Assembly (NCBI GenBank): GCA_002816455.1
Contig: MUCR01000006.1
Coordinates: 11,148-75,147, forward strand
Source of the DNA: SAR202 cluster bacterium Io17-Chloro-G4
Lineage (GTDB): Bacteria; Chloroflexota; Dehalococcoidia; Lucifugimonadales; UBA3495
Direction of reading: 5' to 3'
DNA length: 64,000 bases
The translations under genes were made by a program, and so were the position numbers. This document shows positions 1 through 64,000 of the stretch, piece by piece. The notes below the pieces were generated by a model. It did not search any database. It was given only the letters and a program-made list of their open reading frames with translations, and had not been told where the DNA came from. How positions within the stretch are numbered: position 1 is the stretch's first letter; every line of letters starts with the position of its first letter.

Positions 1-115
1 CGGCTAATTGCGCTTGTACCCGACGAATAAGCCGGTCCCGGAAACTGCGGGGACGAAGGAGCTTTTCGTGAGCCCGCACTTCGAATGCAGCACCTTGGAA
101 ACATCTTAGTTTGCG

Positions 116-150
116 AAAAAGCCCCACCTGAATAGGTGGGGCTTTCTTTC
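116..150. terminator. Bidirectional rho-independent terminator hairpin
   Basis: aaaaa-GCCCCACCT-gaat-AGGTGGGGC-tttcttt. Perfect 9-bp stem, 4-nt loop, A-run before and T-run after. Lies about 40 nt downstream of the minus-strand gene ending at 192. Confidence 0.7.
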
Positions 151-191
151 GGGAATCGCAAATCCGCACAGGGGGCATGCCCGCGGGCTTA

Positions 192-1871
192 TTAACCGAT
201 CATATCGTAACTGCGTAGGAGCTTCCCAGGCAATGCGCCGGTGCATTCGTTGTCCACGAATGTAACTGTGCCGTTCACAATGATGTAGCGCATACCTGTT
301 GGCCGTTGTACCAATCGTTTCTCCCCGCCCGGGAAGTCAGTCTCGAACTGGGGCTTGTCGTACAAGAGCCCCAATTCATCCATGTTGTAGACCATGACGT
401 CGGCGAAGTCCCCCACGCGCAACGTCCCCCGGTTCTTCATGTCGGAGAAGGAAGCGGGCAGGGCGCTCATCTTTTGGTGAGCTTGTTCCAAGCTCATGAG
501 ACCCTTGTCTCTGATCCAATGAGCCAAGAAATAAACCGGCCACACGCTGTTAACCAAGAACCGTGTGTGGGCGCCGCCGTCGGAAACGGAGATGTGCACG
601 AAGGGGTTGGAAATGTTTTCGCCCCTTGTTTGTTCACTTTGTGTGTCCGCCGGGTGGGCAAACTCGGTCTCCAGTCCCTCGTCGAGTGCGATATCCAAGA
701 ACGCGTCCAAGGGGTGCTTGCCCTCTGCTTCGGCGATGTCCGCAATACTCAGGCCCTCATACTTTAGGTTGCGCTCCAGGGCCACTTCGACGACTTGGAC
801 TTGCGTCCAGTCCGTCCTGGGGTGAGGGCGGTCTAATACGTCGCGTTTCATGCCATCCCGGATACCATCCTCCGACAGCTTGGCAATCCGCTCTTCCTTG
901 CTGCCAACTAATGGTTGCACCCAATTGGGCATGTAATCGAACAGGTTGTACTCGGATAGCTTGAACTCAGCAACTGTCGGCACCGAACCCTGTTGAGCGA
1001 GTATGGGCAATCCCTCTTCTCGCATCTCCTTCAGCCACTCGTAGCCTTCGTCGTTATCTCCCAAAACCACGTGCAGCGGGCGACCGCTCATCCGGACCAT
1101 CTCAGCAAGCATGTCTCGCTGGCCCGGACGGTCATCGGATATTCCGATTGTCCATCCGATCTGCCCGACACCGAATTCGCTCATCACCTGTGCCAAGGCC
1201 AAGAATTCTTCATTGGAGGCCACGTGGCTGGGGAGCCAACTGCCGTCTTCGGGACGGTCTTCTAGGTTTTTATCCGCTGAGATTCCGAAAGCTCCAGCCT
1301 TCATAGAGTCATGCAGAATCTGTTTCATTTGGTTTAACTCGGTTTCGGTAACGGAGGTCCGTTCCCTGGCCGGTATCATGCCAAGCACATATCCCCTGAG
1401 GGGAGAGAAAGGCACCAACGCCCCAACATTTACGCCGAGCCCTTGGCGGTCCAAACTATCCATGTATTCCGGAAAGGTCTCCCAGTCCCAACGCATACCT
1501 TGGCGCATCGATTCTAAAGGTATCGCCTCGATGCGGTTCATCATCCGCATATTAAGGTCCCGGTCCTCGGGTCTGGTGGGAGCGAATCCGAAGCCGCATT
1601 GGCCCACCGTCAATGAGGTCACTCCGAACCACCCGGAGAGGGAGGCGTAAGGGTCCCAGTTCAGTTGTGCGTCGTAGTGGGTGTGAAGGTCTATGGCTCC
1701 TGGCGCTACAATGCAACCGCTTGCGTCCAATTCTTTAGCGCCCGATGCGGTGATTCTCCCGCTGACCATGGCTACCCGGCCATTTTTGATCCCGACATCC
1801 GCACGTTGTCTGGGGAGCCCTGTGCCATCTACCACCGTTCCACCACGTATCACCAAATCGAATTCTGGCAT
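192..1871 (-). CDS. N-acyl-D-amino-acid deacylase (D-aminoacylase) family amidohydrolase
   Basis: 559-aa ORF. N-terminus DLVIRGGTVVDGTG...NGRV...APGAIDLHTHYD is the typical start and HxH metal motif of D-aminoacylase-type amidohydrolases. Confidence 0.8.
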   Translation of the reverse strand: MPEFDLVIRGGTVVDGTGLPRQRADVGIKNGRVAMVSGRITASGAKELDASGCIVAPGAIDLHTHYDAQLNWDPYASLSGWFGVTSLTVGQCGFGFAPTRPEDRDLNMRMMNRIEAIPLESMRQGMRWDWETFPEYMDSLDRQGLGVNVGALVPFSPLRGYVLGMIPARERTSVTETELNQMKQILHDSMKAGAFGISADKNLEDRPEDGSWLPSHVASNEEFLALAQVMSEFGVGQIGWTIGISDDRPGQRDMLAEMVRMSGRPLHVVLGDNDEGYEWLKEMREEGLPILAQQGSVPTVAEFKLSEYNLFDYMPNWVQPLVGSKEERIAKLSEDGIRDGMKRDVLDRPHPRTDWTQVQVVEVALERNLKYEGLSIADIAEAEGKHPLDAFLDIALDEGLETEFAHPADTQSEQTRGENISNPFVHISVSDGGAHTRFLVNSVWPVYFLAHWIRDKGLMSLEQAHQKMSALPASFSDMKNRGTLRVGDFADVMVYNMDELGLLYDKPQFETDFPGGEKRLVQRPTGMRYIIVNGTVTFVDNECTGALPGKLLRSYDMIG

Positions 1872-2026
1872 ACGATTACCTCCACGTATAAGTTAATTTC
1901 CAACTTTTTGCTTGCTAGTTATATGCTTTGTTGGAAGTATATATGAGCGATTGGGCGCAGACAACTATCTCTTTCCGCATAATTACTATTAAATCGAGGT
2001 GCGAGTTTTCTTGAGGCATTCAGTTA

Positions 2027-2220
2027 TTGTCATTCCTCCGAAGATAGAAATCAAAGCCTGTCATTCCGAAGAGCGGAGCGACGAGGAATCTCTTACGTTA
2101 AAGCCATTTTCCGTTCAGTATTCCCAACTAGGGAAGGTGGCACCCTTGGGGTCGATGCTAATAACCAATGAGACCCCTCGCGGAATTTATCCTGAGGGGA
2201 AGTCGAAGGACTCGGTGTGA
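2027..2220. repeat. Intergenic repeat, family B (GTCATTCCG...GCGACGAGGAATCTC type)
   Basis: tgtcattcctccgaag and tgtcattccgaagagcggagcgacgaggaatctc arms, plus cctgaggggaagtcgaaggactcgg. Related arms recur at 20091-20366 and 21340-21413. Confidence 0.6.
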
Positions 2221-2375
2221 TAGATAAGTTACTTGCACATCAGATTAATTACATCAATTGCTTTACGCAGCAACGACAACATTTTGAACATCGTCTTGAG
2301 AGCGTGGTTAATTATGAAACACGCAGGTAAGATTATCGTCAACATCTTCGGGAATTCAAGAGGTAAGCGCTGACA

Positions 2376-3731
2376 ATGCCCAAGCGGATGCTCTTAAACG
2401 CCTTTTCAATGAACTGCGTTTCCCACATCCAGCAGGGCATGTGGGTCCGAGACGACACGCGTCAACTCGAATACACTCAGCTCGATCCGTGGGTGGAACT
2501 GGCCAAGATTCTGGAAAAGGGCTGCTTCGATGCCCTATTCCTAGCGGACGTAGTCGGCGTCTACGACACCTATCTGGGCGGCCCAGAGACCTCCATCATC
2601 CATGGTATGCAGATACCGGCAAACGATCCGGCGTCGCTGGTCCCGGCCATGGCCCATGCCACCGAAAACCTTGGGTTCGCTTTCACGAGCTCAGTTCTCC
2701 AGACCCATCCCTTTTCCTTTGCCCGGCAGGTGTCGACACTCGACCACCTGACGAAGGGGCGCGTCGGATGGAACATCGTGACATCCTATCTGCCCAATGC
2801 CGGAGCCAACTTCGGCCTCGGCGGGCTACCTTCCCATGATGATCGCTACGACCTCGCCGAAGAGTACATAGATGTTACCTATAAGCTATGGGAGGGCAGT
2901 TGGGAAGACGGAGCCGTACTGCGCGACACCGATCGCGGCATTTACGCTGATCCAGCCAAGATTCACCAGATCAATCACGTTGGGAAGCATTTCGAGGTGG
3001 CAGGTCCTCACTTATCCGAACCGTCGCCCCAGCGGACGCCTCTGCTGTTCCAAGCTGGTTCTTCAAACCGGGGACGGCAATTTGCCGCCAAGCACGCCGA
3101 ATGCGTCTTCATAGTTGAAACCCGAGAAAGCCTCAGCAGGGCAGAAAACGTCATAAGTGACATCCGATCTCAAACCACAAGCTATGGCCGCCGTCCGGAG
3201 GATGTACTTTTCTTTCAAGGAGTGTCGCCGGTGGTGGGGGGAACTGAGGCGGAGGCCAAAGCCAAAGAGAAGGAGTACATCGAGCAATTCAGCACCGAAG
3301 GCTCCTTGGCTCATTTGAGCGGCAGCGTCGGCGTGGATTTGGGAGCGATCGATTTAGATGAGCCGCTGGAGACTATCGATAGCCAAGCCATGCGGGGCTT
3401 TGTGAAAAGCCTTATCGAGTCCGCGCCGGACAAGACTCGAACATTTCGCGATCTGATCCGGACCAGGCTGGCGGGTCAGTTTCTTACTGGTGCGCCAGAG
3501 CAAATTGCGGACGCTTTACAGGATTGGCAGAACCTGGGTGTGAACGGGTTCAACCTCGTTTATTCGATCACGCCAGGGACATTTGTGGATTTTATAGACT
3601 CAGTGGTCCCCATCCTTCAAAAACGAAGTGTTATGCAGCGGGAATATACCCCCGGACCCCTACGACAGAAGGTCTTCGGCGACCCCAAGCTGCCTGCGCG
3701 TCATCCAGGCGCAGCCTACCGCCGGGGATGA
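2376..3731 (+). CDS. LLM-class flavin-dependent monooxygenase, NtaA/SnaA/DszA family
   Basis: 451 aa. N-terminus LLNAFSMNCVSHIQQGMW...DALFLADVVGVYD and overall length are typical of nitrilotriacetate monooxygenase component A-like enzymes. One of the few genes here ending in TGA. Confidence 0.85.
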   Translation: MPKRMLLNAFSMNCVSHIQQGMWVRDDTRQLEYTQLDPWVELAKILEKGCFDALFLADVVGVYDTYLGGPETSIIHGMQIPANDPASLVPAMAHATENLGFAFTSSVLQTHPFSFARQVSTLDHLTKGRVGWNIVTSYLPNAGANFGLGGLPSHDDRYDLAEEYIDVTYKLWEGSWEDGAVLRDTDRGIYADPAKIHQINHVGKHFEVAGPHLSEPSPQRTPLLFQAGSSNRGRQFAAKHAECVFIVETRESLSRAENVISDIRSQTTSYGRRPEDVLFFQGVSPVVGGTEAEAKAKEKEYIEQFSTEGSLAHLSGSVGVDLGAIDLDEPLETIDSQAMRGFVKSLIESAPDKTRTFRDLIRTRLAGQFLTGAPEQIADALQDWQNLGVNGFNLVYSITPGTFVDFIDSVVPILQKRSVMQREYTPGPLRQKVFGDPKLPARHPGAAYRRG

Positions 3732-3811
3732 GCTTGGCATAACGCGCCGCCTAGGGTACTTAAGCTAGTGAGTCGCGTGTCAATTTCGAACAGCGACATA
3801 TGGATAGCAAT

Positions 3812-3892
3812 CCGTCATTCCGGCGAAGGCCGGAATCCAGGAAACGGTTTGAACCTCCACATTTCTGGACACCGGCCTTCGCCGGTGAGACG
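3812..3892. repeat. Inverted-repeat element, family B' (GTCATTCCGGCGAAGGCCGGAATC type)
   Basis: gtcattccggcgaaggccgg ... ccggccttcgccggtgagac form an imperfect inverted repeat. A related arm occurs at 41654-41680. Confidence 0.6.
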
Positions 3893-3921
3893 AAGAAATA
3901 CGCCTAGACGGGCCCCTGTCG

Positions 3922-3950
3922 TTGACACGTCAACCACGTACTGATAAGAT
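3922..3950 (+). promoter_or_regulatory. Candidate sigma-70-type promoter of the ilv-leu operon
   Basis: TTGACA (3922-3927), 17-nt spacer, TAAGAT (3945-3950), about 25 nt upstream of the T-box leader. Confidence 0.45.
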
Positions 3951-3974
3951 TTCCTAGTTAAAAATTTCACGAAA

Positions 3975-4265
3975 CCCGCGATGAAGGGGAGTAGTAGGAA
4001 GGGCCCGTCCCAGAGAACCGGCGGTTGGTGCAAGCCGGTGACGGCAGCTTTCCGAACTCGCCCCGGAGCGGCCAGCCTAAACACTCAAGGCACTTGAGTT
4101 ATTAGGGTGAGGCGGTTAGACCCCGTTAGAAGTCTCCGAGTTGTTCCGACATTGCAGTGGGTTAGCATACCGCTGACGGCTGAACGCTGATAGCAAAGTT
4201 GCCGGAAAAGAAGGGTGGTACCGCGGGAAATATTCGCCCGTCCCTTCAGGGGGCGGGTTTTTTGT
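3975..4265 (+). promoter_or_regulatory. T-box riboswitch leader (probable Leu specifier CUC) with terminator
   Basis: GCGATGA...GAGTAGTA start, AGAGA and GGTGCAA stem-I elements, and GAA-CTC-G in the specifier position (CTC at 4057-4059). F-box CCGTTA is at 4123-4128 and the T-box AAGGGTGGTACCGCGG at 4211-4226. The terminator CCCGTCCC-ttcag-GGGGCGGG is followed by TTTTTT, ending about 4264. Confidence 0.85.
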
Positions 4266-4287
4266 TGGCCAAAATTAGGGAGCAAAG

Positions 4288-5997
4288 ATGGAACCAACGG
4301 GGCCTTTAACCGGCGCAGAGATCGTATGTGAAAGCCTCCTAAAAGAGGGGGTGGATGTGCTTTTCGGTCTCCCAGGGGGCGCGGTCCTGCCCCTTTACGG
4401 AGCGTTGGCCAAGTACCCCCAGCTTCGTCATATCCTGGTGCGCCACGAGCAAGGCGCCTCCATGGCCGCCGACGGCTATGCCCGGGCCACGGGCAAAGTC
4501 GGGGTGTGCGTTGCGACCTCCGGTCCAGGCGCTACCAACCTGGTCACCGGAATTGCAGGCGCCATGATGGACTCAGTTCCCATGGTCGCCATCACCGGAC
4601 AGGTGCCCAGGCCCGCCATCGGCCGGGACGCTTTCCAGGAAACCGACGTCACCGGTATCACTTTGCCCATTACCAAGCACAGTTATTTGGTGATGGACGT
4701 GGCCGACGTCGCCCCTGCTATAAAGGAGGCATTCCACATCGCCCGCACGGGTAGGCCGGGACCGGTATTGGTGGATATTCCAAGAGATGTGCTTGCCGCA
4801 GATAAAACTGAGTTCATATGGCCGGAGCAGGTAGACCTGCCTGGTTATAATCCACCAAGCTTCGCACACCCCGCATTGGTTTCCCAAGCGGCAGAATTAA
4901 TAAACCAAGCGGAAAAGCCCGTCATTATTACCGGCCATGGGGTGCTAACTTCCCAGGCATCGCCGGAACTGCTGGAGTTTGCCGAAAAAACCCAGATCCC
5001 GGTGGTTTCTACCCTCTTGGGGATAAGTTCATTTCCTACAGGGCACATCCTGGACTTGGGTATGGCCGGCATGCACGGCATGGCCCACGCCATCTTGGCT
5101 ATAGACCAAGCCGATCTGCTAATTTCCCTGGGTATGCGCTTCGATGACCGGGTTACCGGTAGCCTAAAAGATTTTGCGCCCAACGCCAAGATTGTTCACG
5201 TGGACATTGACCCATCGGAACTTGGAAAAAACAAGAAAGCCGACGCGGCGGTGGCGGGTGACCTAAAGTGCGTCTTGCAGCAACTGATCCCCCAGGTAAC
5301 TCCCAACGTTCACATCGATTGGCTGCGCCATATAGAAAGTCTGAAGGGCGAGCACCCACCAATCCAAATCCGTGAGACTGAAGAGCTCTTGCCCCAACAT
5401 GTGCTGAGGGAGCTCTCAGAGGCAACCAAAGGGGATTCCATCATCGTGACGGGAGTGGGCCAACACCAGATGTGGGCGGCTCAATTCTGCGCCTTCCAAG
5501 AACCCAACACACTCATAACATCCGGGGGCCACGGGTCAATGGGCTTTGAGGTTCCCGCCGCTATCGGCGCTAAGCTAGGACGGCCGGAGAAAACAGTCTG
5601 GTCCGTTGCTGGCGACGGTGGTTTTCAAATGACCATGTGCGACCTGGCCACTGCCGTAGAGAACAATATCGACGTGAAGTTCGCCATCTTGAATAACGGC
5701 AGCCTAGGGATGGTTTATCAATTGCAAGACCTATTTTTTGACAAGGATTATTTCGCCACCGTTTACACGGGGAACCCTGACTTCGTCAAGCTAGCCGAGG
5801 CTTACGGAATCACCGGTATTAGGGTGAACGAGCAAAGCCAAGTGGCTGACGCCATCCAACAAGCGATGGAAGTGCCCGGTCCGGTGATCATCGACTTCGT
5901 GGTGAAGGAAATCGATAACGTCTATCCCATGATACCGTCGGGTCAGTCGGCCAAACAGATGCTGGAAGAATCCACTCCGAAACGGATTGATTATTAG
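4288..5997 (+). CDS. ilvB: Acetolactate synthase (acetohydroxyacid synthase) large subunit
   Basis: 569 aa. LTGAEIVCESLLKEGVDVLFGLPGGAVLPLY...RHEQGA..ADGYAR..GKVGVCVATSGPGATN and the ThDP motif GGHGSMGF...GDGGFQM. SD AGGGAG upstream. Followed by ilvN and ilvC. Confidence 0.95.
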   Translation: MEPTGPLTGAEIVCESLLKEGVDVLFGLPGGAVLPLYGALAKYPQLRHILVRHEQGASMAADGYARATGKVGVCVATSGPGATNLVTGIAGAMMDSVPMVAITGQVPRPAIGRDAFQETDVTGITLPITKHSYLVMDVADVAPAIKEAFHIARTGRPGPVLVDIPRDVLAADKTEFIWPEQVDLPGYNPPSFAHPALVSQAAELINQAEKPVIITGHGVLTSQASPELLEFAEKTQIPVVSTLLGISSFPTGHILDLGMAGMHGMAHAILAIDQADLLISLGMRFDDRVTGSLKDFAPNAKIVHVDIDPSELGKNKKADAAVAGDLKCVLQQLIPQVTPNVHIDWLRHIESLKGEHPPIQIRETEELLPQHVLRELSEATKGDSIIVTGVGQHQMWAAQFCAFQEPNTLITSGGHGSMGFEVPAAIGAKLGRPEKTVWSVAGDGGFQMTMCDLATAVENNIDVKFAILNNGSLGMVYQLQDLFFDKDYFATVYTGNPDFVKLAEAYGITGIRVNEQSQVADAIQQAMEVPGPVIIDFVVKEIDNVYPMIPSGQSAKQMLEESTPKRIDY

Positions 5998-6021
5998 GAA
6001 ACGTGGATTAAGGGCAGAATA

Positions 6022-6591
6022 ATGAGCCAAAACGGGCATCAACATACTTTGGTAGCGTTAGTACAGGACCGGCCCGGTGTGCTGACTCGCGTGGCCAGTA
6101 TGTTCCGGCGGCGGGGCTACAACATTGCCAGTTTAGCCGTGGGCAAGAGCGAGCAATTGGGTCTTTCCCGCATGACCGTGGTGGTGAACGGCGATGAAGA
6201 CACTGTGTCTCAAGTGACCAAGCAGTTGGACAAGCTGATCGAAGTGATCCACGTCTCAAATATTTCCAATGAAGAGACAGTGGTCCGTGAATTGGCCCTG
6301 ATCAAAGTCAGTAGCGCCACCGCGAACCGGGGAGAGATAATTCAGATCGTCAACCTGTTCCGGGCCAACATCGTAGATGTGGGATCGCAGTCGATGGTCA
6401 TCGAGATAACAGGCGAGGAAGATAAGATACAGGCGCTGTACAACTTGCTTGAGCCCTTCGGTATTTTGGAGATGTTGCGCACCGGGCGGATAGCCATGGT
6501 CCGGGGCCAGTCCGACGGGCGGGTCAGTGACAGTATCGGCATTGACCTGTACGGAGCCGGGAATGGCCACGGCGAAATAAGGGCTGTTTAA
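6022..6591 (+). CDS. ilvN: Acetolactate synthase small (regulatory) subunit
   Basis: 189 aa. ACT-domain start HTLVALVQDRPGVLTRVASMFRRRGYNIASLAVG. Position immediately after ilvB. Confidence 0.9.
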   Translation: MSQNGHQHTLVALVQDRPGVLTRVASMFRRRGYNIASLAVGKSEQLGLSRMTVVVNGDEDTVSQVTKQLDKLIEVIHVSNISNEETVVRELALIKVSSATANRGEIIQIVNLFRANIVDVGSQSMVIEITGEEDKIQALYNLLEPFGILEMLRTGRIAMVRGQSDGRVSDSIGIDLYGAGNGHGEIRAV

Positions 6592-6628
6592 ATTTAACGG
6601 AAATTTATTGATAAAAGGTTAGGTTGCA

Positions 6629-7630
6629 ATGGTAAACGTGTATTACGACCAAGACGCAGACTTGGGGGTACTGGCTGGAAAGACCATCGGCATAGTTGGC
6701 TACGGGAGCCAGGGCCACGCCCACGCCCTCAACCTTCATGACAACGGCCAGAAGGTAGTAGTGGGGCTCTACCCGGAAAGCAAGAGCCGGGAGACGGCTC
6801 AAGCAGCTGGACTGGAAGTGTCCGATGTACCTGACGTTGCCAAGCGGGCCGATGTTCTGATGGTGTTAATTCCCGACCATGTTCAAGGACGAATTTTCCG
6901 GGACGAAATCGCTCCCAACTTGAGGTCTGGCAGTGCCTTGATGGTGGCCCACGGGTTTAGCATTCACTACCGGGAAATAGTCCCTGCGAACACCGTGGAC
7001 GTAATGATGGTGGCCCCGAAAGCGCCGGGACACCGGATGCGGGAGCTTTTCCAAGAAGGTGTCGGCGTGCCCAGCCTGCTGGCGGTGCACCAAGACGCCA
7101 CCGGTAACGCCAAGCAGATCGGTTTGGCCTACGCCAAGGGCGTGGGTTGCACCGGCGCCGGAGTCTTGGAAACCACCATTAAGGACGAAACCGAAAGCGA
7201 CTTGTTCGGCGAGCAGACCATCCTGTGCGGCGGCGTGACGTCGCTGGTCCAGGCCGCTTTCGAAACCTTGGTGGAGGGCGGTTATCCTGAGGAAATAGCA
7301 TTCTTTGAGTGCCTCCATGAACTCAAGATGATTGTCGATCTGATGTACCAGGGCGGATTCAACTACATGCGCTACTCGGTCAGCGACACCGCCGAATATG
7401 GCGACCTGACCCGTGGACCACGGGTTATCGACGATCATGTCCGGAACAACATGCGGGCCATACTGAAAGAAATCCAAGACGGCACCTTTGCCCGGGAATG
7501 GATCGCGGAGAACGACGAAGGCCGCCCAAGGTTCACGCCACTGCGGGCACAAGCCCGGAGCAGCCAGCTTGAAGACGTGGGCAAGCGGCTGCGGAACATG
7601 ATGCCTTGGATGGACCCCAAAGAAGTCTAA
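6629..7630 (+). CDS. ilvC: Ketol-acid reductoisomerase (class I)
   Basis: 333 aa. VYYDQDADL...[17 protein letters not shown]...MVAPK.PGH..R and LFGEQ..LCGG motifs. Confidence 0.95.
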
Positions 7631-7867
7631 GCAGCTATTGCTAATTACGGATCGGTACCAAGTAATCTGGGGAGAAAAATCATGATGTTGGAGACGTTGA
7701 GAGTAGTCCACCATCGCATTCTGGTCCTGGCCGGGCTGGATGTGGTGGACTACGTGACCCTGGCAATTCCTTCCCGAAATTAAGCGCGAATATAGAAAAT
7801 GACAAGAAGTTAAGGTTTCTTCAATTAGAGCCCACCAAATTATCGAAAAGAGGGAAGGGTAAATATA

Positions 7868-9433
7868 ATGGCTGATAAAAAAGTGTTGTTCCTGGACACA
7901 ACCCTACGGGACGGGGAGCAGTCCGCTGGCATCGGGATGACCGGCGATGAAAAAATGGAAATTGCCAAGCAGTTGCAGCGGATGCAAGTCGATGTCATTG
8001 AAGCCGGTTTTGCTGCCAGTTCTCCCGGAGATTTCTTGGCCGTAAGCAACATCGCCAAGGAGGTCAAAGGACCCATCATCGCTTCTTTGGCCAGGGCGGT
8101 TGCCGACGACGTAGACCAAGCTTGGGGAGCGGTCCAGCATTCGGATAGGCCCCGCATCCACGTGTTCCTGTCTTCGTCGGAAATCCACCAGATGCACCAG
8201 CTGCGCAAGAACCGGGAAGAGGTCATGGAGATGGCGGTGCGCAGCGTGGAGCGAGCCAAGGGTTACTGCACAGACGTTGAATTTTCACCCATGGACGCGA
8301 CCCGCACCAACAAGGAATACCTGTTCCAAATGCTGGAAGAAGTAATCCGCGCCGGGGCGACGACCATCAACATTGCCGACACGGTTGGATACGCTATCCC
8401 GACCTCCGGGGACTTTGTCCGGCTATTGAACGACGTGCAAGAGAATGTCGCTGGCATTGACAAGGTGACCCTCAGTGTCCATTGCCACAACGACTTGGGC
8501 TTGGCGGTGGCCAACAGCTTGGCCGCCATCATAGCCGGAGCCGGGCAGGTTGAGGGTTGCATAAACGGCATCGGCGAGCGGGCCGGCAACGCCTCCTTGG
8601 AAGAAATCATCATGGCCTTGGACACCCGGAACGATTTCTTCGGCGTTGACATGTCAGTGGACACGACTCAGATTTATCCGGCTAGCCGCATGGTTAGCCG
8701 GGTGACGGGAATGGCTGTCCAATCCAACAAGGCCATCGTCGGCGAGAACGCCTTCCGTCACGCTTCGGGCATCCACCAAGACGGGGTGTTGAAGAACCGG
8801 GCCACCTACGAAGTGATGCAGCCTGAACGGGTGGGGGTCCCCGGAAATGCCATGGTGCTGGGCAAGCTCAGTGGCCGGGCCGGACTTCAGTCCCGACTCG
8901 AAGCCTTGGGCTATCACTTGAATAGAGAAGAGATCAGCAATGTATTCGAGTCTTTCAAGGTTTTGGCCGACAAGAAGCGTGAAGTCACCGACCAAGACCT
9001 GGAAGTCTTGATGGATGAAGAGAAACGGGAAGCAGGGGAGACCATCTCTTACACCCTGGACCATGTGCAGTTCAGCGGAGGCACTCACGATATCGCCACC
9101 GCCACCGTGCGCCTCATCGGCCCGGACCAGCAAGCCGTATCCGACGCATCCACCGGCAACGGTCCGGTGGATGCCATCTGCAATGCGATCGACCGGGTGG
9201 TTGGCACGTCCTCCAAACTGGTGGATTTCAATGTGCAGGCGGTCACCGAGGGCATCGATTCCCAGGCCACGGTTACCATGAGAATCGAGAGCGGCGGCCA
9301 GACGTATACCGGAAGAGGCGCGTCAACGGACACCATGGAGGCCAGCGCCAAAGCATATCTGAGCGCAGTCAACCGCATGCTGGCGGCCGACGAGTCGGCC
9401 TCATTACCAGCGGTGGGCAGCACGCCTGACTAA
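7868..9433 (+). CDS. leuA: 2-isopropylmalate synthase
   Basis: 521 aa. LDTTLRDGEQSAG...HCHNDLGLAVANSLAA plus a C-terminal LeuA-dimer/regulatory region. Last gene of the ilvBNC-leuA unit. A citramalate synthase (cimA) cannot be excluded from sequence alone. Confidence 0.85.
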   Translation: MADKKVLFLDTTLRDGEQSAGIGMTGDEKMEIAKQLQRMQVDVIEAGFAASSPGDFLAVSNIAKEVKGPIIASLARAVADDVDQAWGAVQHSDRPRIHVFLSSSEIHQMHQLRKNREEVMEMAVRSVERAKGYCTDVEFSPMDATRTNKEYLFQMLEEVIRAGATTINIADTVGYAIPTSGDFVRLLNDVQENVAGIDKVTLSVHCHNDLGLAVANSLAAIIAGAGQVEGCINGIGERAGNASLEEIIMALDTRNDFFGVDMSVDTTQIYPASRMVSRVTGMAVQSNKAIVGENAFRHASGIHQDGVLKNRATYEVMQPERVGVPGNAMVLGKLSGRAGLQSRLEALGYHLNREEISNVFESFKVLADKKREVTDQDLEVLMDEEKREAGETISYTLDHVQFSGGTHDIATATVRLIGPDQQAVSDASTGNGPVDAICNAIDRVVGTSSKLVDFNVQAVTEGIDSQATVTMRIESGGQTYTGRGASTDTMEASAKAYLSAVNRMLAADESASLPAVGSTPD

Positions 9434-9469
9434 AGGGTATCAGCGGCAGGCTGATAATTTGGTATGACA

Positions 9470-9505
9470 AAAGGGCACCCCGGTTTCGCCGGGGTGCCCT
9501 TTCTA
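9470..9505 (+). terminator. Rho-independent terminator of the ilv-leu operon
   Basis: aaa-GGGCACCCCGG-tttcg-CCGGGGTGCCC-tttctatatt. 11-bp perfect stem. Confidence 0.8.
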
Positions 9506-9577
9506 TATTCGAAAACATCCTGGGAGTTGAGGCTTGGATGGAGGGCATATTCAACGCCTCGGTACACTTAGGCGGAG

Positions 9578-9751
9578 AAAATCCCCCTTAATCCCCCTTT
9601 ACAAAGGGGGAGAGCTTACTCCCTCTACGGCTTGGGCCACCGGTAGCCCTCCTTTCGTAAAGGAGGGTTGGGAGGATTTCCCTGGTCAGCCGGCAGGCGG
9701 GTTACACGAAGCAGCAAGCCCTCCTTTCGTAAAGGAGCGTTGGGAGGATTT
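9578..9751. repeat. Intergenic repeat cluster, family E (AATCCCCCTTAATCCCCCTTTACAAAGGGGG type)
   Basis: Arm aaaatcccccttaatccccctttacaaaggggga at 9578-9611. Two 34-bp direct copies gccctcctttcgtaaaggagSgttgggaggattt at 9646-9679 and 9718-9751 differ by 1 mismatch. Related to 55558-55730 and 60505-60555. Confidence 0.75.
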
Positions 9752-9768
9752 ACCCCAGCGCCAACGCC

Positions 9769-10761
9769 CTACAGCATCTTCAACTGAAAGCCTGCGTCCA
9801 CGGTGCGTCCTCGGCTGTCGAGATGGACCGCCGGGTAACCCAATTGCCTCAAGTGGGCGGATAGTTCGGGGAAGCCGTTTACTGTGTAGACCTGTTTAGG
9901 AGCAACTTGGCCCACGTACTCCACCAATTCGTTGAAGTCTGCGTGGTCGCTGTAGGGTAGGCTGGAATCGGCCCGCCGTCCCCAAGGGCGGTCTTGGCCA
10001 ACAGCCCAACCGGTCAACTCCATGAACATCAGGCCTCGCTGGCCATCCAGCCCTATTTGGTTCTTTTTGCCCGGCGGGCTGATCAGGACTTGGCCTTCCG
10101 GCCAGCTTCCATCAAAACAACGGTAGCTCCCTGGAAATTCTACTCCGCCCTCTTCGTAAATGCGGGCTATGCGATAAACACTCTCTTCAGCAGCTACGTC
10201 AAAGCCCGCCCCCAAAAGCAAATGAATCAACTCTTGAGACTTTCCCAAGCGCCAAGCTTGAACCACCGGTCTGGCACCTCTGGTCAGCCATGAACGCAGA
10301 ATGTGGAAGGCATTGGCCATGACTTTATCTTGGGGTGGAAAGGTGTATTCGGGTCTGCCGTAGGTGGATTCCATTACCAGAATGTCGCAAGAGACGGGTT
10401 CTAGGGGTTCGTTGGTGGGGCTGGAACGGGGCTTGATGTCACCGGTATAGAGCAGTTTCACTCCCGTGGCCTTGGACTCCACCAGAGCTTGGGCCGATCC
10501 CAAGCAATGACCTGCCGGGTACAGGGTTAAGACGTAGTCTTTGGTTTCCAGTGGCTCGTGATAATCCAGGTAAACAAGCGCGGAACCGTCCAAGTAATCG
10601 GAAAGCAAACGTCCCGTGTTTCGAGTGAGGACGGGACGGGTATGGCGGGCCGTATGGTCGGAGTGGGCGTGGGAGATCAGCCCAAAGTCCCGGCGGCGGA
10701 GAGAGTCCAACCACAAATCTAGTTCAGGGAGGTATACTCCCCGCTTGAATGCTACGTCCAA
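9769..10761 (-). CDS. MBL-fold metallo-hydrolase (beta-CASP/RNA-processing-exonuclease-like)
   Basis: 330 aa. HxHxDH motif (ISHAHSDHTARH) near the N-terminus, later AGHCLGSA and YSDHADF motifs. Confidence 0.7.
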   Translation of the reverse strand: MDVAFKRGVYLPELDLWLDSLRRRDFGLISHAHSDHTARHTRPVLTRNTGRLLSDYLDGSALVYLDYHEPLETKDYVLTLYPAGHCLGSAQALVESKATGVKLLYTGDIKPRSSPTNEPLEPVSCDILVMESTYGRPEYTFPPQDKVMANAFHILRSWLTRGARPVVQAWRLGKSQELIHLLLGAGFDVAAEESVYRIARIYEEGGVEFPGSYRCFDGSWPEGQVLISPPGKKNQIGLDGQRGLMFMELTGWAVGQDRPWGRRADSSLPYSDHADFNELVEYVGQVAPKQVYTVNGFPELSAHLRQLGYPAVHLDSRGRTVDAGFQLKML

Positions 10762-11002
10762 AGTTTTCGGGCTTCCAAGCTTCTACGGCCTCAAGGGGAT
10801 GACTGGAACGTTTCGGAGTATATCACGGTGATGCCGCGCCATAGTTATGTAATGCAGTGTTTTTTTAGGCAGTCTATTACTGTTGCCATCGTAAGATAGG
10901 CTGGCCTGGGGTATAATCTGTCGGGTACAAACCAGATTGCTGGTTTGAGGATTGGTGTATCGAGACCAATGACACAAATAAGCCAACACCACAGGAGGAA
11001 AC

Positions 11003-11467
11003 ATGCCCGCTGAAGTCGGCGACATTGCGCCGGATTTTAAACTTCCATCAGTAGAACTAGGGGACATTAGTTTAAGCAGTTACCGGGGTGAAAAGACCGT
11101 TGTCCTGTCCTTCCACGTTTTTGATTTCACCGCTGGTTGAACCACAGCAGCAATGACGTTCCGGGGAGCCAATGACCGGTTCGTCGAGAAAAATGCCCAG
11201 GTTCTGGGCATAAGCTGCGACTCGGTTCACTCTCACAGAGCATGGTCCGCATCCATGGGCGGTCTGAACTACCCGGAGCTGTCCGACTTTCATCCAAAGG
11301 GCAAAGTTACCACCGAATACGGGCTTTGGAATGAAGAACGGGGAGCGGGCAGTAGGGCCGTGATCATCGTGGACAAAGAAGGCGTTATTCGCCACCGGCA
11401 GACCTACACGCCGGGTGTGTTGCCCGACGCCGAGCAAATATTGGGGATCGTGGACTCTCTATCCTAA
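11003..11467 (+). CDS. AhpE-like 1-Cys peroxiredoxin with in-frame TGA (codon 46, 11138-11140) at the peroxidatic-Cys position; candidate selenoprotein
   Basis: ATG at 11003 with SD AGGAGG (10993-10998). N-part is MPAEVGDIAPDFKLPS...YRGEKTVVLSFHVFDFTAG-TGA-TTAAMTFR, continuing in frame into the 104-aa tracked ORF 11153..11467. From memory, the alignment to M. tuberculosis AhpE (..VLLVFFPLAFTGICQGEL..LLSDFWPHG..) puts the TGA on the catalytic Cys. Confidence 0.6.
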
Positions 11468-11515
11468 TGCGTCAACTTAGTACTGCAACCCTCGATTCGA
11501 GACCTTAGAATCTGG

Positions 11516-11547
11516 CGGCCACGTTATTTTAAAATAAGGTGGCCGCT
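11516..11547. terminator. Long palindromic hairpin downstream of the peroxiredoxin gene (possible terminator)
   Basis: GCGGCCACgTTATTTT/AAAATAAgGTGGCCGC, a near-perfect 16-bp palindrome. No clear U-run. Confidence 0.4.
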
Positions 11548-11784
11548 GTCTTGTCCGGTCAGTCCTGTTTCAGTCCTGTTTAAGTTCCGGGCGGAGGATG
11601 TTGATTGTCGGGAGAGTTGGTTGCCGCGCTAATTTCTGCGCTCTTAAACATGGCCCTTTATTCCAGCCAACTCGCACTGTACTTTTGGGAACGGGGCCGG
11701 AGGTCCGGCCTGGGCAAAGAGCGGTTATTTGCCCCCTACTAGTACTACACCGGCAGCTTAGGCGACACCATCGGTCTCACCATA

Positions 11785-12138
11785 ATGTCAGTCGGTGTTG
11801 GCAACGCCTTCCTAGACGACTTGCGTTTTACCTCGTGGATGTCCTTGGCGCCGGCCCTTGGCCTAACGGTTTGCTGGGGTTATTACCGGTACTGCAGGTA
11901 TGCCGGGGTAAATGACTGGGGATTCAGCGGCGGTGCACTGACGATCGCAGGCCGGTTCCATTTGGTCTACATCTTCTTCGGGGTATCGGTGGCCGGCGCC
12001 GGGATTGGATTCCTAGCCAGCGGCAACTTTGATCCCTACCTGCTGGCGGCCGTTGCTGGCGGGATTTTCTACCTCCTGGCTTTTGCATTGGACCTACGGG
12101 CGGGCCACCACCAGACTCCCCAGAAATATAAGAGTTGA
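11785..12138 (+). CDS. Hypothetical small membrane protein
   Basis: 117 aa with hydrophobic segments (FHLVYIFFGVSVAGAGIGFLA, LLAAVAGGIFYLLAFAL). An upstream same-frame ORF from about 11605 is separated only by a TAG at 11740. Confidence 0.4.
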   Translation: MSVGVGNAFLDDLRFTSWMSLAPALGLTVCWGYYRYCRYAGVNDWGFSGGALTIAGRFHLVYIFFGVSVAGAGIGFLASGNFDPYLLAAVAGGIFYLLAFALDLRAGHHQTPQKYKS

Positions 12139-12222
12139 GGTTCACTGCGGAGCGCATCCACCCGGAATTTTCCAAAAAATAAACGACCGTTTTACGGGCC
12201 GTTTACTGTATCGAAAAATTCT

Positions 12223-12318
12223 GTCGCTGCTGGGCCGGGGAATAAGGACCTATCTATCCTACTTTTTCATCAGTCGCTGCTGGGCCGGGAAATAGGGTCC
12301 ATCTAGCCTACTTTTTCA
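12223..12318. repeat. Tandem direct duplication (about 50-bp period) spanning the 3' end of the GreA-like gene
   Basis: gtcgctgctgggccggggaataaggacctatctatcctactttttca (12223-12269) and gtcgctgctgggccgggaaatagggtccatctagcctactttttca (12273-12318). Confidence 0.7.
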
Positions 12319-13112
12319 ACCGAGTAGCGGAGAGTACCTTTGGGGACATTGATAACGACTTGGTCGCCGACTCCCCGGTCGAGAAGGGCCTGGCCCACCG
12401 GTGAGGTGGTGGAGATCTTGCCGGACGGGGCGTCCGCTTCTCTCACGTCCACCAGCAGATAAACCACCTTCTTGCCGGAATCTGTGTCCCTAAGTGTCAC
12501 CTTGGCTCCTACGCCGGTGCGCTTGCTGGCTTTCTTGCCTTTACCCAGAATTTCAGCGTTTGAGAGGCTAGCCTCTAGTTCCCGGATTCTGGACTCAATA
12601 ATTCCTTGGCGTTCCTTGGCAGCATCCAGAGGTGCGTTTTCCCGAAAGTCTTTGTCTTCCATCGCTAATTTAATGTCTTCTACCACGCCGACCCTTTCAC
12701 CCTTCAGGAGCTCCACTTGAGCCACTAGCCGGTCGTACCCTTCTTGGCTCAGTTGGGTGCTGGCTCTGGTTACGGTGATTTTGCCGCCACCGGCGCCGCG
12801 ACGGCCTCGAGGGAGCCGCAGATGGGCTGCCAAACCGTTTTGGATCCAACCTTCATCTTTCCAGTAACCGAGGAAAGTTTTGACCGGGCTTAGCCTGGAG
12901 ACGGACTCTAATCCGCCTAGGCCAATGTGCTGGGCGTATTCAGCCACTTGGGCCGGGGTAACTTCAATGACATTTCTTTCCCTCCCGCACCAGGCGACAA
13001 ACCGGCCCACTTCCGAATGATCTAGCACCGCGCCTTTGCCGTTTTTCTTGGCCGACATAAACTTGGTTAAAGCTTCCGAAAGAGAAGGACCGGCTTGAAT
13101 CGTCAAATCCAT
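12303..13112 (-). CDS. GreA/GreB-family transcription elongation factor with N-terminal extra domain
   Basis: 269 aa. The C-terminal approximately 160 aa have a coiled coil plus a GreA C-terminal domain (VGAKVTL.D..SGKKVVYLLV...EAD...GKIS..SPVGQALL...VGD.V.V..P.G...Y.V..V). The N-terminal approximately 105 aa are not GreA-like. Confidence 0.75.
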   Translation of the reverse strand: MDLTIQAGPSLSEALTKFMSAKKNGKGAVLDHSEVGRFVAWCGRERNVIEVTPAQVAEYAQHIGLGGLESVSRLSPVKTFLGYWKDEGWIQNGLAAHLRLPRGRRGAGGGKITVTRASTQLSQEGYDRLVAQVELLKGERVGVVEDIKLAMEDKDFRENAPLDAAKERQGIIESRIRELEASLSNAEILGKGKKASKRTGVGAKVTLRDTDSGKKVVYLLVDVREADAPSGKISTTSPVGQALLDRGVGDQVVINVPKGTLRYSVEKVG

Positions 13113-13516
13113 TACCTCCAGAGGCTAGAACGCGAGCGAAGGAGTTTTCGTTACGCGTTTCCGCTTCCAATTTCTTCTTTTGTAACGATTGTCCCCACCT
13201 GCCCACCATGCCTCTTCGGATGATCCAACTCAAGAATTGACACCCGCCCAACCTTGGGGATAACCTCGATTATCATAGCAGTTTCCACGTAGGATAGCAA
13301 TCTAAACTGGTTGTTTTTACTGCTGTCGATCAAGCCGAAAACGAGGACCCTTCCATCCCTTTTGATCGGGCCCCTACCTGACTTCGGAGTTATGGGTGTA
13401 TACTACCGCCCGATATATCAACCGGATTATCAATCAGAAATTCGGCCAATAATCAGACCCAAAACAAACAGTTCTGTGGGAGCTTTGAACCAGAGCGGCG
13501 AAAAGGAGCAGGCACC

Positions 13517-14485
13517 ATGAAAGTAGTCCAAATCGACAATCACGGCGGACCGGAAGCCTTGCAATACCGGGATGCCCCAGACCCCACTCCGGGCAACGGA
13601 GAAGCGGTGGTAGACGTTCAAGCCGTGGGTGTTAACTTCACCGACACTTATAGCCGGGCTGGGGTCAATCCAGTGGCCAGCCTTCCTTGGACCGCCGGTG
13701 TTGAAGCAGCGGGGGTGGTCCGCTCGGTAGGCCCCGGAGTGACCGAGGTAAGCGCCGGAGATGAGGTCGCGTTTTGCACCGTCCCCGGAACATACGCTGA
13801 GCAAGTTTTGGCCCCGGCCTGGAGGCTTGTCAAGCGGCCTGCCGGACTGGACGCCAAGGCGGGCGCGGCGGCAATCCTCCAGGGAATGACCGCCCACTAT
13901 CTGTGCCACTCCACCTATGCGGTGCAAAAGGGCGACAAAGTGCTGGTTCACGCTGGCGCCGGCGGCACCGGCTTGCTCCTGACCCAGATGGTCAAAAAGC
14001 TGGGCGGCCACGTTTTCTCTACGGTGTCGACCGAGGAGAAGGCCGAGCTTTCCCGGGGGGCCGGGGCGGACCAAGTCATTATTTACACCCAGCAGGACTT
14101 CGCCGAGGAAATCAAAAAAGCCACCGGCGGCGAAGGCGTACAAGTGGTCTACGATTCGGTGGGAAAAACAACCTTCGACCAGAGCCTTGCCAGCTTGGGG
14201 CGACGGGGTCACTTGGTACTGTACGGAGCAGCCAGCGGTCCTCCGGCAGATATGAATCCGGGGGTTTTGGGCCGCGGCTCTCTGTCCTTGACCCGCCCCG
14301 GCCTCGGGGATTACACCACCAACAGGGAAGAGTTGGAGCAACGCTCGGGCGACGTGTTGGGCTGGGTCAAGTCCGGGGAGCTCAAGCTACGAGTAGAGCA
14401 CATTTTCTCATTATCCGATGCGGCGGAAGCTCACCGGCAGTTGGAAGGACGGGCGACCACGGGAAAACTCCTGCTCATCCCGTAA
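13517..14485 (+). CDS. qor: NADPH:quinone oxidoreductase (zeta-crystallin-type MDR)
   Basis: 322 aa. GVNF.D.Y.R.G, VLVHAGAGGTGLLLTQM, and the C-terminal H..LE.RATTGKLLL typical of Qor. Confidence 0.85.
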   Translation: MKVVQIDNHGGPEALQYRDAPDPTPGNGEAVVDVQAVGVNFTDTYSRAGVNPVASLPWTAGVEAAGVVRSVGPGVTEVSAGDEVAFCTVPGTYAEQVLAPAWRLVKRPAGLDAKAGAAAILQGMTAHYLCHSTYAVQKGDKVLVHAGAGGTGLLLTQMVKKLGGHVFSTVSTEEKAELSRGAGADQVIIYTQQDFAEEIKKATGGEGVQVVYDSVGKTTFDQSLASLGRRGHLVLYGAASGPPADMNPGVLGRGSLSLTRPGLGDYTTNREELEQRSGDVLGWVKSGELKLRVEHIFSLSDAAEAHRQLEGRATTGKLLLIP

Positions 14486-14520
14486 GCGCTTCGGACGCAT
14501 TGTTGCTGGGAACATAATTG

Positions 14521-14550
14521 TTGACCTAATCGGTCAACTTTCTATATAAT
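14521..14550 (+). promoter_or_regulatory. Candidate sigma-70-type promoter
   Basis: TTGACC (14521-14526), 16-18-nt spacer, TATATAAT (14543-14550), upstream of the DUF59-mrp pair. Confidence 0.45.
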
Positions 14551-14582
14551 ATTTGGTCTAGGCAGAATCACAGGAGGCCGGA

Positions 14583-14894
14583 ATGACAGAGGCAACCCTG
14601 ACCAAGGAAACAGTTACCGAAGCCCTGAAAACCGTTTACGATCCGGAAATTCCCGTGAATATCGTTGACTTGGGGCTGGTATACGATGTTCAAGTCAATG
14701 ACGAAGGCGCAATTTACGTCCAGATGACGCTAACGTTCCCGGGCTGCGGTATGGGACCTTTCATAGCTCAGCAGGCAGAATGGGCGGTGCAGGACTTGGA
14801 TGGCGCAGGTGAAGTGGAAATAGAGATGGTGTTCGATCCTCCGTGGACGCCTGAGCTGATTAGTGAAGAAGCCAGATCCCAGTTGGGCATTTAA
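14583..14894 (+). CDS. DUF59/SufT-like metal-sulfur cluster assembly factor
   Basis: 103 aa. V.EALK.VYDPEIPVNIVDLGLVY...V.MTLT.PGCGMG pattern. Confidence 0.8.
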   Translation: MTEATLTKETVTEALKTVYDPEIPVNIVDLGLVYDVQVNDEGAIYVQMTLTFPGCGMGPFIAQQAEWAVQDLDGAGEVEIEMVFDPPWTPELISEEARSQLGI

Positions 14895-14906
14895 CGGTTT
14901 CATAAC

Positions 14907-15731
14907 ATGGCGACTCCTCCCGAAAAAACCGGCCCTGAAAACGCTCGCTTAGAGCAGATTAAGCGTTCCTGGCAGCAGAAGCGCCAGATCACGGACCGAC
15001 TGGCCGACGTGCAAACCAAAATCGGCATCTACAGCGGCAAGGGCGGTGTGGGCAAGACCACCGTTTCAGTTAATCTGGCTGTCACCCTGGCGAAGGAAGG
15101 CAAGAAGGTGGGGCTGCTGGATGTGGATATCGATTGCCCCAACGTCACCAAAGTATTGGGCATTTCCGACAAGCCGGACTACGTGGACGGCCAGATTATT
15201 CCCGCGGAAAAATGGGGCGTTAAAGTAGTCTCCATGGCCTTCTTTCAGGAGAAGGAAGAAGAGGCGATCATCTGGCGCGGTCCCATGATCCATAACGCAA
15301 TAAATCAGTTCCTGCAAGTAACCCAATGGGGAGAACTGGACTACTTGCTTGTGGACCTCCCTCCCGGCACTTCCGACTCCCCACTCACCGTCATGCAAAC
15401 CTTGCCCATGGACGGTTTCGTGGTGGTCAGCACCCCTCAGGAACTGGCCAACATTGACGCCAAGCGCTGCATCAACATGATCCGCAAACTCAACCTGAAT
15501 GTGCTGGGCGTGGTGGAAAACTACGCTGGTGAAATATTCGGTGAGGGCGCCGGTAAAGACCTGGCCGAAGACGTCGACGCTCCGTTTTTGGGTTCAATGG
15601 CTCTCCGGGCCAGTTACCGTGACTCATCAAAGCCGACGGCGTTGGCAGACCCGGATGTCGGAGAAGAGTACATCACCTTGGCCGATGGTATGCGGAAAAG
15701 CCTGAAGGAATTCGGGAGAGCCGCAGCCTAG
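14907..15731 (+). CDS. Mrp/NBP35 (ApbC) family Fe-S cluster carrier ATPase
   Basis: 274 aa. Deviant Walker A SGKGGVGKTTVSVNLA, DLPPGTSD, and a position after the DUF59 gene. Confidence 0.9.
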   Translation: MATPPEKTGPENARLEQIKRSWQQKRQITDRLADVQTKIGIYSGKGGVGKTTVSVNLAVTLAKEGKKVGLLDVDIDCPNVTKVLGISDKPDYVDGQIIPAEKWGVKVVSMAFFQEKEEEAIIWRGPMIHNAINQFLQVTQWGELDYLLVDLPPGTSDSPLTVMQTLPMDGFVVVSTPQELANIDAKRCINMIRKLNLNVLGVVENYAGEIFGEGAGKDLAEDVDAPFLGSMALRASYRDSSKPTALADPDVGEEYITLADGMRKSLKEFGRAAA

Positions 15732-15782
15732 GTTGAGTTCAACCTGGCCTTGGACATGATCGACGGCTCCAAATCCCATCCG

Positions 15783-16015
15783 CCGACAAGCTCTGAGCGG
15801 TAACTGAGATCTTGGTCCGTTCGTGGTGAGCCCGTCGAACCACCGCCTACTTAATTACCCAATCATGGCGACCTCGTCGGACCACTCGCTTGTTGAATGA
15901 ACCGCTCATGGTGGCTGGTCGATTCGCACCAAACCTACTTTAATCTATAGATCCTTCGACAAGCTCAGGACGAACGGAAGTTATATTTTCGCTCATGGTG
16001 AGCCTGTCGAACCAA
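15783..16015. repeat. Intergenic palindromic repeat units, family A (TTCGACAAGCTCAGGACGAACGG / CGCTCATGGTGAGCCTGTCGAACCA)
   Basis: Two full hairpin-forming units (15783-15845, 15952-16015) and one degenerate unit lie between convergent genes. Confidence 0.75.
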
Positions 16016-16030
16016 CTGCTTTAACAGCCG

Positions 16031-17926
16031 CTAAGAATCGTCCCCCGACACAACCCCTGACTTAGACGTCCCCGCTGGCGCATGACCGTTTACACTATCT
16101 GGCGACCCGTTGACTTCTACTGCAGCGCCTTGAGCCGCCTCCACTATTTGGCTCCTCACCAGTCGGCCGCTACGCTCCCCCTCCGACGTGATGTTCATCA
16201 ACAGCTCTACTTCCAAACTCATTGCCTCTTGGGAATAGGCCGTCTGTTCCCCCATGCGGCGGAACTTTTGGTAGCGCCGTTTCAACAGCTTGCCGGGGGA
16301 TAGTTTGGCCAACTCGCCGATTTCCTGGGCAACCGCCAACTGCATTGTGGCTGCAGCTTCTCTGGGATTAGTATGAGAGCCCCCTTCCGGCTCGGGAATA
16401 ATTAAGTCACCAACGCCCAACTCCAAGCAATCTTGGGCCGTTAGCATTAGCGCTTGGGCCGCCTCCCGGTCCAGCATGTGGTCTGGAAACGGACCGCCCA
16501 AGTGATGATTCAGCGAAATGGGAGAATAAATCGAGTATTGCTGCAATAGAATCCGGTCTGACAATCCCAACGCCAGGGCACCCTCGCTGCCACCTTCGCC
16601 GATTATTACGGAGACGATTGGGACGGGGGCCTCCATCATCAAGGAAAGCGTCGTCGCAATTGCGTTTCCGATTCCCTGCTCCTCCGCTTCCAGTCCCGGA
16701 TGTGCGCCCTGGGTGTCGATCAGGGTCACCAGTGGCAATTTGAAACGTGCGGCCAAGGTAATAAGCCTTTGGGCTTTGCGCAGCCCGTCGGGATAAATGT
16801 GGTAGCGCTCACCCTCAAGAGGGGGACGCCGTTGTTGACCGATTATCACCACCGGCTCTCCAAATAGGAAGCCGACGCCCCCAACGACGGAGCGGTCATC
16901 GCTGCTTAAACGGTCTCCCCTTAATTCAATGAACGGGTCCAACATAGACCGGATATAAGCCATCGCCAGGGGTCGCTCGGCGTGACGGGCAATGGTGACC
17001 GACTCCCACACATCGGCTTCCTGAAGGGGCTCAATTTCGGTCTTGAGCATCTCTTTGAATTCCCCATCATCCGACTTTTGGGCCGTGAGAATCCGCAACA
17101 GGGTGGACAAACGGCTTTGCAACGCCTCTCTGTCCACAACGTTGTCCAACAACCCATGGCTAAGGTGGGCCTCAGCTGTGTGTGCGTCCAAGGGCAAAGG
17201 CCGGTCCGACGCTTCCTTTAGAGCGCGCAAGGACGCAAGACCGATTAACGAACCGGGCTCGGCCAGAATGATGTCGGCCAAGTTGGCGAAGCTGGCGTAA
17301 GCCTGGCCCGTCGATGGGTTGGCGAGTACTACGATGAAGGGGGCCTGTTCTTCTCGGAGCCGGTTGGCCGCCGTCACGGTTTTGGCCATCTGCATCAGTG
17401 ACAGAACGCCTTCTTGTGTGCGGGCGCCACCGCCCGAAACCAAGGCGATTACCGGCAGGCCTCTCCTGGCAGCATTCTCCAAAGCGGTGGCGATTTTTTC
17501 GCCCACAACGCTGCCCATGCTGCCTCCCATGAAGCCGAAATCCAGCACAACCAGCATTACGTCATTACCATCAATCTGGCACCGGCCGGTGACTACGGCT
17601 TCCGTCAGGCCAGTCCGGTTTTGGTCTTGGGTCAGCAAGTTACGGTAGCGCCCTCTCCTGGAAAAGGAAATGGGGGCTATAGAGCTGAGGTACTTGTGGG
17701 ATTCCTTGAACGAGCCTTTGTCCGCCAAAAGTTCGATTCGCTCTCTGGCGGTGAGGCTGTAATGAAAGCGGCAAAATGGGCAAACGCGGTAGGTCAGGTA
17801 GGCTGTGGACTCGCCGATTGGCTCCTCACACAACAAGCAACGGTCATGGACGATCGAGATATAAACCTTCTCGGAGTCTCCATCCCGCCGAAATAGGTGA
17901 ACCAAAAAACTGGATAAGTTCCTCAA
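16031..17926 (-). CDS. Acetyl-CoA carboxylase carboxyltransferase, fused beta (AccD) and alpha (AccA) subunits
   Basis: 631 aa. N-terminal Zn-ribbon C..C....C.FC and an AccD-like half, then an AccA-like half (..RHAERPLAMAYI...GDR...DD.S.VGG...). Single uninterrupted ORF. Confidence 0.85.
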   Translation of the reverse strand: MRNLSSFLVHLFRRDGDSEKVYISIVHDRCLLCEEPIGESTAYLTYRVCPFCRFHYSLTARERIELLADKGSFKESHKYLSSIAPISFSRRGRYRNLLTQDQNRTGLTEAVVTGRCQIDGNDVMLVVLDFGFMGGSMGSVVGEKIATALENAARRGLPVIALVSGGGARTQEGVLSLMQMAKTVTAANRLREEQAPFIVVLANPSTGQAYASFANLADIILAEPGSLIGLASLRALKEASDRPLPLDAHTAEAHLSHGLLDNVVDREALQSRLSTLLRILTAQKSDDGEFKEMLKTEIEPLQEADVWESVTIARHAERPLAMAYIRSMLDPFIELRGDRLSSDDRSVVGGVGFLFGEPVVIIGQQRRPPLEGERYHIYPDGLRKAQRLITLAARFKLPLVTLIDTQGAHPGLEAEEQGIGNAIATTLSLMMEAPVPIVSVIIGEGGSEGALALGLSDRILLQQYSIYSPISLNHHLGGPFPDHMLDREAAQALMLTAQDCLELGVGDLIIPEPEGGSHTNPREAAATMQLAVAQEIGELAKLSPGKLLKRRYQKFRRMGEQTAYSQEAMSLEVELLMNITSEGERSGRLVRSQIVEAAQGAAVEVNGSPDSVNGHAPAGTSKSGVVSGDDS

Positions 17927-18228
17927 TTATGCCACTCCACCTCAAGCGGCGGCGGCACTCGCGGTGCGCTACGGCGTCTGCGCCAGCCCGGCCACTGCTT
18001 CTATGATACAACGATGGACCTGGAATTTAAATGTGCGGATGGCGGCCGTCTTGCTCCCTTGGGCGCTATTAGATATCGGCAAATATTGGGGATCCGGTTT
18101 TCGTTTCAGGCAAACGCTGGCTTTCTCCGCCACCCTGTTTTAAACTCTCGCGTGTTACGGGCGTATTACCGGAGTATTACCAGCTTTAGAATCCAGTTAT
18201 CCACAATAGCCAAGCTAGGGGGGCTTAT

Positions 18229-18411
18229 ATGTCCATCTCACATGAAACCCTGAAAGCGATGATTCGAGATTATAATGGCTTTGATTTATCCGATGAGGAA
18301 CTGGAACTCGTGCGCCCGGAATTGGAATATTACCTTGACGAACTTAGAAGATTGGATGCGCTAGATTTGTCCGACGCTTTTTCCAGCCGACTGCTCCGTC
18401 TGCCGGAGTAG
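18229..18411 (+). CDS. GatC/AtzG-like small subunit (hypothetical)
   Basis: 60 aa, acidic. The L.L.DEELELV...L...LD.L..LD pattern resembles GatC and the AtzG partner of AtzE amidases. Lies upstream of an amidase-signature gene. Confidence 0.4.
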   Translation: MSISHETLKAMIRDYNGFDLSDEELELVRPELEYYLDELRRLDALDLSDAFSSRLLRLPE

Positions 18412-18470
18412 TGCTTCGTACCTGCAACCAACGCAATCATGGCAACAAAGACCTTTCGTGGCTACCAAAA

Positions 18471-18522
18471 CCGTTGGTGGTGAGCCCTTCGGCGCCGCTC
18501 AGGACAGGCCTGTCGAACCATC
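18471..18522. repeat. Family A repeat unit
   Basis: ccgttggtggtgagcccttcggcgccgctcaggacaggcctgtcgaaccatc, inserted between the small GatC-like ORF and the amidase gene. Confidence 0.7.
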
Positions 18523-18612
18523 GGCACATCACCTCTGAACGGATTTAACGAAAACGAAGGATTCTAACCCGGATCACTCTACCTGTGTAGATTTCATTAG
18601 GAGGGAAATATC

Positions 18613-20046
18613 ATGTCCAACACCGATCTCCTACAAATGACCATTTCCGAGTTGGCGCCTAAAATCCACAGCAAAGAAATTTCGCCGGTTGAGCTCACCG
18701 AAGCGTCCCTGGCCGCCGCCGAGACGCTGCAAACCGACCTGAACTCTTTCATTGCTATCCTTCACGATAGGGCCATGGATCAAGCGCGGGAAGCAGAGAC
18801 GGACATATCCCGTGGCGATTACCGGGGTCCTCTCCACGGCATACCCATCGGCTTGAAGGACAATCTGGCGACCGCCGGCATAACCACTACTTTGGGCACC
18901 AAAGTGCTGGCCGACCATGTGCCGGAGGAAGACGCTGAGGTGGTCCGCCGTTGTCGCGATGCCGGAGCAATAATCATCGGGAAAGAGAACTTGGAGGAGT
19001 TCGCCGCCGGGGCAACATCCAACAATCCCCACTTCGGGGCGGTGCATAATCCTTGGGGATTGGACCACATTCCCGGCGGGTCCAGCGGCGGCGGCGGCGC
19101 CAACGTTGCCTCCGGGGTTACGTTTGCGTCTCTGGGAACCGACTTGGGCGGGTCCGTGAGATTGCCGGGAACCTTCTGCGGTGTTGTAGGCCTGAAACAA
19201 AGCTTTGGTCGGGTCAGCCAGCGGGGATTGTTGGTCACCAGCTTTAACGGCGATCACATCGGCCCGATGACTCGCTCGGTGGCTGACAGCGCTCTTATGC
19301 TTCAAGTCCTGGCGGGCAACGACCCCTTGGACCCCAGCACGGTTCCGGTTCCGGTGCCTGATTACAGCGCTCATCTGGGAAAGGGCCTTAAGGGACTGAA
19401 AATGGGCGTTCCTTCCAATCACTATTTCGACATGCTGGACAGCGAGGTAGAGGAAGCAGTGCGAAGGAGCATTGCGGCATTGGAAGAGTTGGGAGCTGAA
19501 CTTCAAGAAGTCAGTTTGCCATCGATGGAATACATCGGGGCCTTGCGTATTTCAGCCATGGCTGACGGCATAGTAACCCACGAGCCTTTTATCAAGTCCA
19601 ACCGGGAAGATTACGGGCCCGACACGCTGTACCGCACTATCCCAGGCCAATTCGTGCTGGGCAGAGACTATTCCAAGTCTTTGAAAGTTCAGCGTCTAAT
19701 CCAAGAGGAATACGCCCGGGTCATGCAGCAAGTGGATTTTTTGATTACCCCGACGGCTCCGGTGCCAGCGCCGCGCATCGACGCTAAGTACATCACCATG
19801 GACGGGGTAGAACACCGAGTAAGGGGACCGGGCTCCAGCTTGATTTCTCGGAACACCAGCCCGCTAAACGCCATCGGGTTGCCTGCTATCACCGTTCCCT
19901 GCGGTGTCAATAAATTGGGCCTGCCTATCGGGGTCCAGTTTATTACCGGCCCCTTTGAAGAGAGTCTGTTGTTCCAGGTGGCGGACTGCTACGAAAAGGT
20001 ATCGCCCAGTCAGGGCCTTCGCCCCAAGGTAGCGGTGGGAACATAG
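18613..20046 (+). CDS. Amidase-signature enzyme (GatA/AtzE-like amidase)
   Basis: 477 aa. GGSSGGGGANVA...GTDLGGSVRLPG.FCGVVGLK...GRVS signature. Confidence 0.85.
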   Translation: MSNTDLLQMTISELAPKIHSKEISPVELTEASLAAAETLQTDLNSFIAILHDRAMDQAREAETDISRGDYRGPLHGIPIGLKDNLATAGITTTLGTKVLADHVPEEDAEVVRRCRDAGAIIIGKENLEEFAAGATSNNPHFGAVHNPWGLDHIPGGSSGGGGANVASGVTFASLGTDLGGSVRLPGTFCGVVGLKQSFGRVSQRGLLVTSFNGDHIGPMTRSVADSALMLQVLAGNDPLDPSTVPVPVPDYSAHLGKGLKGLKMGVPSNHYFDMLDSEVEEAVRRSIAALEELGAELQEVSLPSMEYIGALRISAMADGIVTHEPFIKSNREDYGPDTLYRTIPGQFVLGRDYSKSLKVQRLIQEEYARVMQQVDFLITPTAPVPAPRIDAKYITMDGVEHRVRGPGSSLISRNTSPLNAIGLPAITVPCGVNKLGLPIGVQFITGPFEESLLFQVADCYEKVSPSQGLRPKVAVGT

Positions 20047-20090
20047 AGGGTCGCAGTATTTTTCATCTGAATGACAAGCCTACAAGACTC

Positions 20091-20366
20091 CTCCCTTATC
20101 ACCCCGAGTGGAGCGAGGGGTCTCAGGGCTAGGCTGAACCTATACACGAGATTTCCTGACGCAGTCGAGGACTCGCCATGGAGTCGAAGCCTCATCGTTT
20201 CGCTCATCGGAATGACAGACTTAGAAAAACTGCTCCCTTGTCACCCCGAGTGGAGCGAGGGGCCTCAAGGCTAGGCTGAGCCAATATACGAGATTCCCCG
20301 ACGCAGTCGAGGACCCGCCCCGATGCCATCGGGGGAGCCTCATCGCTTCGCTCACCGGAATGACAA
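20091..20366. repeat. Two tandem copies of a MITE-like element, family B
   Basis: Copies at 20091-20218 and 20234-20366 (period about 143 bp). Each runs ctcccttRtcaccccgagtggagcgagggg...acgagatt.cc.gacgcagtcgaggac.cgcc...cctcatcg.ttcgctca.cggaatgaca, with imperfect terminal inverted repeats. Confidence 0.8.
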
Positions 20367-20471
20367 CGGGCGTCGCTCGGTCGGCTATCGATTACCGTGG
20401 TAGAATGTTGCGGTTCGAAAGTGGGAGCATAAATGCTTCCAGTTACTGATTAACGAAATTGGAGGGTCGAC

Positions 20472-21197
20472 ATGCCACAGAGTTGGGTGGACATCAACGT
20501 TAATAACGAAAACATGGAAGGGTACCTGGCCCGGCCCGAAGGGGAGGGCAGGAGCCCGGCGGTGATAGTGATTCAAGAGATTTGGGGGGTCAACTCCCAC
20601 ATCCAGTTCCTCACCGACCGCTTTCCGGCGCTGGGCTACGTGGGATTGGCCCCGGCCATGTTCCACCGCGACGGCCCCATGACCATGGGCCTTCACGAAG
20701 AGATGGAGACGGCCGTGGCCCGGATGGGCCGCTGCACCGATGTCGGCATCATTGCCGACGTGCAAGCAGCGGTGGACTACTTGAAAGCCCAGTCTTTTGT
20801 GGATTCGGACCGCATAGGCATCGTGGGATTTTGTTTCGGGGGCCGGGTGACTTATCTGGCGGCCTGCACCGTCTCCGATCTTAAAGCCTCGGTGGTCTAC
20901 TACGGCGGATTTATCCCCGTGGCCCGGGGTGACGGTCCTTCTCCCCTGGAGCGCACATCCGGCATTTCGGCGCCGATGCTGGGGTTATTCGGTGAAGACG
21001 ACGCCAATCCCTCCCCCGAAGAGGTGGCGTCCTTCGCTGCCGAGTTGGATAAGCACAACAAGACCTACGAGTTCCATACCTACCCTGGCGCCGGGCACGG
21101 CTTTAATTGCAACGCCCGTGCCAGCTACCGTCCGGAGTCGGCGCGGGACGCCTGGGGCAAGGCCATGGCCTTCTTCGACACCCATCTAAAGGGTTAA
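20472..21197 (+). CDS. Dienelactone hydrolase family protein
   Basis: 241 aa. AVIVIQEIWGVN.HI......LA..GY.. and GIVGFCFGG (nucleophile elbow with Cys). Confidence 0.85.
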   Translation: MPQSWVDINVNNENMEGYLARPEGEGRSPAVIVIQEIWGVNSHIQFLTDRFPALGYVGLAPAMFHRDGPMTMGLHEEMETAVARMGRCTDVGIIADVQAAVDYLKAQSFVDSDRIGIVGFCFGGRVTYLAACTVSDLKASVVYYGGFIPVARGDGPSPLERTSGISAPMLGLFGEDDANPSPEEVASFAAELDKHNKTYEFHTYPGAGHGFNCNARASYRPESARDAWGKAMAFFDTHLKG

Positions 21198-21225
21198 GGG
21201 CTAGTCACCAGCTGTCGAGGGTTAG

Positions 21226-21262
21226 AAAGGCCCCCGCCGCCGAGCTGCGGTGGGGGCCTTTC
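21226..21262. terminator. GC-rich hairpin between convergent genes (probable terminator)
   Basis: AGGCCCCCGCCGC-cgagct-GCGGTGGGGGCCT, a 13-bp stem with one G-U pair and weak T tracts on both sides. Confidence 0.5.
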
Positions 21263-21339
21263 CAGTAGGTCGTTTTGTTGCTACTCAGGGTTTTACTTGC
21301 GGTAAGTCTGACGGAATTGAAGACCCTGCTCAATTGCGC

Positions 21340-21413
21340 ACGAGATTTCCCGACGCTGCCGAGGACTCGCGACGGAGTCGGAGCTTCTGTCGCTGCGCTC
21401 CCTCAGAATGACA
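21340..21413. repeat. Partial family B element
   Basis: acgagatttcccgacgctgccgaggactcgcgacggagtcggagcttctgtcgctgcgctccctcagaatgaca matches the right half of the 20091-20366 copies. Confidence 0.7.
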
Positions 21414-21514
21414 TTGGAATATATTGCGAATGTGCTTCAGGCGATTTCCAATCCCGTCTTGGACGATACTATACGTATCTAATCGACATTAGCCCAAGAC
21501 TTCCGCTCGATGCT

Positions 21515-22306
21515 CTACATCACCGACCGGACCACGCCTCCGTCCACTAATATGGTGGTCCCGGTGACGTAGCCGTTTTTCTCCGAGGCTAGGAAAGCCA
21601 CCAAGTCGGCCAGTTCCTCAGGACGGCCAAAGCGGCCCAGCGGGATGCTGGATGAGCGGGCTTTTAGCGCATCTTCTGTGGATACGCCCGTCTCTTGGCC
21701 TCTGGTCTCGAAGATGTGCACCATCCGGTCAGTTAGCAAAAACCCGGGCGCCACGTTGTTAACCAAGATGTTGTCCCGGCCCACCTCATCTGCCAAGCTC
21801 TTGGCATAGGCCACCGCTCCCATGCGGGTGACACCGGAAGTCACCAGGTTGTCGATGGGCTGGTAGACGGTGCTTGCCAGGATGTTTATGATGCGCCCCC
21901 AAGACTGCTTTTTCAGGTGGGGCACCGATTCCCGGCTCATGCGGATGAAAAAGTTAAGAGCCATCTGTATGGCTTGGTCCCACGTTTCTTCCGTGGTGTC
22001 CAAAGCCCGGCCTTCCGGGGGACCGCCGGAGTTGCTAACGACGATGTCCAACCGGCCAAAGTGGTCCACCGTTGTTTGGATCAGGTTTTGGATATCAGGC
22101 AAGCGGGAAAGGTCTCCCGGCACCGTCAGGACCTCGGCGTCAGTGGCGGTGCGGATTTCCTGAGCCGCCGTTTCCAAATCCTCGGTGTTCCGGCTGCAAA
22201 TGGCCACGTTGGCGCCCTCTTGTGCCAAGGAATATGCGCACGCTCTCCCCAAACCTTTGCTGCCGCCGCCGATGACCGCCACTCTTCCCTTGATGCCTAG
22301 GTCCAT
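21515..22306 (-). CDS. SDR-family oxidoreductase (FabG-like)
   Basis: 263 aa. Cofactor motif VIGGGSKGLGRA, NSGG, and a Y...K catalytic region. Confidence 0.9.
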   Translation of the reverse strand: MDLGIKGRVAVIGGGSKGLGRACAYSLAQEGANVAICSRNTEDLETAAQEIRTATDAEVLTVPGDLSRLPDIQNLIQTTVDHFGRLDIVVSNSGGPPEGRALDTTEETWDQAIQMALNFFIRMSRESVPHLKKQSWGRIINILASTVYQPIDNLVTSGVTRMGAVAYAKSLADEVGRDNILVNNVAPGFLLTDRMVHIFETRGQETGVSTEDALKARSSSIPLGRFGRPEELADLVAFLASEKNGYVTGTTILVDGGVVRSVM

Positions 22307-22482
22307 TGTTCTCTCCTTAGGCCTGATTTAAATCCCGAATTTTCGCTCCGGGATTGCCTCATCCTACCAACGGTACCCGGCGGCGGCAACCCGGTGACTA
22401 GAGCCGGTGTCGAAAATAGGTGCCCGTGGTAACATACCCTCGTTCCGATTACAGTGGATTAAAAACCTACCTTGGGGGAATT

Positions 22483-23574
22483 ATGACTATATCCGGGATG
22501 GGCGTGGTTTCTAGGAAGGCCGGTGAGCCGTCCCAGTTGGAGGAAATCATCTTGGAGGAGCCGGGCCCTGGTGAAATCTTGGTCCGTATCCAGGCCAGCG
22601 GCGTGTGCCATACCGACCTGATGTACAAGGAAGGGAGAATTTCCGACGAGTTTCCTTACCTGCTGGGCCACGAGGGAGCGGGCATCGTTCAGTCTGTGGG
22701 CGAAGGCGTGACCACCCCGGCGGTTGGAGACTATGTGATCCTGGCCTGGCGGGCTCCTTGCGGCCGGTGCCGATTTTGCCAATTGGGACAGCCAAATTTG
22801 TGCTCCGCCAGCCTAAACGCCCAACCACGCATGACTACCAAAAGCGACGGCAAAGCGCTGAGCCCGGCATTGGGCATCGGTACGTTTTGCACCCACACCG
22901 TGGTGTCAGCCACCCAGGCGATTCCGGTGCCGACGGAGTGCCCACCGTCCCAAGCGTGTTTGATTGGCTGCGGCGTCATGACCGGGGTCGGAGCGGCGTT
23001 ATATACGGCCGCCGTCCGCCGGGGCAGCACGGTGGCAGTTTACGGTTGCGGAGGTGTAGGTTGCAGCGTAATTATGGGCGCCAAACTGGCCCGAGCCGGG
23101 CAAATAATCGCCGTGGACATTGCCCAGAACAAGCTTGACTGGGCGCAGCAGTTCGGCGCCACCGACTTGGTTGACGCCAGCAAAACCGACCCGGTCGAGG
23201 CGATAAAGAACCTGACCGGCGGGAACGGCGTGGACTACTCCTTCGAAGCCGTCGGTTCTCCTAATACACTGCTGCAAGCTCTCTGGTCTCGGGATTTGGC
23301 GGGCACTTGCACCTTAATAGGGGTCCCTGACCCGGCTATGAAAATGGAATTGCCCATGCTCCAGTTTTTCGGGCTGGGCGGCTCATTAAGAGTGAGTTGG
23401 TACGGCGACTGCTTGCCTTCTCGGGATTTCCCGCTGCTGGCCAATTGGTACATCAACGGCGAACTAGACTTGGACCGGGCGGTAACCCGCGAAATCGGGC
23501 TGGAAGACGCTGAGGCGGCTTTCGATGCGATGGAGCGGGGAGAGACACTGCGGTCAGTTATCCGGATTCCGTAG
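22483..23574 (+). CDS. Zn-dependent alcohol dehydrogenase, S-(hydroxymethyl)mycothiol dehydrogenase-like (class III-related)
   Basis: GVCHTDL...EFP.LLGHEGAG.V.SVGEGV, C..C..C......C, GCGGVG, and the C-terminal WYGDCLPSRDFP...GE.LRSVI. The ATG at 22483 (SD GGGGGA) is preferred over the tracked GTG at 22420. Confidence 0.85.
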   Translation: MTISGMGVVSRKAGEPSQLEEIILEEPGPGEILVRIQASGVCHTDLMYKEGRISDEFPYLLGHEGAGIVQSVGEGVTTPAVGDYVILAWRAPCGRCRFCQLGQPNLCSASLNAQPRMTTKSDGKALSPALGIGTFCTHTVVSATQAIPVPTECPPSQACLIGCGVMTGVGAALYTAAVRRGSTVAVYGCGGVGCSVIMGAKLARAGQIIAVDIAQNKLDWAQQFGATDLVDASKTDPVEAIKNLTGGNGVDYSFEAVGSPNTLLQALWSRDLAGTCTLIGVPDPAMKMELPMLQFFGLGGSLRVSWYGDCLPSRDFPLLANWYINGELDLDRAVTREIGLEDAEAAFDAMERGETLRSVIRIP

Positions 23575-23583
23575 ATCGGTTTT

Positions 23584-23608
23584 AGCTGTCAGCGGTCAGC
23601 GGTCAGCT
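23584..23608. repeat. Heptamer tandem repeat, family D (GTCAGCG)n
   Basis: agctgtc agcggtc agcggtc agcttt, starting 10 nt after the ADH stop codon. Confidence 0.7.
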
Positions 23609-23676
23609 TTGGTCGACCGTTAGTATGCGTTTCCAGTAATTGGGATTAGTTTCAGGGACAGGCTATCACGTGAGTA

Positions 23677-23705
23677 TTGACACCCGCATAGCCCAGACTT
23701 ATGCT
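23677..23705 (+). promoter_or_regulatory. Candidate sigma-70-type promoter
   Basis: TTGACA (23677-23682), 17-nt spacer, TATGCT (23700-23705), about 100 nt upstream of the CDS at 23802. Confidence 0.45.
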
Positions 23706-23801
23706 GACGAAAATTTCCCGACATCTGTAACGTTTGGTTGATCTACACGGCTACCTCAACAGTTAATCAGAGGCGGCCGACCGCAATCAATTGGAGACGC
23801 A

Positions 23802-24644
23802 TTGAGTAACGCAGACCGGATGATGGAAGGGGCTATGGACATTCACGTCCACTTCGCCCCGGACCCAAAGGTGGAGCGGCGGGGCAGCGCCATAGACGTA
23901 GCCAAGCAGGCCAAGGACATGGGCATGCGCGGGCTGGTGCTAAAAAGCCACGAATATCCCACCCATCCCGTCGCTTACACGGCCAGTCAAGCCGTCCCGG
24001 ATATCACCCTGATTGGCGGGGTTGCCTTAGACCTAGAGGTTGGCGGGCTGAACCCCTTGGCGGTTGAGTCCACCGCCAAGATGGGAGGCAGGGTAGTTTG
24101 GATGCCTACATATTCAGCCCGGGCCGACCGGCAACGTAAGGGTTTGGACGGTGGCATCTGCCTCCTAAACGACAATGGCCAATTGGTGCCCGAGATCTTC
24201 GCTATTTTGGAGCTAATCAAAGCCCACGATATGGTGCTGGCCACCGGTCATATTTCCACCGAGGAGAGCATGGCATTGGTGGCCGAGGCGCGTAATATTG
24301 GCATCAAGCGGGTGGTGGTCACCCACGCTACAACCATGGCTTTCTGGAACGGAATGACCGTGGAAGACATGAAAAATTTGGCGTCAATGGGGGCCTACAT
24401 CGAGCACTGTCTGCACGTCATGATGCCCTTGACCAACCGTATGCCACCCAAGGAGTTGGCGGAAACCATGGCAGCCATCGGCCTGGAGAATTGCATCGTC
24501 AGCAGCGACTTTGGCCAGGACCACCATCCCATGCCAGCTGAGGGGATGCGGATGGGCGTGGCGACTCTGCTACAAGCGGGGATGGAGGAAGTGGAGATTG
24601 GGTTGCTGGTGAAGGACAACCCATCGCGCCTGCTGGGAATTTAG
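23802..24644 (+). CDS. Amidohydrolase-superfamily (TIM-barrel metal-dependent hydrolase-like) protein of unknown function
   Basis: 280 aa. Possible metal ligands are DIHVHF near the N-terminus, ATGH, VVTHA and SSDFGQ. TTG start with GGAG upstream; ATG alternatives at 23820 and 23823. Confidence 0.6.
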   Translation: MSNADRMMEGAMDIHVHFAPDPKVERRGSAIDVAKQAKDMGMRGLVLKSHEYPTHPVAYTASQAVPDITLIGGVALDLEVGGLNPLAVESTAKMGGRVVWMPTYSARADRQRKGLDGGICLLNDNGQLVPEIFAILELIKAHDMVLATGHISTEESMALVAEARNIGIKRVVVTHATTMAFWNGMTVEDMKNLASMGAYIEHCLHVMMPLTNRMPPKELAETMAAIGLENCIVSSDFGQDHHPMPAEGMRMGVATLLQAGMEEVEIGLLVKDNPSRLLGI

Positions 24645-24697
24645 GTTCCAACGGGGCCTGATTCGGACTTGATACGTGAGTCCGGTCTAGGCTCGTT

Positions 24698-25064
24698 CCG
24701 CTCGTCCTGGGCCCTTCGACTAACTCAGGACAGGCTTGTCGAAGGATACCCATCGTTGGGTGTGCTTAGGCGGGACCCAGCACCTATGCGGCAACCAGGT
24801 ATCGCTCGTGGTGGGATTTCAAACGACCTAACTCACCTTAAACATGGCGATGGTTCGACAAGCTCACCACGAGCGCAAAATTTCGACCGTTCGTCCTGAG
24901 CCCTTCGACTAACTCAGGACAGGCTCGTCGAAGGATGTCCATCGTTGGGTATGCTTAGGCAGGTACCACCTCCCACCCCTGAATCAAGTATCGATCGTGG
25001 TGGGATTTCAAACGACCTAACTCGCCCTAATCACGGCTGGGGTTCGACAAGCTCACCACGAACG
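24698..25064. repeat. Two tandem copies of a ~178-bp composite family A element
   Basis: Copies at 24698-24875 and 24887-25064 (period 189 bp). Each runs ccgYtcgtcctgRgcccttcgactaactcaggacaggctYgtcgaaggat...atcgtggtgggatttcaaacgacctaactc...ggttcgacaagctcaccacgaRcg. A third copy is at 36616-36794. Confidence 0.85.
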
Positions 25065-25074
25065 TAGTCACTAA

Positions 25075-26619
25075 CTACCTGCAGCAGGAGAACGTGACCT
25101 CAATCGCTTTGTCCGGACCCAAGTTATTTGTATCCACCTTGGTCCAGTGGGCGATGCGGTACCCCACCACCCAGGCGATGCCCCGCTCGGTGACTAGCAG
25201 GGGCACTCGTTTGCGCCAATCCCTAGGGATCCCAGCGTCGGTGAAGAAGTCCTGCAACTTTTTCTTACCAGCCAAACCCAATGGATGAAATCGGTCTCCC
25301 GGTAGCCAATGCCTCATCCGGAATTGTTTTCCAATCGCCTCACGGTCGAAGTAGGCCGTCCAAGATTCACTCCCCAAAACCGGCGGGGGGGATGCAGATG
25401 GTCCGCCCTTGAAATCGATTTGGCTGGAGTCAACCAAGCGAAAAGCGATTTCCCAGGCCCCGGATTTTACAGTTATCGGGTCGCCGCTTTGTGGCGCCGA
25501 CTGAGGTGCTTGGTCTTGGTCTATTTTCGGGAATGGGCAAGGAAGGCTGGGCTCCCGGGACAACCTTAGATAATTATATGAGCGGTGCAGCTTCAGGCCG
25601 CCCGGAAGGTCCAAGCTGCGGCCAGCGGGTGATGACTGAACCAGCCCGGCCATGGCTTCTAAGTGACGCTGGCTCAACCTGCGGGTATCTCCAGCGATAT
25701 GGCTGTAAGCCTTGCGCAATAGCAGTTTTTGTAATGCCGGGTGAGCCTGGGCTAATTCCGGTTGGCGGAAGTCCACCCCGCCGTTGGTTTCCATGGCAAC
25801 TTGGCCCCACAACCGGTTGGTCTCTCCATCCATGTAGTCCAATTCCAATGAGGTTGTTTGAGACAGCCGGACCAACGCCTCGCGAACCTTGGGATTGAAC
25901 TCGGACTCTAAAAGGGGCAGCAAATTCAGGCGAATCCGGTTCCGGGTAAAATCGGGCAAGCTATTGCTGCTGTCTTCCCGGTAGTCTTTGCCCAACTCCC
26001 GGCAATAACCAAGCGTGTCGGCCTTGGAAAGGCTCAGAAGCGGTCGAAACAACATGAGTCCGCATTCTTCATTGTGGCAGGGATTGGGGTGGCAGGGATT
26101 GGGCCAAGGCCACGGAGAAAGTTCTGTCATGCCCCGGAGGCCACTGGCGCCAGAACCTCGCATTATGTGCAGCAGTATGGTCTCTGCTAGGTCATCGGCT
26201 GTGTGGGCCACGACCACCGCTGTGGCGCCAATTGTCCCAGCCACCTGGGCTAGGAAACGGTAGCGGAATTCTCTGGACGCCTGCTCAAGGGAAGAGATGC
26301 GCCGCCCCTTCCGGTAGGCCAGCACGTCACCTTCTTCAATCGTCGCCTCCAGCCCCAATTCCCGGGCGAGGTCCAACACGAACTGTGCGTCTCGGTCGGA
26401 CTCGTCACCCCGCAATTTGTGATTCAGGTGGGCCACGTGGAGGCGAAGGCGGTGGGCGTCCTTGATGCGAGAAAGGCAATGAATCAAGGCAGTAGAGTCG
26501 GCGCCCCCGGACACACTGACCAGTAGAGAACTATCGTTGCCGGAATACCCGGCCCGGCGTAGGGCGGCGGCCACCTCCGTGTCGAGCCTATCCGTGCCCA
26601 ACTTTACCATGGCGGTCAA
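25075..26619 (-). CDS. tilS: tRNA(Ile)-lysidine synthase
   Basis: 514 aa. PP-loop VSVSGGADSTAL, HLNH.LRG..SD.D, and C-terminal TilS substrate-binding domains. Confidence 0.85.
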   Translation of the reverse strand: MTAMVKLGTDRLDTEVAAALRRAGYSGNDSSLLVSVSGGADSTALIHCLSRIKDAHRLRLHVAHLNHKLRGDESDRDAQFVLDLARELGLEATIEEGDVLAYRKGRRISSLEQASREFRYRFLAQVAGTIGATAVVVAHTADDLAETILLHIMRGSGASGLRGMTELSPWPWPNPCHPNPCHNEECGLMLFRPLLSLSKADTLGYCRELGKDYREDSSNSLPDFTRNRIRLNLLPLLESEFNPKVREALVRLSQTTSLELDYMDGETNRLWGQVAMETNGGVDFRQPELAQAHPALQKLLLRKAYSHIAGDTRRLSQRHLEAMAGLVQSSPAGRSLDLPGGLKLHRSYNYLRLSREPSLPCPFPKIDQDQAPQSAPQSGDPITVKSGAWEIAFRLVDSSQIDFKGGPSASPPPVLGSESWTAYFDREAIGKQFRMRHWLPGDRFHPLGLAGKKKLQDFFTDAGIPRDWRKRVPLLVTERGIAWVVGYRIAHWTKVDTNNLGPDKAIEVTFSCCR

Positions 26620-26627
26620 CGGCCTCT

Positions 26628-27257
26628 CTATCGGTTCTCGGGGGACAGGTGAGCCGTGGAGTTAAAGCTGCTCATACGACGGCCTCGCTGATCGATTTCC
26701 ACCGTGCAGATGGAACTCAAGCTGAGAGTCATGGCGTGAAAGCTTGTAAGGGGCATGTCCAGGATCTTGCCGATCAAGGAGCGGATAGCGAAATTGTGAG
26801 ACACCAAAATCAAAGTTTCGTCTGGGGTCTCTGTCTGAAGGTGCGCTTGCTCCAGCTCGACTAAGGCACTCCAAGCCCGGTTTTGAAGTTCCAACAGGGA
26901 CTCGCCGCCGGGCATACTGACGCTGGAAGGGTCCTCCCGCCACGCAGCGAACACTTCAGGCCAGCCTTCACGCATTTCTTCTCCAGTCACCCCTTCCAGG
27001 TCGCCAAGGCTCAACTCTTGGACGCCCGGAACCTCCTTAACGGCCTTGCCGCTCAGCCGGGAGATCTCCTGGGCCACCTGCATGGTGCGCTTTAGCGGGC
27101 TGGCGTACACCACCGAATGCTGCCACTTCACCACTGCCTTGGCCGTCTCTTCAGCTTGAGACAGACCCCTGTTGTTCAATTCAATGTCATGCCAGCCTTG
27201 GAATTTACCCAACTTGTTCCACTCGGTTTCACCGTGGCGTACCAGCACCAACTTCAT
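26628..27257 (-). CDS. Histidine phosphatase (phosphoglycerate mutase-like) family protein
   Basis: 209 aa. LVRHGETEWN...G..D..L...G..QA motif. Its start overlaps the upstream gene's stop (ATGA). Confidence 0.8.
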   Translation of the reverse strand: MKLVLVRHGETEWNKLGKFQGWHDIELNNRGLSQAEETAKAVVKWQHSVVYASPLKRTMQVAQEISRLSGKAVKEVPGVQELSLGDLEGVTGEEMREGWPEVFAAWREDPSSVSMPGGESLLELQNRAWSALVELEQAHLQTETPDETLILVSHNFAIRSLIGKILDMPLTSFHAMTLSLSSICTVEIDQRGRRMSSFNSTAHLSPENR

Positions 27258-28585
27258 GCGCCAGCCCCTTCCTGGGGGCCATTGCCGTCTTGGGCAATTT
27301 GGAACCGGCGCAACTCGACTTTATCTATCCTGACGCCGTCCATCGCCTTGACGGTCAACCTGAGGTCTTCATACTCCACAATGTCGCCCTCTTCGGGTAT
27401 CCGGCCAAGGGAATCCAGAATAAATCCGGCCACAGTCTGATAACCGCCTTCAGGCAGGCCCACATCCAGTTCGTCGTTAATCTCCAGGATACCCACGGCT
27501 GCGTCCACACGGAAGGTGTGCTCGTCTACCGAAACGAAAGTGTCCTCCTGGATGACCCCTTCCTCGCTTACTTGGCCCACGATTACTTCCAGCAGTTGCT
27601 TGAGGGTCGCCAATCCTGCGATGCCGCCAAACTCATCCACGGTCATGACCAAGCCATAGCCGCTTTTTTGCATTTCCCCGAAAGTGCTGCTGACGGATTT
27701 CGTCTCCGGCACAAAGTAAGCCGGGCGCAACAGTTCGGTGACGCTGCTGTGGCCATTTATTTGCTGCCTGCCCAAAGCGAGCAACACGTCCTTTATTGCG
27801 AGAACCCCGATTATATTTTCGGTTGTGCCTTGATAAACAGGGAAACGGGTATGGCGGTGCTCCATATGAATCGGCAAGAACTCATCGAGGGATGTCCCGT
27901 GCTCAACCCAAACGATATCCGGTCTGGGCGTCATTATCTCTTGAACCTGACGGTCGCCGAAGCGGAAGACTTTCTCCAGCAACGCAGCTTCTTCTACTTC
28001 CACCGTCCCCGACTGGGCGCCTGCGGCGATAAGGGTGCGGATTTCTTCTTCGCTCACTTGCGGGAATCCACCGCTGATACCCAGGAGCTTGTTGGCCGCC
28101 GATGTGAAGGCCTGTAATACGCTGACAGGAGGGGTCAAGACCATTCCCACCAAATTCAGGGGTCTGGACAGGGCGAATGCCACCCGTTCCGAGCGGTGCC
28201 AAGCGATTGTCTTGGGCAGAGCCTCACCGAAAATCAGGAGGACCAGGGTAACACCGAAGGTTGCAGCCAATACCGCCTGGTAGTTGTTACTGCCAATTAG
28301 GCTCACGGCCAAGGCGGTGCCCAATACGGCCATAGCGGTATTAACCAGATTGTTGCTCAAGAGCACGGTGGCCAGGAATTTTTCCGGTCGCTGCAATAAC
28401 TGATTTACCCGAGTGGCTCCTTGGCTACCGATGCTCACTAGGTGCATCAAACGTGGCCTGGGCAGGGCTATATAGGCGGTTTCCGATGCGGAAAAAAACG
28501 CCGATGCCGCCAGGCAAACTAGCAGTAAGATCAGCCTCCATAAATCAGCGGTATCCATTTGCCGAGGCACCTCCAAAGCCACCAA
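27254..28585 (-). CDS. CNNM/CorC-type hemolysin-family membrane protein (DUF21 + CBS pair + CorC_HlyC)
   Basis: 443 aa. N-terminal TM region with SASETA, a central MTPR....V CBS region, and a C-terminal GR.P..GD......L.V...D..RI..V transporter-associated domain. Confidence 0.85.
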   Translation of the reverse strand: MVALEVPRQMDTADLWRLILLLVCLAASAFFSASETAYIALPRPRLMHLVSIGSQGATRVNQLLQRPEKFLATVLLSNNLVNTAMAVLGTALAVSLIGSNNYQAVLAATFGVTLVLLIFGEALPKTIAWHRSERVAFALSRPLNLVGMVLTPPVSVLQAFTSAANKLLGISGGFPQVSEEEIRTLIAAGAQSGTVEVEEAALLEKVFRFGDRQVQEIMTPRPDIVWVEHGTSLDEFLPIHMEHRHTRFPVYQGTTENIIGVLAIKDVLLALGRQQINGHSSVTELLRPAYFVPETKSVSSTFGEMQKSGYGLVMTVDEFGGIAGLATLKQLLEVIVGQVSEEGVIQEDTFVSVDEHTFRVDAAVGILEINDELDVGLPEGGYQTVAGFILDSLGRIPEEGDIVEYEDLRLTVKAMDGVRIDKVELRRFQIAQDGNGPQEGAGA

Positions 28586-28717
28586 AGCCGGAAATTCCAG
28601 GTCAACCTTCCTAAATTAGGACGTTTCTCGGTAAAACGATAATGGTCTAAATCTGAAGGTCATACCGTTTCACGAGCATTAAAACGATGATAGCATCGGC
28701 CGTTCTTGAGTGTAAAG

Positions 28718-28746
28718 TTGACGCCCATGTGCCCTAACCATATGAT
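28718..28746 (+). promoter_or_regulatory. Candidate sigma-70-type promoter of tsaD
   Basis: TTGACG (28718-28723), 17-nt spacer, TATGAT (28741-28746). Confidence 0.45.
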
Positions 28747-28809
28747 GAAATCACCCTAAATTCTAACGCAGTTCCCCGGCGCAGCCACCAATAAGATGAT
28801 CGCTGACTA

Positions 28810-29847
28810 ATGCCAATCAACATTCTAGGCATCGAAACTTCCTGCGATGAAACGGCTATCGCTGTGGTCACTGACGGCTGCCGCCTGCGGTCGAACATCA
28901 TCGCCTCCCAGGTGGACCTTCACTCCCAATACGGCGGAGTGGTGCCTGAAGTCGCATCTCGGCAGCACGTGCGGGACTTGGTGCCTGTGCTGAAGCAGGC
29001 GGTAAGCGACAGCGGACTGAAGATGAAGGACCTGGACGTTGTCTCTGTTACCTACGGACCAGGGCTGGCCGGTTCCTTGATTACCGGGCTGAACGCCGCC
29101 AAGGCTATCTCCTTCTCCTTGGGCCTACCGTTGATTGGCGTCAACCATTTGGAAGGGCATATCTATGCTTCCTGGTTGGGAGACCTTGACCCGTCCCTAG
29201 ACCCAGGGTTTCCCCTGGCCTGCCTCATCGCCTCCGGTGGCCACACTGATTTGTTGCTGATGGAAGGTCATGGTGATTACCGTCTATTGGGCCGGACCAA
29301 AGACGATGCCGCTGGCGAAGCCTTTGACAAGGCGGCGCGGATCTTGGGCCTGGGTTTCCCCGGCGGCCCAGAGATACAACGGGTTTCTCAAGGATCTGCC
29401 AGCGTCGAGCGCCTGCCCAGAGCCTGGATGGGCGACACCTTGGATTTCAGTTTTAGCGGGGTAAAAACGGCGCTTTTACATCTGGCTCAAGAAAAGGGGA
29501 TTTACCCGCCGGAGAACAACACTCTGGGCCCCGAGGAAACCGCCGATACCATAAGGAACTTGGCCGGGGCGTTTCAGGAATCTGTGGTAGACGTTATGTC
29601 CGTCAAACTACTGAAAATGGCCGACAAATACGGCGCGAAGGGGCTGATATTGGCTGGCGGAGTGGCCGCCAATGCCCGGCTGAGAGAAGAGATTACCCGG
29701 CTCTCACCGCTGCCGGTCATTATCCCGGCGCCGGTCCTTTGCACCGACAATGGGGCGATGATTGCGGCGTGCGCCTACCACCAATTCAAGCGGGGAGAAC
29801 AGTTTGGCATGGAGTTGGACATCGAGCCGGGTCTGCCGTTGGGGTAA
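28810..29847 (+). CDS. tsaD: tRNA N6-adenosine threonylcarbamoyltransferase
   Basis: 345 aa. ILGIETSCDETA.AVV, H..GG.VPE.ASR.H, GPG...SL..G, V.H.EGH motifs. Confidence 0.95.
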   Translation: MPINILGIETSCDETAIAVVTDGCRLRSNIIASQVDLHSQYGGVVPEVASRQHVRDLVPVLKQAVSDSGLKMKDLDVVSVTYGPGLAGSLITGLNAAKAISFSLGLPLIGVNHLEGHIYASWLGDLDPSLDPGFPLACLIASGGHTDLLLMEGHGDYRLLGRTKDDAAGEAFDKAARILGLGFPGGPEIQRVSQGSASVERLPRAWMGDTLDFSFSGVKTALLHLAQEKGIYPPENNTLGPEETADTIRNLAGAFQESVVDVMSVKLLKMADKYGAKGLILAGGVAANARLREEITRLSPLPVIIPAPVLCTDNGAMIAACAYHQFKRGEQFGMELDIEPGLPLG

Positions 29848-29894
29848 ACGGGAAGGTTAATAACCGGAGTTAGGCGCCGCTAACCCACTTCGGG

Positions 29895-30530
29895 CTAGTC
29901 TTCCCACAAAAACGCATGCCCGTTTGGCGAGAGACGGGTGGCGAATACCGAATTGACAACTTGATGCAACTCTTTCCCAGCCCTCTTACCCCTATAGGGG
30001 AAAGCGAAGTTCCAGTTGCTGCCTTGGAAAGTCACCGAACCCTCCTCTGTAGCGAAGTAATGTCTTGCCATCAGTCCTACACCGGCCAATGCGATCATCA
30101 TTACCAGAAATGGGACAACGTCCATGTTGATTACCGGGATTGAAGGCCCCTCCACACGTCCGGTTATCCAATAAGCAATCGCCAAGTAGAGGACGATGGT
30201 ACCCACAGCAAGAATGATGCCCTGTATGACCGAGGCGGAACTGCGGGTTCGCGCTTTGACCGCAACACCCTGCAGTTCGCTTACGGGGACCATGTAGGTT
30301 TCGTCGCGGCCTTCGTTGCGGCAAAAGGCCAACACCCGCTGATTCGTGGAAACCAGTAGCTGACCGTTCTCCGGAGGATGCTGAGTTAGCCCCGACTCGG
30401 GGGAAAAGAAGTGGTCTATTGTTTCCCCAGGCAACAAGGCAATGCTCCGCACATGGGTTGTAACGGTATTATTTGTGCGTGTATCAGTCGATTGGGAGCC
30501 CATTTCGGAGCCTTTAAACACACCCTTCAT
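29895..30530 (-). CDS. Hypothetical membrane protein
   Basis: 211 aa. A soluble N-part is followed by two clear hydrophobic helices (GIILAVGTIVLYLAIAYWI and VVPFLVMMIALAGVGLMA). No recognisable family. Confidence 0.4.
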   Translation of the reverse strand: MKGVFKGSEMGSQSTDTRTNNTVTTHVRSIALLPGETIDHFFSPESGLTQHPPENGQLLVSTNQRVLAFCRNEGRDETYMVPVSELQGVAVKARTRSSASVIQGIILAVGTIVLYLAIAYWITGRVEGPSIPVINMDVVPFLVMMIALAGVGLMARHYFATEEGSVTFQGSNWNFAFPYRGKRAGKELHQVVNSVFATRLSPNGHAFLWED

Positions 30531-30714
30531 CCAAAAACTATACTAACACAACGCCCTGTGTTGATTCCTAATAACATGAGGGGCCTGGTAACAGAAAGGG
30601 CGTTCAAAGGCAGTGGCCGCCTGATATAAAGGGGACGCACTCAAGCCTATTTAGCCGTTTCTCATACCGTAGCAGATTGACACCAAGCCGTCTCTATGGT
30701 ACGGTTTTTGGGCA

Positions 30715-31000
30715 AAAGCTGTGATGGAGACGAGTAACTAAGGTGGGCGCTGAGCGAGCCTGGTATGGTGGAAGCAGGCGCGCCGAACTTAGATAAAAAT
30801 CCCTCCGGAGCTGCCAGCTGAAGCCTTCTCTAAGCTATCAATTGGCGTAGGGAACAAGTAAGCCAGGCCGGGTTCGTCGCCCGTTACCAACGACGGGGCA
30901 TGTTAGTGCCCTGCTAGAGAGGTCCCGATGTAATCGGGATAAATAGGGTGGTACCGCGGGAATATTGAACTCCCGTCCCTATATGGGGACGGGTTTTTTA
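30715..31000 (+). promoter_or_regulatory. Second T-box riboswitch leader (probable Leu specifier CUU) with terminator
   Basis: GTGATGGAGACGAGTAAC start, AGCGA and GGTGGAA elements, and GAA-CTT-A (CTT at 30788-30790). F-box CCGTTA is at 30881-30886 and the T-box AAATAGGGTGGTACCGCGGG at 30941-30960. The perfect terminator CCCGTCCC-ctatatg-GGGACGGG is followed by TTTTTT. Confidence 0.85.
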
Positions 31001-31172
31001 TTTGCCCAAAACTGCGGCGCTCCAATGGCCCATCTCAGCAGGGAATATTCGAGATTCACGGATGAGATTGGGACGAATGGAGACCAAAGTCGAAAGCCGG
31101 TCACAGCTCTTTTCTTTAGCTGACCCGGATATGGACCAAGAGGAAGGGAGCTCGTGCCGCCGGGAGGCCGCT

Positions 31173-32906
31173 GTGAAAAACAACCCATCTAGCGCCCAGC
31201 CAAATACGGGCAAGAGAAAGCTCAGGGGCGCCGAGATCATCTGCGAAAGCCTGCTCCGAGAGGGAGCGGACGTAATTTTCGGCTACCCCGGCGGGGCTAT
31301 CCTCCCGTTTTACGATGCTCTTTGGAGTTATCCTCAGTTGCGCCACATCCTGGTGCGCCACGAGCAGTCTGCAGCCCATGCCGCCGATGGCTATTCCAGG
31401 GTCACCGGCAAAGTAGGCGTCTGTGTAGCCACATCCGGCCCCGGCGCCACCAACTTGGTTACGGGCATAATGGGCGCAAAGGCGGACTCAGTGCCAATGA
31501 TTGCCATAACGGGGCAAGTAGCCAGGGCTGCTTTGGGAACAGAGGCGTTTCAAGAGTGCGATATTTGCGGCATCGCATCCTCTTGCACAAAAGCAACCTT
31601 CATGGTGATGTCGGCTGCGGACTTGGCTCCTACCATTCGCGAAGCCTTCCGAATCGCATTGGAAGGACGTCCCGGGCCGGTGCTAATTGACGTGCCTCGG
31701 GATGTTCAAATAGAAGAGGTAGAGATCGAGTTCCCTGAAATTGCCGAGGCGCTGGCGGAACCTGTGTCCCCGGAAACGTTGGAAGGAGTGCAGCAAGCGG
31801 CCCGCCTCATTAATCAAGCCGAACGCCCGGTAATCATAACCGGGCATGGTGTTCTGACCTCCTGGGCAAACCAAGAAGTGAAGGGGTTGGCCGAATCCAC
31901 CGGGATTCCGGTCATTACAACCTTGCTGGGGTTGGGTGGCATACCGTCGGATCACCCGTTGAGCTTGGGCATGTTGGGAATGCACGGCATGTATTGGTCC
32001 AATATGGCGGTGGACCAAGCAGATCTGGTGATTGGGTTGGGAATGAGATTCGACGACCGGGTAACCGGCAAGGCGTCAACCTTTGCGCCCCACGCCCGGA
32101 TAATCCACCTGGACATAGACCCAACGCAAGTGGGCCGCAACGTCCCTGTGGAAGTGCCATTAGTGGGCGACGCCAAGGCGGTCTTGCGGGAACTGTTGCC
32201 CTTGGTTTCTCATGTGGAACGCAAGCCGTGGATGGACCATCTGTCCCAGCTAAGGCAGGACCATCCTTCATTGACCATTCCGCCCTCCGATGCGCTTCAG
32301 GCTCAGCAGGTGCTGGCCAATCTGAACGAGCTGATGCGGGAGAACCCGGACACAATCGTAGTCACTGGAGTGGGCCAGCACCAGATGTGGGCAGCCCAGT
32401 TCTTGGGATTTAATAAACCGGGCACGTTTGTGTCATCCGGCGGCCTGGGAGCAATGGGTTTTGAATTGCCAGCTGCATTGGGCGCCCAGATTGGCCGGCC
32501 CGATGCCACCGTTTGGAGTATTGCCGGAGACGGCGGTTTTCAAATGACCCTGCAAGAGCTGGCCACGGCCACAGAGTCGAAGTTGCCGGTCAAGATAGCC
32601 TTGATCAACAACGGGTATTTGGGCATGGTCCGCCAATGGCAGGAGATGTATTTCGAGAACCACCTCAAAGCGGTGCCGATACCCGGGCCGGACTACCTCA
32701 AGTTGGCTGAGGCCTACGGCGTGCCCGCTTTACGGGTGACCGAGCCGGAAGATGTGCTCCCGGCGATGCGCCAAGCGGAAGCCCATGATGGGCCGTTCCT
32801 GATAGAGTTCGTGACGGAAGCCACTGCCAACGTCTACCCGATGGTGCCGCCTGGCGGATCCCTGGGAGACACGTTGGAAGACCCGCTAGTGCAACTGGGG
32901 CATTAG
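31173..32906 (+). CDS. Acetolactate synthase large-subunit paralog (orphan, no adjacent small subunit)
   Basis: LRGAEIICESLLREGADVIFGYPGGAILPFY...RHEQSAAHAADGYSR.TGKVGVCVATSGPGATN...GGLGAMGF...GDGGFQM is collinear with the ilvB product. The tracked ORF start at 31002 lies inside the T-box terminator. GTG at 31173 has SD GGGAGG 5 nt upstream; ATG at 31131 is an alternative. Confidence 0.85.
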   Translation: MKNNPSSAQPNTGKRKLRGAEIICESLLREGADVIFGYPGGAILPFYDALWSYPQLRHILVRHEQSAAHAADGYSRVTGKVGVCVATSGPGATNLVTGIMGAKADSVPMIAITGQVARAALGTEAFQECDICGIASSCTKATFMVMSAADLAPTIREAFRIALEGRPGPVLIDVPRDVQIEEVEIEFPEIAEALAEPVSPETLEGVQQAARLINQAERPVIITGHGVLTSWANQEVKGLAESTGIPVITTLLGLGGIPSDHPLSLGMLGMHGMYWSNMAVDQADLVIGLGMRFDDRVTGKASTFAPHARIIHLDIDPTQVGRNVPVEVPLVGDAKAVLRELLPLVSHVERKPWMDHLSQLRQDHPSLTIPPSDALQAQQVLANLNELMRENPDTIVVTGVGQHQMWAAQFLGFNKPGTFVSSGGLGAMGFELPAALGAQIGRPDATVWSIAGDGGFQMTLQELATATESKLPVKIALINNGYLGMVRQWQEMYFENHLKAVPIPGPDYLKLAEAYGVPALRVTEPEDVLPAMRQAEAHDGPFLIEFVTEATANVYPMVPPGGSLGDTLEDPLVQLGH

Positions 32907-32925
32907 GTTTCGAGACCGGAATATA

Positions 32926-32999
32926 ACCGCAGAGAGCGCGGAGACCGCAGAGTTAATAAATAAGCCTTTCTCTGCGGTCTCGGCGAACTCTGCGGTGAA
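32926..32999. repeat. Inverted-repeat element, family C (CACCGCAGAGAGCGCGGAGACCGCAGAG ... CTCTGCGGT...CTCTGCGGTGAA)
   Basis: Lies between convergent genes. Other copies are at 49350-49432 and 59126-59220. Confidence 0.8.
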
Positions 33000-33014
33000 T
33001 TTTATAATCATTCC

Positions 33015-34205
33015 CTAATTGCTCCGGCCAAAGCGGCGCCCACCGCCAAACAGTAGGTAAGACACGACGACCAGAAGCGCAATTCCTCCCAACGGTCCAG
33101 CGATGGCAGCTATTAATACGCCGTTGTTCGAGTCTTCTTTAGACATAAGTGAAATCGCTATCCTCGCTTCAGGTTTTTCTTCCTGTATCGCTGTTTCGCC
33201 GGTCTGGGTCGTGCCTTCGGAGATATCTCTGTTGCGAATCTTGCCTTGGGACTCAAGAAAGTCCAAAGCCTGATCGAAGGCCTCGCTGAAGACCAGCATG
33301 GTTAGCCGGGCTTCCTGCCTGCCTTCTCGCTCAGACAGAAAAACGCCTTCAATTTTCCCTTCAAAAGTCTCAGCAAAGCTCTTCACGCCGTCCACTGTGC
33401 TGCCCACGTCCGACACGGATATGGTCATTGACGCCGAGGGAAGTACGCCCGGTTCGATTTGCGGAGGCGAGAGTGAAACGGAGATTGTTGACAAGTCTAC
33501 CCGTCTTTCCAAGAAGTTTAGCTGGCCTTGAGCTCGCTCGATGTCGGCCCTAACGCGGAACAATTCCCGCTCAATGGCCAGCACCTCACTGACAACCCCG
33601 GCTTTCCCCAGCAAAGACAACAGGCTTTCTTCTTCCCGGAGCGAGCTCGTAAGCCGGGTCTGTAAGTCAATGAATTGCTCTGAAACGTCTTCAGTGCCCA
33701 AGTTCTTATCCCTAACCTTACCCAAATCTTCGATGCGTTCTAGGGTGTCCAGAAAGTTCGCTTGGGGCACGCGAACCGTGATGTTGGCCCTTTCGTGGCC
33801 TGGCTCGCCGGAACTGGAAAGTTGCTCGATAAAACCGCCCACGCCCTCTGCGATGGATCGTACTTGGTCGATGGCATTATCCACAACCTCCACTTGGAGG
33901 GACACGGAGGCTGAGGAAATTATTTTTCTCTGCGCCGTCTGTAAAGCGGAACCTGAAGATCGGTCATCTCCAGCGAATGGGCTTGGCTCTCCTGCTGGTC
34001 CGGGCGCGCCAACGGCGAATGCTGCCGCCGGGGCCGCCGTCGCCGCTGGAGCGGGCGTGGCGAATGCGGCGCTCTCGTTGGAGGTCAGGAATGAATCTTG
34101 ACCTCCGGTCGACGACCCGAAGCCGCCGTTGCTGCTGACTCCATTGCCGCAAGCCAGAAAAATTACCGTGATCACTGCCGCCAAGAAAGGAATGAATATC
34201 CGCAT
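33015..34205 (-). CDS. DUF4349-like lipoprotein with C-terminal membrane anchor
   Basis: 396 aa. Signal peptide with lipobox (FLAC), an Ala/Pro-rich linker, and RKII..A.V.L.V....A...V...A...GG.I.........A..T.RVP...F...L..I..LG.V......EDV...F.DL..RL pattern. C-terminal TM LIAAIAGPLGGIALLVVVSYLLF. Confidence 0.55.
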   Translation of the reverse strand: MRIFIPFLAAVITVIFLACGNGVSSNGGFGSSTGGQDSFLTSNESAAFATPAPAATAAPAAAFAVGAPGPAGEPSPFAGDDRSSGSALQTAQRKIISSASVSLQVEVVDNAIDQVRSIAEGVGGFIEQLSSSGEPGHERANITVRVPQANFLDTLERIEDLGKVRDKNLGTEDVSEQFIDLQTRLTSSLREEESLLSLLGKAGVVSEVLAIERELFRVRADIERAQGQLNFLERRVDLSTISVSLSPPQIEPGVLPSASMTISVSDVGSTVDGVKSFAETFEGKIEGVFLSEREGRQEARLTMLVFSEAFDQALDFLESQGKIRNRDISEGTTQTGETAIQEEKPEARIAISLMSKEDSNNGVLIAAIAGPLGGIALLVVVSYLLFGGGRRFGRSN

Positions 34206-34523
34206 GATTGCTCACGTCAGGTATGGTCTGGTTTCAGTTCTGTAATTAATGACGCGGTGAGGGTTTAAAAAGTTCCCCCAGGCGGCTATCCGGGCTTTCA
34301 TGTCTCATTCACAGAAGCACAGCGAAAGGGTGAGTCTTGCGGAAGGATAGGCTATCCCCTAGACTTATCTGGTAGTGCAGGATAGATTTTTTTACGCTAA
34401 ATGGAATCACATTCTACCCGGTAGACCGAGCGCCGTGCCAAATATTTACTGGAACAATCTCCGTTTGACCACCTATTATTTTCACCGGGTAGCAGACCGA
34501 TAGGGGGCCTGCAAGAGGCGAAT

Positions 34524-34925
34524 ATGGATAGAGTCACGATTCAGGAAGCGTCCCTTCGTTTGAACGTTTCCCAGAAGACAATTAGGGAAAGCATCCGCGC
34601 CGGTGAGTTGCAAGCCTTTCGACAGCCCGGGCCTCGGGGAGACCAATGGGTGGTGGAGCTGCCTGAGGAAGGCTGGCAGGACAAGCACAAAAAAGCCTAC
34701 ATGGAATTGGCCACATCTTTGCCAAAGTGGTGGTGGGCCAATGAATCCAGCAAAGGCCACGTCCACTACATAGCTGAGCTTGGCATCGAGGAAATTGAGG
34801 CCAAGTATTTGTGTGGATTCCGCAGCGAGAATATTTGGAGTGCAACGGGTCATTCCGAATCTGACCGTTGCCCCAAGTGCCTAGAAACAGCTACGTCCCG
34901 GGGATTGCCCCTAGAGTTTTCTTAA
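34524..34925 (+). CDS. Excisionase/MerR-type HTH DNA-binding protein with Cys-containing C-terminal region
   Basis: 133 aa. N-terminal VTIQEASLRLNVSQKTIRESIRAGEL HTH. C-terminal region contains C...(27 aa)...CPKC. Confidence 0.5.
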   Translation: MDRVTIQEASLRLNVSQKTIRESIRAGELQAFRQPGPRGDQWVVELPEEGWQDKHKKAYMELATSLPKWWWANESSKGHVHYIAELGIEEIEAKYLCGFRSENIWSATGHSESDRCPKCLETATSRGLPLEFS

Positions 34926-35022
34926 ACACCGAACTTTGCTGCACAATTCTTTCTTAAATCAAACGGATTAACCTGGATCCTCGAAGTCGGCCTTTCTCCT
35001 ACGTTTGGTGATCCCCTTTCGC

Positions 35023-36471
<1,449 letters not shown>

Positions 36472-36615
36472 TGGATCCCCTTTTTTGGAATTAGTTTGGT
36501 GATTAGACTTAGCCTAGTCAGACTAAAATCATACCCGCTCATCTTGAGCTTGTCGAAGAACCTTCATCATTGGACACGCTTGGGTGGCTTCCCATCACAA
36601 TCGTAGGCTCTACCT

Positions 36616-36794
36616 CCGTTCGTCCTGAGCTTATCGAAGGATTTCCATCGTCAAGTGTGCATAGGTGGGTCTCATGGTCTACACCGCCGCCAGCGCTCGA
36701 TCGTTGTATTCGTTCCAATAACCTAACTTACCCGCATCGTGGCGGTGGTTCGACAAGCCTGTCCTGAGCGGCGCCGAAGGGCTCACCACGAACG
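36616..36794. repeat. Third copy of the ~178-bp composite family A element
   Basis: ccgttcgtcctgagcttatcgaaggatttccatcg...ggttcgacaagcctgtcctgagcggcgccgaagggctcaccacgaacgg is collinear with the 24698-25064 copies. Confidence 0.8.
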
Positions 36795-36862
36795 GGCAGG
36801 GAATCCATGAAGCAAGCCTCCGCTCATCCCGACCTCGCCGAAGAAATACCTTGTTCTAATTT

Positions 36863-38413
36863 TTATTTGCCCTCTTTGATCCAGTCGGACACCCGCTCAG
36901 CAATCATGATTGTGGTGGCATTGGTGTTTGCTCGGATGACGTCGGGCATCACCGAGGCATCTACCACCCGCAGGCCTTCCAGTCCGTGAACTTTGCAGTA
37001 CTGGTCAACCACGGCCATGGGGTCCGAAGCCTGCCCCATTTTGCAGGTTCCGGATATATGATGCTGGGTGTAGCAATTTCGCAGCATCCAGTCGTCCAAT
37101 GCCTCGTCTGAAGCAAAGTCCTCCTCCGTAGGATTAATCCGCTCGGATATCAAAGAGTTCAACGCCGGATGGTCAGCGATTCGTGAAGCAGTCTTCAAGG
37201 CTTCCCGCATCCTCTCCCGGTCGTAGGGGGCCGAGAACAAGTCGTAGTTCAAGTCCGGCTGGACGTGGGGGTCGGTAGAAGCCAACTTGAGACGGCCGGC
37301 GGAGGTGGCGTTTTGCAGGCCCACGCTTAGGCCCCAGTGGAAGTCCTCACCCTCGTAGTTGATGCTGGATGGCCGGTGTTCGCTACTCATCAGAGTGGGT
37401 GTAATCTGGAAGTCGGCTCTGGTGGGCGAGCCTTCAGCGCTAAAGCGCAAGCCAACCTGTATGCTGGCGGCATCCACGTCGGGCGATTCGCCTATCCCGC
37501 GGAACAGCATATAGGCCGCCGGATGGTCGCGCAGGTTTTCCCCGACTCCTGGCATATCATGGATTACAGGCACGCCCATCTCCCGCAGGTGGTCCGCCGG
37601 CCCTACACCGGAGAGCAACAATATCTGGGCCGAGCCGATGGTCCCGCTGCACAGAATTATCTCATCGGATTCGACAGTGAAGATTTCACCACCGCTTTCG
37701 GCCTCAACACCGACGGCCCGATTTCCTTCAAACAGGATGCGGCGTACGGTAACGTCGCCCCTGACGGTGATGTTGAGCCGGTGACGCGCTTGGCTGAGGT
37801 AGGTCAGGGAAGTGCTCATGCGCACTCCGTCAATATTGTTCAGGGGCCTAGCGGCGACGCCGTTTGAATCGGGGCTATTTTGGTCGGCGTCCTCGGGGAA
37901 ACCGACACCGACGCAGGCGTCGTAAAAGCTACTGTTTATTGGCAGCCACTCTTGCCGGTCATATCGGCGGACCGGGAGAGGACCTTCGTTGCCGTGAAAG
38001 TCGTCGCCGCCGAAGTCCCGGTCATTTTCCATCTTCCGGAAATAGGGCAATATCTTGGTGTAGGCCCATTCGTCGTTGCCCCACTCGGCCCACAAGTCGT
38101 AGTCCTCGGGCACGCCTCGGAACACAACTTGGCCGTTTATGGACGATGAGCCGCCCATGGCTTTGCCCCTGGGTATGACGATTGGCTCCTCTTGCAGAGG
38201 GGTTGCTTTGGCCCTGAAGTCCCAACTATGTGGACCGTAGGCTGAGCGCCAAACATTGTTTCCCTTTTTCAGGTCTTCGGGTAGATGCTCGAAGTCGGGG
38301 TAATCCGGCCCCGCTTCCAGGAGTAACACCGATTTGTCCGGGTCCTCCGACAATCGAGTTGCGACAACGCAACCTGCGGAACCGCCGCCTATAACTATAT
38401 GGTCGTACCTCAT
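36863..38413 (-). CDS. GMC-family FAD oxidoreductase (choline dehydrogenase-like)
   Basis: 516 aa. YDHIVIGGGSAGCVVA.RLSED, GGSSSINGQV, and the C-terminal H..GTCKMG......VVD..(C)KVHG...LRVVDASVMP. Confidence 0.9.
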   Translation of the reverse strand: MRYDHIVIGGGSAGCVVATRLSEDPDKSVLLLEAGPDYPDFEHLPEDLKKGNNVWRSAYGPHSWDFRAKATPLQEEPIVIPRGKAMGGSSSINGQVVFRGVPEDYDLWAEWGNDEWAYTKILPYFRKMENDRDFGGDDFHGNEGPLPVRRYDRQEWLPINSSFYDACVGVGFPEDADQNSPDSNGVAARPLNNIDGVRMSTSLTYLSQARHRLNITVRGDVTVRRILFEGNRAVGVEAESGGEIFTVESDEIILCSGTIGSAQILLLSGVGPADHLREMGVPVIHDMPGVGENLRDHPAAYMLFRGIGESPDVDAASIQVGLRFSAEGSPTRADFQITPTLMSSEHRPSSINYEGEDFHWGLSVGLQNATSAGRLKLASTDPHVQPDLNYDLFSAPYDRERMREALKTASRIADHPALNSLISERINPTEEDFASDEALDDWMLRNCYTQHHISGTCKMGQASDPMAVVDQYCKVHGLEGLRVVDASVMPDVIRANTNATTIMIAERVSDWIKEGK

Positions 38414-38461
38414 TTTCCCTCCCTTGATTTCTTAAGTTTTGAGTGCGTGGGGATGTATTAG

Positions 38462-39667
38462 CTAATACACCTCGTTGAGCACATCTTCCAACTCCGATGC
38501 GTCTTGGACTGGGCGCACATTGCGGTGGAGGCCGTAGTCGGTCATGGCATCTTCGGCGATCATCTTAATACCGGCTGCGTCCACCCCAACTTCGGTGAGA
38601 CGCATCGGCATGCCCAAGCTCATGAAGGTCCCAGTCACCTCGTCGGCCGCAGCCAATGCGGCCGTATGGTCGTCGTATGAATCCCGGTTAACGCCCATGA
38701 TCGAAGCCAGCCGGGCCAAGCCGGAAGCGTTGGCTTCAGCATTGAACCGCATTCCGGGCGCAGTCAAGATGGAGTAGGCGGCGCCGTGGCTGCACTCTTT
38801 GAACCGGGTATCCAGCGAGTGAGCAAGGGCTGAAACCACGCCGAAGCCGCCTCCGGTCGCCCCGCTGTCGCCAGCCCGATTGTACAAGAATGCCGCAGCA
38901 GCGAGGTTTATCCGAACGCTGTCGTCATCGGGCCGAGATTCCACCAACGGTAAGTTGTCACGCATAAGATTCAGGGCATGAAGCAGGTCTGCTTGGGCCA
39001 GTGGGTTAGCCTGCGCCGGGGCCTGTAGCCCACCGATCACGCCGCTGTAACAGGATGCTGCGGCGCTAAGGCAAAGCTGAGGAGAGGCGGTGAGCATGGC
39101 CTCGCTGTCCCAAAAGATTGCGCTGGGGCGGGTTTTGGGGTCAAACAACTCCAGGCGATGGGCCGATTCCGGGTCTATCACTGCTGTGCCTGCCCGGGTC
39201 GCCGCCGTTGTGGGCGTGGTCAAGACCAGGATATTGGGAATTTTTGGTTGGGTTAGCCGGGGACTCACGGGAGGTAGGCCCGCCGGGTATTTGGTGGCCA
39301 GGTCTTGGGCCGAACCATTTTCTGCCAGCAGGATAATTATGGCTCTGGCGGTGACCACGGCGCTGCCGCCTCCCACCGCTACGATCAAGTCTGCGCCCGC
39401 TTCAGCGGCTTGGGCCACGCCTTTCTCCACCGAAGGCAAGGGCGATCCGGTTTCCGCACCATCGAACACGCCAGCAAGCCGCGTTCCCAACGCTTCGCTT
39501 ACTCTGTCTAAGAGACTGGTGAACCGAGCCAAGGATTGGCCGCAGACCACGAAGACGCGTTTGGCACCGGTGCGGTCCACCTCATCACTCAGGCGGTCCA
39601 GCGCACGGGAGCCGGCATGGACTCGCACTGGAAATGTGACGGCACGGAAGGAATCGTTAGCTGCCAA
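38462..39667 (-). CDS. Iron-containing (group III) alcohol dehydrogenase family protein
   Basis: VFVVCGQS, VAVGGGSAVVTARA. The tracked ATG at 39718 has no SD. A TTG at 39667 is preceded by GGGAGA and gives the N-terminus (M)AANDSFRAVTFPVRVHAG, typical for the family. Confidence 0.75.
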   Translation of the reverse strand: MAANDSFRAVTFPVRVHAGSRALDRLSDEVDRTGAKRVFVVCGQSLARFTSLLDRVSEALGTRLAGVFDGAETGSPLPSVEKGVAQAAEAGADLIVAVGGGSAVVTARAIIILLAENGSAQDLATKYPAGLPPVSPRLTQPKIPNILVLTTPTTAATRAGTAVIDPESAHRLELFDPKTRPSAIFWDSEAMLTASPQLCLSAAASCYSGVIGGLQAPAQANPLAQADLLHALNLMRDNLPLVESRPDDDSVRINLAAAAFLYNRAGDSGATGGGFGVVSALAHSLDTRFKECSHGAAYSILTAPGMRFNAEANASGLARLASIMGVNRDSYDDHTAALAAADEVTGTFMSLGMPMRLTEVGVDAAGIKMIAEDAMTDYGLHRNVRPVQDASELEDVLNEVY

Positions 39668-39719
39668 GTTCTTCTCCCGATTTGTATTCTTTAGAGGCTC
39701 AGGGTGAGTCAAGCACATA

Positions 39720-39749
39720 TGTTGCCACTAGCCAAGTAATTTGGCAACA
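39720..39749. promoter_or_regulatory. Perfect 8-bp inverted repeat, candidate operator or 5'-UTR hairpin
   Basis: TGTTGCCA-N14-TGGCAACA, in the divergent region between the Fe-ADH and ThDP-enzyme genes. Confidence 0.25.
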
Positions 39750-39964
39750 ACGTCTATTTTCAGCAATGTGCCAGCCGAGAATACGTCATTCCGGCCTCCG
39801 CCGACGGGACGGACCGGTCTTTCCGGGTCTCTGAAGCGGGACGGCGCCTGGTTTACGATAACGCCCTAAACTGGTAGTTTATTCCCACGACCGTCTTTCA
39901 AGCCACACTGGCGATTGTTGTCCCTGACCTGCCTCACCCAAATCGGATTTGCTGGAGATATGTC

Positions 39965-41608
39965 ATGCCCGTGATGAGCGGCTCCCAAGCCTTGACCCGT
40001 TCCTTGGCCAGGGAAGGAGTGGAGGTAGTGTTCGCCCTGCCAGGGGTCCAGATCATGGACGCCTTTGACGCTTTTTACGACGAGCCTGGCATACGCTTGG
40101 TTCTGGCGCGCCACGAACAATCGGTAGCCTACATGGCCGACGGCTACGCCCGCACCGCCGGAAAGCCGGGAGTCGGCTTGGTGGTGCCCGGCCCCGGCGC
40201 CCTTAACGCCACCGCTGGGCTGGGCACGGCCTACGCCACATCTTCGCCGGTGCTGCTGATTTGCGGGCAGATCGAAAGCTACAACTTGGGCAAAAACAGG
40301 GGCGCGCTCCACGAGATTCCGGAGCAACTGGAGGTGTTCCGTCAGATCACCAAATGGTGCGCCCGCAGCACTAGTGTGGAGGAGATTCCCGGTATGGTGC
40401 ACACCGCCATGGAGCATCTTTCAACGGGCAGGCCCCGGCCGGTGGAGATTGAAGTGCCTTGGGACGTGTTGCCAGCCAGCGCCGATATCGACCTGCCGGA
40501 GCGGGAAATTTTCCCTAAACAGGGGCCGGAGCCTGCCCTGGTCAAAGAGGCTGCCGTGATGTTGGCTAGCGCAACACGGCCGCTCATTTGGGCTGGCGGC
40601 GGCGCTAGAGAGGCCGACCTGTCCTCAGAACTCTTGGAACTGGCCCAGGCCCTTGGCGCGCCGGTAATTACCACACCGGAGGGTAAAGGGGCTATCCCAG
40701 AAGACAATCCCTTGTCGCTGGGTTGCTATTTTTACGGGCACGGTCCCGGCAGAAGGTCTCTACCCGAAGCGGACGTAATCCTGGCCGTGGGCAGCCGGAT
40801 GCACGTTTCCCCCAAGATGCCATGGGACATCCAGCCGCACCAGAAAGTCATCCAGATCGACGCAGACCCGGAAGAGTTGGGCCGCAACCTGCCGGTGGCG
40901 GTGGGAATATGCGCCGACGGACGGTTGGGCTTGCAAGCTATCTTGGATGAATTGGGAGGCAAGACCCGCGCAAGCCGATGGACTCAAGACGAAGTCCATG
41001 ATATACGTCAGGAGACCCTCGGAGAATTGAAAGAGATGGCGCCCCTCCAGCTGGAGATTATCGATGCCATCCGGCTGGAGTTGGACGACGACGCTATCAT
41101 GGTCGCTGGCACAACCCAGATCGGCTACTGGAGCCACCTGGCATATCCTGCGTTGAAACCCCGCTCCTATATCACTTCCAGCTACTTCGCAACATTGGGC
41201 TATGCTTTTCCAACTGCTTTGGGGGCCAAAGTAGGCAACCCTCACCGCCAAGTGGTGGCCACCATCGGCGACGGCGGTTTCGGGTATGCGCCCGGTGAAC
41301 TGGCCACCGCCGTGCAGGAGGGGATAAATGCCGTTACCATCGTCTTCAATAACGAAATGCTGGGCGCTTCGTTCAATGACCAGCAAGAACGCTTTGGTGG
41401 CCGGACCATCGGCACCAGGTTGCACAACCCCGACTTTGTGAAATTGGCCGAGGCCTACGGCGCGGTGGGGGTGAGCCTGGGCAGCCACGAAGAGATGGGG
41501 GACGCCCTGCGGAGCGCGCTTAGAGCCGAAAGACCGGTGGTAATCGAGGTGCCCCTCCCGAATCTCCCGCCGCCGTTTCAGATTTCTCCGCCGGGGACCG
41601 GCGGCTAG
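39965..41608 (+). CDS. Thiamine-diphosphate-dependent enzyme (ALS/benzoylformate decarboxylase/sulfoacetaldehyde acetyltransferase superfamily)
   Basis: 547 aa. GVEVVFALPG......D..........L.RHEQS.AYMADGYAR..GKPGV..VV.GPGALN and GDGGFGY...EL.TA ThDP motifs. Third paralog in the window. Confidence 0.8.
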   Translation: MPVMSGSQALTRSLAREGVEVVFALPGVQIMDAFDAFYDEPGIRLVLARHEQSVAYMADGYARTAGKPGVGLVVPGPGALNATAGLGTAYATSSPVLLICGQIESYNLGKNRGALHEIPEQLEVFRQITKWCARSTSVEEIPGMVHTAMEHLSTGRPRPVEIEVPWDVLPASADIDLPEREIFPKQGPEPALVKEAAVMLASATRPLIWAGGGAREADLSSELLELAQALGAPVITTPEGKGAIPEDNPLSLGCYFYGHGPGRRSLPEADVILAVGSRMHVSPKMPWDIQPHQKVIQIDADPEELGRNLPVAVGICADGRLGLQAILDELGGKTRASRWTQDEVHDIRQETLGELKEMAPLQLEIIDAIRLELDDDAIMVAGTTQIGYWSHLAYPALKPRSYITSSYFATLGYAFPTALGAKVGNPHRQVVATIGDGGFGYAPGELATAVQEGINAVTIVFNNEMLGASFNDQQERFGGRTIGTRLHNPDFVKLAEAYGAVGVSLGSHEEMGDALRSALRAERPVVIEVPLPNLPPPFQISPPGTGG

Positions 41609-41653
41609 TCTCTTTGATCTTTTGAAGTTATTAATACAAATCTAATGACGGCA

Positions 41654-41720
41654 CTGTCACACCGGCGAAGGCCGGAATCTTTCATGCCCCGATGCAATCG
41701 GGGCAACACGGCCGGCGAAA
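41654..41720. repeat. Family B' repeat remnant
   Basis: ctgtcacaccggcgaaggccggaatct ... ggccggcg, related to 3812-3892. Confidence 0.5.
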
Positions 41721-41809
41721 ATCAACCTTTTATATGAATCCGAGACCTTTGACAAGATACGCACTGCCAGCCCTTGACCCTATCTGTGGCCCGTGTTATT
41801 TTTTCTTTG

Positions 41810-42160
41810 GAAACAGAATAGCGTGCGGTGTCCCGATGTTTCATTCGTGAAACATCGGGAAGAATAGGGAAGCCGGTGAAACTCCGGCACGGGCCCGCCA
41901 CTGTAAATGGGTAGCTCTCCGGCTTGCGACAGCGCAGCCACTGCTTCGGACCACCGGAGTGGGAAGGCGCCGGACAGCGTTGATCCATAAGTCAGAAGAC
42001 CTGCCGCACAAACAACACGTGGGCTTTGGTGGACGGACCAGCATTTTTTCGGCTGGCCCATCGCCAACAGTCCGGGTGACTATCCGCTTCGTGGATTGAG
42101 CGGGCGTCTTTGGTATATAAAAAGCCCCCGCTACAAATTAGGCGGGGGCTTTTCTTTTTC
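41810..42160 (+). promoter_or_regulatory. Cobalamin riboswitch with terminator expression platform
   Basis: Core AGGGAAGCCGGTGAAACTCCGGCACGGGCCCGCCACTGTAA (about 41866-41906). B12 box AAGTCAGAAGACCTGCC (41989-42006). Terminator GCCCCCGC-tacaaatta-GCGGGGGC followed by TTTTCTTTTT (42123-42159). Confidence 0.85.
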
Positions 42161-42194
42161 CGGGTCTGGGCAGACGTTCCGGAGAGAGGATTGG

Positions 42195-42980
42195 ATGATT
42201 GAGAGGGGTCAGGGCATGAATGAAACTGAATTTGGTCCAGCGGGCGATTCGGATTTAGGGGGATTTCAGATAGAGAATTTCTCCGAATCAGAGCGCCAAG
42301 CAGTATACCGCGCTATCTACGAAAGACGGGACATACGCCATTTCCGGAGCGAACCTATTCCCGACGATGTTTTGGCCCGGATAATCCAAGCCGCCCACCA
42401 CGGACCTTCGGTGGGCTTCATGCAGCCCTGGGACTTCATTCTGATTAAGGACCTCGACGTGCGGAGGCAGGTTAAAGAACTCTTCCACAAGGAACGTCAG
42501 GCTGCTTCCTGCTTTTTTGAAGAACCGCGGCGTTCCCAATACCTGTCTTTCAAGCTGGAAGGCATATTGGAATCCCCGGTCAACGTGTGCGTCACCTGCG
42601 ACCCCACCCGTGCCGGAGAAGTGTTGGGGAGGAACTCCATCCCGGAAACCGATGTCTACTCCACCTGTTGCGCCATTCAGAACCTGTGGCTGGCGGCGCG
42701 TTGTGAGGGCATCGGCGTTGGCTGGGTCAGTATTCTTAATCCCCTCCAGCTTCACCAGATCCTGGGGGTCCCGGCCCACATCTTACCTGTAGCTTACCTT
42801 TGCCTGGGCTACCCTACCCAGTTTTACGAGCAACCAATGTTGGAGAAGGCCGGCTGGCGGGAGCGTTTGCCGGTAGACCCTCTGATTCACCTCGATGGCT
42901 GGTCGGGTCAATCCGGCTCGGGCTGGGATAACTTTTTGGAAGAAATTGGCAACACAGCCCAGGGTGAAACCGAAAGTTAG
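42195..42980 (+). CDS. bluB: 5,6-dimethylbenzimidazole synthase (BluB, nitroreductase fold)
   Basis: F...E..AVYRAI..RRDIRHF....IPDDVL..I..AAH.GPSVGFMQPW.F and the nitroreductase-fold remainder. ATG at 42195 follows SD GGAGAGAGG. The tracked start at 42096 lies upstream of the riboswitch terminator, so an ORF from there would span it. Confidence 0.8.
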   Translation: MIERGQGMNETEFGPAGDSDLGGFQIENFSESERQAVYRAIYERRDIRHFRSEPIPDDVLARIIQAAHHGPSVGFMQPWDFILIKDLDVRRQVKELFHKERQAASCFFEEPRRSQYLSFKLEGILESPVNVCVTCDPTRAGEVLGRNSIPETDVYSTCCAIQNLWLAARCEGIGVGWVSILNPLQLHQILGVPAHILPVAYLCLGYPTQFYEQPMLEKAGWRERLPVDPLIHLDGWSGQSGSGWDNFLEEIGNTAQGETES

Positions 42981-43118
42981 TCCCCGCCTCTCCTTAGGCC
43001 GACTGCCGTGTGGCCTGTGCTAAAATAATTTTTTACTCCTGTTTTATTCCCGGTCCTACAGGCGCTAGCCACTAGACTGTCTCACATTAGAACGTTTCAT
43101 AGGGGAAAAGATTCAATC

Positions 43119-43556
43119 TTGGCCTCAGATACCCAGCGCATCGATCGTTACCGCAAGCAAAGCATAAATCTGCTTCAGGGAGCGCTGCAGCAAATTAAAC
43201 AAGGCCATTGGACCCGTTCAGAAGACCTGCTGTGGGGCAGTCTCACCTTGGCCGTAAAAGGGGTCGGCTTGAGCCGAGGTGATCACCTGACCGACGATGA
43301 AGAGGTCAGGGAATACGCCACCCAATTGGGCCATGATCACCGAGACCGGCGCCTGCGCGAAGCGTTCACTCAACTATCCAACTTCGGTGAATCCGTGGAG
43401 CGCTTGAGGGAGGCCCGGTTTAGAGTTGACCGGATAATCCCTATGCTTGAAGACGTTAGCTCGGCCATCGAGAGATTGTGGGAAATGGTCCCGTCGGCCA
43501 ACTTGGCTGCGGAGCCCGAAGGCCCTGAGACGGCGGTTGGCCACGATGCGGAATAG
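43119..43556 (+). CDS. Hypothetical alpha-helical protein (possibly PaREP1/HEPN-like)
   Basis: 145 aa. The pattern ..A......G.W....E.LWGS..LAVKGV...RG.HL....E........ loosely recalls PaREP1-type helical bundles. Its 3' end overlaps the mtaB start by 11 nt. Confidence 0.35.
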   Translation: MASDTQRIDRYRKQSINLLQGALQQIKQGHWTRSEDLLWGSLTLAVKGVGLSRGDHLTDDEEVREYATQLGHDHRDRRLREAFTQLSNFGESVERLREARFRVDRIIPMLEDVSSAIERLWEMVPSANLAAEPEGPETAVGHDAE

Positions 43557-44940
43557 CGGCGAAAACGTTGCCGGCAGCTCAGGTCCACCGACTGCAGCGA
43601 TCCACACTCAAGGCTGCAAGCTAAACCAAGCCGACACCGAGACACTGGCCCGAAGTTTTGCCCAAGCGGGATACCGCATCGTAGATTGGGACGACGGGGC
43701 CGATGTGCTGGTCCTAAACACCTGCACAATTACCGCCACTGCTGATGCCAAAGCCCGCCAAGCCTTGAGAAGGGCCCGCCGCGCCAACAACGGCGCATTT
43801 TTGGTAGCCACCGGTTGCTACGCCCAAGGAGCGGCAGACCAACTTGCGAGAGTTGATGGCGTTTCTCTCGTGGTGGGCAACACGGGCAAAGACCGATTGG
43901 TTGCCACTGTGACAGCCGCTCTGGACCAGGCTCTTCAAAGGCGTCTGTTACCTATTTCTGTTGGCAGCAGCGGCCTTGGTGAGAGCGTCCTCCACAAAGA
44001 TTGGATGCCCTTGCAGTTTAACGGTCGAACCGAGTCCGCGCAGCCGCGCACCCGGGCTATGATAAAAATTCAAGAAGGGTGCGATCAAGTTTGCGCATAT
44101 TGCATCGTTCCCAAGGTGCGGGGCAGAGAACGTAGCGTTCATCCCGACGATTTGCTGGAGCAAATCAACCAACGGATTGACCAAGGTTGCCAGGAGGTCG
44201 TGCTCACCGGTACCCAATTGGGAGGCTATGGGTTCGACTTGGCTGACACCAGTTTGGCCCTGTTGCTAAAGCGTATCCTGGGGGAAACCGAAGTCACCAG
44301 GTTGCGAGTCTCCTCGTTGCAACCCCAGGAAATCACGGAAGACTTGCTGGAGCTATGGTCCGACCCCAGGTTGTGTCCCCATTTCCACTTACCACTTCAA
44401 AGTGGCTGCGACCAAATTTTGAAGTCCATGCGCCGCCGGTACGACACTTCCCTGTTCGCCGCCAAGGTCGTCCTGATCCGCAAAATGTTGCCCAGCGCCG
44501 GGATCACCACCGATATTATTGTCGGTTTTCCCGGCGAAGGTGAGGCTCAGTACCGGTTAAGCAAAGATTTCGCCCGCTCCATGGATTTCAGCGACATTCA
44601 CGTCTTTCCCTACTCGCTCCGTCCCGGAACCAGCGCCGCTTACCTGATAAATTCGGTTACGGACGGCGCTAAGAAAGAACGGGCTTGGGAAATGGGAAAG
44701 ATCGCCTCAGAAGGCTTTCGGAGATTCCGGACGAAGCTACTGGGCAGCCAGCGGCCTGTCTTGTGGGAATCCAGCCACTGGGAATCCGGCCACTCCGAAG
44801 AGGACGCAACTGTTTGGAACGGATTGACTGACAATTACATCCGAGTCCACACGCGGAGCGAGGCCGACCTGCAAAATTCGGTCACTCAAGCCCAGCTTTT
44901 GAAGCTGGCCATGGAAAGTGTATTAACTAGTATCCAGTAA
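43546..44940 (+). CDS. mtaB: tRNA (t6A37) methylthiotransferase MtaB (radical SAM)
   Basis: N-terminal UPF0004 domain (IHTQGCKLNQADTE), radical-SAM CDQVCAYCIVP, and a C-terminal TRAM-like region. ATG at 43546 is preferred over the tracked 43447. Confidence 0.85.
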   Translation: MRNSGENVAGSSGPPTAAIHTQGCKLNQADTETLARSFAQAGYRIVDWDDGADVLVLNTCTITATADAKARQALRRARRANNGAFLVATGCYAQGAADQLARVDGVSLVVGNTGKDRLVATVTAALDQALQRRLLPISVGSSGLGESVLHKDWMPLQFNGRTESAQPRTRAMIKIQEGCDQVCAYCIVPKVRGRERSVHPDDLLEQINQRIDQGCQEVVLTGTQLGGYGFDLADTSLALLLKRILGETEVTRLRVSSLQPQEITEDLLELWSDPRLCPHFHLPLQSGCDQILKSMRRRYDTSLFAAKVVLIRKMLPSAGITTDIIVGFPGEGEAQYRLSKDFARSMDFSDIHVFPYSLRPGTSAAYLINSVTDGAKKERAWEMGKIASEGFRRFRTKLLGSQRPVLWESSHWESGHSEEDATVWNGLTDNYIRVHTRSEADLQNSVTQAQLLKLAMESVLTSIQ

Positions 44941-44991
44941 AATGTATTATGTTACCTAATACTTTGTTTCTTTAGAGGGCACCGATACAAT

Positions 44992-45023
44992 AAAAACACG
45001 AGGCTGATCGGCCTCGTGTTTTT
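44992..45023. terminator. Bidirectional rho-independent terminator
   Basis: AAAAACACGAGGC-tgatcg-GCCTCGTGTTTTT between the convergent mtaB and MBL genes. Confidence 0.8.
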
Positions 45024-45215
45024 ACGCTTTATAGGCAGTAAGCAAATCCGAACTGAAGTACTCGGACCCCAGAGTCGGCTAAGTGCCAAACTTGGTGCGG
45101 TCCTGACTTTCGCGCGGTTACGGGGGTCGGCTAAGAGCTATGATTTTCGCCCTCTAAGTCCAACCTCGATTTCGGTTCTTACCAGTTGCTTCGGGAATCC
45201 CGTCCGAAGAAGCGT

Positions 45216-46046
45216 TTACAGCTCAACGGGTTTTAGGTATCCCATTTCTCCCCGGCGCTCTAGGTAACCCGCCCTGGTATCGTGACCATGGGAGAATACC
45301 AGCAACCAGCCCTCGCGTTCGGCTTGATTCAACAAGTCCCGCTTCTGACTAAGGGTATCCTCGGGAGAGCTGTCGAAGGCGGAGATTACCGTTAGGTTCA
45401 AGTGGTGGGGCGTGGGGACTATGTCTCCCAAGAACACTACCCGCTCCCCACCGTGGTTAAACATCACGGACTGGTGACCCTTTGCATGGCCATCGGTCAA
45501 AATTACATTTAACCCGGGGAAAATCTCGGCGTCTCCGTCCAGGATCTCCAATTGCCCTCGCTCATCTATGGGCTTGAAGTTATCCGACCGGTGGGTGGCG
45601 TGGCACCGTTCGTTGGGGTTGCAGGCTTCATCCCAGCAACTCTGCTGAACGTAGTAGCGAGCTTTGGGGAAAGTCGGCATAACGTTGCCCGCCCGGTCCA
45701 ACCTGGTGCAACCACCGCTGTGGTCGAAGTGCAAATGACTGAGAATTACTGCGTGGATATCTTTGGGAGTTAGGCCCAAACCTTTCAGGCCTTTGAGGAG
45801 CCGGCTAGGCACCAATCCCAGGTTTTCTTTGTCGTTCTCGGCATCTTTAGAGCCCACGCCGGTGTCAACCAAGACGTTCCGGCCGCACACTTGAAGCAGC
45901 ATGCAATTGAGCCCTAGGGTCATACGGTTCTTTCGGTCAGTTACTACGCTGTTTTCCCAAGCCATCTTGGGAACTTGGCCGAACATGGAGCCACCGTCAA
46001 ACTTGATGACCCCATCGCTGATGATCTTTACAGCTGTCGACATCAT
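45216..46046 (-). CDS. MBL-fold metallo-hydrolase
   Basis: HxHxDH motif (LSHLHFDHSGG), later TDGHAKGH and SHGHD. The ATG-ATG at 46046 (MMSTAVKII...) is preferred. The upstream 66 codons of the tracked ORF are AT-rich and not protein-like. Confidence 0.75.
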   Translation of the reverse strand: MMSTAVKIISDGVIKFDGGSMFGQVPKMAWENSVVTDRKNRMTLGLNCMLLQVCGRNVLVDTGVGSKDAENDKENLGLVPSRLLKGLKGLGLTPKDIHAVILSHLHFDHSGGCTRLDRAGNVMPTFPKARYYVQQSCWDEACNPNERCHATHRSDNFKPIDERGQLEILDGDAEIFPGLNVILTDGHAKGHQSVMFNHGGERVVFLGDIVPTPHHLNLTVISAFDSSPEDTLSQKRDLLNQAEREGWLLVFSHGHDTRAGYLERRGEMGYLKPVEL

Positions 46047-46877
46047 CTCTACACCCAATCCCTCTTGCAAAATTAATGTAACTTTGCCCCACCGTCGAAG
46101 CCGCTTCCTCTCCCAAACCCAGATTTCCAAACCAGATTTCCAAAACTGTAGATAAGAAAAAAATGAAGATAATTGCTGATTGATAGATATATGAATGGGA
46201 TGATAATTACTGGGATTTAATAAAAGGTTATCGATTAGAAGCAAAACTTCTGGGGCACCCGCCCTGACAGGCGGTCATTGACTTCTCTCATCAGAGGTCT
46301 TAAATTTCTTTGTATAGTAGCCTCCTTGTTATGGAGTCGTGTTCCGCGTATGGTACGTTTTCCAGAATAAAAGCCTTAATCCGATTTGAGAATAACTCGC
46401 CCGGTAGTTTTCCCCGTTACCGACCGGGTTGGTTTTTATGACAACTAGCGTTTGTTTAAACTACCCCTTTTATTTCAATATTAGATAATGGGTAGCTATT
46501 CGCTGTTTGTCAAGGCATTTTTAAATGAATTTTTGGTACAGTTTTTAAACATTTCTTACAAAAATAATTAAATTAGGCTTAAATCGAACTCCCGGCCTCT
46601 TTTTTGTCCCCGTCAATTTTTCGTTTTTTGCCCAATATTCTTTATCAATTCTCCCCACTCCACCAATCAACCCCGGCCCTCTCGCCGATTTTTCTCCCCG
46701 CCATACCTCCTACCCCCATGCCGCTGCCTGAATCAGGTTGAATAATGCTATACTACCGGCCACCAATGGGAGCGATTCGATATCGGCACCTAAGTAATAA
46801 ACCCCGCATAGCGATTTTCAGCGCCGGTCCAGCTCTCCTCTCTTGAGCAAAACCGGGCGTTTATTTGAGGTTGAAGC

Positions 46878-48269
46878 ATGACTCAGGACACCGCTTTAAT
46901 GGCCCACCTACTCCGGCGAGCAGGCTTTGGCGCCACAAAAGATGAGCTCGATCAATACGTTGCCAAGGGTTACGAGGCCACGGTGGAGGAATTGCTCCAC
47001 CCGGAACTTGCTCCACCGTTGGATGAGGACGTAATCCGCCGTTACCACGTCGACCAGAACAGCCTGATGTACATCGAAAGCTGCCAGGCTTACTGGATGT
47101 ACCGCATGATCAACACCCAGCGGCCGCTGGAAGAAAAGATGGCGCTTTTTTGGCACGGTCTCTTTGCCACCGCCTACGGAAAGCTAAACCACGCCAAAGC
47201 GGTGATTAATCAGACTAACACCTTTCGTCGCGAGGGACTGGGCTCTTTCGCCAACCTTTTGAGAGAGTTGTCGCGAGACCCGGCAATGATTTTCTGGCTG
47301 GACAACAAAGACAACCACAAGGACGCCCCCAACGAGAACTTCGGCCGGGAGTTGCTGGAGTTGTTTTCCATGGGTATCGGTAACTACACGGAAGAGGATG
47401 TAAAGGCTTGCGCCAGAGCATTTACCGGTTGGACCATCCGTAATGCCGATTATATGAGCATACGAGCGTCCAGGGACTCCATATGGCCTTCAGGGCGTTT
47501 GGACTGGCAATTCCAATATTTGCCCGAGGACCACGACGATTCGGAAAAGAAATTTCTGGGACATACGGGGCGCTTCAACGGCGACGATATCATCGACATT
47601 ATCACCCAACATCCGGCCTCCAGTTGGTTCATCGCTGGCCAGCTTCACGACTTCTTCATCTCCGACACGCCAAACGAAGCAGCCACTCAATACCTGACCG
47701 AAGAGTTCCGGAAAGCGAAGGGAGATATCCGGTCGGTAATGCGGTCGCTGTTTCTTTCGGATTTCTTCCGCAGCGACGAGGCCCGCTTCGCCCGGGTCAA
47801 GAGCCCAGCGGAGTTGGTGGCGGGCACGGCACGGTTGGCTGGCGGCCGACGTTTCCCCGAGTGGAGCATAGTGAATCTCTCCAACGACGCCAATTTTATG
47901 GGCCAGGAAATCCTAAACCCTCCCACTGTGGAGGGATGGCACACCGGCCAGGAATGGGTGGACACCGGGACGTTGGTGGAGAGAGTTAACTCCGCCACGC
48001 TGGAGATGGGGGATGCAACCAAACCCGGCGTTCAGACAATCATCGGCAACATAAAGAACAAAGGTCCGGTCCTCTCGCCCAGGGAATTCGTTGAGGCCTG
48101 CTTGGATGAGGTGGGCTGTTTGACTGTTTCAGACAGTACCCTCGCTAGCCTGGAGTCCCACGCTAAAACTCAGGGCGACTTGAAATTTCGCGATTCGGAC
48201 TGCGCTGAGGAGCGTGTCACCGAAATGCTGCAATTAATCTTATCCACCCGAGAATATCAGATGGCGTGA
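46878..48269 (+). CDS. DUF1800 domain-containing protein
   Basis: 463 aa. N-terminal AHLLRRAGFGAT..EL, then NENFGRELLELFSMG and FTGW motifs typical of DUF1800. Ends in TGA. Confidence 0.8.
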   Translation: MTQDTALMAHLLRRAGFGATKDELDQYVAKGYEATVEELLHPELAPPLDEDVIRRYHVDQNSLMYIESCQAYWMYRMINTQRPLEEKMALFWHGLFATAYGKLNHAKAVINQTNTFRREGLGSFANLLRELSRDPAMIFWLDNKDNHKDAPNENFGRELLELFSMGIGNYTEEDVKACARAFTGWTIRNADYMSIRASRDSIWPSGRLDWQFQYLPEDHDDSEKKFLGHTGRFNGDDIIDIITQHPASSWFIAGQLHDFFISDTPNEAATQYLTEEFRKAKGDIRSVMRSLFLSDFFRSDEARFARVKSPAELVAGTARLAGGRRFPEWSIVNLSNDANFMGQEILNPPTVEGWHTGQEWVDTGTLVERVNSATLEMGDATKPGVQTIIGNIKNKGPVLSPREFVEACLDEVGCLTVSDSTLASLESHAKTQGDLKFRDSDCAEERVTEMLQLILSTREYQMA

Positions 48270-48302
48270 CCTAGCTATCAGCCGTCAGCCATCAGCCTAG
48301 CC
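48270..48302. repeat. Heptamer tandem repeat, family D (NNTCAGC)n
   Basis: ctagc tatcagc cgtcagc catcagc ctagcc, immediately after the DUF1800 stop codon. Confidence 0.7.
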
Positions 48303-48320
48303 ACCCGACAGAGGTGAGTT

Positions 48321-49337
48321 ATGACAACTAAGACCGCTTTTCAATATAGCCATACCATAGGCTTTCTAGCCAACAGATATAAAGGATTCCTGCATCCAGT
48401 GGATATGGTCATTGACTCCCAAGGCCTGCTTTACGTGCTGAATCGGGTCGGACCGGAAGTGGGCGTTCGAATCCCCTACAAGAGGATCACCATCTGCACG
48501 GTTGATGAAGAATACCTGGGCGAGATCAGCACCGGAGGGATGGGCGACGGCCAAATGTGGTGGCCCAGCGCCATGGCCTTCGACAGCGAGGACCAGCTTT
48601 ACGTGGCCGACGAGGCACTGAACCGGGTCTCGATTTTCTCCAAAGAGGGCGAATTTCTGAGCCAGTGGGGAGTCGCCGGCGCCGGTCCCGGTCAACTAGA
48701 CCGGCCCTCGGGCATCGCCTTCGACAGCGGCAACAACCTCTTGGTTACCGATAGCCTCAACCACCGGATTCAGCAATTTCACCGGGACGGGACGTTCGTT
48801 GGCGCATGGGGAGAATTTGGCGACGGGCCGGGGCAGTTCAATATGCCCTGGGGAATTGCCGTTGACCCAGCCGGTGATGTGTACGTGGCCGATTGGCGAA
48901 ACGACCGCATCCAGAAGCTGGACTCGGGCGGCAAGTTCATCGCCCAGTGGGGGTCCTCCGGAGAGGAAGAGGGGCAATTCAACCGGCCCGCCGGCGTTGC
49001 AGTGGATGAAGGCGGAGATATTTACGTGGCCGATTGGGGCAACGAGCGGGTGCAGGTGCTGAACCAGCAAGGAGAAGTCTTGGACATTCTTCGAGGCGAT
49101 TCAGTGGATTCCACTTGGGCCGAGGACTACTTCTTGGCCAATCCCGATGAAGGCGCCGCCCGGCGCGCCGCAGACTTGGAGCCGGTAGTGGACCCACCCT
49201 GGGAAAAACTGCGGGAAACTTCAGCCAACGTGGAAAAGCTGTTTTGGGGTCCCACATCGGTCAAGTTGGACGGCCAAGGCCGAGTCTACGTCGTGGACAG
49301 TTGCCGCCACCGCCTACAGATTTACCGCAAGAGCTAA
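48321..49337 (+). CDS. NHL-repeat beta-propeller protein
   Basis: 338 aa with repeated units ...P.G.A.D..G..YV.D..N.R.Q.F...G.F...WG..G.G.GQF. No obvious signal peptide. Confidence 0.8.
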   Translation: MTTKTAFQYSHTIGFLANRYKGFLHPVDMVIDSQGLLYVLNRVGPEVGVRIPYKRITICTVDEEYLGEISTGGMGDGQMWWPSAMAFDSEDQLYVADEALNRVSIFSKEGEFLSQWGVAGAGPGQLDRPSGIAFDSGNNLLVTDSLNHRIQQFHRDGTFVGAWGEFGDGPGQFNMPWGIAVDPAGDVYVADWRNDRIQKLDSGGKFIAQWGSSGEEEGQFNRPAGVAVDEGGDIYVADWGNERVQVLNQQGEVLDILRGDSVDSTWAEDYFLANPDEGAARRAADLEPVVDPPWEKLRETSANVEKLFWGPTSVKLDGQGRVYVVDSCRHRLQIYRKS

Positions 49338-49349
49338 GTTGCTAATTTT

Positions 49350-49432
49350 TTCACCGCAGAGAGCGCGGAGACCGCAGAGGGAAATACAAATGGACGATAA
49401 TTCTCTGCGAACTCGGCATCCTCTGCGGTGAA
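49350..49432. repeat. Family C inverted-repeat element
   Basis: ttcaccgcagagagcgcggagaccgcagag...ctctgcgaactcggcatcctctgcggtgaa between the convergent NHL and glnS genes. Confidence 0.8.
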
Positions 49433-49440
49433 TTTTCTTG

Positions 49441-51168
49441 CTACCCCCGGAACTTCTCCGTCCTAGCCCAAGAATCTCTCAGTGGCACCGTGCGGTTGAA
49501 CACCAGCATGCCGGGGGCTGAATCCGCAGAGTCTACACAAAAGTAGCCCTGTCTGAGGAACTGATAGGTGCTGCCCGGCGCCGCCGTAGCCAGGCTCGGC
49601 TCCACCTTGCAACCGGTCAGGAGCTCCAGGGAATTGGGGTTAAGATGGTCGGCTAATTCATGTTCGACGGGTCTAACGTTTGACTCCTCTTCAAATTCGT
49701 GGTCAGAAACACCCATCGGTTCGGCATCGGCAAACAATGTATCGTAGAGCCGCACCTCTGCATCGATAGCGTGGGCTTCGGACACCCAGTGGGAAGTGCC
49801 CCTGACTTTCCGGCCATCGGCGGTTTGGCCGCCCTGGGATTCGGGGTCATAAGTGCAGTGGAGCTCCTCCACCTCGCCGGTAGTCTCGTTTTTGATGACG
49901 TCCACGCAGGTAACGTAGTAGGCGTCCTTTAAGCGAACCTCCCGGCCCGGAGACAGCCGGTAGAAGCCTTTGGGCGGGTCCTCTCGAAAATCTTCCTGTT
50001 CTATGTAAACCACTTTGGAGAACGGAATTTTCCTCGAACCGTGAGAAGGATCTTCGGGATTGTTGACCGAGTCCACTTCCTCAACTTGGCCCTCGGGGTA
50101 ATTGTCTATCACCAATCTTAGAGGTCGCAGCACACCCATGACCCTGGGGGCGCGCCGGTTCAGGTCCTCCCGGATGCTGTGCTCCAGCAGGGCAAGTTCC
50201 ACCACGGTATCCCGCTTGGCCACACCGATCTTGTCGCAGAAGTTGCGGATGGCCTCCGGGGTGTAACCCCGACGGCGGAGACCGGACAGAGTGGGCATCC
50301 GAGGGTCGTCCCAACCGGTCACATGACCATTCTCGACAAGTTCAATCAGCTTGCGTTTGCTCAGCACCGTGTAGCTCAGGTTGAGGCGGGCGAACTCGAT
50401 TTGCTGAGGATGGAATATCTCTAGCGACTCCAGGAACCAGTTGTATAGCGGCCGGTGGTCCTCAAACTCCAGAGTGCATATCGAGTGGGTTACCCCTTCG
50501 ATGGAATCGGACTGGCCGTGGGTAAAATCGTAGGTGGGATAAATGCACCAAGTATCCCCCGTGCGGTGATGCGAAGCCTTGAGGATCCGGTAGATTACCG
50601 GGTCCCGCAGATTAACGTTGGGTGAAGCCATGTCGATCTTGGCGCGGAGTACGTGAGCGCCTTCGTCGAAATTCCCGGCCCGCATCTTCTCAAACAAGGT
50701 CAAGTTCTCTTCAATAGAGCGGTCCCTGTATGGGCTGTCCTTGCCCGGCTCGGTCAGGGTGCCGCGGTACTCCCTAATTTCCTGGGGGCTCAAGTCGCAC
50801 ACATACGCTTTGCCCTTTTGGATCAACTGCACTGCATATTCGTATAGGGATTCGAAATAATCCGAGGCGAAGTAGAGGTGCTCTCCCCAATTCCAGCCCA
50901 ACCACCTGACATCTTCTTGGATGGAATCCACAAATTCGACTTCTTCCTTGGTAGGGTTAGTGTCATCGAAGCGCAGGTGGCATCGGCCACCGTTTTCCGA
51001 AGCCACACCAAAGTTAAGGCAGACCGACTTGGCATGGCCTATATGCAGATACCCATTGGGTTCCGGTGGAAAACGGGTGACAACCTGACCGCCGTTTTTG
51101 ACGGCCCGCACATCATCGGACACTATGTTTCGCACAAAGTCGCTTGGGGCGCTGGTCTCGTTAGTCAA
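49441..51168 (-). CDS. glnS: Glutamine--tRNA ligase
   Basis: 575 aa. FVRNI...D........[19 protein letters not shown] (HIGH) and VLSKRKL (KMSKS-like). Confidence 0.95.
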
Positions 51169-51203
51169 TATGCTGACGCCTCATTGCTGGTCAATTCTTT
51201 AAC

Positions 51204-52709
51204 TTAGTCAGTGTCGCCCAGTCTCTCAATAGCCTGCCGGATCCGGTCTAGTACCCGCTCCCTTCCCAGCACCTCCATGGTTTCAAACAATGGAGGTGTG
51301 GCATCTTTGCCCGTGGCGGCCACCCGCAAAGTGCCGAAAAATTGCCGAGGCGACAGTTCCAGCTCGTTCGCCGCAGCCCGCAACGCCTGTTCCAGTGGTT
51401 CATGCTCAAAGGTTTTGGCGCCGGACATCTCAGCCTGGCAAGCGGCCAACGCAGCGAGCGCCGACTCCTTATTCATGTCCTTCTGTATCAGCCTTTGAGG
51501 ATCAAAGTCCAATTCAGTTTGAAAGAAAAAATCCGTCATCCCCACTGCTTCGGGCAGCAGTTTGATCCGCTCTCGGATCAAAGGCACGATTTGCAACAAG
51601 TAATCCCGGTCCACCGGCAAAGATTCCGAGGGTAAGCCCTTTTCCAAGTGGGGCAAAATCCGGTCCGCCAAGTCTTCTTCGGAAAGCTGCCTGATGTACA
51701 TACCGTTCATCCAAGTCAACTTTTCGTAATCGAAAATCGCTGGCGCTTTGTTGACCCGCTCAAGACCGAAATTCTCTATAACCGTGCTGGGAGTCATGAT
51801 TTCCGTGTGGTCGTCCAAAGACCAACCGACCAACTCCAAGAAATTTACCAGGGCCTCTTGTATAAACCCTTCGTCCCGGTATTCCAGCACAGCGGTGGCA
51901 CCGTGGCGTTTGGAAAGTTTGGCCCGGTCCGGACCCAAAATCATGGGCAAGTGGGCGAACTCGGGCGGCTCAAAACCCATAGCGTTGTGGAGTTGCAGGT
52001 GCCTATGTGTGCTGGGTAGCCACTCCTCGGCGCGCATTACGTGGCTAATTTCCATCAGATGATCATCGGTCACCACCGCCATGTGGTAGGTGGGAAAGCC
52101 GTCGGACTTTATCAGGATGAAGTCGTCCATAAGCTCGTTTTGCCAGGCCACATGGCCTCGGATCAAGTCCTCAAACTCCGTAGCCCCTGAAGCAGGCGAG
52201 GCGAATCGAATAACAAAACGTCCGGCCTCAGCATCTTTCGCTCGGCGTTCATCTTTGGATAAGTTCCGGCAATGGCGGTCGTAGCCGATGGAAATCTTGG
52301 CGCTGGCTTGAGCTTTCCGTATCTCTACCAGCCGCTCCTCCGAGCAGTAGCAGCGATAGGCCGACTCCCTGTCCAGCAACTCATCGGCCAGTTTTTGGTA
52401 AATATCCAAGCGCTCGGACTGGAAGTAGGGACCATATGGTCCACCAACGCGGGGACCCTCGTCCCATTGGATGTCCAGCCAGTCCAAAGCCTCCAATACC
52501 GCATCGGTGGCCCCGGGCACCAGCCGGTCCTGATCCGTATCTTCTACACGCACAATAAATTTTCCGCCGTGATGCCTGGCAAAGAGCCAATTAAACAGGG
52601 CGGTCCTGATATTGCCTATGTGAGGAAAGCCCGTTGGGCTAGGCGCGAAACGGACACGGACATCGTCTGTCCGGCTGGTTTTTTGCAACGGAATCCCTTC
52701 TATGATCAC
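51204..52709 (-). CDS. gltX: Glutamate--tRNA ligase
   Basis: 501 aa. VRVRFAPSPTGFPHIGN.RTALFNW, DG.PTYH.A.V.DD, KLSKRHG. Confidence 0.95.
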   Translation of the reverse strand: MIIEGIPLQKTSRTDDVRVRFAPSPTGFPHIGNIRTALFNWLFARHHGGKFIVRVEDTDQDRLVPGATDAVLEALDWLDIQWDEGPRVGGPYGPYFQSERLDIYQKLADELLDRESAYRCYCSEERLVEIRKAQASAKISIGYDRHCRNLSKDERRAKDAEAGRFVIRFASPASGATEFEDLIRGHVAWQNELMDDFILIKSDGFPTYHMAVVTDDHLMEISHVMRAEEWLPSTHRHLQLHNAMGFEPPEFAHLPMILGPDRAKLSKRHGATAVLEYRDEGFIQEALVNFLELVGWSLDDHTEIMTPSTVIENFGLERVNKAPAIFDYEKLTWMNGMYIRQLSEEDLADRILPHLEKGLPSESLPVDRDYLLQIVPLIRERIKLLPEAVGMTDFFFQTELDFDPQRLIQKDMNKESALAALAACQAEMSGAKTFEHEPLEQALRAAANELELSPRQFFGTLRVAATGKDATPPLFETMEVLGRERVLDRIRQAIERLGDTD

Positions 52710-52806
52710 AAATTACGGGGCTTAATTCTAGCACGATTCGTGGCCTGGGTTCAGAGGCGATCCACACCAAGGGGTAACCTTCCTTCTCGTCGGGGGCCGC
52801 TCCCCC

Positions 52807-52910
52807 GTTAGTGGTGAGCTTGTCGAACCACCTGGGTGATCGAACATTGGTCCTTCGACAGGTCCGACTTTGTCGAGACTCTCGATGGAATCGGAGCTCA
52901 GGATGAGCGG
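52807..52910. repeat. Family A repeat units (degenerate)
   Basis: gttagtggtgagcttgtcgaaccacc ... tccttcgacaggtcc ... ggagctcaggatgagcgg. Confidence 0.6.
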
Positions 52911-52959
52911 ACTGCTAACATCCACCGCACTGGGGACAGGGCTTTTTTACCCCACCATC

Positions 52960-53916
52960 TTAATTGGGTGCTTTTTCGCGTAAGGCCTCCAAGACATCAT
53001 CTAAATCTTGGGGCGGCAGGGACCGGAACTCCACGTCCTGGCCGCTGGCCGGATGGCGAAAACCCAAGTGATTGGCGTGGAGGAACTGGCGGTTGAGTAT
53101 GGAAGATGCTTTGCCGTAAAGCGGGTCACCAAGCAGCGGATAGCCCTGGTAAGCCAGGTGGACCCTTATCTGATGGGTGCGCCCCGATTCTAGGTAAATC
53201 TGCAGCAGTGTGTATCCGTTAATTTTTTCCAAAACTTGGTAATTGGTCCGGGACTCCCGTCCCCCCGGACCCACGGCCATTCGTTTACGGTTTCGGGGGT
53301 CCCGGCCAATGGGTGCGTCGATCTGGCCTTTGGCGTCTGGGAAGACCCCGGTGGCCAGAGCCAAATATCCTTTGGTTACTTGCCGGTCTTTAATCTGGGC
53401 GGATAGGGCCAAGTGGGCTTGGTGGGTCTTGGCCACCATCATCAATCCTGATGTGTCCTTGTCCAACCGGTGCGCTATTCCCGGCCTCACACCTTCACCG
53501 ATTCCTTGAATGTCGGGGCACAGTGCCAGCAGCCCGTTTACCAAAGTGCGGTCTGGATGGCCCGGACCGGGATGGACGGAAATGCCGGGAGGTTTATCGA
53601 TAACGACAATGTGCTCATCCTGAAATACGACCTGCAGCGGCATCCATTGAGGCACCAAGTCCAGGGGTCGTGGCGCCGGCACCGTCACGGAAACCCTGTC
53701 GCCCTGATGAATCGTTTGCGACGGCTTGCTGGTATGGCCGTTAACTAAAACAGAGCCTTGGACCACCAGCCGGTGTAGCTGGCTCCGAGTCAACCCAATA
53801 TCTAAAGCCGCCAGAAAATGGTCCAATCGGGACCAGGTTTTTTCGACCTTATACTCCTTGGCGGGGGCTCGGCTGACTAATCCGGGTTCGACTACCATAC
53901 CGTCATTCCCGCCCAT
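52960..53916 (-). CDS. rluD: RluA-family 23S rRNA pseudouridine synthase (RluD-like)
   Basis: 318 aa. N-terminal S4 domain, then V..DKP.G..VHPG.GH, HRLDKDTSGL, and GRTHQIRVHL. Confidence 0.9.
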   Translation of the reverse strand: MGGNDGMVVEPGLVSRAPAKEYKVEKTWSRLDHFLAALDIGLTRSQLHRLVVQGSVLVNGHTSKPSQTIHQGDRVSVTVPAPRPLDLVPQWMPLQVVFQDEHIVVIDKPPGISVHPGPGHPDRTLVNGLLALCPDIQGIGEGVRPGIAHRLDKDTSGLMMVAKTHQAHLALSAQIKDRQVTKGYLALATGVFPDAKGQIDAPIGRDPRNRKRMAVGPGGRESRTNYQVLEKINGYTLLQIYLESGRTHQIRVHLAYQGYPLLGDPLYGKASSILNRQFLHANHLGFRHPASGQDVEFRSLPPQDLDDVLEALREKAPN

Positions 53917-54673
53917 CTGAGTGGCCGGGATCGCCGAGTTCCCCAGATTCCCTAATCTCCCCAGACTCCAAATGATTTTTTGGGTCGTCCGGTTCGGATA
54001 TTTCTGCGCCTGACCGCAGGCTGGATTCTGGTTCCTCTGTGATACCGAAATTCGGGTCCGGATCGTTCACGGGAATCTCCGCTGCTCCGACTCCAGCTAT
54101 CGTCTCCACGGCGGCATTCTTAGACCCGGCGCTGGACTTGGCCCGATTGGATTTGGAGCCGTCCGAGATTAAAAACATCCAAGCCAGCAAAGACAAACCG
54201 ATGACTATTGACGCATCTGCCAGGTTGAAAATCGGCCAGGAACCGACGTCCACAAAATCGGTGACATGGCCCAACCGCACTCGGTCCAACAAGTTTCCGG
54301 CGGCGCCGCCGAACTGCAAGCCCAAACTCAATCGGAGCAGGTTCCCTGGTTGGCGCTGGCTCCGGTAAATCAAGTACAGTATCGTGATTCCCACCACGGA
54401 AACCAAAATCAATGAGAAATTTTGGTCGCGAAAAAGGCCAAAGGCGCTGCCACTATTAAATGTGTGGGTGAGTCGGAAAAAGCCTTCCGACGGAACTGAT
54501 TCCCGAAGTTCCAAGAACTCCCGCACCAGCCATTTTGTGAACTGGTCCGCCAAGAAGACAATGGCAAGCAATTGGAGGAGGACCCAGTCCTTGTAGATGG
54601 GGCGTCGCAGGATTGTCACGGTCCCGGGTTTTTTACTGGGTACACCGGCTTTTTGGACCTCATGCTGGGGCAT
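53903..54673 (-). CDS. lspA: Lipoprotein signal peptidase II with long acidic C-terminal extension
   Basis: 256 aa. The core (DQ.TK......N.G.AFG...., GGA.GNL.DR...G.V.DF, FN.AD) ends at about residue 165. The remaining approximately 90 aa are low complexity. Overlaps the rluD start by 14 nt. Confidence 0.85.
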   Translation of the reverse strand: MPQHEVQKAGVPSKKPGTVTILRRPIYKDWVLLQLLAIVFLADQFTKWLVREFLELRESVPSEGFFRLTHTFNSGSAFGLFRDQNFSLILVSVVGITILYLIYRSQRQPGNLLRLSLGLQFGGAAGNLLDRVRLGHVTDFVDVGSWPIFNLADASIVIGLSLLAWMFLISDGSKSNRAKSSAGSKNAAVETIAGVGAAEIPVNDPDPNFGITEEPESSLRSGAEISEPDDPKNHLESGEIRESGELGDPGHSDGRE

Positions 54674-54713
54674 AATCGGTTACTTCAACGCCCGTGTTAC
54701 TTAGGTGCCCCAA

Positions 54714-55355
54714 TTATTCTAGAGCGCCTGTGAAAAACTCGACCACCGGCGGCGCTAGTTGGTCCTCGTAGCCATACCAAAAGTGGTCGGCGCCAGCAAC
54801 GACGACGCGGCCCGGAGGGTGAGAAAAGGCGTCTAAGGCCGGGATATACTCTTCCGATTTGAACGACTTGTCCTGGTCGCCCACAATGACAAATGCCGGA
54901 TGGTCATACCTCTTCAATTCCGTAGCTTCCAGGTTAACGAGTGACGGGGAAACCAGGGCGAAGGCCCTAGCGTTTTTATGTAGCTCTGGGTTGTTCAGCA
55001 CGACCCTGGAGCCAAAGGAGTAACCCGCCAGCCCTATTCTTCTAGAATCCACACCCGGCCAGGCCTTCACCAAATCTAATGCGCCCAACGCTTCCTCTGT
55101 CTCAAGCTCGCCCTTGGTGTGCTCGCCTTCGCTGTTGCCCACGCCCCGGAAATTGAACCTCAAGGTGACGAACCCTTGTTGGGCCAAGGCAAAACTCAGC
55201 GACAGCACCACGTTGTTCTCCATGTTGCCGCCGTATAAGGGATGGGGATGGCAGATAACCACCCCGGGTATGGAGCCGTTGTGCTCATCAGGTTGAGCCA
55301 CCACGCCCTCGAAGCTCAAGCCTTTGACCTTAAATGACACGGCGCTCTGTCGCAA
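54714..55355 (-). CDS. Alpha/beta hydrolase (short, dienelactone-hydrolase-like)
   Basis: 213 aa. HPHPLYGG..., RFNFRGVG.S.G, and the nucleophile elbow GYSFGS. Confidence 0.7.
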   Translation of the reverse strand: MRQSAVSFKVKGLSFEGVVAQPDEHNGSIPGVVICHPHPLYGGNMENNVVLSLSFALAQQGFVTLRFNFRGVGNSEGEHTKGELETEEALGALDLVKAWPGVDSRRIGLAGYSFGSRVVLNNPELHKNARAFALVSPSLVNLEATELKRYDHPAFVIVGDQDKSFKSEEYIPALDAFSHPPGRVVVAGADHFWYGYEDQLAPPVVEFFTGALE

Positions 55356-55557
55356 CGCTCAACCTCCAATCCACATAAGCGGTCAGTCCAGGCAGTCCTG
55401 CTTCTATATTAAGAGAAGCGAGGCCTCATCTGCAAGAATGCTTCCCCACTAACCGCATCTTAGCCGGATTTATAGTGTTGGCAGAAATATCCTGCTAGAA
55501 TAGCCCCTACCTTGGCGTCGTTAGCCAATCTGAAGACTAGGCTCGGGAGCGGGGCGA

Positions 55558-55730
55558 AATCCCCCTTAATCCCCCTTTAAAAAGGGGGGGGCTGGAATCC
55601 GGGAGCTGCAATGTGTAGTGACGATGCAATTTCCCGTTCTTGGCAATTTTCAGGTTTGTCCTTTGGGATTTGACCCTCAGCCTCAAAACCAGAGCCTCTC
55701 CCTTTGTAAATGGGGATTGAGGGGGATTTA
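55558..55730. repeat. Family E inverted-repeat (MITE-like) element
   Basis: Left arm aaatcccccttaatccccctttaaaaagggg (55558-55588). The right arm ctccctttgtaaatggggattgagggggattta (55698-55730) is its imperfect reverse complement. Confidence 0.75.
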
Positions 55731-55778
55731 AAACCGCCAGGGTCAACAAAGATTCAGCAACACACACTGGAGGCGTGG

Positions 55779-56825
55779 ATGGCAGTAATTGATTTGCGCA
55801 GTGATACGGTCACCAAACCCACCGACGAGATGCGGCGGGCGATGGCCGAGGCCGAAGTCGGAGACGACGTTTTTGGTGAAGACCCTACCATAAATAAGTT
55901 GCAAGAACGGGCTGCGGAGATGCTGGGCAAAGAGGCCGGCCTGATCACCACCAGCGGCACCATGAGCAACCTAATAGCCGCCTTGACCTATTGTCACCGG
56001 GGCGACGAAATCATCATGGGCGACCAAGCCCATATGTTCTGGAACGAATCGGCGGGAGCAGCCGCATTGGCTGGGGCCCAATCGCGTTTGGTGCCCAATG
56101 ACGAACAAGGCCGCATCAACCCAGCGGATGTGGAAGCGGCCATCCGTCCCAAAACCAACATCCATTTCCCTCCGACAACCTTGGTATGCTTGGAAAACAC
56201 GCACAACCGTTGCAGCGGCATGGTTCTGACCCCGGAAGACACCAAGGGCGTCGCCGACGTGGCCCACGCCGCTGGCGCTGCCGTCCACCTAGACGGGGCT
56301 AGGATTTTCAACGCGGCCGTAGCCCTGGAAGTCCCGGCTGCGGAGCTGGTTAAGGACGTAGACGACATTAGCTTTTGCCTCTCCAAGGGCTTGAGTTGCC
56401 CCGTGGGCTCGGTCATCTGTGGGTCCCAAGATTTTATTGACGAAGCGCGCAAATGGCGCAAAATGGTGGGCGGCGGAATGCGCCAAGCCGGGGTGCTGGC
56501 TGCGGCGGGCTTGGTTGCCATGGACACGATGATTGACCGGATGGCCGACGACCATGCCAACGCTAAGAGACTAGCCGAAGGGCTCGCCAACATCGATGGG
56601 CTCAGCGTCGACTCGGAGAAAATCCAGACCAACATCGTGATCTTCGAGGTGGACCCGGCACTAGCAACGGTCCAACAGTTCATGAGTGCGCTGGACCATG
56701 AGGGCGTGAAGGTCTCTTACCCCGGCGAGCACACCATCAGGATGGTCACCCACCGCCACATCGATAGCGGCGACGTGGACGATGCCTTATCCAGGGTGTC
56801 CAACGTGGCCAAAGGGTTTAAGTAA
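55779..56825 (+). CDS. ltaE: Low-specificity L-threonine aldolase
   Basis: [31 protein letters not shown] and the PLP Lys region FCLSKGL. ATG at 55779 with SD GGAGG. The tracked start at 55710 lies inside the repeat. Confidence 0.85.
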
Positions 56826-56936
56826 GCGGTCAGCATCCGGCAGTCGGCCACGGATACACGCCAACGATGGCTGTCGGTCGCTATGCAGCCGGTCACAAAA
56901 GCGGCCCAAAAGTAAATCGGAGGAGGGAACCCCAAT

Positions 56937-57191
56937 ATGTCGAGTGCAGATCACCTAAATACTTACGCCGAAGGCTGGACCAAAGGGGAGGCAGCCATCA
57001 TCTTAAGGGCGGTGGACGATGGTTACACGCTAGACGATCCCAACTTCGGGATGATATCCAAGGGAGAGTTTTCCGATTACCTGGCTGGCTTCAAGCAGCA
57101 AGTAGAATCCATACGTGGAAACATCGGTGGCTCTCTCATAGAACTCACCGAGATTGTCACTCAGGAGGAAGCAGGAATCTTGACTGCTTGA
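56937..57191 (+). CDS. Hypothetical NTF2/SnoaL-like protein; the reading frame stays open past TGA (57189-57191) to 57305
   Basis: 84 aa to the TGA. 37 further in-frame codons (AWWSVPGTEIQGTGLIKVGDKGVVSERLTYYTKLADS) look like the missing beta-strands of an approximately 120-aa NTF2-like fold. Confidence 0.45.
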   Translation: MSSADHLNTYAEGWTKGEAAIILRAVDDGYTLDDPNFGMISKGEFSDYLAGFKQQVESIRGNIGGSLIELTEIVTQEEAGILTA

Positions 57192-57350
57192 GCTTGGTGG
57201 TCGGTCCCCGGCACCGAAATACAAGGCACCGGCCTGATAAAAGTCGGTGACAAGGGAGTAGTGTCCGAGCGCCTAACGTACTATACCAAACTCGCCGACA
57301 GCTGACCTTTGGGTACCTGACCTAACAGTAGAGATACAGGCGGTGGAATA

Positions 57351-58727
57351 ATGTCCGAACAAGAACTGCGTATCATTGCTCCCACGGCCATCGTGGGCTA
57401 CGGTTTTCAGGAAAGTTCCTTGGAGCGGGTCCTCCAGAAAGACCCTCACCTGATTGCTTGCGACGGAGGCAGCACCGATCCAGGACCCAACTACTTGGGC
57501 ATGGGCAAAGCCTTTGTGGGCCGGGATGCCGCCAAGCGCGACCTTTCTTTGATGCTTCATGCGGCGGTGGACCGGAAGATCCCCATGATTGTCGGTACCA
57601 GCGGCGGAGCCGGCGGCGATGCTCACCTCCAATGGACCCGGGAAATCGTCGAAGAAATCGCCAGGGAAAACAATCTGCATTTCAAGATGGCCTTGATCCA
57701 CGCCGAGCAGTCCAAGGAATACGTCGCTAAAAAACTTGAAGATGGCAGGGTTGAACCCATCTGGCCTCTGGGGGCCCTGGACCCCGGAGCCGTAGCCAGG
57801 TCAACCAACATCGTGGGCATGGCCGGCGCCGAGCCCTACATCGAAGCCTTGGGCGGAGGCGCTCAGGTAATCCTCTGTGGCCGCTCCGACGACGCAGCCA
57901 TTTTCGCTGCGATGCCCATAAAAGAAGAGTTCGACCCGGCGTTGGGTTGGGTGGCCGGAAAGCTGTTGGAATGCGGTGCCGCGTGTGCCGTGCCCCGGCA
58001 AAAATACGGCAGCGAAGGCATTACCGTCACGGTGCGGGAAGACCATATTTTGGTCGAGCCCAACCATCCCGGATTGACCTGCACTCCCTTGAGCGTTTCC
58101 ACGTTTTTCTTGCACGAAAACGAAACGCCCCTTTACCACACCGAGCCATCGGGAGTATTGGACTTGACCGCCCTTGATTGTCAGGCGGTAGACGAACGAA
58201 CCGTGAAGATCACCGGCGCCCAATTCCATCCTCGAGAAAAGTACACCATCCGGTTGGAGGGAGTGGAGTTGGTGGGCTACAGGTGCATCTGCGTGTCCTA
58301 CACGAGAGACCCGGTGCTGGTCCAGAGCATTGACGGCTACTTGGATGCCGTCCGGAAGTTGGTCGTTAGCCGAGTAGACGGCATGGGCGTGCCCGCTGAA
58401 GACTACAAGTTGGTCTTCCGCGTGATTGGCAAAAACGCAGTCATGGGGGAGCGAGAGCCAGTAAAAGAGATACTGACCCACGAGTTGGGGATAATAATGG
58501 AAGCTGTGGCTTCGACTCAGGAGTTGGCCAATGAAATCCTGGGCTTGGCCCGCCAGGCTGGGAAGAACTTGCACTATGAAGGCAAGCTATGCGACGAAGG
58601 ATGCATCACATATCCCTACTCGCCATCGGACATTCCCGCTGGCCCAGTTTACGAGTACAACATGCTCCACGCTGTTGAACCGGACAGTCCTTTGGAGATG
58701 TTTCCCGTCGAGTACGTGACGGTTTAG
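57351..58727 (+). CDS. AtuA-like (DUF1446) protein
   Basis: 458 aa. N-terminal RIIAPTAIVGYGF....L.......P..IACDGGSTDPGP.YLG is typical of acyclic-terpene-utilisation AtuA family proteins. Confidence 0.75.
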   Translation: MSEQELRIIAPTAIVGYGFQESSLERVLQKDPHLIACDGGSTDPGPNYLGMGKAFVGRDAAKRDLSLMLHAAVDRKIPMIVGTSGGAGGDAHLQWTREIVEEIARENNLHFKMALIHAEQSKEYVAKKLEDGRVEPIWPLGALDPGAVARSTNIVGMAGAEPYIEALGGGAQVILCGRSDDAAIFAAMPIKEEFDPALGWVAGKLLECGAACAVPRQKYGSEGITVTVREDHILVEPNHPGLTCTPLSVSTFFLHENETPLYHTEPSGVLDLTALDCQAVDERTVKITGAQFHPREKYTIRLEGVELVGYRCICVSYTRDPVLVQSIDGYLDAVRKLVVSRVDGMGVPAEDYKLVFRVIGKNAVMGEREPVKEILTHELGIIMEAVASTQELANEILGLARQAGKNLHYEGKLCDEGCITYPYSPSDIPAGPVYEYNMLHAVEPDSPLEMFPVEYVTV

Positions 58728-58764
58728 CTGGTTAGCTATCAGCTATCAGCGAGCAGCGGCCAGC
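58726..58764. repeat. Heptamer tandem repeat, family D
   Basis: agctg gttagc tatcagc tatcagc gagcagc ggccagc, beginning at the AtuA stop codon. Confidence 0.7.
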
Positions 58765-58809
58765 TCCTGCTATGAGTTCAAACTGTTTTGAGGAATCACA
58801 GGGGGAAAT

Positions 58810-59118
58810 ATGGCTAGAATACGTGACTTGGCGGTGATTTGCCGCAGCAAGAACGCCAATCCCTTTTCCTTAACCCTGGACATGGTTTTCCCGGATCAGC
58901 AAACGTTTGAGCGAGTTCGAACCTCCGGGGTCATTTCCAAGCAGCTAATTTCCCGGCTCTATAGCGTGCCAGAAAGCGACGTGCTATTGGTGGAATTCCC
59001 CCCTGCTAACGCATTCAAGGCCACCATCCCCCGGCTCCACGGATCAGGCGCCGTGGAGGACTCGGACGTTTACGGCGCTCAGCAGCACGGGCCTCTGATG
59101 GACGTGGAGATTCCGTAG
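58810..59118 (+). CDS. DUF4387-like small protein (usual partner of DUF1446/AtuA)
   Basis: 102 aa. RDLA...RSKNANPF..TLD..F.D...F..V..SG.I....I..LY. Position directly after the AtuA-like gene. Confidence 0.7.
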   Translation: MARIRDLAVICRSKNANPFSLTLDMVFPDQQTFERVRTSGVISKQLISRLYSVPESDVLLVEFPPANAFKATIPRLHGSGAVEDSDVYGAQQHGPLMDVEIP

Positions 59119-59125
59119 ACACCGA

Positions 59126-59220
59126 TTCACCGCAGAAGCGCGGAGAGCGCAGAGACGAATCAAAAAAATAATTTCCCTTCGCACAGCTTTAACCATCTAG
59201 CTCTGCGCCTCTGCGGTGAA
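59126..59220. repeat. Family C inverted-repeat element
   Basis: ttcaccgcagaagcgcggagagcgcagag ... ctctgcgcctctgcggtgaa, directly after the DUF4387 stop codon. Confidence 0.8.
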
Positions 59221-59249
59221 CCAAACCCCATTGGGAGTCGCAAACTAAC

Positions 59250-59426
59250 ATGGAAGAATCAACTGGCTTGAAGGGCAAATCCGGTGGCGCGAGAGGCTTA
59301 TTCTCAGGGCGGGCCGCGACCTGGTTGGCGCTGGCTGCTTTGGCAATTTCCGTGGGCCACGTGGTTTATGCGGTCTGGCGGGACCACATCAACAACGGGG
59401 AAGGACTTCTAAACGTCCTAGGGTAA
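59250..59426 (+). CDS. Candidate small single-pass membrane protein (58 aa, below the ORF-track cutoff)
   Basis: MEESTGLKGKSGGARGLFSGRAATWLALAALAISVGHVVYAVWRDHINNGEGLLNVLG. GGGAG lies about 13 nt upstream. One clear TM helix. Confidence 0.3.
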   Translation: MEESTGLKGKSGGARGLFSGRAATWLALAALAISVGHVVYAVWRDHINNGEGLLNVLG

Positions 59427-59502
59427 CAGATGGCGCAGCGCCGCCTGGTCACCAAGAAATACTATTGTCCGGTCCCGCTTGTTCGGAGCGAAGGTTGTAA
59501 CC

Positions 59503-60474
59503 ATGATCATGCGATTGTTGAGCCGGTCAAAACGACCGGACCCGGGTGTCTACGCTCAAGTAATTGGCGGACCATTCCTGCCGGGTGACCAGGTAGACGT
59601 TGAGTTAATCTCTACCGGTGAAGCTGGCGAGAAAGAAGGCGGCGCCAAAGAGGTTTTTCTGGATTTGGTTTGCCGGGAGACCTTTTGGTACACCGTTAAA
59701 TCCACCGGCGCTGCATTCATCGGACAGTACCCTGGGCACGGGGAGGAGAACCACACCGGCATGTCTTACACGGCGGCAGGACGGCCTGGCCGGTTCAAAA
59801 CGTCCAAGAACCTGGCATGCTTGTCCAGCCTCGTGCTTCTGAATAGTCACGATCTAGACCACGGCAACTTGAGGGGAACCGCCACATTTCAGCTCCCCAC
59901 CGATGCGGCTCCTAGTATTCAGGGCGAAACCGTGAATGTAGACTGGGAGTTGCGGTTGAGGTTGAACTCCGCCCCGTCTCAGGAATCTACAACAGTGGGC
60001 CACATCACGGTGCTGTCTAGTCCCGTGGGAACTACCGGCGACCAAGAACGCCTTCATGGGTCAGGCCATCGTCCGGCTGCCATCAGCAAGACCAGCACGG
60101 CCCGATGCGATGTGTCTTTAGCGCTGGCTCAAGACGTTATGAGAACAGGCCAAACTTTGCGCGGCGTCTTAAATGCGAGAGCGATTACCGATATCAACGT
60201 CACCAAAGTCCAAGCGGAATTGGAGTGCTTGGAGCAAGCTGGCGCCAAAGAATCCTCAGCAGTTTACGCAACCGCCTACCTCCAAGGCCGATCATCGCTC
60301 CAGGCAAGGCAGGAATACCAATGGCCTTTCCAGTTGGAGATTCCAGACCTGATGCTGCCCAGCGCAAACTTTGACGAAACATGGGTGGTTTGGCGGGTGA
60401 AGGGCATCTTAGGTCGAACATTTCGGACGCGTCTGGAGACGGCTGCGCAGGTTCAGGTGTTTACCTCGGGCTAA
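59503..60474 (+). CDS. Hypothetical protein, paralog 1 of a tandem pair (possible Spo0M/arrestin-like beta-sandwich)
   Basis: Approximately 323 aa from the ATG at 59503. Shares ordered motifs with the next gene: C[RT]ET[FY]W, F.[LI]P..A.P[ST][IV]QG...N..W.L, CD[VM].L[AS]L, G.T..GVL, [FW]PF.L..P. The PG[DE].V.V.L / V.L.L.C.E..W pattern resembles arrestin-N/Spo0M. Confidence 0.4.
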   Translation: MIMRLLSRSKRPDPGVYAQVIGGPFLPGDQVDVELISTGEAGEKEGGAKEVFLDLVCRETFWYTVKSTGAAFIGQYPGHGEENHTGMSYTAAGRPGRFKTSKNLACLSSLVLLNSHDLDHGNLRGTATFQLPTDAAPSIQGETVNVDWELRLRLNSAPSQESTTVGHITVLSSPVGTTGDQERLHGSGHRPAAISKTSTARCDVSLALAQDVMRTGQTLRGVLNARAITDINVTKVQAELECLEQAGAKESSAVYATAYLQGRSSLQARQEYQWPFQLEIPDLMLPSANFDETWVVWRVKGILGRTFRTRLETAAQVQVFTSG

Positions 60475-60504
60475 AGGCTGGGACAATAAACAAAAACCGG
60501 GGAA

Positions 60505-60555
60505 CGCCCCCATCCTAACTCTCCCCCGTAAAGGGGGAGAGTTAGGATGGGGGCG
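60505..60555. repeat. Perfect 23-bp-stem palindrome (family E-related); probable terminator or attenuator between the paralogs
   Basis: CGCCCCCATCCTAACTCTCCCCC-gtaaa-GGGGGAGAGTTAGGATGGGGGCG. Confidence 0.8.
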
Positions 60556-60624
60556 CGGTCGTACTCGTCAATCTTGCATAGATGGAATTAGGTCTCCGGA
60601 ACAGGATTTAGGGAGGTTTCTCCT

Positions 60625-61500
60625 ATGGTGTCCCGATTGCGCTCGCCAAATGCCGATCTGTCCATTGAGCTGGATGAAGGCCAGCACCAGTTGGGAAAGC
60701 CCATCACCGGCAGGGTTACCTTGCTTCCCGGCGAGGGCTTTGAGATGCGCGGAGCAAAAGCGGAGTTTATTTGCACCGAGACCTACTGGTTGAGGGTCCG
60801 GCGGACAAGTCGATTCGGCTCCGCCGAAACCAACGAACCCGCCGCCACGTTGATACGCGAATATTCCCATCCCCTATTTGTCGGTTCGGAAATCGCCAAC
60901 CTGATGCCTCAAGTAGGTGACATCAACTTCACCATCCCCCTAAATGCGCCCCCCACGGTCCAAGGAGGAGTCGCTAATCTTGCCTGGCGTTTGATAGTGA
61001 CCGTGGACGTGGCACGAGGCCGGGACATCAGCCGGGAGATTGATCTGATAGTTATGCCGGCCCCCGGTGAAAGGGCCGATAATACCCAGCCAACAGAAAA
61101 CGCCGCTCCAGCATTAACCCAGTTCGCTGAGTGCGACATGAATTTATCTCTAACCGCTCACCGGGTATGCATGGGAGAGACGGTGGACGGCGTCCTAAGG
61201 GTCTATCCGAAAACAGGCCGCACCCCGCAAGCGGCCCGTGTGGAATTGATGCGCGCAGAAGCGGCGGGAACCAGCAATGCCGATTTAAGCATCGGCGTAG
61301 TGGAGTTCCAAATCCCGGAGTCTACTGGTGCGGATGAAGCGATGGAGTTCCCATTTTCTTTGCCGGTCCCGGAGTGCTTGTTAACCACCATCTCGGTGCA
61401 CGAAACTAGCGTTTCGTGGCGGGCGCGAGGGACGGTCACCGTCGGCAGGGGCAAGGAATTGGATATCAGCCAGAGGGTCACGGTCCGCGGGTCTTCTTAA
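60625..61500 (+). CDS. Hypothetical protein, paralog 2 of the tandem pair (possible Spo0M/arrestin-like beta-sandwich)
   Basis: 291 aa. SD GGGAGG upstream. N-terminus LSIELDEGQHQLGKPITGRVTLLPGEGFEMRGAKAEFICTETYW. Collinear motifs with paralog 1. Confidence 0.4.
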   Translation: MVSRLRSPNADLSIELDEGQHQLGKPITGRVTLLPGEGFEMRGAKAEFICTETYWLRVRRTSRFGSAETNEPAATLIREYSHPLFVGSEIANLMPQVGDINFTIPLNAPPTVQGGVANLAWRLIVTVDVARGRDISREIDLIVMPAPGERADNTQPTENAAPALTQFAECDMNLSLTAHRVCMGETVDGVLRVYPKTGRTPQAARVELMRAEAAGTSNADLSIGVVEFQIPESTGADEAMEFPFSLPVPECLLTTISVHETSVSWRARGTVTVGRGKELDISQRVTVRGSS

Positions 61501-61598
61501 GGGATTTTCCAGTAAAGATTGATTCGGAAAGGCTCAGTACGAGTGGTTGCACCTTACATTGCTGATGTGGTCTACCTAATCGGCCTTGATGGCGGATA

Positions 61599-61688
61599 TC
61601 CTTCGACAAGCTCAGGAAGAGCGGGAACGCTCATACCGCTCATGGTGAGCCCTTCGGCTCGGCTCAGGACAGGCTTGTCGAACCATCC
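61599..61688. repeat. Family A repeat units
   Basis: tccttcgacaagctcaggaagagcgg...ccgctcatggtgagcccttcggctcggctcaggacaggcttgtcgaaccatcc. Confidence 0.75.
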
Positions 61689-61736
61689 TTTCGGGTATGG
61701 GCTGGTGGATTTTCAGCGCAAGTACAAACACTTGAC

Positions 61737-63104
61737 CTACTTCTCATTTGCATCTTCGTTGTCCTGAGATTTGTCGGCCCCCCACCATTTCTTGAGCCGC
61801 TCCGCAATCTCCTTTTCCGTGCCCTCTTGTGTGGGTTGGTAGTATCGGCGTCCTTTTAATGAAGGGGGCAAAAACTCTTCCTCCACGAAGTGGCCTTCGT
61901 AATCGTGGGCGTTCTTGTAGCCTTCGCCGTACCCGGACTGTTTCATCAGCCCAGTGACTGCGTTTCGGAGGTGCAAAGGCACGGGCTCGTTAACGTGTTG
62001 GCGGGCGTCTTCCAACGCCAGGTTTATTCCAGCGTAAGCCGAGTTGCTCTTGGGCGCCGTAGCCAGGTAGACGGTGGCTTCCGCCAGTGGGATACGGCCC
62101 TCAGGCATGCCCAGGAAATGCACCGCCTGCTGGGCCGCCATGGCCACCGCCAAGGCCCCGGGCTGGGCCAAGCCAATATCCTCGGCGGCCAGGACAACCA
62201 GTCGCCGGGCGATAAACAGCGGGTCCTCACCGGCGTCTATCATCCGCGCAAGCCAGTAAAGAGCTCCGTCGGGAGACCCACCTCGCACCGACTTTATAAA
62301 GGCGGATATGGTGTCGTAGTGACCATCGCCAGCCTTGTCGTATCTGGGAGACCGGCGCTGCATGGCGTCGGAGATGGTTTCCAAATCCACGTGCCGGCGC
62401 CCATCTTCACCGGGATTCGTGGCGTAGGCAGCGGTTTCCAGGGCGTTTAATGCAGACCTGGCGTCGCCGTTGGCTAAGTCCACCAAGTACTTCAGGGCAG
62501 TTTCTTCCAGGTCTACTTTCAGATCGGCAATACCCCGTTCGCGGTCCTCCAGCGCTCGCCCAATTATGGTCTCGACCTGTTCGGGGCTCAGAAGTTCCAG
62601 GGTGAATACACGGGAGCGTGACAGCAAAGGGCCGATTACTTCGAATGAAGGGTTTTCCGTGGTGGCCCCAATCAGCGTGAATGTGCCGTCTTCGACATGG
62701 GGGAGTATGACGTCCTGCTGGGACTTGTTGAACCGGTGGATTTCGTCCACGAATAATATGGTCTTCGTGCCGTACATACCTTGGCGTTCCTTGGCCTCGG
62801 CCACTGTGCGGCGCAAGTCGGCCACGCCGGATGTGACGGCGCTGATGGCCTCGAAGTGGGAATCGGTTACCCCGGAAACAAGCCGAGCCAGGGTGGTTTT
62901 GCCGCTGCCGGGAGGGCCCCACAATATGAACGAAGGAACCCGTTGTGCCGCAATCGCCCGGCGCAAGACCCGGTCCGGGCCGACGATATGCTCCTGGCCG
63001 ACGAACTCGTCGAAAGACTGGGGCCGCAGCCTGTCGGCCAGGGGCGCTTGCTGCTTGGCCCGGCGTTCCCCTTCATGCTCGAACAGCGACTGGGATGAGG
63101 CCAT
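61737..63104 (-). CDS. rarA: Replication-associated recombination protein A (AAA+ ATPase)
   Basis: 455 aa. PLADRLRP..FDEFVGQEH..G....LRRAI......S.ILWGPPG.GKTTLA, VDEIHRFNK.QQD, and the C-terminal MgsA domain. Confidence 0.9.
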   Translation of the reverse strand: MASSQSLFEHEGERRAKQQAPLADRLRPQSFDEFVGQEHIVGPDRVLRRAIAAQRVPSFILWGPPGSGKTTLARLVSGVTDSHFEAISAVTSGVADLRRTVAEAKERQGMYGTKTILFVDEIHRFNKSQQDVILPHVEDGTFTLIGATTENPSFEVIGPLLSRSRVFTLELLSPEQVETIIGRALEDRERGIADLKVDLEETALKYLVDLANGDARSALNALETAAYATNPGEDGRRHVDLETISDAMQRRSPRYDKAGDGHYDTISAFIKSVRGGSPDGALYWLARMIDAGEDPLFIARRLVVLAAEDIGLAQPGALAVAMAAQQAVHFLGMPEGRIPLAEATVYLATAPKSNSAYAGINLALEDARQHVNEPVPLHLRNAVTGLMKQSGYGEGYKNAHDYEGHFVEEEFLPPSLKGRRYYQPTQEGTEKEIAERLKKWWGADKSQDNEDANEK

Positions 63105-63170
63105 GATTTAGCCCTCGGCTTTCCGCGGTCAGCTTCTTGTCACTGCCTATTATACGGCCAGGTTATTAAG

Positions 63171-64000
63171 TTAGCGGAAATTGGGCATCACTTTCTGGGC
63201 GAAGAGTTGCATGGACTTGGTCACCATATCGTGGGGCAGCCGCCCTCCGATATTGAACCAACCTGAGTACTCTTGGGCACCGAAGGACTCTTGAAATTGG
63301 TTGAGCCTTTCCACGCATTCTTCCGGTGTGCCTATGACCGTGTTCTCTTGCAGGATATCCTCGTAATTCAGCTTGCTCAGCCCTTCTTGCATACGGATGA
63401 TGCGGGGATTTGCCGCTGCTGCCCTGTCTGCGGCGGGTGAATTAATCATATCCTGAGCTGTTTTAATGTATGAATTGATGGTCTCTTTCAGCACTCCTGC
63501 GGTTTCGTGCCGATTTTCAGACACATAAATTGGCAAGGTGACCGAGAGTTTCCCTTTTTCAGGGTCGTGGCCGCCTTGCGCTAACTTTTCCCGGTATATT
63601 TTGGCACCTTCGATAGCTGCCTGTTTTCCGGCAATTACCGGGGCAACCAGCAGGTTGTAGCCCATGGACCCGATAAGCTCGAAGGTGTCCGGGCCCGTAG
63701 CGGCAACATGTATCGGCGGATGAGGTTTTTGCAGCGGCTTGGGGGCAAGGACTATTTGCCGGACCTGGTAATACTCACCCTGGAAATCCAACTCGTCTTT
63801 GGTCCAAGCGTCAACGATCAATCTTAGGCACTCGTCGAATCTTTGGCGGCCCTCCTCCATGGAGACGCCGTAGCCCTCAAAATGGCTTGGGATGATTCCC
63901 CGGCCAATGCCGAAAATCGCCCGGCCACCGGAAATGATGTCCAACGTGGCGATATCCTCGGCCAAACGGATGGGATGATGTAGCGGCATCAAGTTTACCG
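63171..64000 (-). CDS. LLM-class (luciferase-like) flavin-dependent oxidoreductase, 5'-truncated by the window end
   Basis: The translation begins mid-domain (PLHHPIRLAEDIATLDIISGGR..FG.GRG), which in this family lies about 80-100 residues from the N-terminus. The gene therefore probably continues beyond position 64000. Confidence 0.8.
   Translation of the reverse strand, partial: VNLMPLHHPIRLAEDIATLDIISGGRAIFGIGRGIIPSHFEGYGVSMEEGRQRFDECLRLIVDAWTKDELDFQGEYYQVRQIVLAPKPLQKPHPPIHVAATGPDTFELIGSMGYNLLVAPVIAGKQAAIEGAKIYREKLAQGGHDPEKGKLSVTLPIYVSENRHETAGVLKETINSYIKTAQDMINSPAADRAAAANPRIIRMQEGLSKLNYEDILQENTVIGTPEECVERLNQFQESFGAQEYSGWFNIGGRLPHDMVTKSMQLFAQKVMPNFR

What the first reader, a model, noticed from the sequence alone, without database searches (positions are those of the whole stretch)
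11003..11467. AhpE-like peroxiredoxin with TGA at the catalytic cysteine codon: candidate selenocysteine peroxiredoxin
The ORF track reports only a 104-aa C-terminal fragment (11153..11467). An ATG at 11003, preceded by a strong AGGAGG, opens the same frame. It encodes MPAEVGDIAPDFKLPSVELGDISLSSYRGEKTVVLSFHVFDFTAG, then TGA (11138-11140), then TTAAMTFRGANDRF..., running into the tracked ORF. The joined 154-codon product is a complete 1-Cys peroxiredoxin. As I recall the M. tuberculosis AhpE sequence (..NVLLVFFPLAFTGICQGEL.. and ..LLSDFWPHGAVSQAYGVFNEQ..NRGTFVVDRSGIIRF), the TGA falls exactly where the peroxidatic Cys sits (FT.G-C/U). Sec-for-Cys replacement in Prx-like proteins is a known class of bacterial selenoproteins. 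A hairpin that could be a SECIS starts 15 nt after the TGA: GACG-UU-CCGG[GGAGCCAAUGA]CCGG-UU-CGUC at 11155-11185. The alternative explanation is a nonsense mutation or pseudogene.
Basis: partly seen in the sequence, partly recalled or inferred. Interest (0 to 1): 0.8.

Follow-up and report, generated by a model that had tools for sequence, protein, structure and literature searches.

The report
Selenocysteine peroxiredoxin gene, mis-called as truncated
This is a real peroxide-detoxifying enzyme gene whose catalytic residue is selenocysteine encoded by UGA, conserved in at least 80 related Dehalococcoidia species; it is a further example of a selenoprotein type known since 2001 that gene callers routinely cut in two.

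Summary
An ATG at 11003 behind AGGAGG opens a 154-codon frame with one in-frame TGA (11138-11140), ending at TAA 11465-11467. The joined product is a complete AhpC/TSA peroxiredoxin.

Codon 46 aligns with the peroxidatic Cys45 of M. tuberculosis AhpE. True homologues carry Cys there.

The TGA is not a lesion. All 87 sequences examined, including 80 species-representative genomes that are nearly all Dehalococcoidia, have TGA at this codon. Both halves are under purifying selection (dN/dS 0.08 and 0.14). The ATG of the tracked 104-aa ORF exists in only 8 of 81 orthologues.

It is absent from a distant Cys homologue and persists in a syntenic Cys orthologue. It fits the published bacterial SECIS model only partly, because its loop is 11 nt.

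No Sec machinery lies in the window. However, the two nearest relatives' genomes are in BSepDB's top ten selenoprotein-rich bacteria (49 and 46 genes).

Verdict: a genuine Sec-peroxiredoxin, a new member of a known kind. Its oddities are Val in place of the canonical active-site Pro and an invariant single Cys72. Interest is low to moderate.

The parts
10993..10998 (+). Shine-Dalgarno sequence AGGAGG, 4 nt before the start codon
   Evidence: Read directly from the sequence.
11003..11467 (+). Complete selenoprotein coding sequence: 154 codons (ATG to TAA) with Sec at codon 46; an AhpC/TSA-family peroxiredoxin
   Evidence: Translation. Pfam PF00578 E = 1.2e-34 spanning the TGA. Orthologues keep the frame on both sides. 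dN/dS is 0.075 for codons 1-45 and 0.135 for codons 47-140.
11138..11140 (+). UGA codon 46, read as selenocysteine; the peroxidatic residue in the motif T43-A-G-U46
   Evidence: TGA in 87 of 87 sequences. Aligns with AhpE Cys45. Cys homologues have TGC. Database 'W' at this column is TGA translated with another table (L089).
11155..11185 (+). SECIS-like hairpin: lower stem 11155-11158/11182-11185, UU/UU internal loop, upper stem 11161-11164/11176-11179, 11-nt apical loop 11165-11175 beginning GG
   Evidence: Folded (-12.4 kcal/mol for the hairpin alone). Upper stem 94% paired across 77 sequences, with compensatory pairs at columns 37-47 and 36-48. Sec set mean z = -2.77 against synonymous recodings; window z = -1.69. 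Meets 3 of 4 published bSECIS criteria.
11114..11119 (+). Codons His38-Val39; Val39 occupies the column of the canonical Pro of the peroxiredoxin PxxxTxxC motif
   Evidence: Alignment to AhpE puts V39 opposite Pro and H38 opposite Phe. H38 and V39 are invariant in 81 distinct orthologues.
11216..11218 (+). Codon Cys72 (GIS-C-D), the only cysteine in the protein; candidate partner for a selenenylsulfide with U46 (inferred)
   Evidence: Invariant in 81 orthologues, and Cys in 113 of 120 database homologues. Aligns with Val in AhpE. Its spatial proximity to U46 was not tested.
11354..11356 (+). Codon Arg118, the conserved active-site arginine of peroxiredoxins
   Evidence: Aligns with the AhpE active-site Arg. 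Invariant in 81 orthologues.
11153..11467 (+). The 104-aa ORF seen by ORF finders: an artefact of stopping at UGA, not a separate gene
   Evidence: Its ATG (codon 51) occurs in only 8 of 81 orthologues; codon 51 is ACC in 66. Public catalogues hold many 104, 103, 94 and 88-aa fragments of this family.
11513..11548 (+). Very stable hairpin about 47 nt after the stop codon; possible transcription terminator without a U-run (function inferred)
   Evidence: -28.4 kcal/mol, z = -4.55, and 0 of 200 shuffles fold as well. Not found by the consensus terminator scan. Equivalent sequence is visible in L007 and L008.

Best explanation
Positions 11003-11467 encode one 154-residue peroxiredoxin in which codon 46, UGA, is decoded as selenocysteine. 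During translation, a stem-loop in the mRNA beginning 14 nt after the UGA (11155-11185) is bound by the Sec-specific elongation factor SelB carrying Sec-tRNA(Sec). SelB delivers Sec to the ribosome in competition with release factor 2. The selenolate of U46 sits in the T-x-x-U active site, supported by Thr43 and Arg118. It attacks hydroperoxides and is oxidised to a selenenic acid. This is then reduced either directly by a thiol reductant, as in 1-Cys AhpE, or after forming a selenenylsulfide with the invariant Cys72. Shown here: the gene structure, the Cys/Sec column, conservation of the UGA, purifying selection on both halves, and conservation and covariation of the hairpin. Inferred: SelB binding, actual Se incorporation, peroxidase activity, the role of Cys72, and the reductant.
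For: The domain is continuous across the TGA. TGA is present in 87 of 87 sequences, including 80 species-representative genomes with protein identity down to 67%. Homologues carry Cys (TGC) at the same column, one of them in the same LeuA...Prx...GreA synteny. The column aligns with AhpE Cys45, Thr and Arg. Median dN/dS is 0.075 upstream and 0.135 downstream of the TGA, and there is no conserved start codon after it. For the hairpin, the upper stem is 94% paired, with C-G/U-A exchange at columns 37-47 (54 versus 14 sequences) and G-C/C-G exchange at 36-48. The lower stem changes sequence but stays complementary. Synonymous sites are frozen: GGT 77/77, TTC 77/77, CGG 72/77 and 71/77. The hairpin is more stable than synonymous recodings, with mean z = -2.77 and 88% of sequences at p <= 0.05. 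It is absent in the distant Cys homologue L088 (z = -0.30). TGA is an ordinary stop elsewhere: 5 of 45 long ORFs in the window and 27% across the loci. The genomes of the two closest relatives, L007 and L008, are named in BSepDB Table 2 with 46 and 49 selenoprotein genes, and BSepDB requires at least two of SelA, SelB and SelD. Sec-peroxiredoxins with TxxU are an established family.
Against: No selA, selB, selD or tRNA-Sec is in the 64-kb window, and no tRNA gene is in the 614 kb of related loci. So Sec machinery in this particular genome is inferred, not shown. The window's own hairpin is weak: z = -0.97 against shuffles and z = -1.69, p = 0.067, against synonymous recodings. Its 11-nt loop violates the 3-9 nt limit of the published bSECIS model, and only 40 of 77 orthologues pass all four criteria. 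This window also holds at least two other in-frame stops that look like errors or fresh mutations. An in-frame stop seen in this one assembly is therefore weak evidence by itself. The canonical active-site Pro is missing (Val39), and no biochemical data exist for this clade.
Confidence: 0.92

Rival explanations
1. The TGA is a nonsense mutation, a pseudogene lesion, or a sequencing or assembly error at a TGC/TGT Cys codon in this one genome.
For: This window does contain such events. There is a TGG-to-TGA change at a universally conserved Trp codon in the NTF2-like gene at 57189. There is also a CAG-to-TAG change in the membrane-protein gene at 11740. The window's hairpin alone is not significant.
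Against: TGA sits at the identical codon in 87 of 87 sequences from independent assemblies with different contig-naming styles, spanning 80 species. There is strong purifying selection on both sides. The downstream hairpin is conserved and covaries.
Confidence: 0.01
2. UGA terminates translation here, and the locus makes two products: a 45-residue peptide, and a separate 104-residue C-terminal protein started at ATG 11153.
For: ORF finders and public annotations call exactly these pieces. L005 and L006 have both pieces called as separate genes.
Against: The ATG at codon 51 is present in only 8 of 81 orthologues, and 73 of 81 have no in-frame ATG in codons 47-62. Codons 47-50 are conserved in frame. 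The Pfam domain is split through its active site by this reading. A fragment lacking Thr43 and residue 46 cannot be a peroxidase. The N-terminal 45 codons show dN/dS of 0.075.
Confidence: 0.01
3. UGA is read through but as a standard amino acid. This could be Trp or Gly through genome-wide reassignment, Trp by near-cognate read-through, or Cys delivered by the Sec machinery when selenium is scarce.
For: Public catalogues list 'W' at this column in several full-length homologues. TGA is an unusually rare stop in this window, 5 of 45. One other gene in the window has TGA at a Trp codon.
Against: The catalogue 'W' is TGA in the DNA and does not reproduce under table 11 (L089). TGA does terminate genes here and in relatives, and the long ORFs are intact under the standard code. 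Trp or Gly at the peroxidatic position would abolish catalysis, whereas homologues have Cys. The orthologue of the TGA-at-Trp gene has TAG at another Trp codon, which points to G-to-A errors or mutations rather than recoding. A conserved downstream hairpin is the hallmark of Sec insertion, not of reassignment. Occasional Cys insertion under selenium limitation cannot be excluded, and it would not change what the gene is.
Confidence: 0.04

Closest known systems
Sec-containing peroxiredoxin family with a TxxU active site: PrxU of Eubacterium acidaminophilum (Sohling et al. 2001, cited in PMC13188914), and the 'Prx' selenoprotein family of the Sargasso Sea and of sequenced genomes (PMC1088965, PMC1794560)
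   Same: Pfam PF00578 domain. Sec replaces the peroxidatic Cys in T-x-x-U. UGA is followed by a coding-region stem-loop. Cys-containing homologues are widespread.
   Different: It is not the PrxU equivalog: NCBIfam NF040737 scores 67 bits against a cut-off of 270. It is short (154 aa) and AhpE-like in architecture, whereas the PrxU model is longer (233 profile positions). It lacks the Pro of the 'PxxxTxxU' motif that the review describes as highly conserved.
Mycobacterium tuberculosis AhpE (Rv2238c; PDB 1XXU, 1XVW, 4X0X), a 1-Cys peroxiredoxin
   Same: Best solved-structure match (E = 2.5e-22 to 5.5e-21). Same length. 139 residues align with a single one-residue gap. Peroxidatic residue, Thr and Arg are in register.
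   Different: Identity is only 34.5%. It has Sec instead of Cys, Val39 instead of Pro, His38 instead of Phe, and an invariant Cys72 where AhpE has Val. The score margin over Prx1-type and BCP-type structures is small, 83 against 77-78 bits. The hosts are Dehalococcoidia, and nothing here shows that they make AhpE's mycothiol/mycoredoxin reductant system. My expectation that they do not rests on my own knowledge and was not tested.
'Fossil' SECIS-like structures in Cys-containing genes that evolved from Sec-containing ancestors (Zhang et al. 2006, PMC1794560, Figure 4)
   Same: L087 is a syntenic orthologue with TGC. It retains the lower stem and part of the upper stem, z = -3.98 against synonymous recodings.
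   Different: That paper tabulated no Sec-to-Cys conversion for Prx; it listed five Cys-to-Sec events. If the direction inferred here is right, L087 would be a Sec-to-Cys example in this family. No phylogeny was built here to prove the direction.
Thiol peroxidase Prx-SUH selenoprotein (NCBIfam NF045827; Haft-type family listed in PMC13188914)
   Same: A Sec-containing thiol peroxidase of the Trx-fold superfamily.
   Different: Its motif is CxxU rather than TxxU. It scores 32 bits against a cut-off of 298.

Membership tests
Bacterial selenoprotein gene | In-frame UGA aligned with Cys in homologues (Sec/Cys pair) | tested here: met
   U46 aligns with Cys in P0004, P0024, P0038 and P0072 and with AhpE Cys45. 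The DNA is TGC in L087 and L088.
Bacterial selenoprotein gene | UGA-containing orthologues in other organisms, with the frame conserved on both sides | tested here: met
   87 of 87 sequences have TGA. dN/dS is 0.075 and 0.135.
Bacterial selenoprotein gene | bSECIS model criterion (i): apical loop of 3-9 nt on an upper stem of 4-16 bp (PMC13188914, Fig. 2A) | tested here: not met
   The window has a 4-bp upper stem but an 11-nt loop. The majority of orthologues have a 5-bp stem and a 9-nt loop.
Bacterial selenoprotein gene | bSECIS criteria (ii) G in the first two loop positions, (iii) 16-37 nt from UGA to the loop, (iv) MFE <= -7.5 kcal/mol | tested here: met
   In the window the loop starts GG, the spacing is 24 nt, and the hairpin is -12.4 kcal/mol. 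Across the orthologues, 40 of 77 pass all four criteria.
Bacterial selenoprotein gene | Evolutionary support for the stem-loop (covariation, synonymous constraint, loss in Cys forms) | tested here: met
   Every shuffle fell below the observed covariation score (0 of 500). Mean z = -2.77 against recodings. The hairpin is absent in L088.
Bacterial selenoprotein gene | selA, selB, selD and tRNA-Sec (selC) present in the same genome | not testable with these tools
   None lies in the 64-kb window, and the rest of the genome is not available. Indirect support: BSepDB classes the genomes of L007 and L008 as Sec users with 46 and 49 selenoproteins.
Bacterial selenoprotein gene | Selenium physically incorporated at the UGA position | not testable with these tools
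   This needs 75Se labelling or mass spectrometry.
Peroxiredoxin (AhpC/TSA, PF00578) | Full-length domain match above the curated threshold | tested here: met
   119.3 bits against a cut-off of 26, covering profile positions 1-123 of 124.
Peroxiredoxin (AhpC/TSA, PF00578) | Active-site Thr, peroxidatic Cys/Sec and Arg | tested here: met
   T43, U46 and R118 align with the AhpE residues and are invariant in 81 orthologues.
Peroxiredoxin (AhpC/TSA, PF00578) | Pro of the PxxxTxxC/U motif | tested here: not met
   Val39 occupies the Pro column in all 81 orthologues. Cys-form relatives have Val or Ile there.
AhpE subfamily of peroxiredoxins | Closest to AhpE rather than to other Prx subfamilies | tested here: inconclusive
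   AhpE is the top PDB hit (82.7 bits; the other AhpE entries about 78 bits) with one gap in 139 residues. Prx1-type and BCP-type chains score 77-78 bits, and identity to AhpE is 34.5%. No NCBIfam model reaches its cut-off.
AhpE subfamily of peroxiredoxins | 1-Cys mechanism (no resolving Cys) with a mycothiol/mycoredoxin-type reductant | not testable with these tools
   An invariant second Cys (C72) exists. Its role and the reductant are unknown.
PrxU (NCBIfam NF040737, Sec-containing thioredoxin-dependent peroxiredoxin) | Score at or above the equivalog cut-off | tested here: not met
   67.1 bits against a cut-off of 270.

The most novel reading that the evidence does not exclude
The window's gene may belong to a distinct, so far undescribed peroxiredoxin clade centred on Dehalococcoidia (including SAR202). 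The clade would be defined by the invariant motif S-F-H-V-F-D-F-T-x-G-U, in which Val replaces the canonical Pro and a His precedes it, and by a single invariant Cys72 that resolves the selenenic acid as a selenenylsulfide. About half of its SECIS elements fall outside the canonical bacterial model: they lack a G in the first two loop positions or have a loop above 9 nt. That would point to a lineage-specific SelB-SECIS recognition mode in some of the most selenoprotein-rich bacteria known.
Probability: 0.25. Interest if true: 0.45.

Novelty: new member of a known kind. Interest (0 to 1): 0.27.

Why it matters
In practical terms, this family is systematically mis-annotated. Public catalogues hold it as 88-104-aa fragments, or as full-length proteins with a spurious Trp at the catalytic position. 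No curated NCBIfam model recognises it. As a result the main-chain peroxidase of many Dehalococcoidia and SAR202 genomes is invisible to metabolic reconstructions.

Biologically, it adds a well-supported case to the evidence that some Dehalococcoidia rely heavily on selenium (BSepDB top ten). The case has 80 species, compensatory changes, and a fossil SECIS in a Cys orthologue.

The non-canonical active site (Pro to Val, plus Cys72) and the partly non-canonical SECIS are modest leads for enzymology and for improving SECIS models. None of this overturns current understanding.

Tried and rejected
1. Hairpin significance from the single sequence. Shuffles give z = -0.97, so this was rejected as evidence on its own.

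2. A single fixed secondary structure for all orthologues. The lower stem changes register between clades (30-54 in the window, 30-55 in most), so fixed-structure counts under-report it. I used a per-sequence synonymous-recoding null instead.

3. An alternative helix UUGAACC(9-15)/GGUUCGA(50-56) that encloses the UGA. It is 90.7% paired, but that equals the shuffled expectation because the columns are almost invariant. It can be neither supported nor excluded.

4. Rfam. No family matches the element even at E <= 10.

5. Consensus promoter and terminator scan. Nothing useful was found around the gene.

6. tRNA-Sec search. ARAGORN on the window and on all 614 kb of loci found no tRNA genes.

7. 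selA, selB and selD by Pfam on 51 ORFs across the window. None was found.

8. A search for a second selenoprotein gene in the window, as internal proof of Sec decoding. A coding-potential screen of all TGAs gave two candidates.
- The one at 57189 is a TGG-to-TGA change at an invariant Trp in an NTF2-like gene. Its orthologue has TAG at another Trp. It was rejected.
- The one at 43220 (- strand) has no family hit and was not pursued.
- The screen's thresholds would have missed the Prx itself, which scores 0.20 and 0.22, so the screen is not exhaustive.

9. BSepDB supplementary tables, to confirm that this very family is listed for UBA1141. They are not held in the library.

10. Global reassignment of TGA. 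This was rejected because TGA terminates genes here and in relatives.

Full report
**1. The observation**

- AGGAGG lies at 10993-10998.
- The ATG is at 11003.
- The frame is open to TGA at 11138-11140 (codon 46) and continues to TAA at 11465-11467.
- The mechanical ORF list shows only a 45-aa piece (11003..11140) and a 104-aa piece (11153..11467).

The joined 154-residue product matches Pfam AhpC-TSA (PF00578) at E = 1.2e-34. The match covers residues 5-131 and profile positions 1-123 of 124. One domain therefore runs through the TGA. The proposed hairpin is at 11155-11185. Taken alone it is unremarkable: z = -0.97 against dinucleotide shuffles.

**2. Is the TGA a lesion?**

It is not.

A protein search returned a telling pattern. 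It gave a few full-length relatives of 153-164 aa and dozens of fragments of 104, 103, 94 or 88 aa that begin just after the TGA column. Several of the full-length entries show Trp at the catalytic column. For one of these (P0002, locus L089) the DNA has TGA, and the called gene does not reproduce the catalogue protein under table 11. The 'W' is therefore a translation-table artefact.

A scan of one genome per species found 307 relatives. The best 80 are almost all Dehalococcoidia/Chloroflexota MAGs, including SAR202. In the window, those 80 loci and six further contigs, the codon is TGA in 87 of 87 sequences. The frame is intact on both sides, at protein identities down to 67%.

Selection supports this.
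- Against the window sequence, median dN/dS is 0.075 for codons 1-45 and 0.135 for codons 47-140.
- The ATG that opens the tracked 104-aa ORF is present in only 8 of 81 distinct orthologues.
- Codon 51 is ACC in 66 of them.

The nonsense/pseudogene reading and the two-ORF reading are both excluded.

TGA is still an ordinary stop in this lineage. It ends 5 of 45 long ORFs in the window and 27% of long ORFs across the loci. The code is therefore not reassigned.

**3. Is it the catalytic column?**

Yes.

The best solved-structure matches are M. tuberculosis AhpE (5C04, 4X0X, 1XXU, 1XVW; E = 2.5e-22 to 5.5e-21). The alignment covers 139 residues with one gap and 34.5% identity. Residue 46 lies opposite AhpE's peroxidatic Cys. 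Thr43 and Arg118 lie opposite the active-site Thr and Arg.

True Cys forms exist.
- L087 (TGC) sits in the same LeuA...Prx...GreA synteny as the window.
- L088 (TGC) is a more distant relative.

**4. The hairpin**

I aligned 77 distinct 84-nt segments without gaps and in codon register (A2).

- **Upper stem** (columns 33-37/47-51; window 11161-11164/11176-11179). It is paired in 94% of cells. Double-sided changes occur at 37-47 (C-G in 54 sequences, U-A in 14) and at 36-48 (G-C in 71, C-G in 2).
- **Lower stem.** It changes sequence between clades (GACG/CGUC, CCUC/GAGG, CUUC/GAAG) and shifts register by one nucleotide, yet it stays complementary.
- **Synonymous sites.** They are frozen around the element: GGT before the UGA in 77/77, TTC in 77/77, and the two Arg codons as CGG in 72 and 71 of 77. 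An ordinary third position (column 75) varies freely.
- **Synonymous-recoding null.** Recoding each sequence's peptide with the window's codon usage gives a mean z of -2.77 for the Sec set. 88% of sequences reach p <= 0.05. The window itself gives z = -1.69, p = 0.067.
- **Cys controls.** The distant Cys homologue L088 has no hairpin (z = -0.30). The syntenic Cys orthologue L087 retains most of it (z = -3.98). This is the 'fossil SECIS' pattern described by Zhang et al. 2006.

I also tested the published bacterial SECIS model (PMC13188914, Fig. 2A). The window meets three criteria: G in the first two loop positions (GG), 24-nt spacing, and -12.4 kcal/mol. It fails the 3-9 nt loop limit, with an 11-nt loop. 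Only 40 of 77 orthologues pass all four criteria. BSepDB itself notes that 12.6% of its entries lack a canonical SECIS. Rfam has no matching family.

The element is therefore a conserved, correctly placed, covarying stem-loop. That it functions as a SECIS is a well-supported inference, not a demonstration.

**5. Sec machinery**

The window holds no tRNA gene and no SelA, SelB or SelD domain protein among 51 ORFs scanned. The 614 kb of related loci hold no tRNA genes either. The direct test was therefore not possible.

There is indirect support.
- The two closest relatives of the window's gene are L007 (chromosome OY761986.2, isolate 10f4566d-ab44-49ae-b774-fc9f760c6436; 90% protein identity) and L008 (Dehalococcoidia bacterium UBA1141; 86%).
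- Both organisms appear by name in BSepDB's Table 2 of the ten bacteria with the most selenoprotein genes, with 46 and 49.
- BSepDB admits a species only if at least two of SelA, SelB and SelD are found.
- The window is a different species from both, at 74-85% DNA identity. The inference is therefore by relatedness.

**6. Mechanism**

What is shown: one gene, a UGA at the peroxidatic column, and a conserved downstream stem-loop.

What is inferred from the established bacterial pathway (PMC13188914): SelB carrying Sec-tRNA(Sec) binds the stem-loop and decodes the UGA in competition with RF2.

The selenolate of U46, in the T43-A-G-U46 motif with R118, would reduce hydroperoxides.

Two features depart from textbook peroxiredoxins.
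- Val39 sits where the canonical Pro of PxxxTxxC/U belongs, and His38 precedes it.
- Cys72 (GIS-C-D) is the only cysteine in the protein.

Both features are invariant in all 81 distinct orthologues. Cys72 is present in 113 of 120 catalogue homologues.

By analogy with the thioredoxin fold, residue 72 lies at the end of the strand that follows the active-site helix. That position is near the active site. Cys72 is therefore a plausible partner for a selenenylsulfide. This rests on my own structural reasoning and was not tested, because no coordinates were available.

**7. Comparison with what is known**

Sec-peroxiredoxins with TxxU are long established.
- PrxU of Eubacterium acidaminophilum was described in 2001.
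- There were 43 such genes in the Sargasso Sea, the second most abundant family there.
- There were 12 in genomes sequenced by 2006.

This protein is not the PrxU equivalog (67 bits against a cut-off of 270) and not Prx-SUH (32 against 298). No curated NCBIfam model reaches its cut-off.

AhpE is the nearest solved structure and shares the protein's compact architecture. The margin over other subfamilies is small, so AhpE-subfamily membership is inconclusive. The right label is 'Sec-containing peroxiredoxin (TxxU), AhpE-like in architecture'.

The orthologues in UBA1141 and in the 10f4566d genome are probably among the selenoproteins already counted by BSepDB. I could not verify this.

**8. Side findings**

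A screen for further Sec genes in the window turned up an NTF2/SnoaL-like gene (56937-57305) with TGA at 57189.
- All homologues have Trp at that column.
- The DNA there is TGG in L092 and L093.
- The L007-genome orthologue has TAG at a different Trp codon.

These are G-to-A changes, not Sec.

A conserved small membrane-protein gene lies just downstream of the Prx. In the window it carries an in-frame TAG (11740-11742) where L008 has Gln. In L007 it carries a frameshift.

These cases show that an in-frame stop in this assembly is not evidence of recoding by itself. The Prx case rests on cross-species conservation.

TAG is the commonest stop codon, at 21 of 45 long ORFs in the window and 45% across the loci, at 56-59% GC.

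**9. Verdict**

The gene is a genuine, conserved selenocysteine peroxiredoxin that ORF finders and public annotation split or mistranslate. It is a new member of a known kind. Its active site is unusual, and its SECIS is only partly canonical. Interest is low to moderate.

Noticed in passing
window 56937-57305 (+), TGA at 57189-57191: An NTF2/SnoaL-like 122-aa gene upstream of the AtuA-like gene has an in-frame TGA where every homologue has Trp (TGG in L092 and L093). The orthologue in the L007 genome (L091) has TAG at a different Trp codon. The downstream sequence is intact. This looks like G-to-A assembly error or very recent nonsense mutation, not Sec.
   Followed up: yes
window about 11605-12138 (+), TAG at 11740-11742: A conserved small membrane-protein gene lies immediately downstream of the Prx. 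It is intact in L008. In the window it is interrupted by an in-frame TAG where L008 has Gln, and in L007 by a frameshift. It is absent from L001-L004 (no Pfam hit).
   Followed up: partly
whole window, and loci L001-L090: Stop-codon usage is unusual for 56-59% GC. The window has TAG 21, TAA 19 and TGA 5 among 45 long ORFs. The loci have TAG 45%, TAA 28% and TGA 27%. TAG-dominant usage in a selenoprotein-rich lineage may be worth a genome-wide look.
   Followed up: partly
L087:3001-3462 (ENA scaffold LUOE20-1...scaffold_106): A syntenic orthologue has TGC (Cys) at the Sec codon yet still carries most of the SECIS-like hairpin, z = -3.98 against recodings. Its nearest Sec relatives are L063 and L065. 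It is probably a recent Sec-to-Cys switch.
   Followed up: partly
public protein catalogues (P0001-P0003, P0005-P0007, P0014, P0042, P0060; L089): Full-length database entries for this family show Trp at the catalytic position because the contigs were translated with TGA as Trp. Others are 88-104-aa fragments. Some NCBI entries are named 'redoxin domain-containing protein' or 'hypothetical protein'.
   Followed up: yes
window 11137-11143 and 11178-11184 (alignment A2 columns 9-15 and 50-56): UUGAACC, which includes the UGA, is complementary to GGUUCGA in the 3' half of the hairpin. This gives an alternative 7-bp helix that is mutually exclusive with the SECIS stem. It is paired in 90.7% of cells, but the columns are nearly invariant, so covariation cannot decide. 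The Gly codon before the UGA is GGT in 77 of 77.
   Followed up: partly
window 11513-11548 (+): A very stable hairpin lies about 47 nt after the Prx stop codon: -28.4 kcal/mol, z = -4.55. It has no U-run. It appears conserved in L007 and L008. It may be a terminator or a regulatory element for the downstream gene.
   Followed up: partly
window 24645-25074, 36472-36862, 52710-52959, 61501-61736: Several intergenic gaps share repeated sequence that translates as recurring strings (STSLS., FDKLR..G, GELVEP). This suggests a dispersed intergenic repeat family.
   Followed up: no
window 3972-4248, 30712-30983 and 41809-42022: Two T-box leaders each precede an acetolactate-synthase-like TPP enzyme. 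One (4288-5997) heads an ilvB-ilvN-ilvC-leuA cluster, and the other is at 31002-32906. A cobalamin riboswitch precedes a nitroreductase-family gene at 42096-42980.
   Followed up: no
L025 (Candidatus Entotheonellaceae MAG) and L072 ('Proteobacteria bacterium' MAG): The same Sec-Prx, with TGA at codon 46, occurs in MAGs labelled outside Chloroflexota. This is either horizontal spread or mis-binning.
   Followed up: no

Follow-up and report, generated by a model that had tools for sequence, protein, structure and literature searches.

We begin with the question that this locus raises: what do two adjacent arrestin-like genes behind a small membrane gene do in a Dehalococcoidia bacterium, and do the three work together? 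The window, the whole stretch of 64,000 nucleotides that was analysed, carries the three genes on the + strand in the order S, A, B, exactly where the first-pass annotation had placed them. Gene S (59250..59426) encodes 58 aa with one transmembrane (TM) helix, gene A (59503..60474) encodes 323 aa counted from its ATG, and gene B (60625..61500) encodes 291 aa. The ATG of A is preferred over the TTG at 59479 because the homologues begin at the same MI(L/M)RLL. Each of the three genes has its own Shine-Dalgarno sequence in front of it; that of S is a GGGAG motif 12 nt 5' of the ATG, and that of B is strong (AGGGAGG, 8 nt upstream).

All three genes are real and native to the chromosome of this bacterium. 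The region is taken as native because its GC content, followed along the window, is uniform, its synteny is kept, and it is without defence or phage matches. In the spacer between the DUF4387 gene and S, a REP-like inverted repeat (59126..59220; 20-nt arms TTCACCGCAGAAGCGCGGAG and CTCTGCGCCTCTGCGGTGAA, 55 nt apart) probably marks the border with the upstream operon. It is one of a dispersed repeat family in the window, with related copies at 32926-32996 and 49350-49432, and a similar element is found in the orthologous spacer of one relative (L006).

One could also regard S, A and B as a mobile or anti-phage defence module, given that small, patchy and uncharacterised cassettes are often defence systems and that B is patchy. 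Such a reading is scarcely credible here. Searches of S, A and B against NCBIfam, PADLOC (models at E <= 1) and PHROGs match nothing, the GC content does not change, the genes hold the same chromosomal position beside housekeeping neighbours in all relatives, and there is no integrase, nuclease, ATPase or other effector.

A family of two-lobed arrestin/Vps26-like proteins

The fold of A and B can be approached from sequence profiles and from predicted structures. Pfam Arrestin_N matches A with 36.4 bits and B with 25.8 bits, both above the gathering cut-off of 24.9. The AF2 models of the two proteins consist of two all-beta lobes with a disordered linker between them; the A model (mean pLDDT 74) has no helix, and the B model (mean pLDDT 64.8) has two very short helical turns. 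In Foldseek, both models reach arrestins, Vps26, TXNIP and ARRD-6 with a probability of 1.0 and E-values of 1e-10 to 1e-12. The best matches of the A model in the PDB are arrestins, ARRD-6, Vps26 and TXNIP (E 2e-12), and those of the B model are Vps26, ARRD-6, TXNIP and arrestins (E 8e-11). With about 310-390 columns, these alignments extend over both lobes. The pTM of the models is 0.45-0.48, and the TM-scores to arrestins reach just 0.3-0.4 because the orientation of the lobes is poorly defined in the models. The arrestin-type fold suggested for both proteins by the first-pass annotation is thus borne out, as is its remark that neither carries an enzymatic motif or family match (Pfam, NCBIfam, PADLOC, PHROGs). 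Since A and B have no catalytic signature, they are putative binding scaffolds rather than enzymes.

The paralogy of A and B, also proposed earlier, lies far past chance, with a BLASTP E-value of 6e-20 and 25% identity over 272 columns. The alignment has a 31-residue gap at an extra segment of A. Each of the two, however, finds closer relatives among family members outside the window (E 1e-37 to 1e-42) than in its neighbour, which rules out a recent tandem duplication; as judged from their sequences, A and B are shown to be old, anciently diverged paralogs.

The wider family was collected at E <= 1e-3 and comprises 682 representative clusters at 50% identity. In a family alignment of 105 sequences (104 relatives and B from the window), Arrestin_N is matched by 104, Arrestin_C by 94 and Spo0M by 68 of the 105, and the Vps26 Pfam family by 14 of the 105 at E <= 0.01. 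Arrestin_C finds no match in A or B themselves in Pfam at E <= 1, and it is precomputed for three orthologues (P0024, P0031, P0046). The best full-length PDB match of the family profile is VPS26C (E 9.4e-9), in which profile positions 12-269 align with residues 4-277. The profile built from A alone gives only insignificant matches in the PDB (E >= 0.07); a resemblance of its insert region to the antibody VH framework (E 0.1-0.6) is treated as chance. Taken together, A and B are shown to be members of a bacterial family, sparse and without a name, whose proteins are two-lobed beta-sandwiches of the arrestin/Vps26 type. As these are recognisable arrestin-clan proteins, the "undescribed system" for which the locus had been put forward is too strong a description.

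How do these proteins compare with the known members of the clan? The alpha-arrestins (ARRDC3, TXNIP and C. elegans ARRD-6; PF00339 + PF02752) likewise have two beta-sandwich lobes of similar size. The A/B family reaches ARRD-6, ARRDC3 and TXNIP in both Foldseek and profile matches, and the A and B models are without helix I, which is absent from alpha-arrestins as well. On the other side, the sequence identity of alpha-arrestins to A and B is just 9-16%, A has an extra conserved insert of 30 residues, and both A and B end at the last C-lobe strand, with neither a C-terminal tail nor the PPxY motif by which that tail recruits Nedd4/Rsp5 ligases in alpha-arrestins (ART/ARRDC). Ubiquitin-ligase or endocytic machinery that could be recruited in this way is not known from bacteria. 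The visual/beta-arrestins are marked by a polar core, the three-element lock of the C-tail, helix I and the binding of phosphorylated 7TM receptors; the A model has no helix, that of B only its two short turns, and neither protein has a tail past the C lobe.

Vps26 and VPS26C, subunits of retromer and retriever, resemble A and B in being tail-less with a length of about 290-300 aa, and Vps26 is among the best Foldseek matches of the B model. In Pfam at E <= 1, neither A nor B matches Vps26 (PF03643), and the Vps35 and Vps29 families do not occur among the Pfam calls at the loci examined. Bacterial Vps35 or Vps29 partners are not known.

A likeness to Spo0M, the B. subtilis sporulation-control protein (PF07070, PDB 5cl2), had been suggested along with the arrestin fold, and this part of the suggestion gives way. 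A weak match is found in the C-half of A (residues 203-282), where the 18.3 bits stay under the Pfam cut-off of 23; B has no match, and the family profile aligns with 5cl2 over 38 residues alone (E 2e-4). Both proteins sit nearer to eukaryotic arrestin and Vps26 profiles than to Spo0M. Spo0M has one arrestin-like domain followed by a different C-terminal domain, whereas A and B have two arrestin lobes. Dehalococcoidia are not known to sporulate. In the open literature searched, Spo0M alone represents the arrestin clan among bacteria and archaea (PMC2515105, PMC5501109), and links of this protein with the divisome, the membrane and FtsH have been described (PMC5325327). Arrestin_N and Arrestin_C together define the arrestin fold family, Pfam clan CL0135 (PMC5501109). 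The phrases "bacterial arrestin" and "prokaryotic arrestin" are absent from the open literature searched.

The family also has a visible connection to the membrane. Nine relatives and one further protein (P0193) have one to four predicted TM helices fused directly N-terminal to the arrestin domain, and the basic residues after the last fused helix place the arrestin domain of these relatives in the cytoplasm. One of the TM-fused relatives carries the annotation "sporulation protein".

Genes S, A and B at related loci

The next question is whether the three genes stay together in other genomes. S lies directly upstream of A at 13 distinct loci, and the adjacency is found in every relative that has A on a long enough contig (L022 is too short to decide). 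Four kinds of gene precede S at these loci, encoding DUF4387, isochorismatase, threonine aldolase or a SnoaL-like protein. A wider synteny, from threonine aldolase to RarA and the LLM oxidoreductase, is common to all loci. Of the two arrestin genes, A is the constant one; 36 homologues of A were found, and its dN/dS is 0.22-0.27.

B is an accessory paralog that is frequently lost. Six of the related loci have an intact B, three a decayed one (by an internal deletion in L006 and by frameshifts in L015 and L017) and three none (L001/L008, L005, L019); B is called accessory because its presence varies in this way, yet its dN/dS is 0.18-0.32 in the loci where it is intact. Thirteen homologues of B were found. 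Among the matches listed in a homologue search with the broad alignment, most are again B orthologues. The three-gene module supposed by the first-pass annotation is therefore not fixed. The S-A adjacency is kept, but about half of the loci have no B at all or one that is frameshifted or internally deleted, and at two loci (L014, L018) S stands alone without A and B.

S itself, raised earlier as a small open reading frame that might prove unconserved, is conserved. Six other loci of the aligned set carry an S that is 53-81% identical to that of the window; the pairwise dN/dS against the window copy is 0.19-0.46, and by this codon measure S is under purifying selection. It consists of an N-terminal tail that is basic and rich in Gly and Ser, a TM helix with hardly any variation (hydrophobic stretch ATWLALAALAISVGHVVYAVW) and a conserved tail, WRDH(I/L)N.G.GLL. 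In the seven-locus alignment (A6), 24 columns are invariant, and the TM segment and the tail are almost entirely so. Pfam has no match for S. The positive-inside rule, read from the sequences, predicts that the variable N-tail is cytoplasmic and that the best-conserved tail is outside. Is S related to the TM segments fused in the relatives? A search of 210 family proteins with the S profile (hmmsearch) gives nothing significant, the best match having an E-value of 0.16 and falling in non-TM regions, and such a homology is ruled out.

S might instead give rise to a small secreted peptide, its signal peptide being cleaved after V-Y-A to free (I/V)WRDH(I/L)N.G.GLL.... Read directly, the sequence does offer a basic n-region and an h-region of 14 residues, with V-x-A occupying -3 and -1 ahead of the conserved tail; no other soluble part of S is conserved as well as this tail, and the sequence is kept even where A and B are missing. 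However, the hydrophobic segment is almost invariant (S34, G36, H37, Y40, W43). Signal peptides are seldom conserved to this degree, whereas a helix with a packing partner inside the membrane typically is; at about 22 residues the n-region is also long, and a maturation or export gene was not found nearby. We consider a secreted S highly improbable.

A more serious alternative holds that S is unrelated in function to A and B, that the adjacency is gene order inherited within one Dehalococcoidia lineage, and that A and B are soluble arrestin-fold scaffolds with partners encoded elsewhere, S being a small membrane protein independent of them. All S-A loci belong to one lineage and broadly the same chromosomal neighbourhood, so the adjacency may indeed be inherited synteny, and the separate Shine-Dalgarno sequence of each gene, together with an S-A spacer that ranges from 52 to 131 nt between loci, fits independent genes. 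The retention of intact S in L014 and L018, where A and B are gone, indicates that S has a role independent of A. Two distant family members (L009, L011) have unrelated neighbours with nothing in common between the two contexts, and no small TM gene or other partner recurs beside them. The predicted topology also turns the conserved tail of S to the extracellular side, away from a cytoplasmic A, which speaks against S-A pairing. Against this alternative, the S-A adjacency outlasts four different upstream neighbours and a divergence of A down to 39% identity, A is found without S at no locus with enough upstream sequence, and the TM fusions in the relatives argue for membrane work of the family. 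We regard a functionally unrelated S as rather doubtful, while still giving it considerable weight.

The spacer between A and B

The A-B spacer holds a hairpin at 60505..60555, described earlier as a perfect palindrome of 51 nt that could attenuate the expression of B. The arms (60505-60527 and 60533-60555, 23 nt each) are indeed 100% complementary; the 5-nt GTAAA loop is not self-complementary and interrupts the palindrome, which makes the element a stem-loop. Does it regulate B? A purpose-built attenuator or terminator, or an mRNA-stability element that sets the A:B expression ratio, would be in keeping with the perfect 23 bp stem, with a very stable fold of the spacer (-76.6 kcal/mol, z = -6.2 against shuffles) and with a position between two same-strand genes. 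There is a precedent as well: in the E. coli malEFG paradigm, REP stem-loops can stabilise the upstream mRNA and lower downstream expression.

The comparison of loci goes the other way. Only the window has the hairpin in perfect form; the copies in L004 and L006 are degenerate, and L002, L007 and L016 lack it. On the + strand the sequence 3' of it (CGGTCGTACTCGTCAAT) has no T-run, and the terminator scan finds no + strand terminator there; a canonical intrinsic terminator on this strand is ruled out, as the stem is present and the U-tract missing. B carries a strong Shine-Dalgarno sequence of its own. Rfam offers generic matches resembling miRNA precursors, at 27-32 bits against gathering thresholds of 74-100, so a known RNA was discarded too. 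The hairpin cannot be kept as a conserved regulator of B, and any purpose-built regulatory function is quite improbable.

The hairpin reads best as a lineage-specific REP-like palindromic insertion. It shares with REP-type palindromes a GC-rich, perfect stem-loop that lies between same-strand genes and is variably present at the orthologous site. REP-type elements have many genomic copies; the hairpin occurs once in the 64-kb window, even at up to 3 mismatches, and so is no dispersed repeat within this stretch. Related copies are seen in L004 and L006 alone, where they occupy the orthologous spacer, and the other palindrome family of the window (TTCACCGCAGAG...) differs from it in sequence. 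The hairpin is outside the conserved design of the locus.

The insert of A and a proposed adaptor role

We turn our attention to the segment that sets A apart. Residues 57-100 (59671..59802, + strand; CRETFWYTVKSTGAAFIGQYPGHGEENHTGMSYTAAGRPGRFKT) hold near-invariant columns and fall at the gap against B. About 30 extra residues extend the tip of a long beta-hairpin of the N lobe; they are missing in B and in the wider family, whose members align to the A profile in two stretches and skip the insert. The columns of the insert are invariant or near-invariant in 34 sequences of just 38-68% overall identity, and pN is 0.02-0.16 against a pS of 0.51-0.61 (about 0.55); for these reasons the insert is taken as a putative functional site. 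In the model, residues 68-93 have a pLDDT below 50. Among the homologues found, the A subfamily defined by this insert is seen in Dehalococcoidia only. The tip of the A hairpin was aligned at the finger-loop position of beta-arrestin-1 (ARRB1) by hhalign, with a probability of 30%, and we tentatively equate the two positions.

Combining these observations, we propose that A and B are membrane-proximal adaptor scaffolds and that S is a candidate partner of A. A membrane role of the family is argued from the TM helices fused in the relatives and from S being a TM protein. A and B would work in the cytoplasm as adaptors, along the inner face of the membrane, where A may hold a partner via the near-invariant insert at the tip of its N-lobe hairpin. 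S would be the best candidate for this membrane partner or anchor, and B, as a dispensable accessory paralog, might modulate or duplicate the role of A. The hairpin would have landed in the A-B spacer, where, as a side effect, it may make the upstream transcript more stable or reduce read-through into B. As a whole, this explanation seems to us nearly as probable as its opposite.

A bolder form of the proposal makes A a prokaryotic arrestin that engages S, its dedicated membrane micro-protein, through an insert at the finger-loop position, a minimal bacterial "arrestin-receptor" pair, with the family as a bacterial stock of membrane adaptors. We think this unlikely. If the A-S pairing is false, what is left is a tidy annotation of two arrestin-clan proteins and one conserved micro-protein. 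The family itself has the full two-lobe architecture of Arrestin_N and Arrestin_C, scores against eukaryotic arrestins and Vps26 at least as well as against Spo0M, and has some members hard-wired to the membrane through their fused TM helices. If the bolder form is true, this family of the Chloroflexota and Actinomycetota, with Arrestin_N and Arrestin_C and in part TM-fused, would be a bacterial membrane-adaptor stock from which the eukaryotic alpha-arrestins and Vps26 could descend, or with which they could share a working principle. A real A-S pairing would offer a simple bacterial model of how arrestin-fold adaptors read membrane proteins, and would bear on the origin of the eukaryotic arrestin and Vps26 adaptors.

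Three genes in a native chromosomal region

We consider the + strand at 59250-61500, where the first-pass annotation described two adjacent same-strand genes of 323 and 291 aa behind a 58-aa ORF. All three are present, with short spacers between them: the small membrane protein gene S (59250-59426, 58 aa) and the genes of two arrestin-fold proteins, A (59503-60474, 323 aa counted from the ATG) and B (60625-61500, 291 aa). By direct reading, each has a Shine-Dalgarno-like motif (S, GGGAG at 59233-59237; A, GAAGG at 59490-59494; B, AGGGAGG at 60610-60616). An alternative TTG start at 59479 adds 8 residues to A; we keep the ATG because the equivalent position starts 33 homologues. GC content is flat (0.52-0.62), and these are three real genes in a native chromosomal region. 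The public (ENA) gene call for a 99%-identical A (P0001) is truncated to 237 aa, starting at Met87, and so lacks the conserved insert of A as well as half its N lobe; the contig with a B copy 99% identical to the window B (P0037) measures 96,617 nt.

The chromosomal region is the same for all loci of the relatives: threonine aldolase, an optional AtuA-like plus DUF4387 pair, an optional isochorismatase, and S-A-(B), opposite a convergent RarA/MgsA gene, LLM-type oxidoreductases and acetyl-CoA carboxylase carboxyltransferase. S-A-B is intact in the window, L002/L003, L004, L007 and L016, and in L020 S and A are accompanied by a B-like paralog that has diverged further. B has decayed behind S-A in L006 (an in-frame internal deletion leaves an 86-aa ORF) and in L015 and L017, which carry the identical frameshift in a G-run. 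This frameshift (after PPTVKGG; L015 5289-6174, L017 1385-2267) is shared by contigs from different metagenomes, and B there is therefore probably a real pseudogene, not a sequencing error. S-A only is found in L001/L008, L005 and L019 (with an MFS transporter after A), L013 has S and A on a contig that ends within A, and in L014 and L018 S stands alone, directly facing RarA. Of the proposed module of a small TM protein and two paralogs, the S-A adjacency thus stands, being constant where A is present (the L022 sequence upstream of A is too short to judge S), while the second paralog is often lost or decayed and S can occur by itself. Directly upstream of S lies DUF4387, isochorismatase, threonine aldolase or a SnoaL-like gene, depending on the locus. 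Where intact, S, A and B have dN/dS of 0.19-0.46, 0.22-0.27 and 0.18-0.32, and by these ratios are under purifying selection.

Upstream of S the window encodes AtuA-like (PF07287) and DUF4387 proteins (57351-59118), a pair that the relatives have or lack as one unit, and an 84-aa ORF (56937-57191) has a weak SnoaL_2 match. At L018 1990-2292, a 100-aa ORF joins an AtuA-like N-terminus (MSQPELRIIAPTAIVGYGF...) to a DUF4387 end (...MDVEIPL); the pair has thus undergone a large in-frame deletion, in a locus also without A and B.

The A-B spacer holds a hairpin (60505-60527 / 60533-60555; 5-nt loop), a 51-nt palindrome that had been proposed to attenuate B. Its 23-nt arms are indeed perfect, it dominates the spacer fold (-76.6 kcal/mol, z = -6.2), and it is unique within the window at up to 3 mismatches. 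Among the relatives' spacers, however, it is perfect solely in the window copy; a degenerate relative occurs in the orthologous L004 spacer (...GGGGAAGGTTAGGATGGGGG...) and a partial one in L006, the short A-B spacers of L002, L007 and L016 have no inverted repeat, no T-run follows the hairpin on the + strand, and no Rfam family fits it. The locus as a whole does not conserve the hairpin, and a regulatory function is unlikely. The best reading is a REP-like palindrome that entered a single sub-lineage; the analogy to REP elements suggests that it may affect the A:B ratio in this strain. Imperfect palindromes built on TTCACCGCAGAGAGCGCGGAGACCGCAGAG form a dispersed family in intergenic spacers, at 32926-32996, 49350-49432 and 59126-59220. 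The last of these (arms 59126-59145 / 59201-59220) lies between the DUF4387 gene and S, close to the start of S, and the orthologous L006 spacer has a similar element (6917-6985); from their sequences these look like REP-type elements of the lineage. A long imperfect inverted repeat at 3813-3892 (CGTCATTCCGGCGAAGGCCGGAATCCAGGAA / ..., 31-nt arms, 81% complementarity) may be a second class of extragenic palindrome.

Arrestin fold and wider family of A and B

The suggested paralogy of A and B is borne out by BLASTP (E 6e-20, 25% identity), with one 31-residue gap that corresponds to the extra sequence of A. Both exceed the curated Pfam cut-off of 24.9 bits for Arrestin_N (A 36.4, B 25.8), while a Spo0M match in the C-half of A is sub-threshold (18.3 bits vs 23). 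The AlphaFold2 models, built separately (A: mean pLDDT 74, pTM 0.48, 34-sequence alignment; B: 64.8, 0.45, 10 sequences), are essentially all-beta, with a disordered linker between two lobes. Foldseek places only arrestin-clan structures at the top of the PDB matches: for A, cone arrestin 1suj (E 2e-12), with beta-arrestins, ARRD-6, Vps26 and TXNIP; for B, Vps26 (E 8e-11), with ARRD-6, TXNIP and arrestins. The probability is 1.0 for both and the alignments span ~310-390 columns, so both lobes are covered; TM-scores to these structures reach just 0.3-0.4, since the models define the orientation of the lobes to each other poorly. The arrestin fold assignment is solid, unlike the detailed geometry of the models. 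Of the arrestin-N/Spo0M-type fold suggested at first, the arrestin part holds and the Spo0M threshold is reached by neither protein; the PPxY tail of alpha-arrestins is also missing from both. No catalytic motif is apparent in A or B, as had been noted, and S, A and B have no match in NCBIfam, PADLOC or PHROGs. A and B are arrestin-fold, non-enzymatic proteins; a defence role for the three genes is extremely improbable.

A word-indexed search gives 36 A-type and 13 B-type homologues, all metagenomic and unnamed. Searching 1.84 billion representatives exhaustively with the A-alignment profile returns 682 clusters at E <= 1e-3 (288 at E <= 1e-10), of which just ~7 are A-type; the remainder are B-like (~280-300 aa) and align to the A profile in two stretches, skipping the insert. 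Source names are few ('hypothetical protein'; 'sporulation protein [Chloroflexota]' for MBI4337815.1), and one member comes from Actinomycetota (MEW6636227.1). In 105 aligned sequences (104 profile-search relatives and the window B), Pfam matches Arrestin_N in 104, Arrestin_C in 94, Spo0M in 68, Rgp1 in 48 and Vps26 in 14. Against PDB sequences the family profile finds VPS26C best (E 9.4e-9, nearly end to end), then ARRD-6, beta-arrestin-1, ARRDC3 and TXNIP at ~1e-8, and Spo0M (5cl2) over 38 residues only (E 2e-4). The family members are therefore canonical two-lobe arrestin-type proteins, no more distant from the eukaryotic families than from Spo0M. A and B are each nearer to the outside members P0051, P0054 and P0055 (30-33% identity, E 1e-37 to 1e-42) than to each other (E ~1e-21 in the same comparison); within this sparse bacterial family they are paralogs of ancient divergence.

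The A insert, the membrane protein S and a candidate role

The A-type proteins share a near-invariant segment, C-R-E-T-F-W-Y-T-V-K-S-T-G-A-A-F-I-G-x-Y-P-G-H-x-E-E-N-x-x-G-x-P-Y-T-A-A-G-R-P-G-R-Y-K-T, across 34 sequences of just 38-68% overall identity (non-synonymous divergence 0.02-0.16 vs synonymous 0.51-0.61). The extra ~30 residues form the tip of a long N-lobe hairpin (strands 49-65 and 96-115), modelled at pLDDT < 50. In a global hhalign of the family profile with the beta-arrestin-1 N domain (30% probability; the N-domain segment of the ARRB1 sequence used agrees with the PDB alignment), EFICTETYW pairs with TLTCAFRYG, and the B N-terminal RLRSPNADLSIEL with beta-arrestin KKASPNGKLTVYL; the first pairing would put the hairpin tip at the finger-loop position, which is a lead, not a result. 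Strong constraint on a probably flexible loop of a binding scaffold is most simply read as a putative partner-binding site. The A motif occurs in 2 of 185,579 species-representative genomes, both Dehalococcoidia MAGs (UBA1141, OY761986.2). Over the insert (window 59647-59802, A residues ~49-100) the A-family profile bears a faint resemblance to an antibody VH framework (SLRLSCAAS.GFT..S.G..WVRQAPGKG.E......G.TYYA.SVKGRFTISRD); at E 0.1-0.6 in the PDB search this is not significant, and probably a chance likeness of beta-sandwich strands.

The small ORF is conserved as well, with 24 invariant columns over seven copies, clustering in the TM helix (A-T-W-L-A-L-A-A-L-x-I-S-V-G-H-V-x-Y-A-I-W) and the tail (R-D-H-(I/L)-N-x-G-x-G-L-L); the N-terminal ~20 residues are variable, basic and Gly/Ser-rich. 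By direct application of the positive-inside rule, the conserved tail is predicted to lie outside and the N-tail in the cytoplasm. S could instead be a secreted-peptide precursor, its signal peptide cleaved after V-Y-A; we rate this very low, as the near-invariance of the hydrophobic core itself speaks against it. S has no Pfam match either. The S gene of L020 (361-519) is present yet missed by the gene finder, as is that of L021; micro-proteins of this family are under-annotated.

Among the relatives, nine profile-search representatives (P0061, P0103, P0109, P0127, P0146, P0148, P0156, P0160, P0164) and P0193 carry, immediately before the arrestin domain, 1-4 predicted TM helices, in segments with no similarity to S; in P0193 a zinc ribbon and a further, C-terminal TM helix are also present. 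The last helix is usually followed by basic residues, which would place the arrestin domain in the cytoplasm. These predicted fusions are the only independent hint to the family's site of action. We propose, with a little less than even confidence, that A and B work as cytoplasmic adaptors at the membrane, where the invariant insert of A would bind a partner, S would be the best candidate for that partner or for an anchor, and B would be an accessory copy. The main rival reading, somewhat less probable, is that S is unrelated to A and B and the adjacency is inherited synteny, given that S is retained without A or B and that its conserved tail is predicted to lie outside.

In the open literature searched, Spo0M is the sole prokaryotic arrestin-clan family discussed (PMC2515105, PMC5501109; function in PMC5325327), and no paper holds the phrases 'bacterial arrestin' or 'prokaryotic arrestin'. 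We therefore assign the locus to a bacterial family of two-lobe arrestins with an apparently Dehalococcoidia-specific, insert-bearing subfamily, consistently found behind a conserved micro-membrane protein. The fold and family of A and B are recognisable with standard tools, and the TM-fused relatives together with the S-A pairing give a concrete, testable handle on the role of bacterial arrestin-fold proteins.
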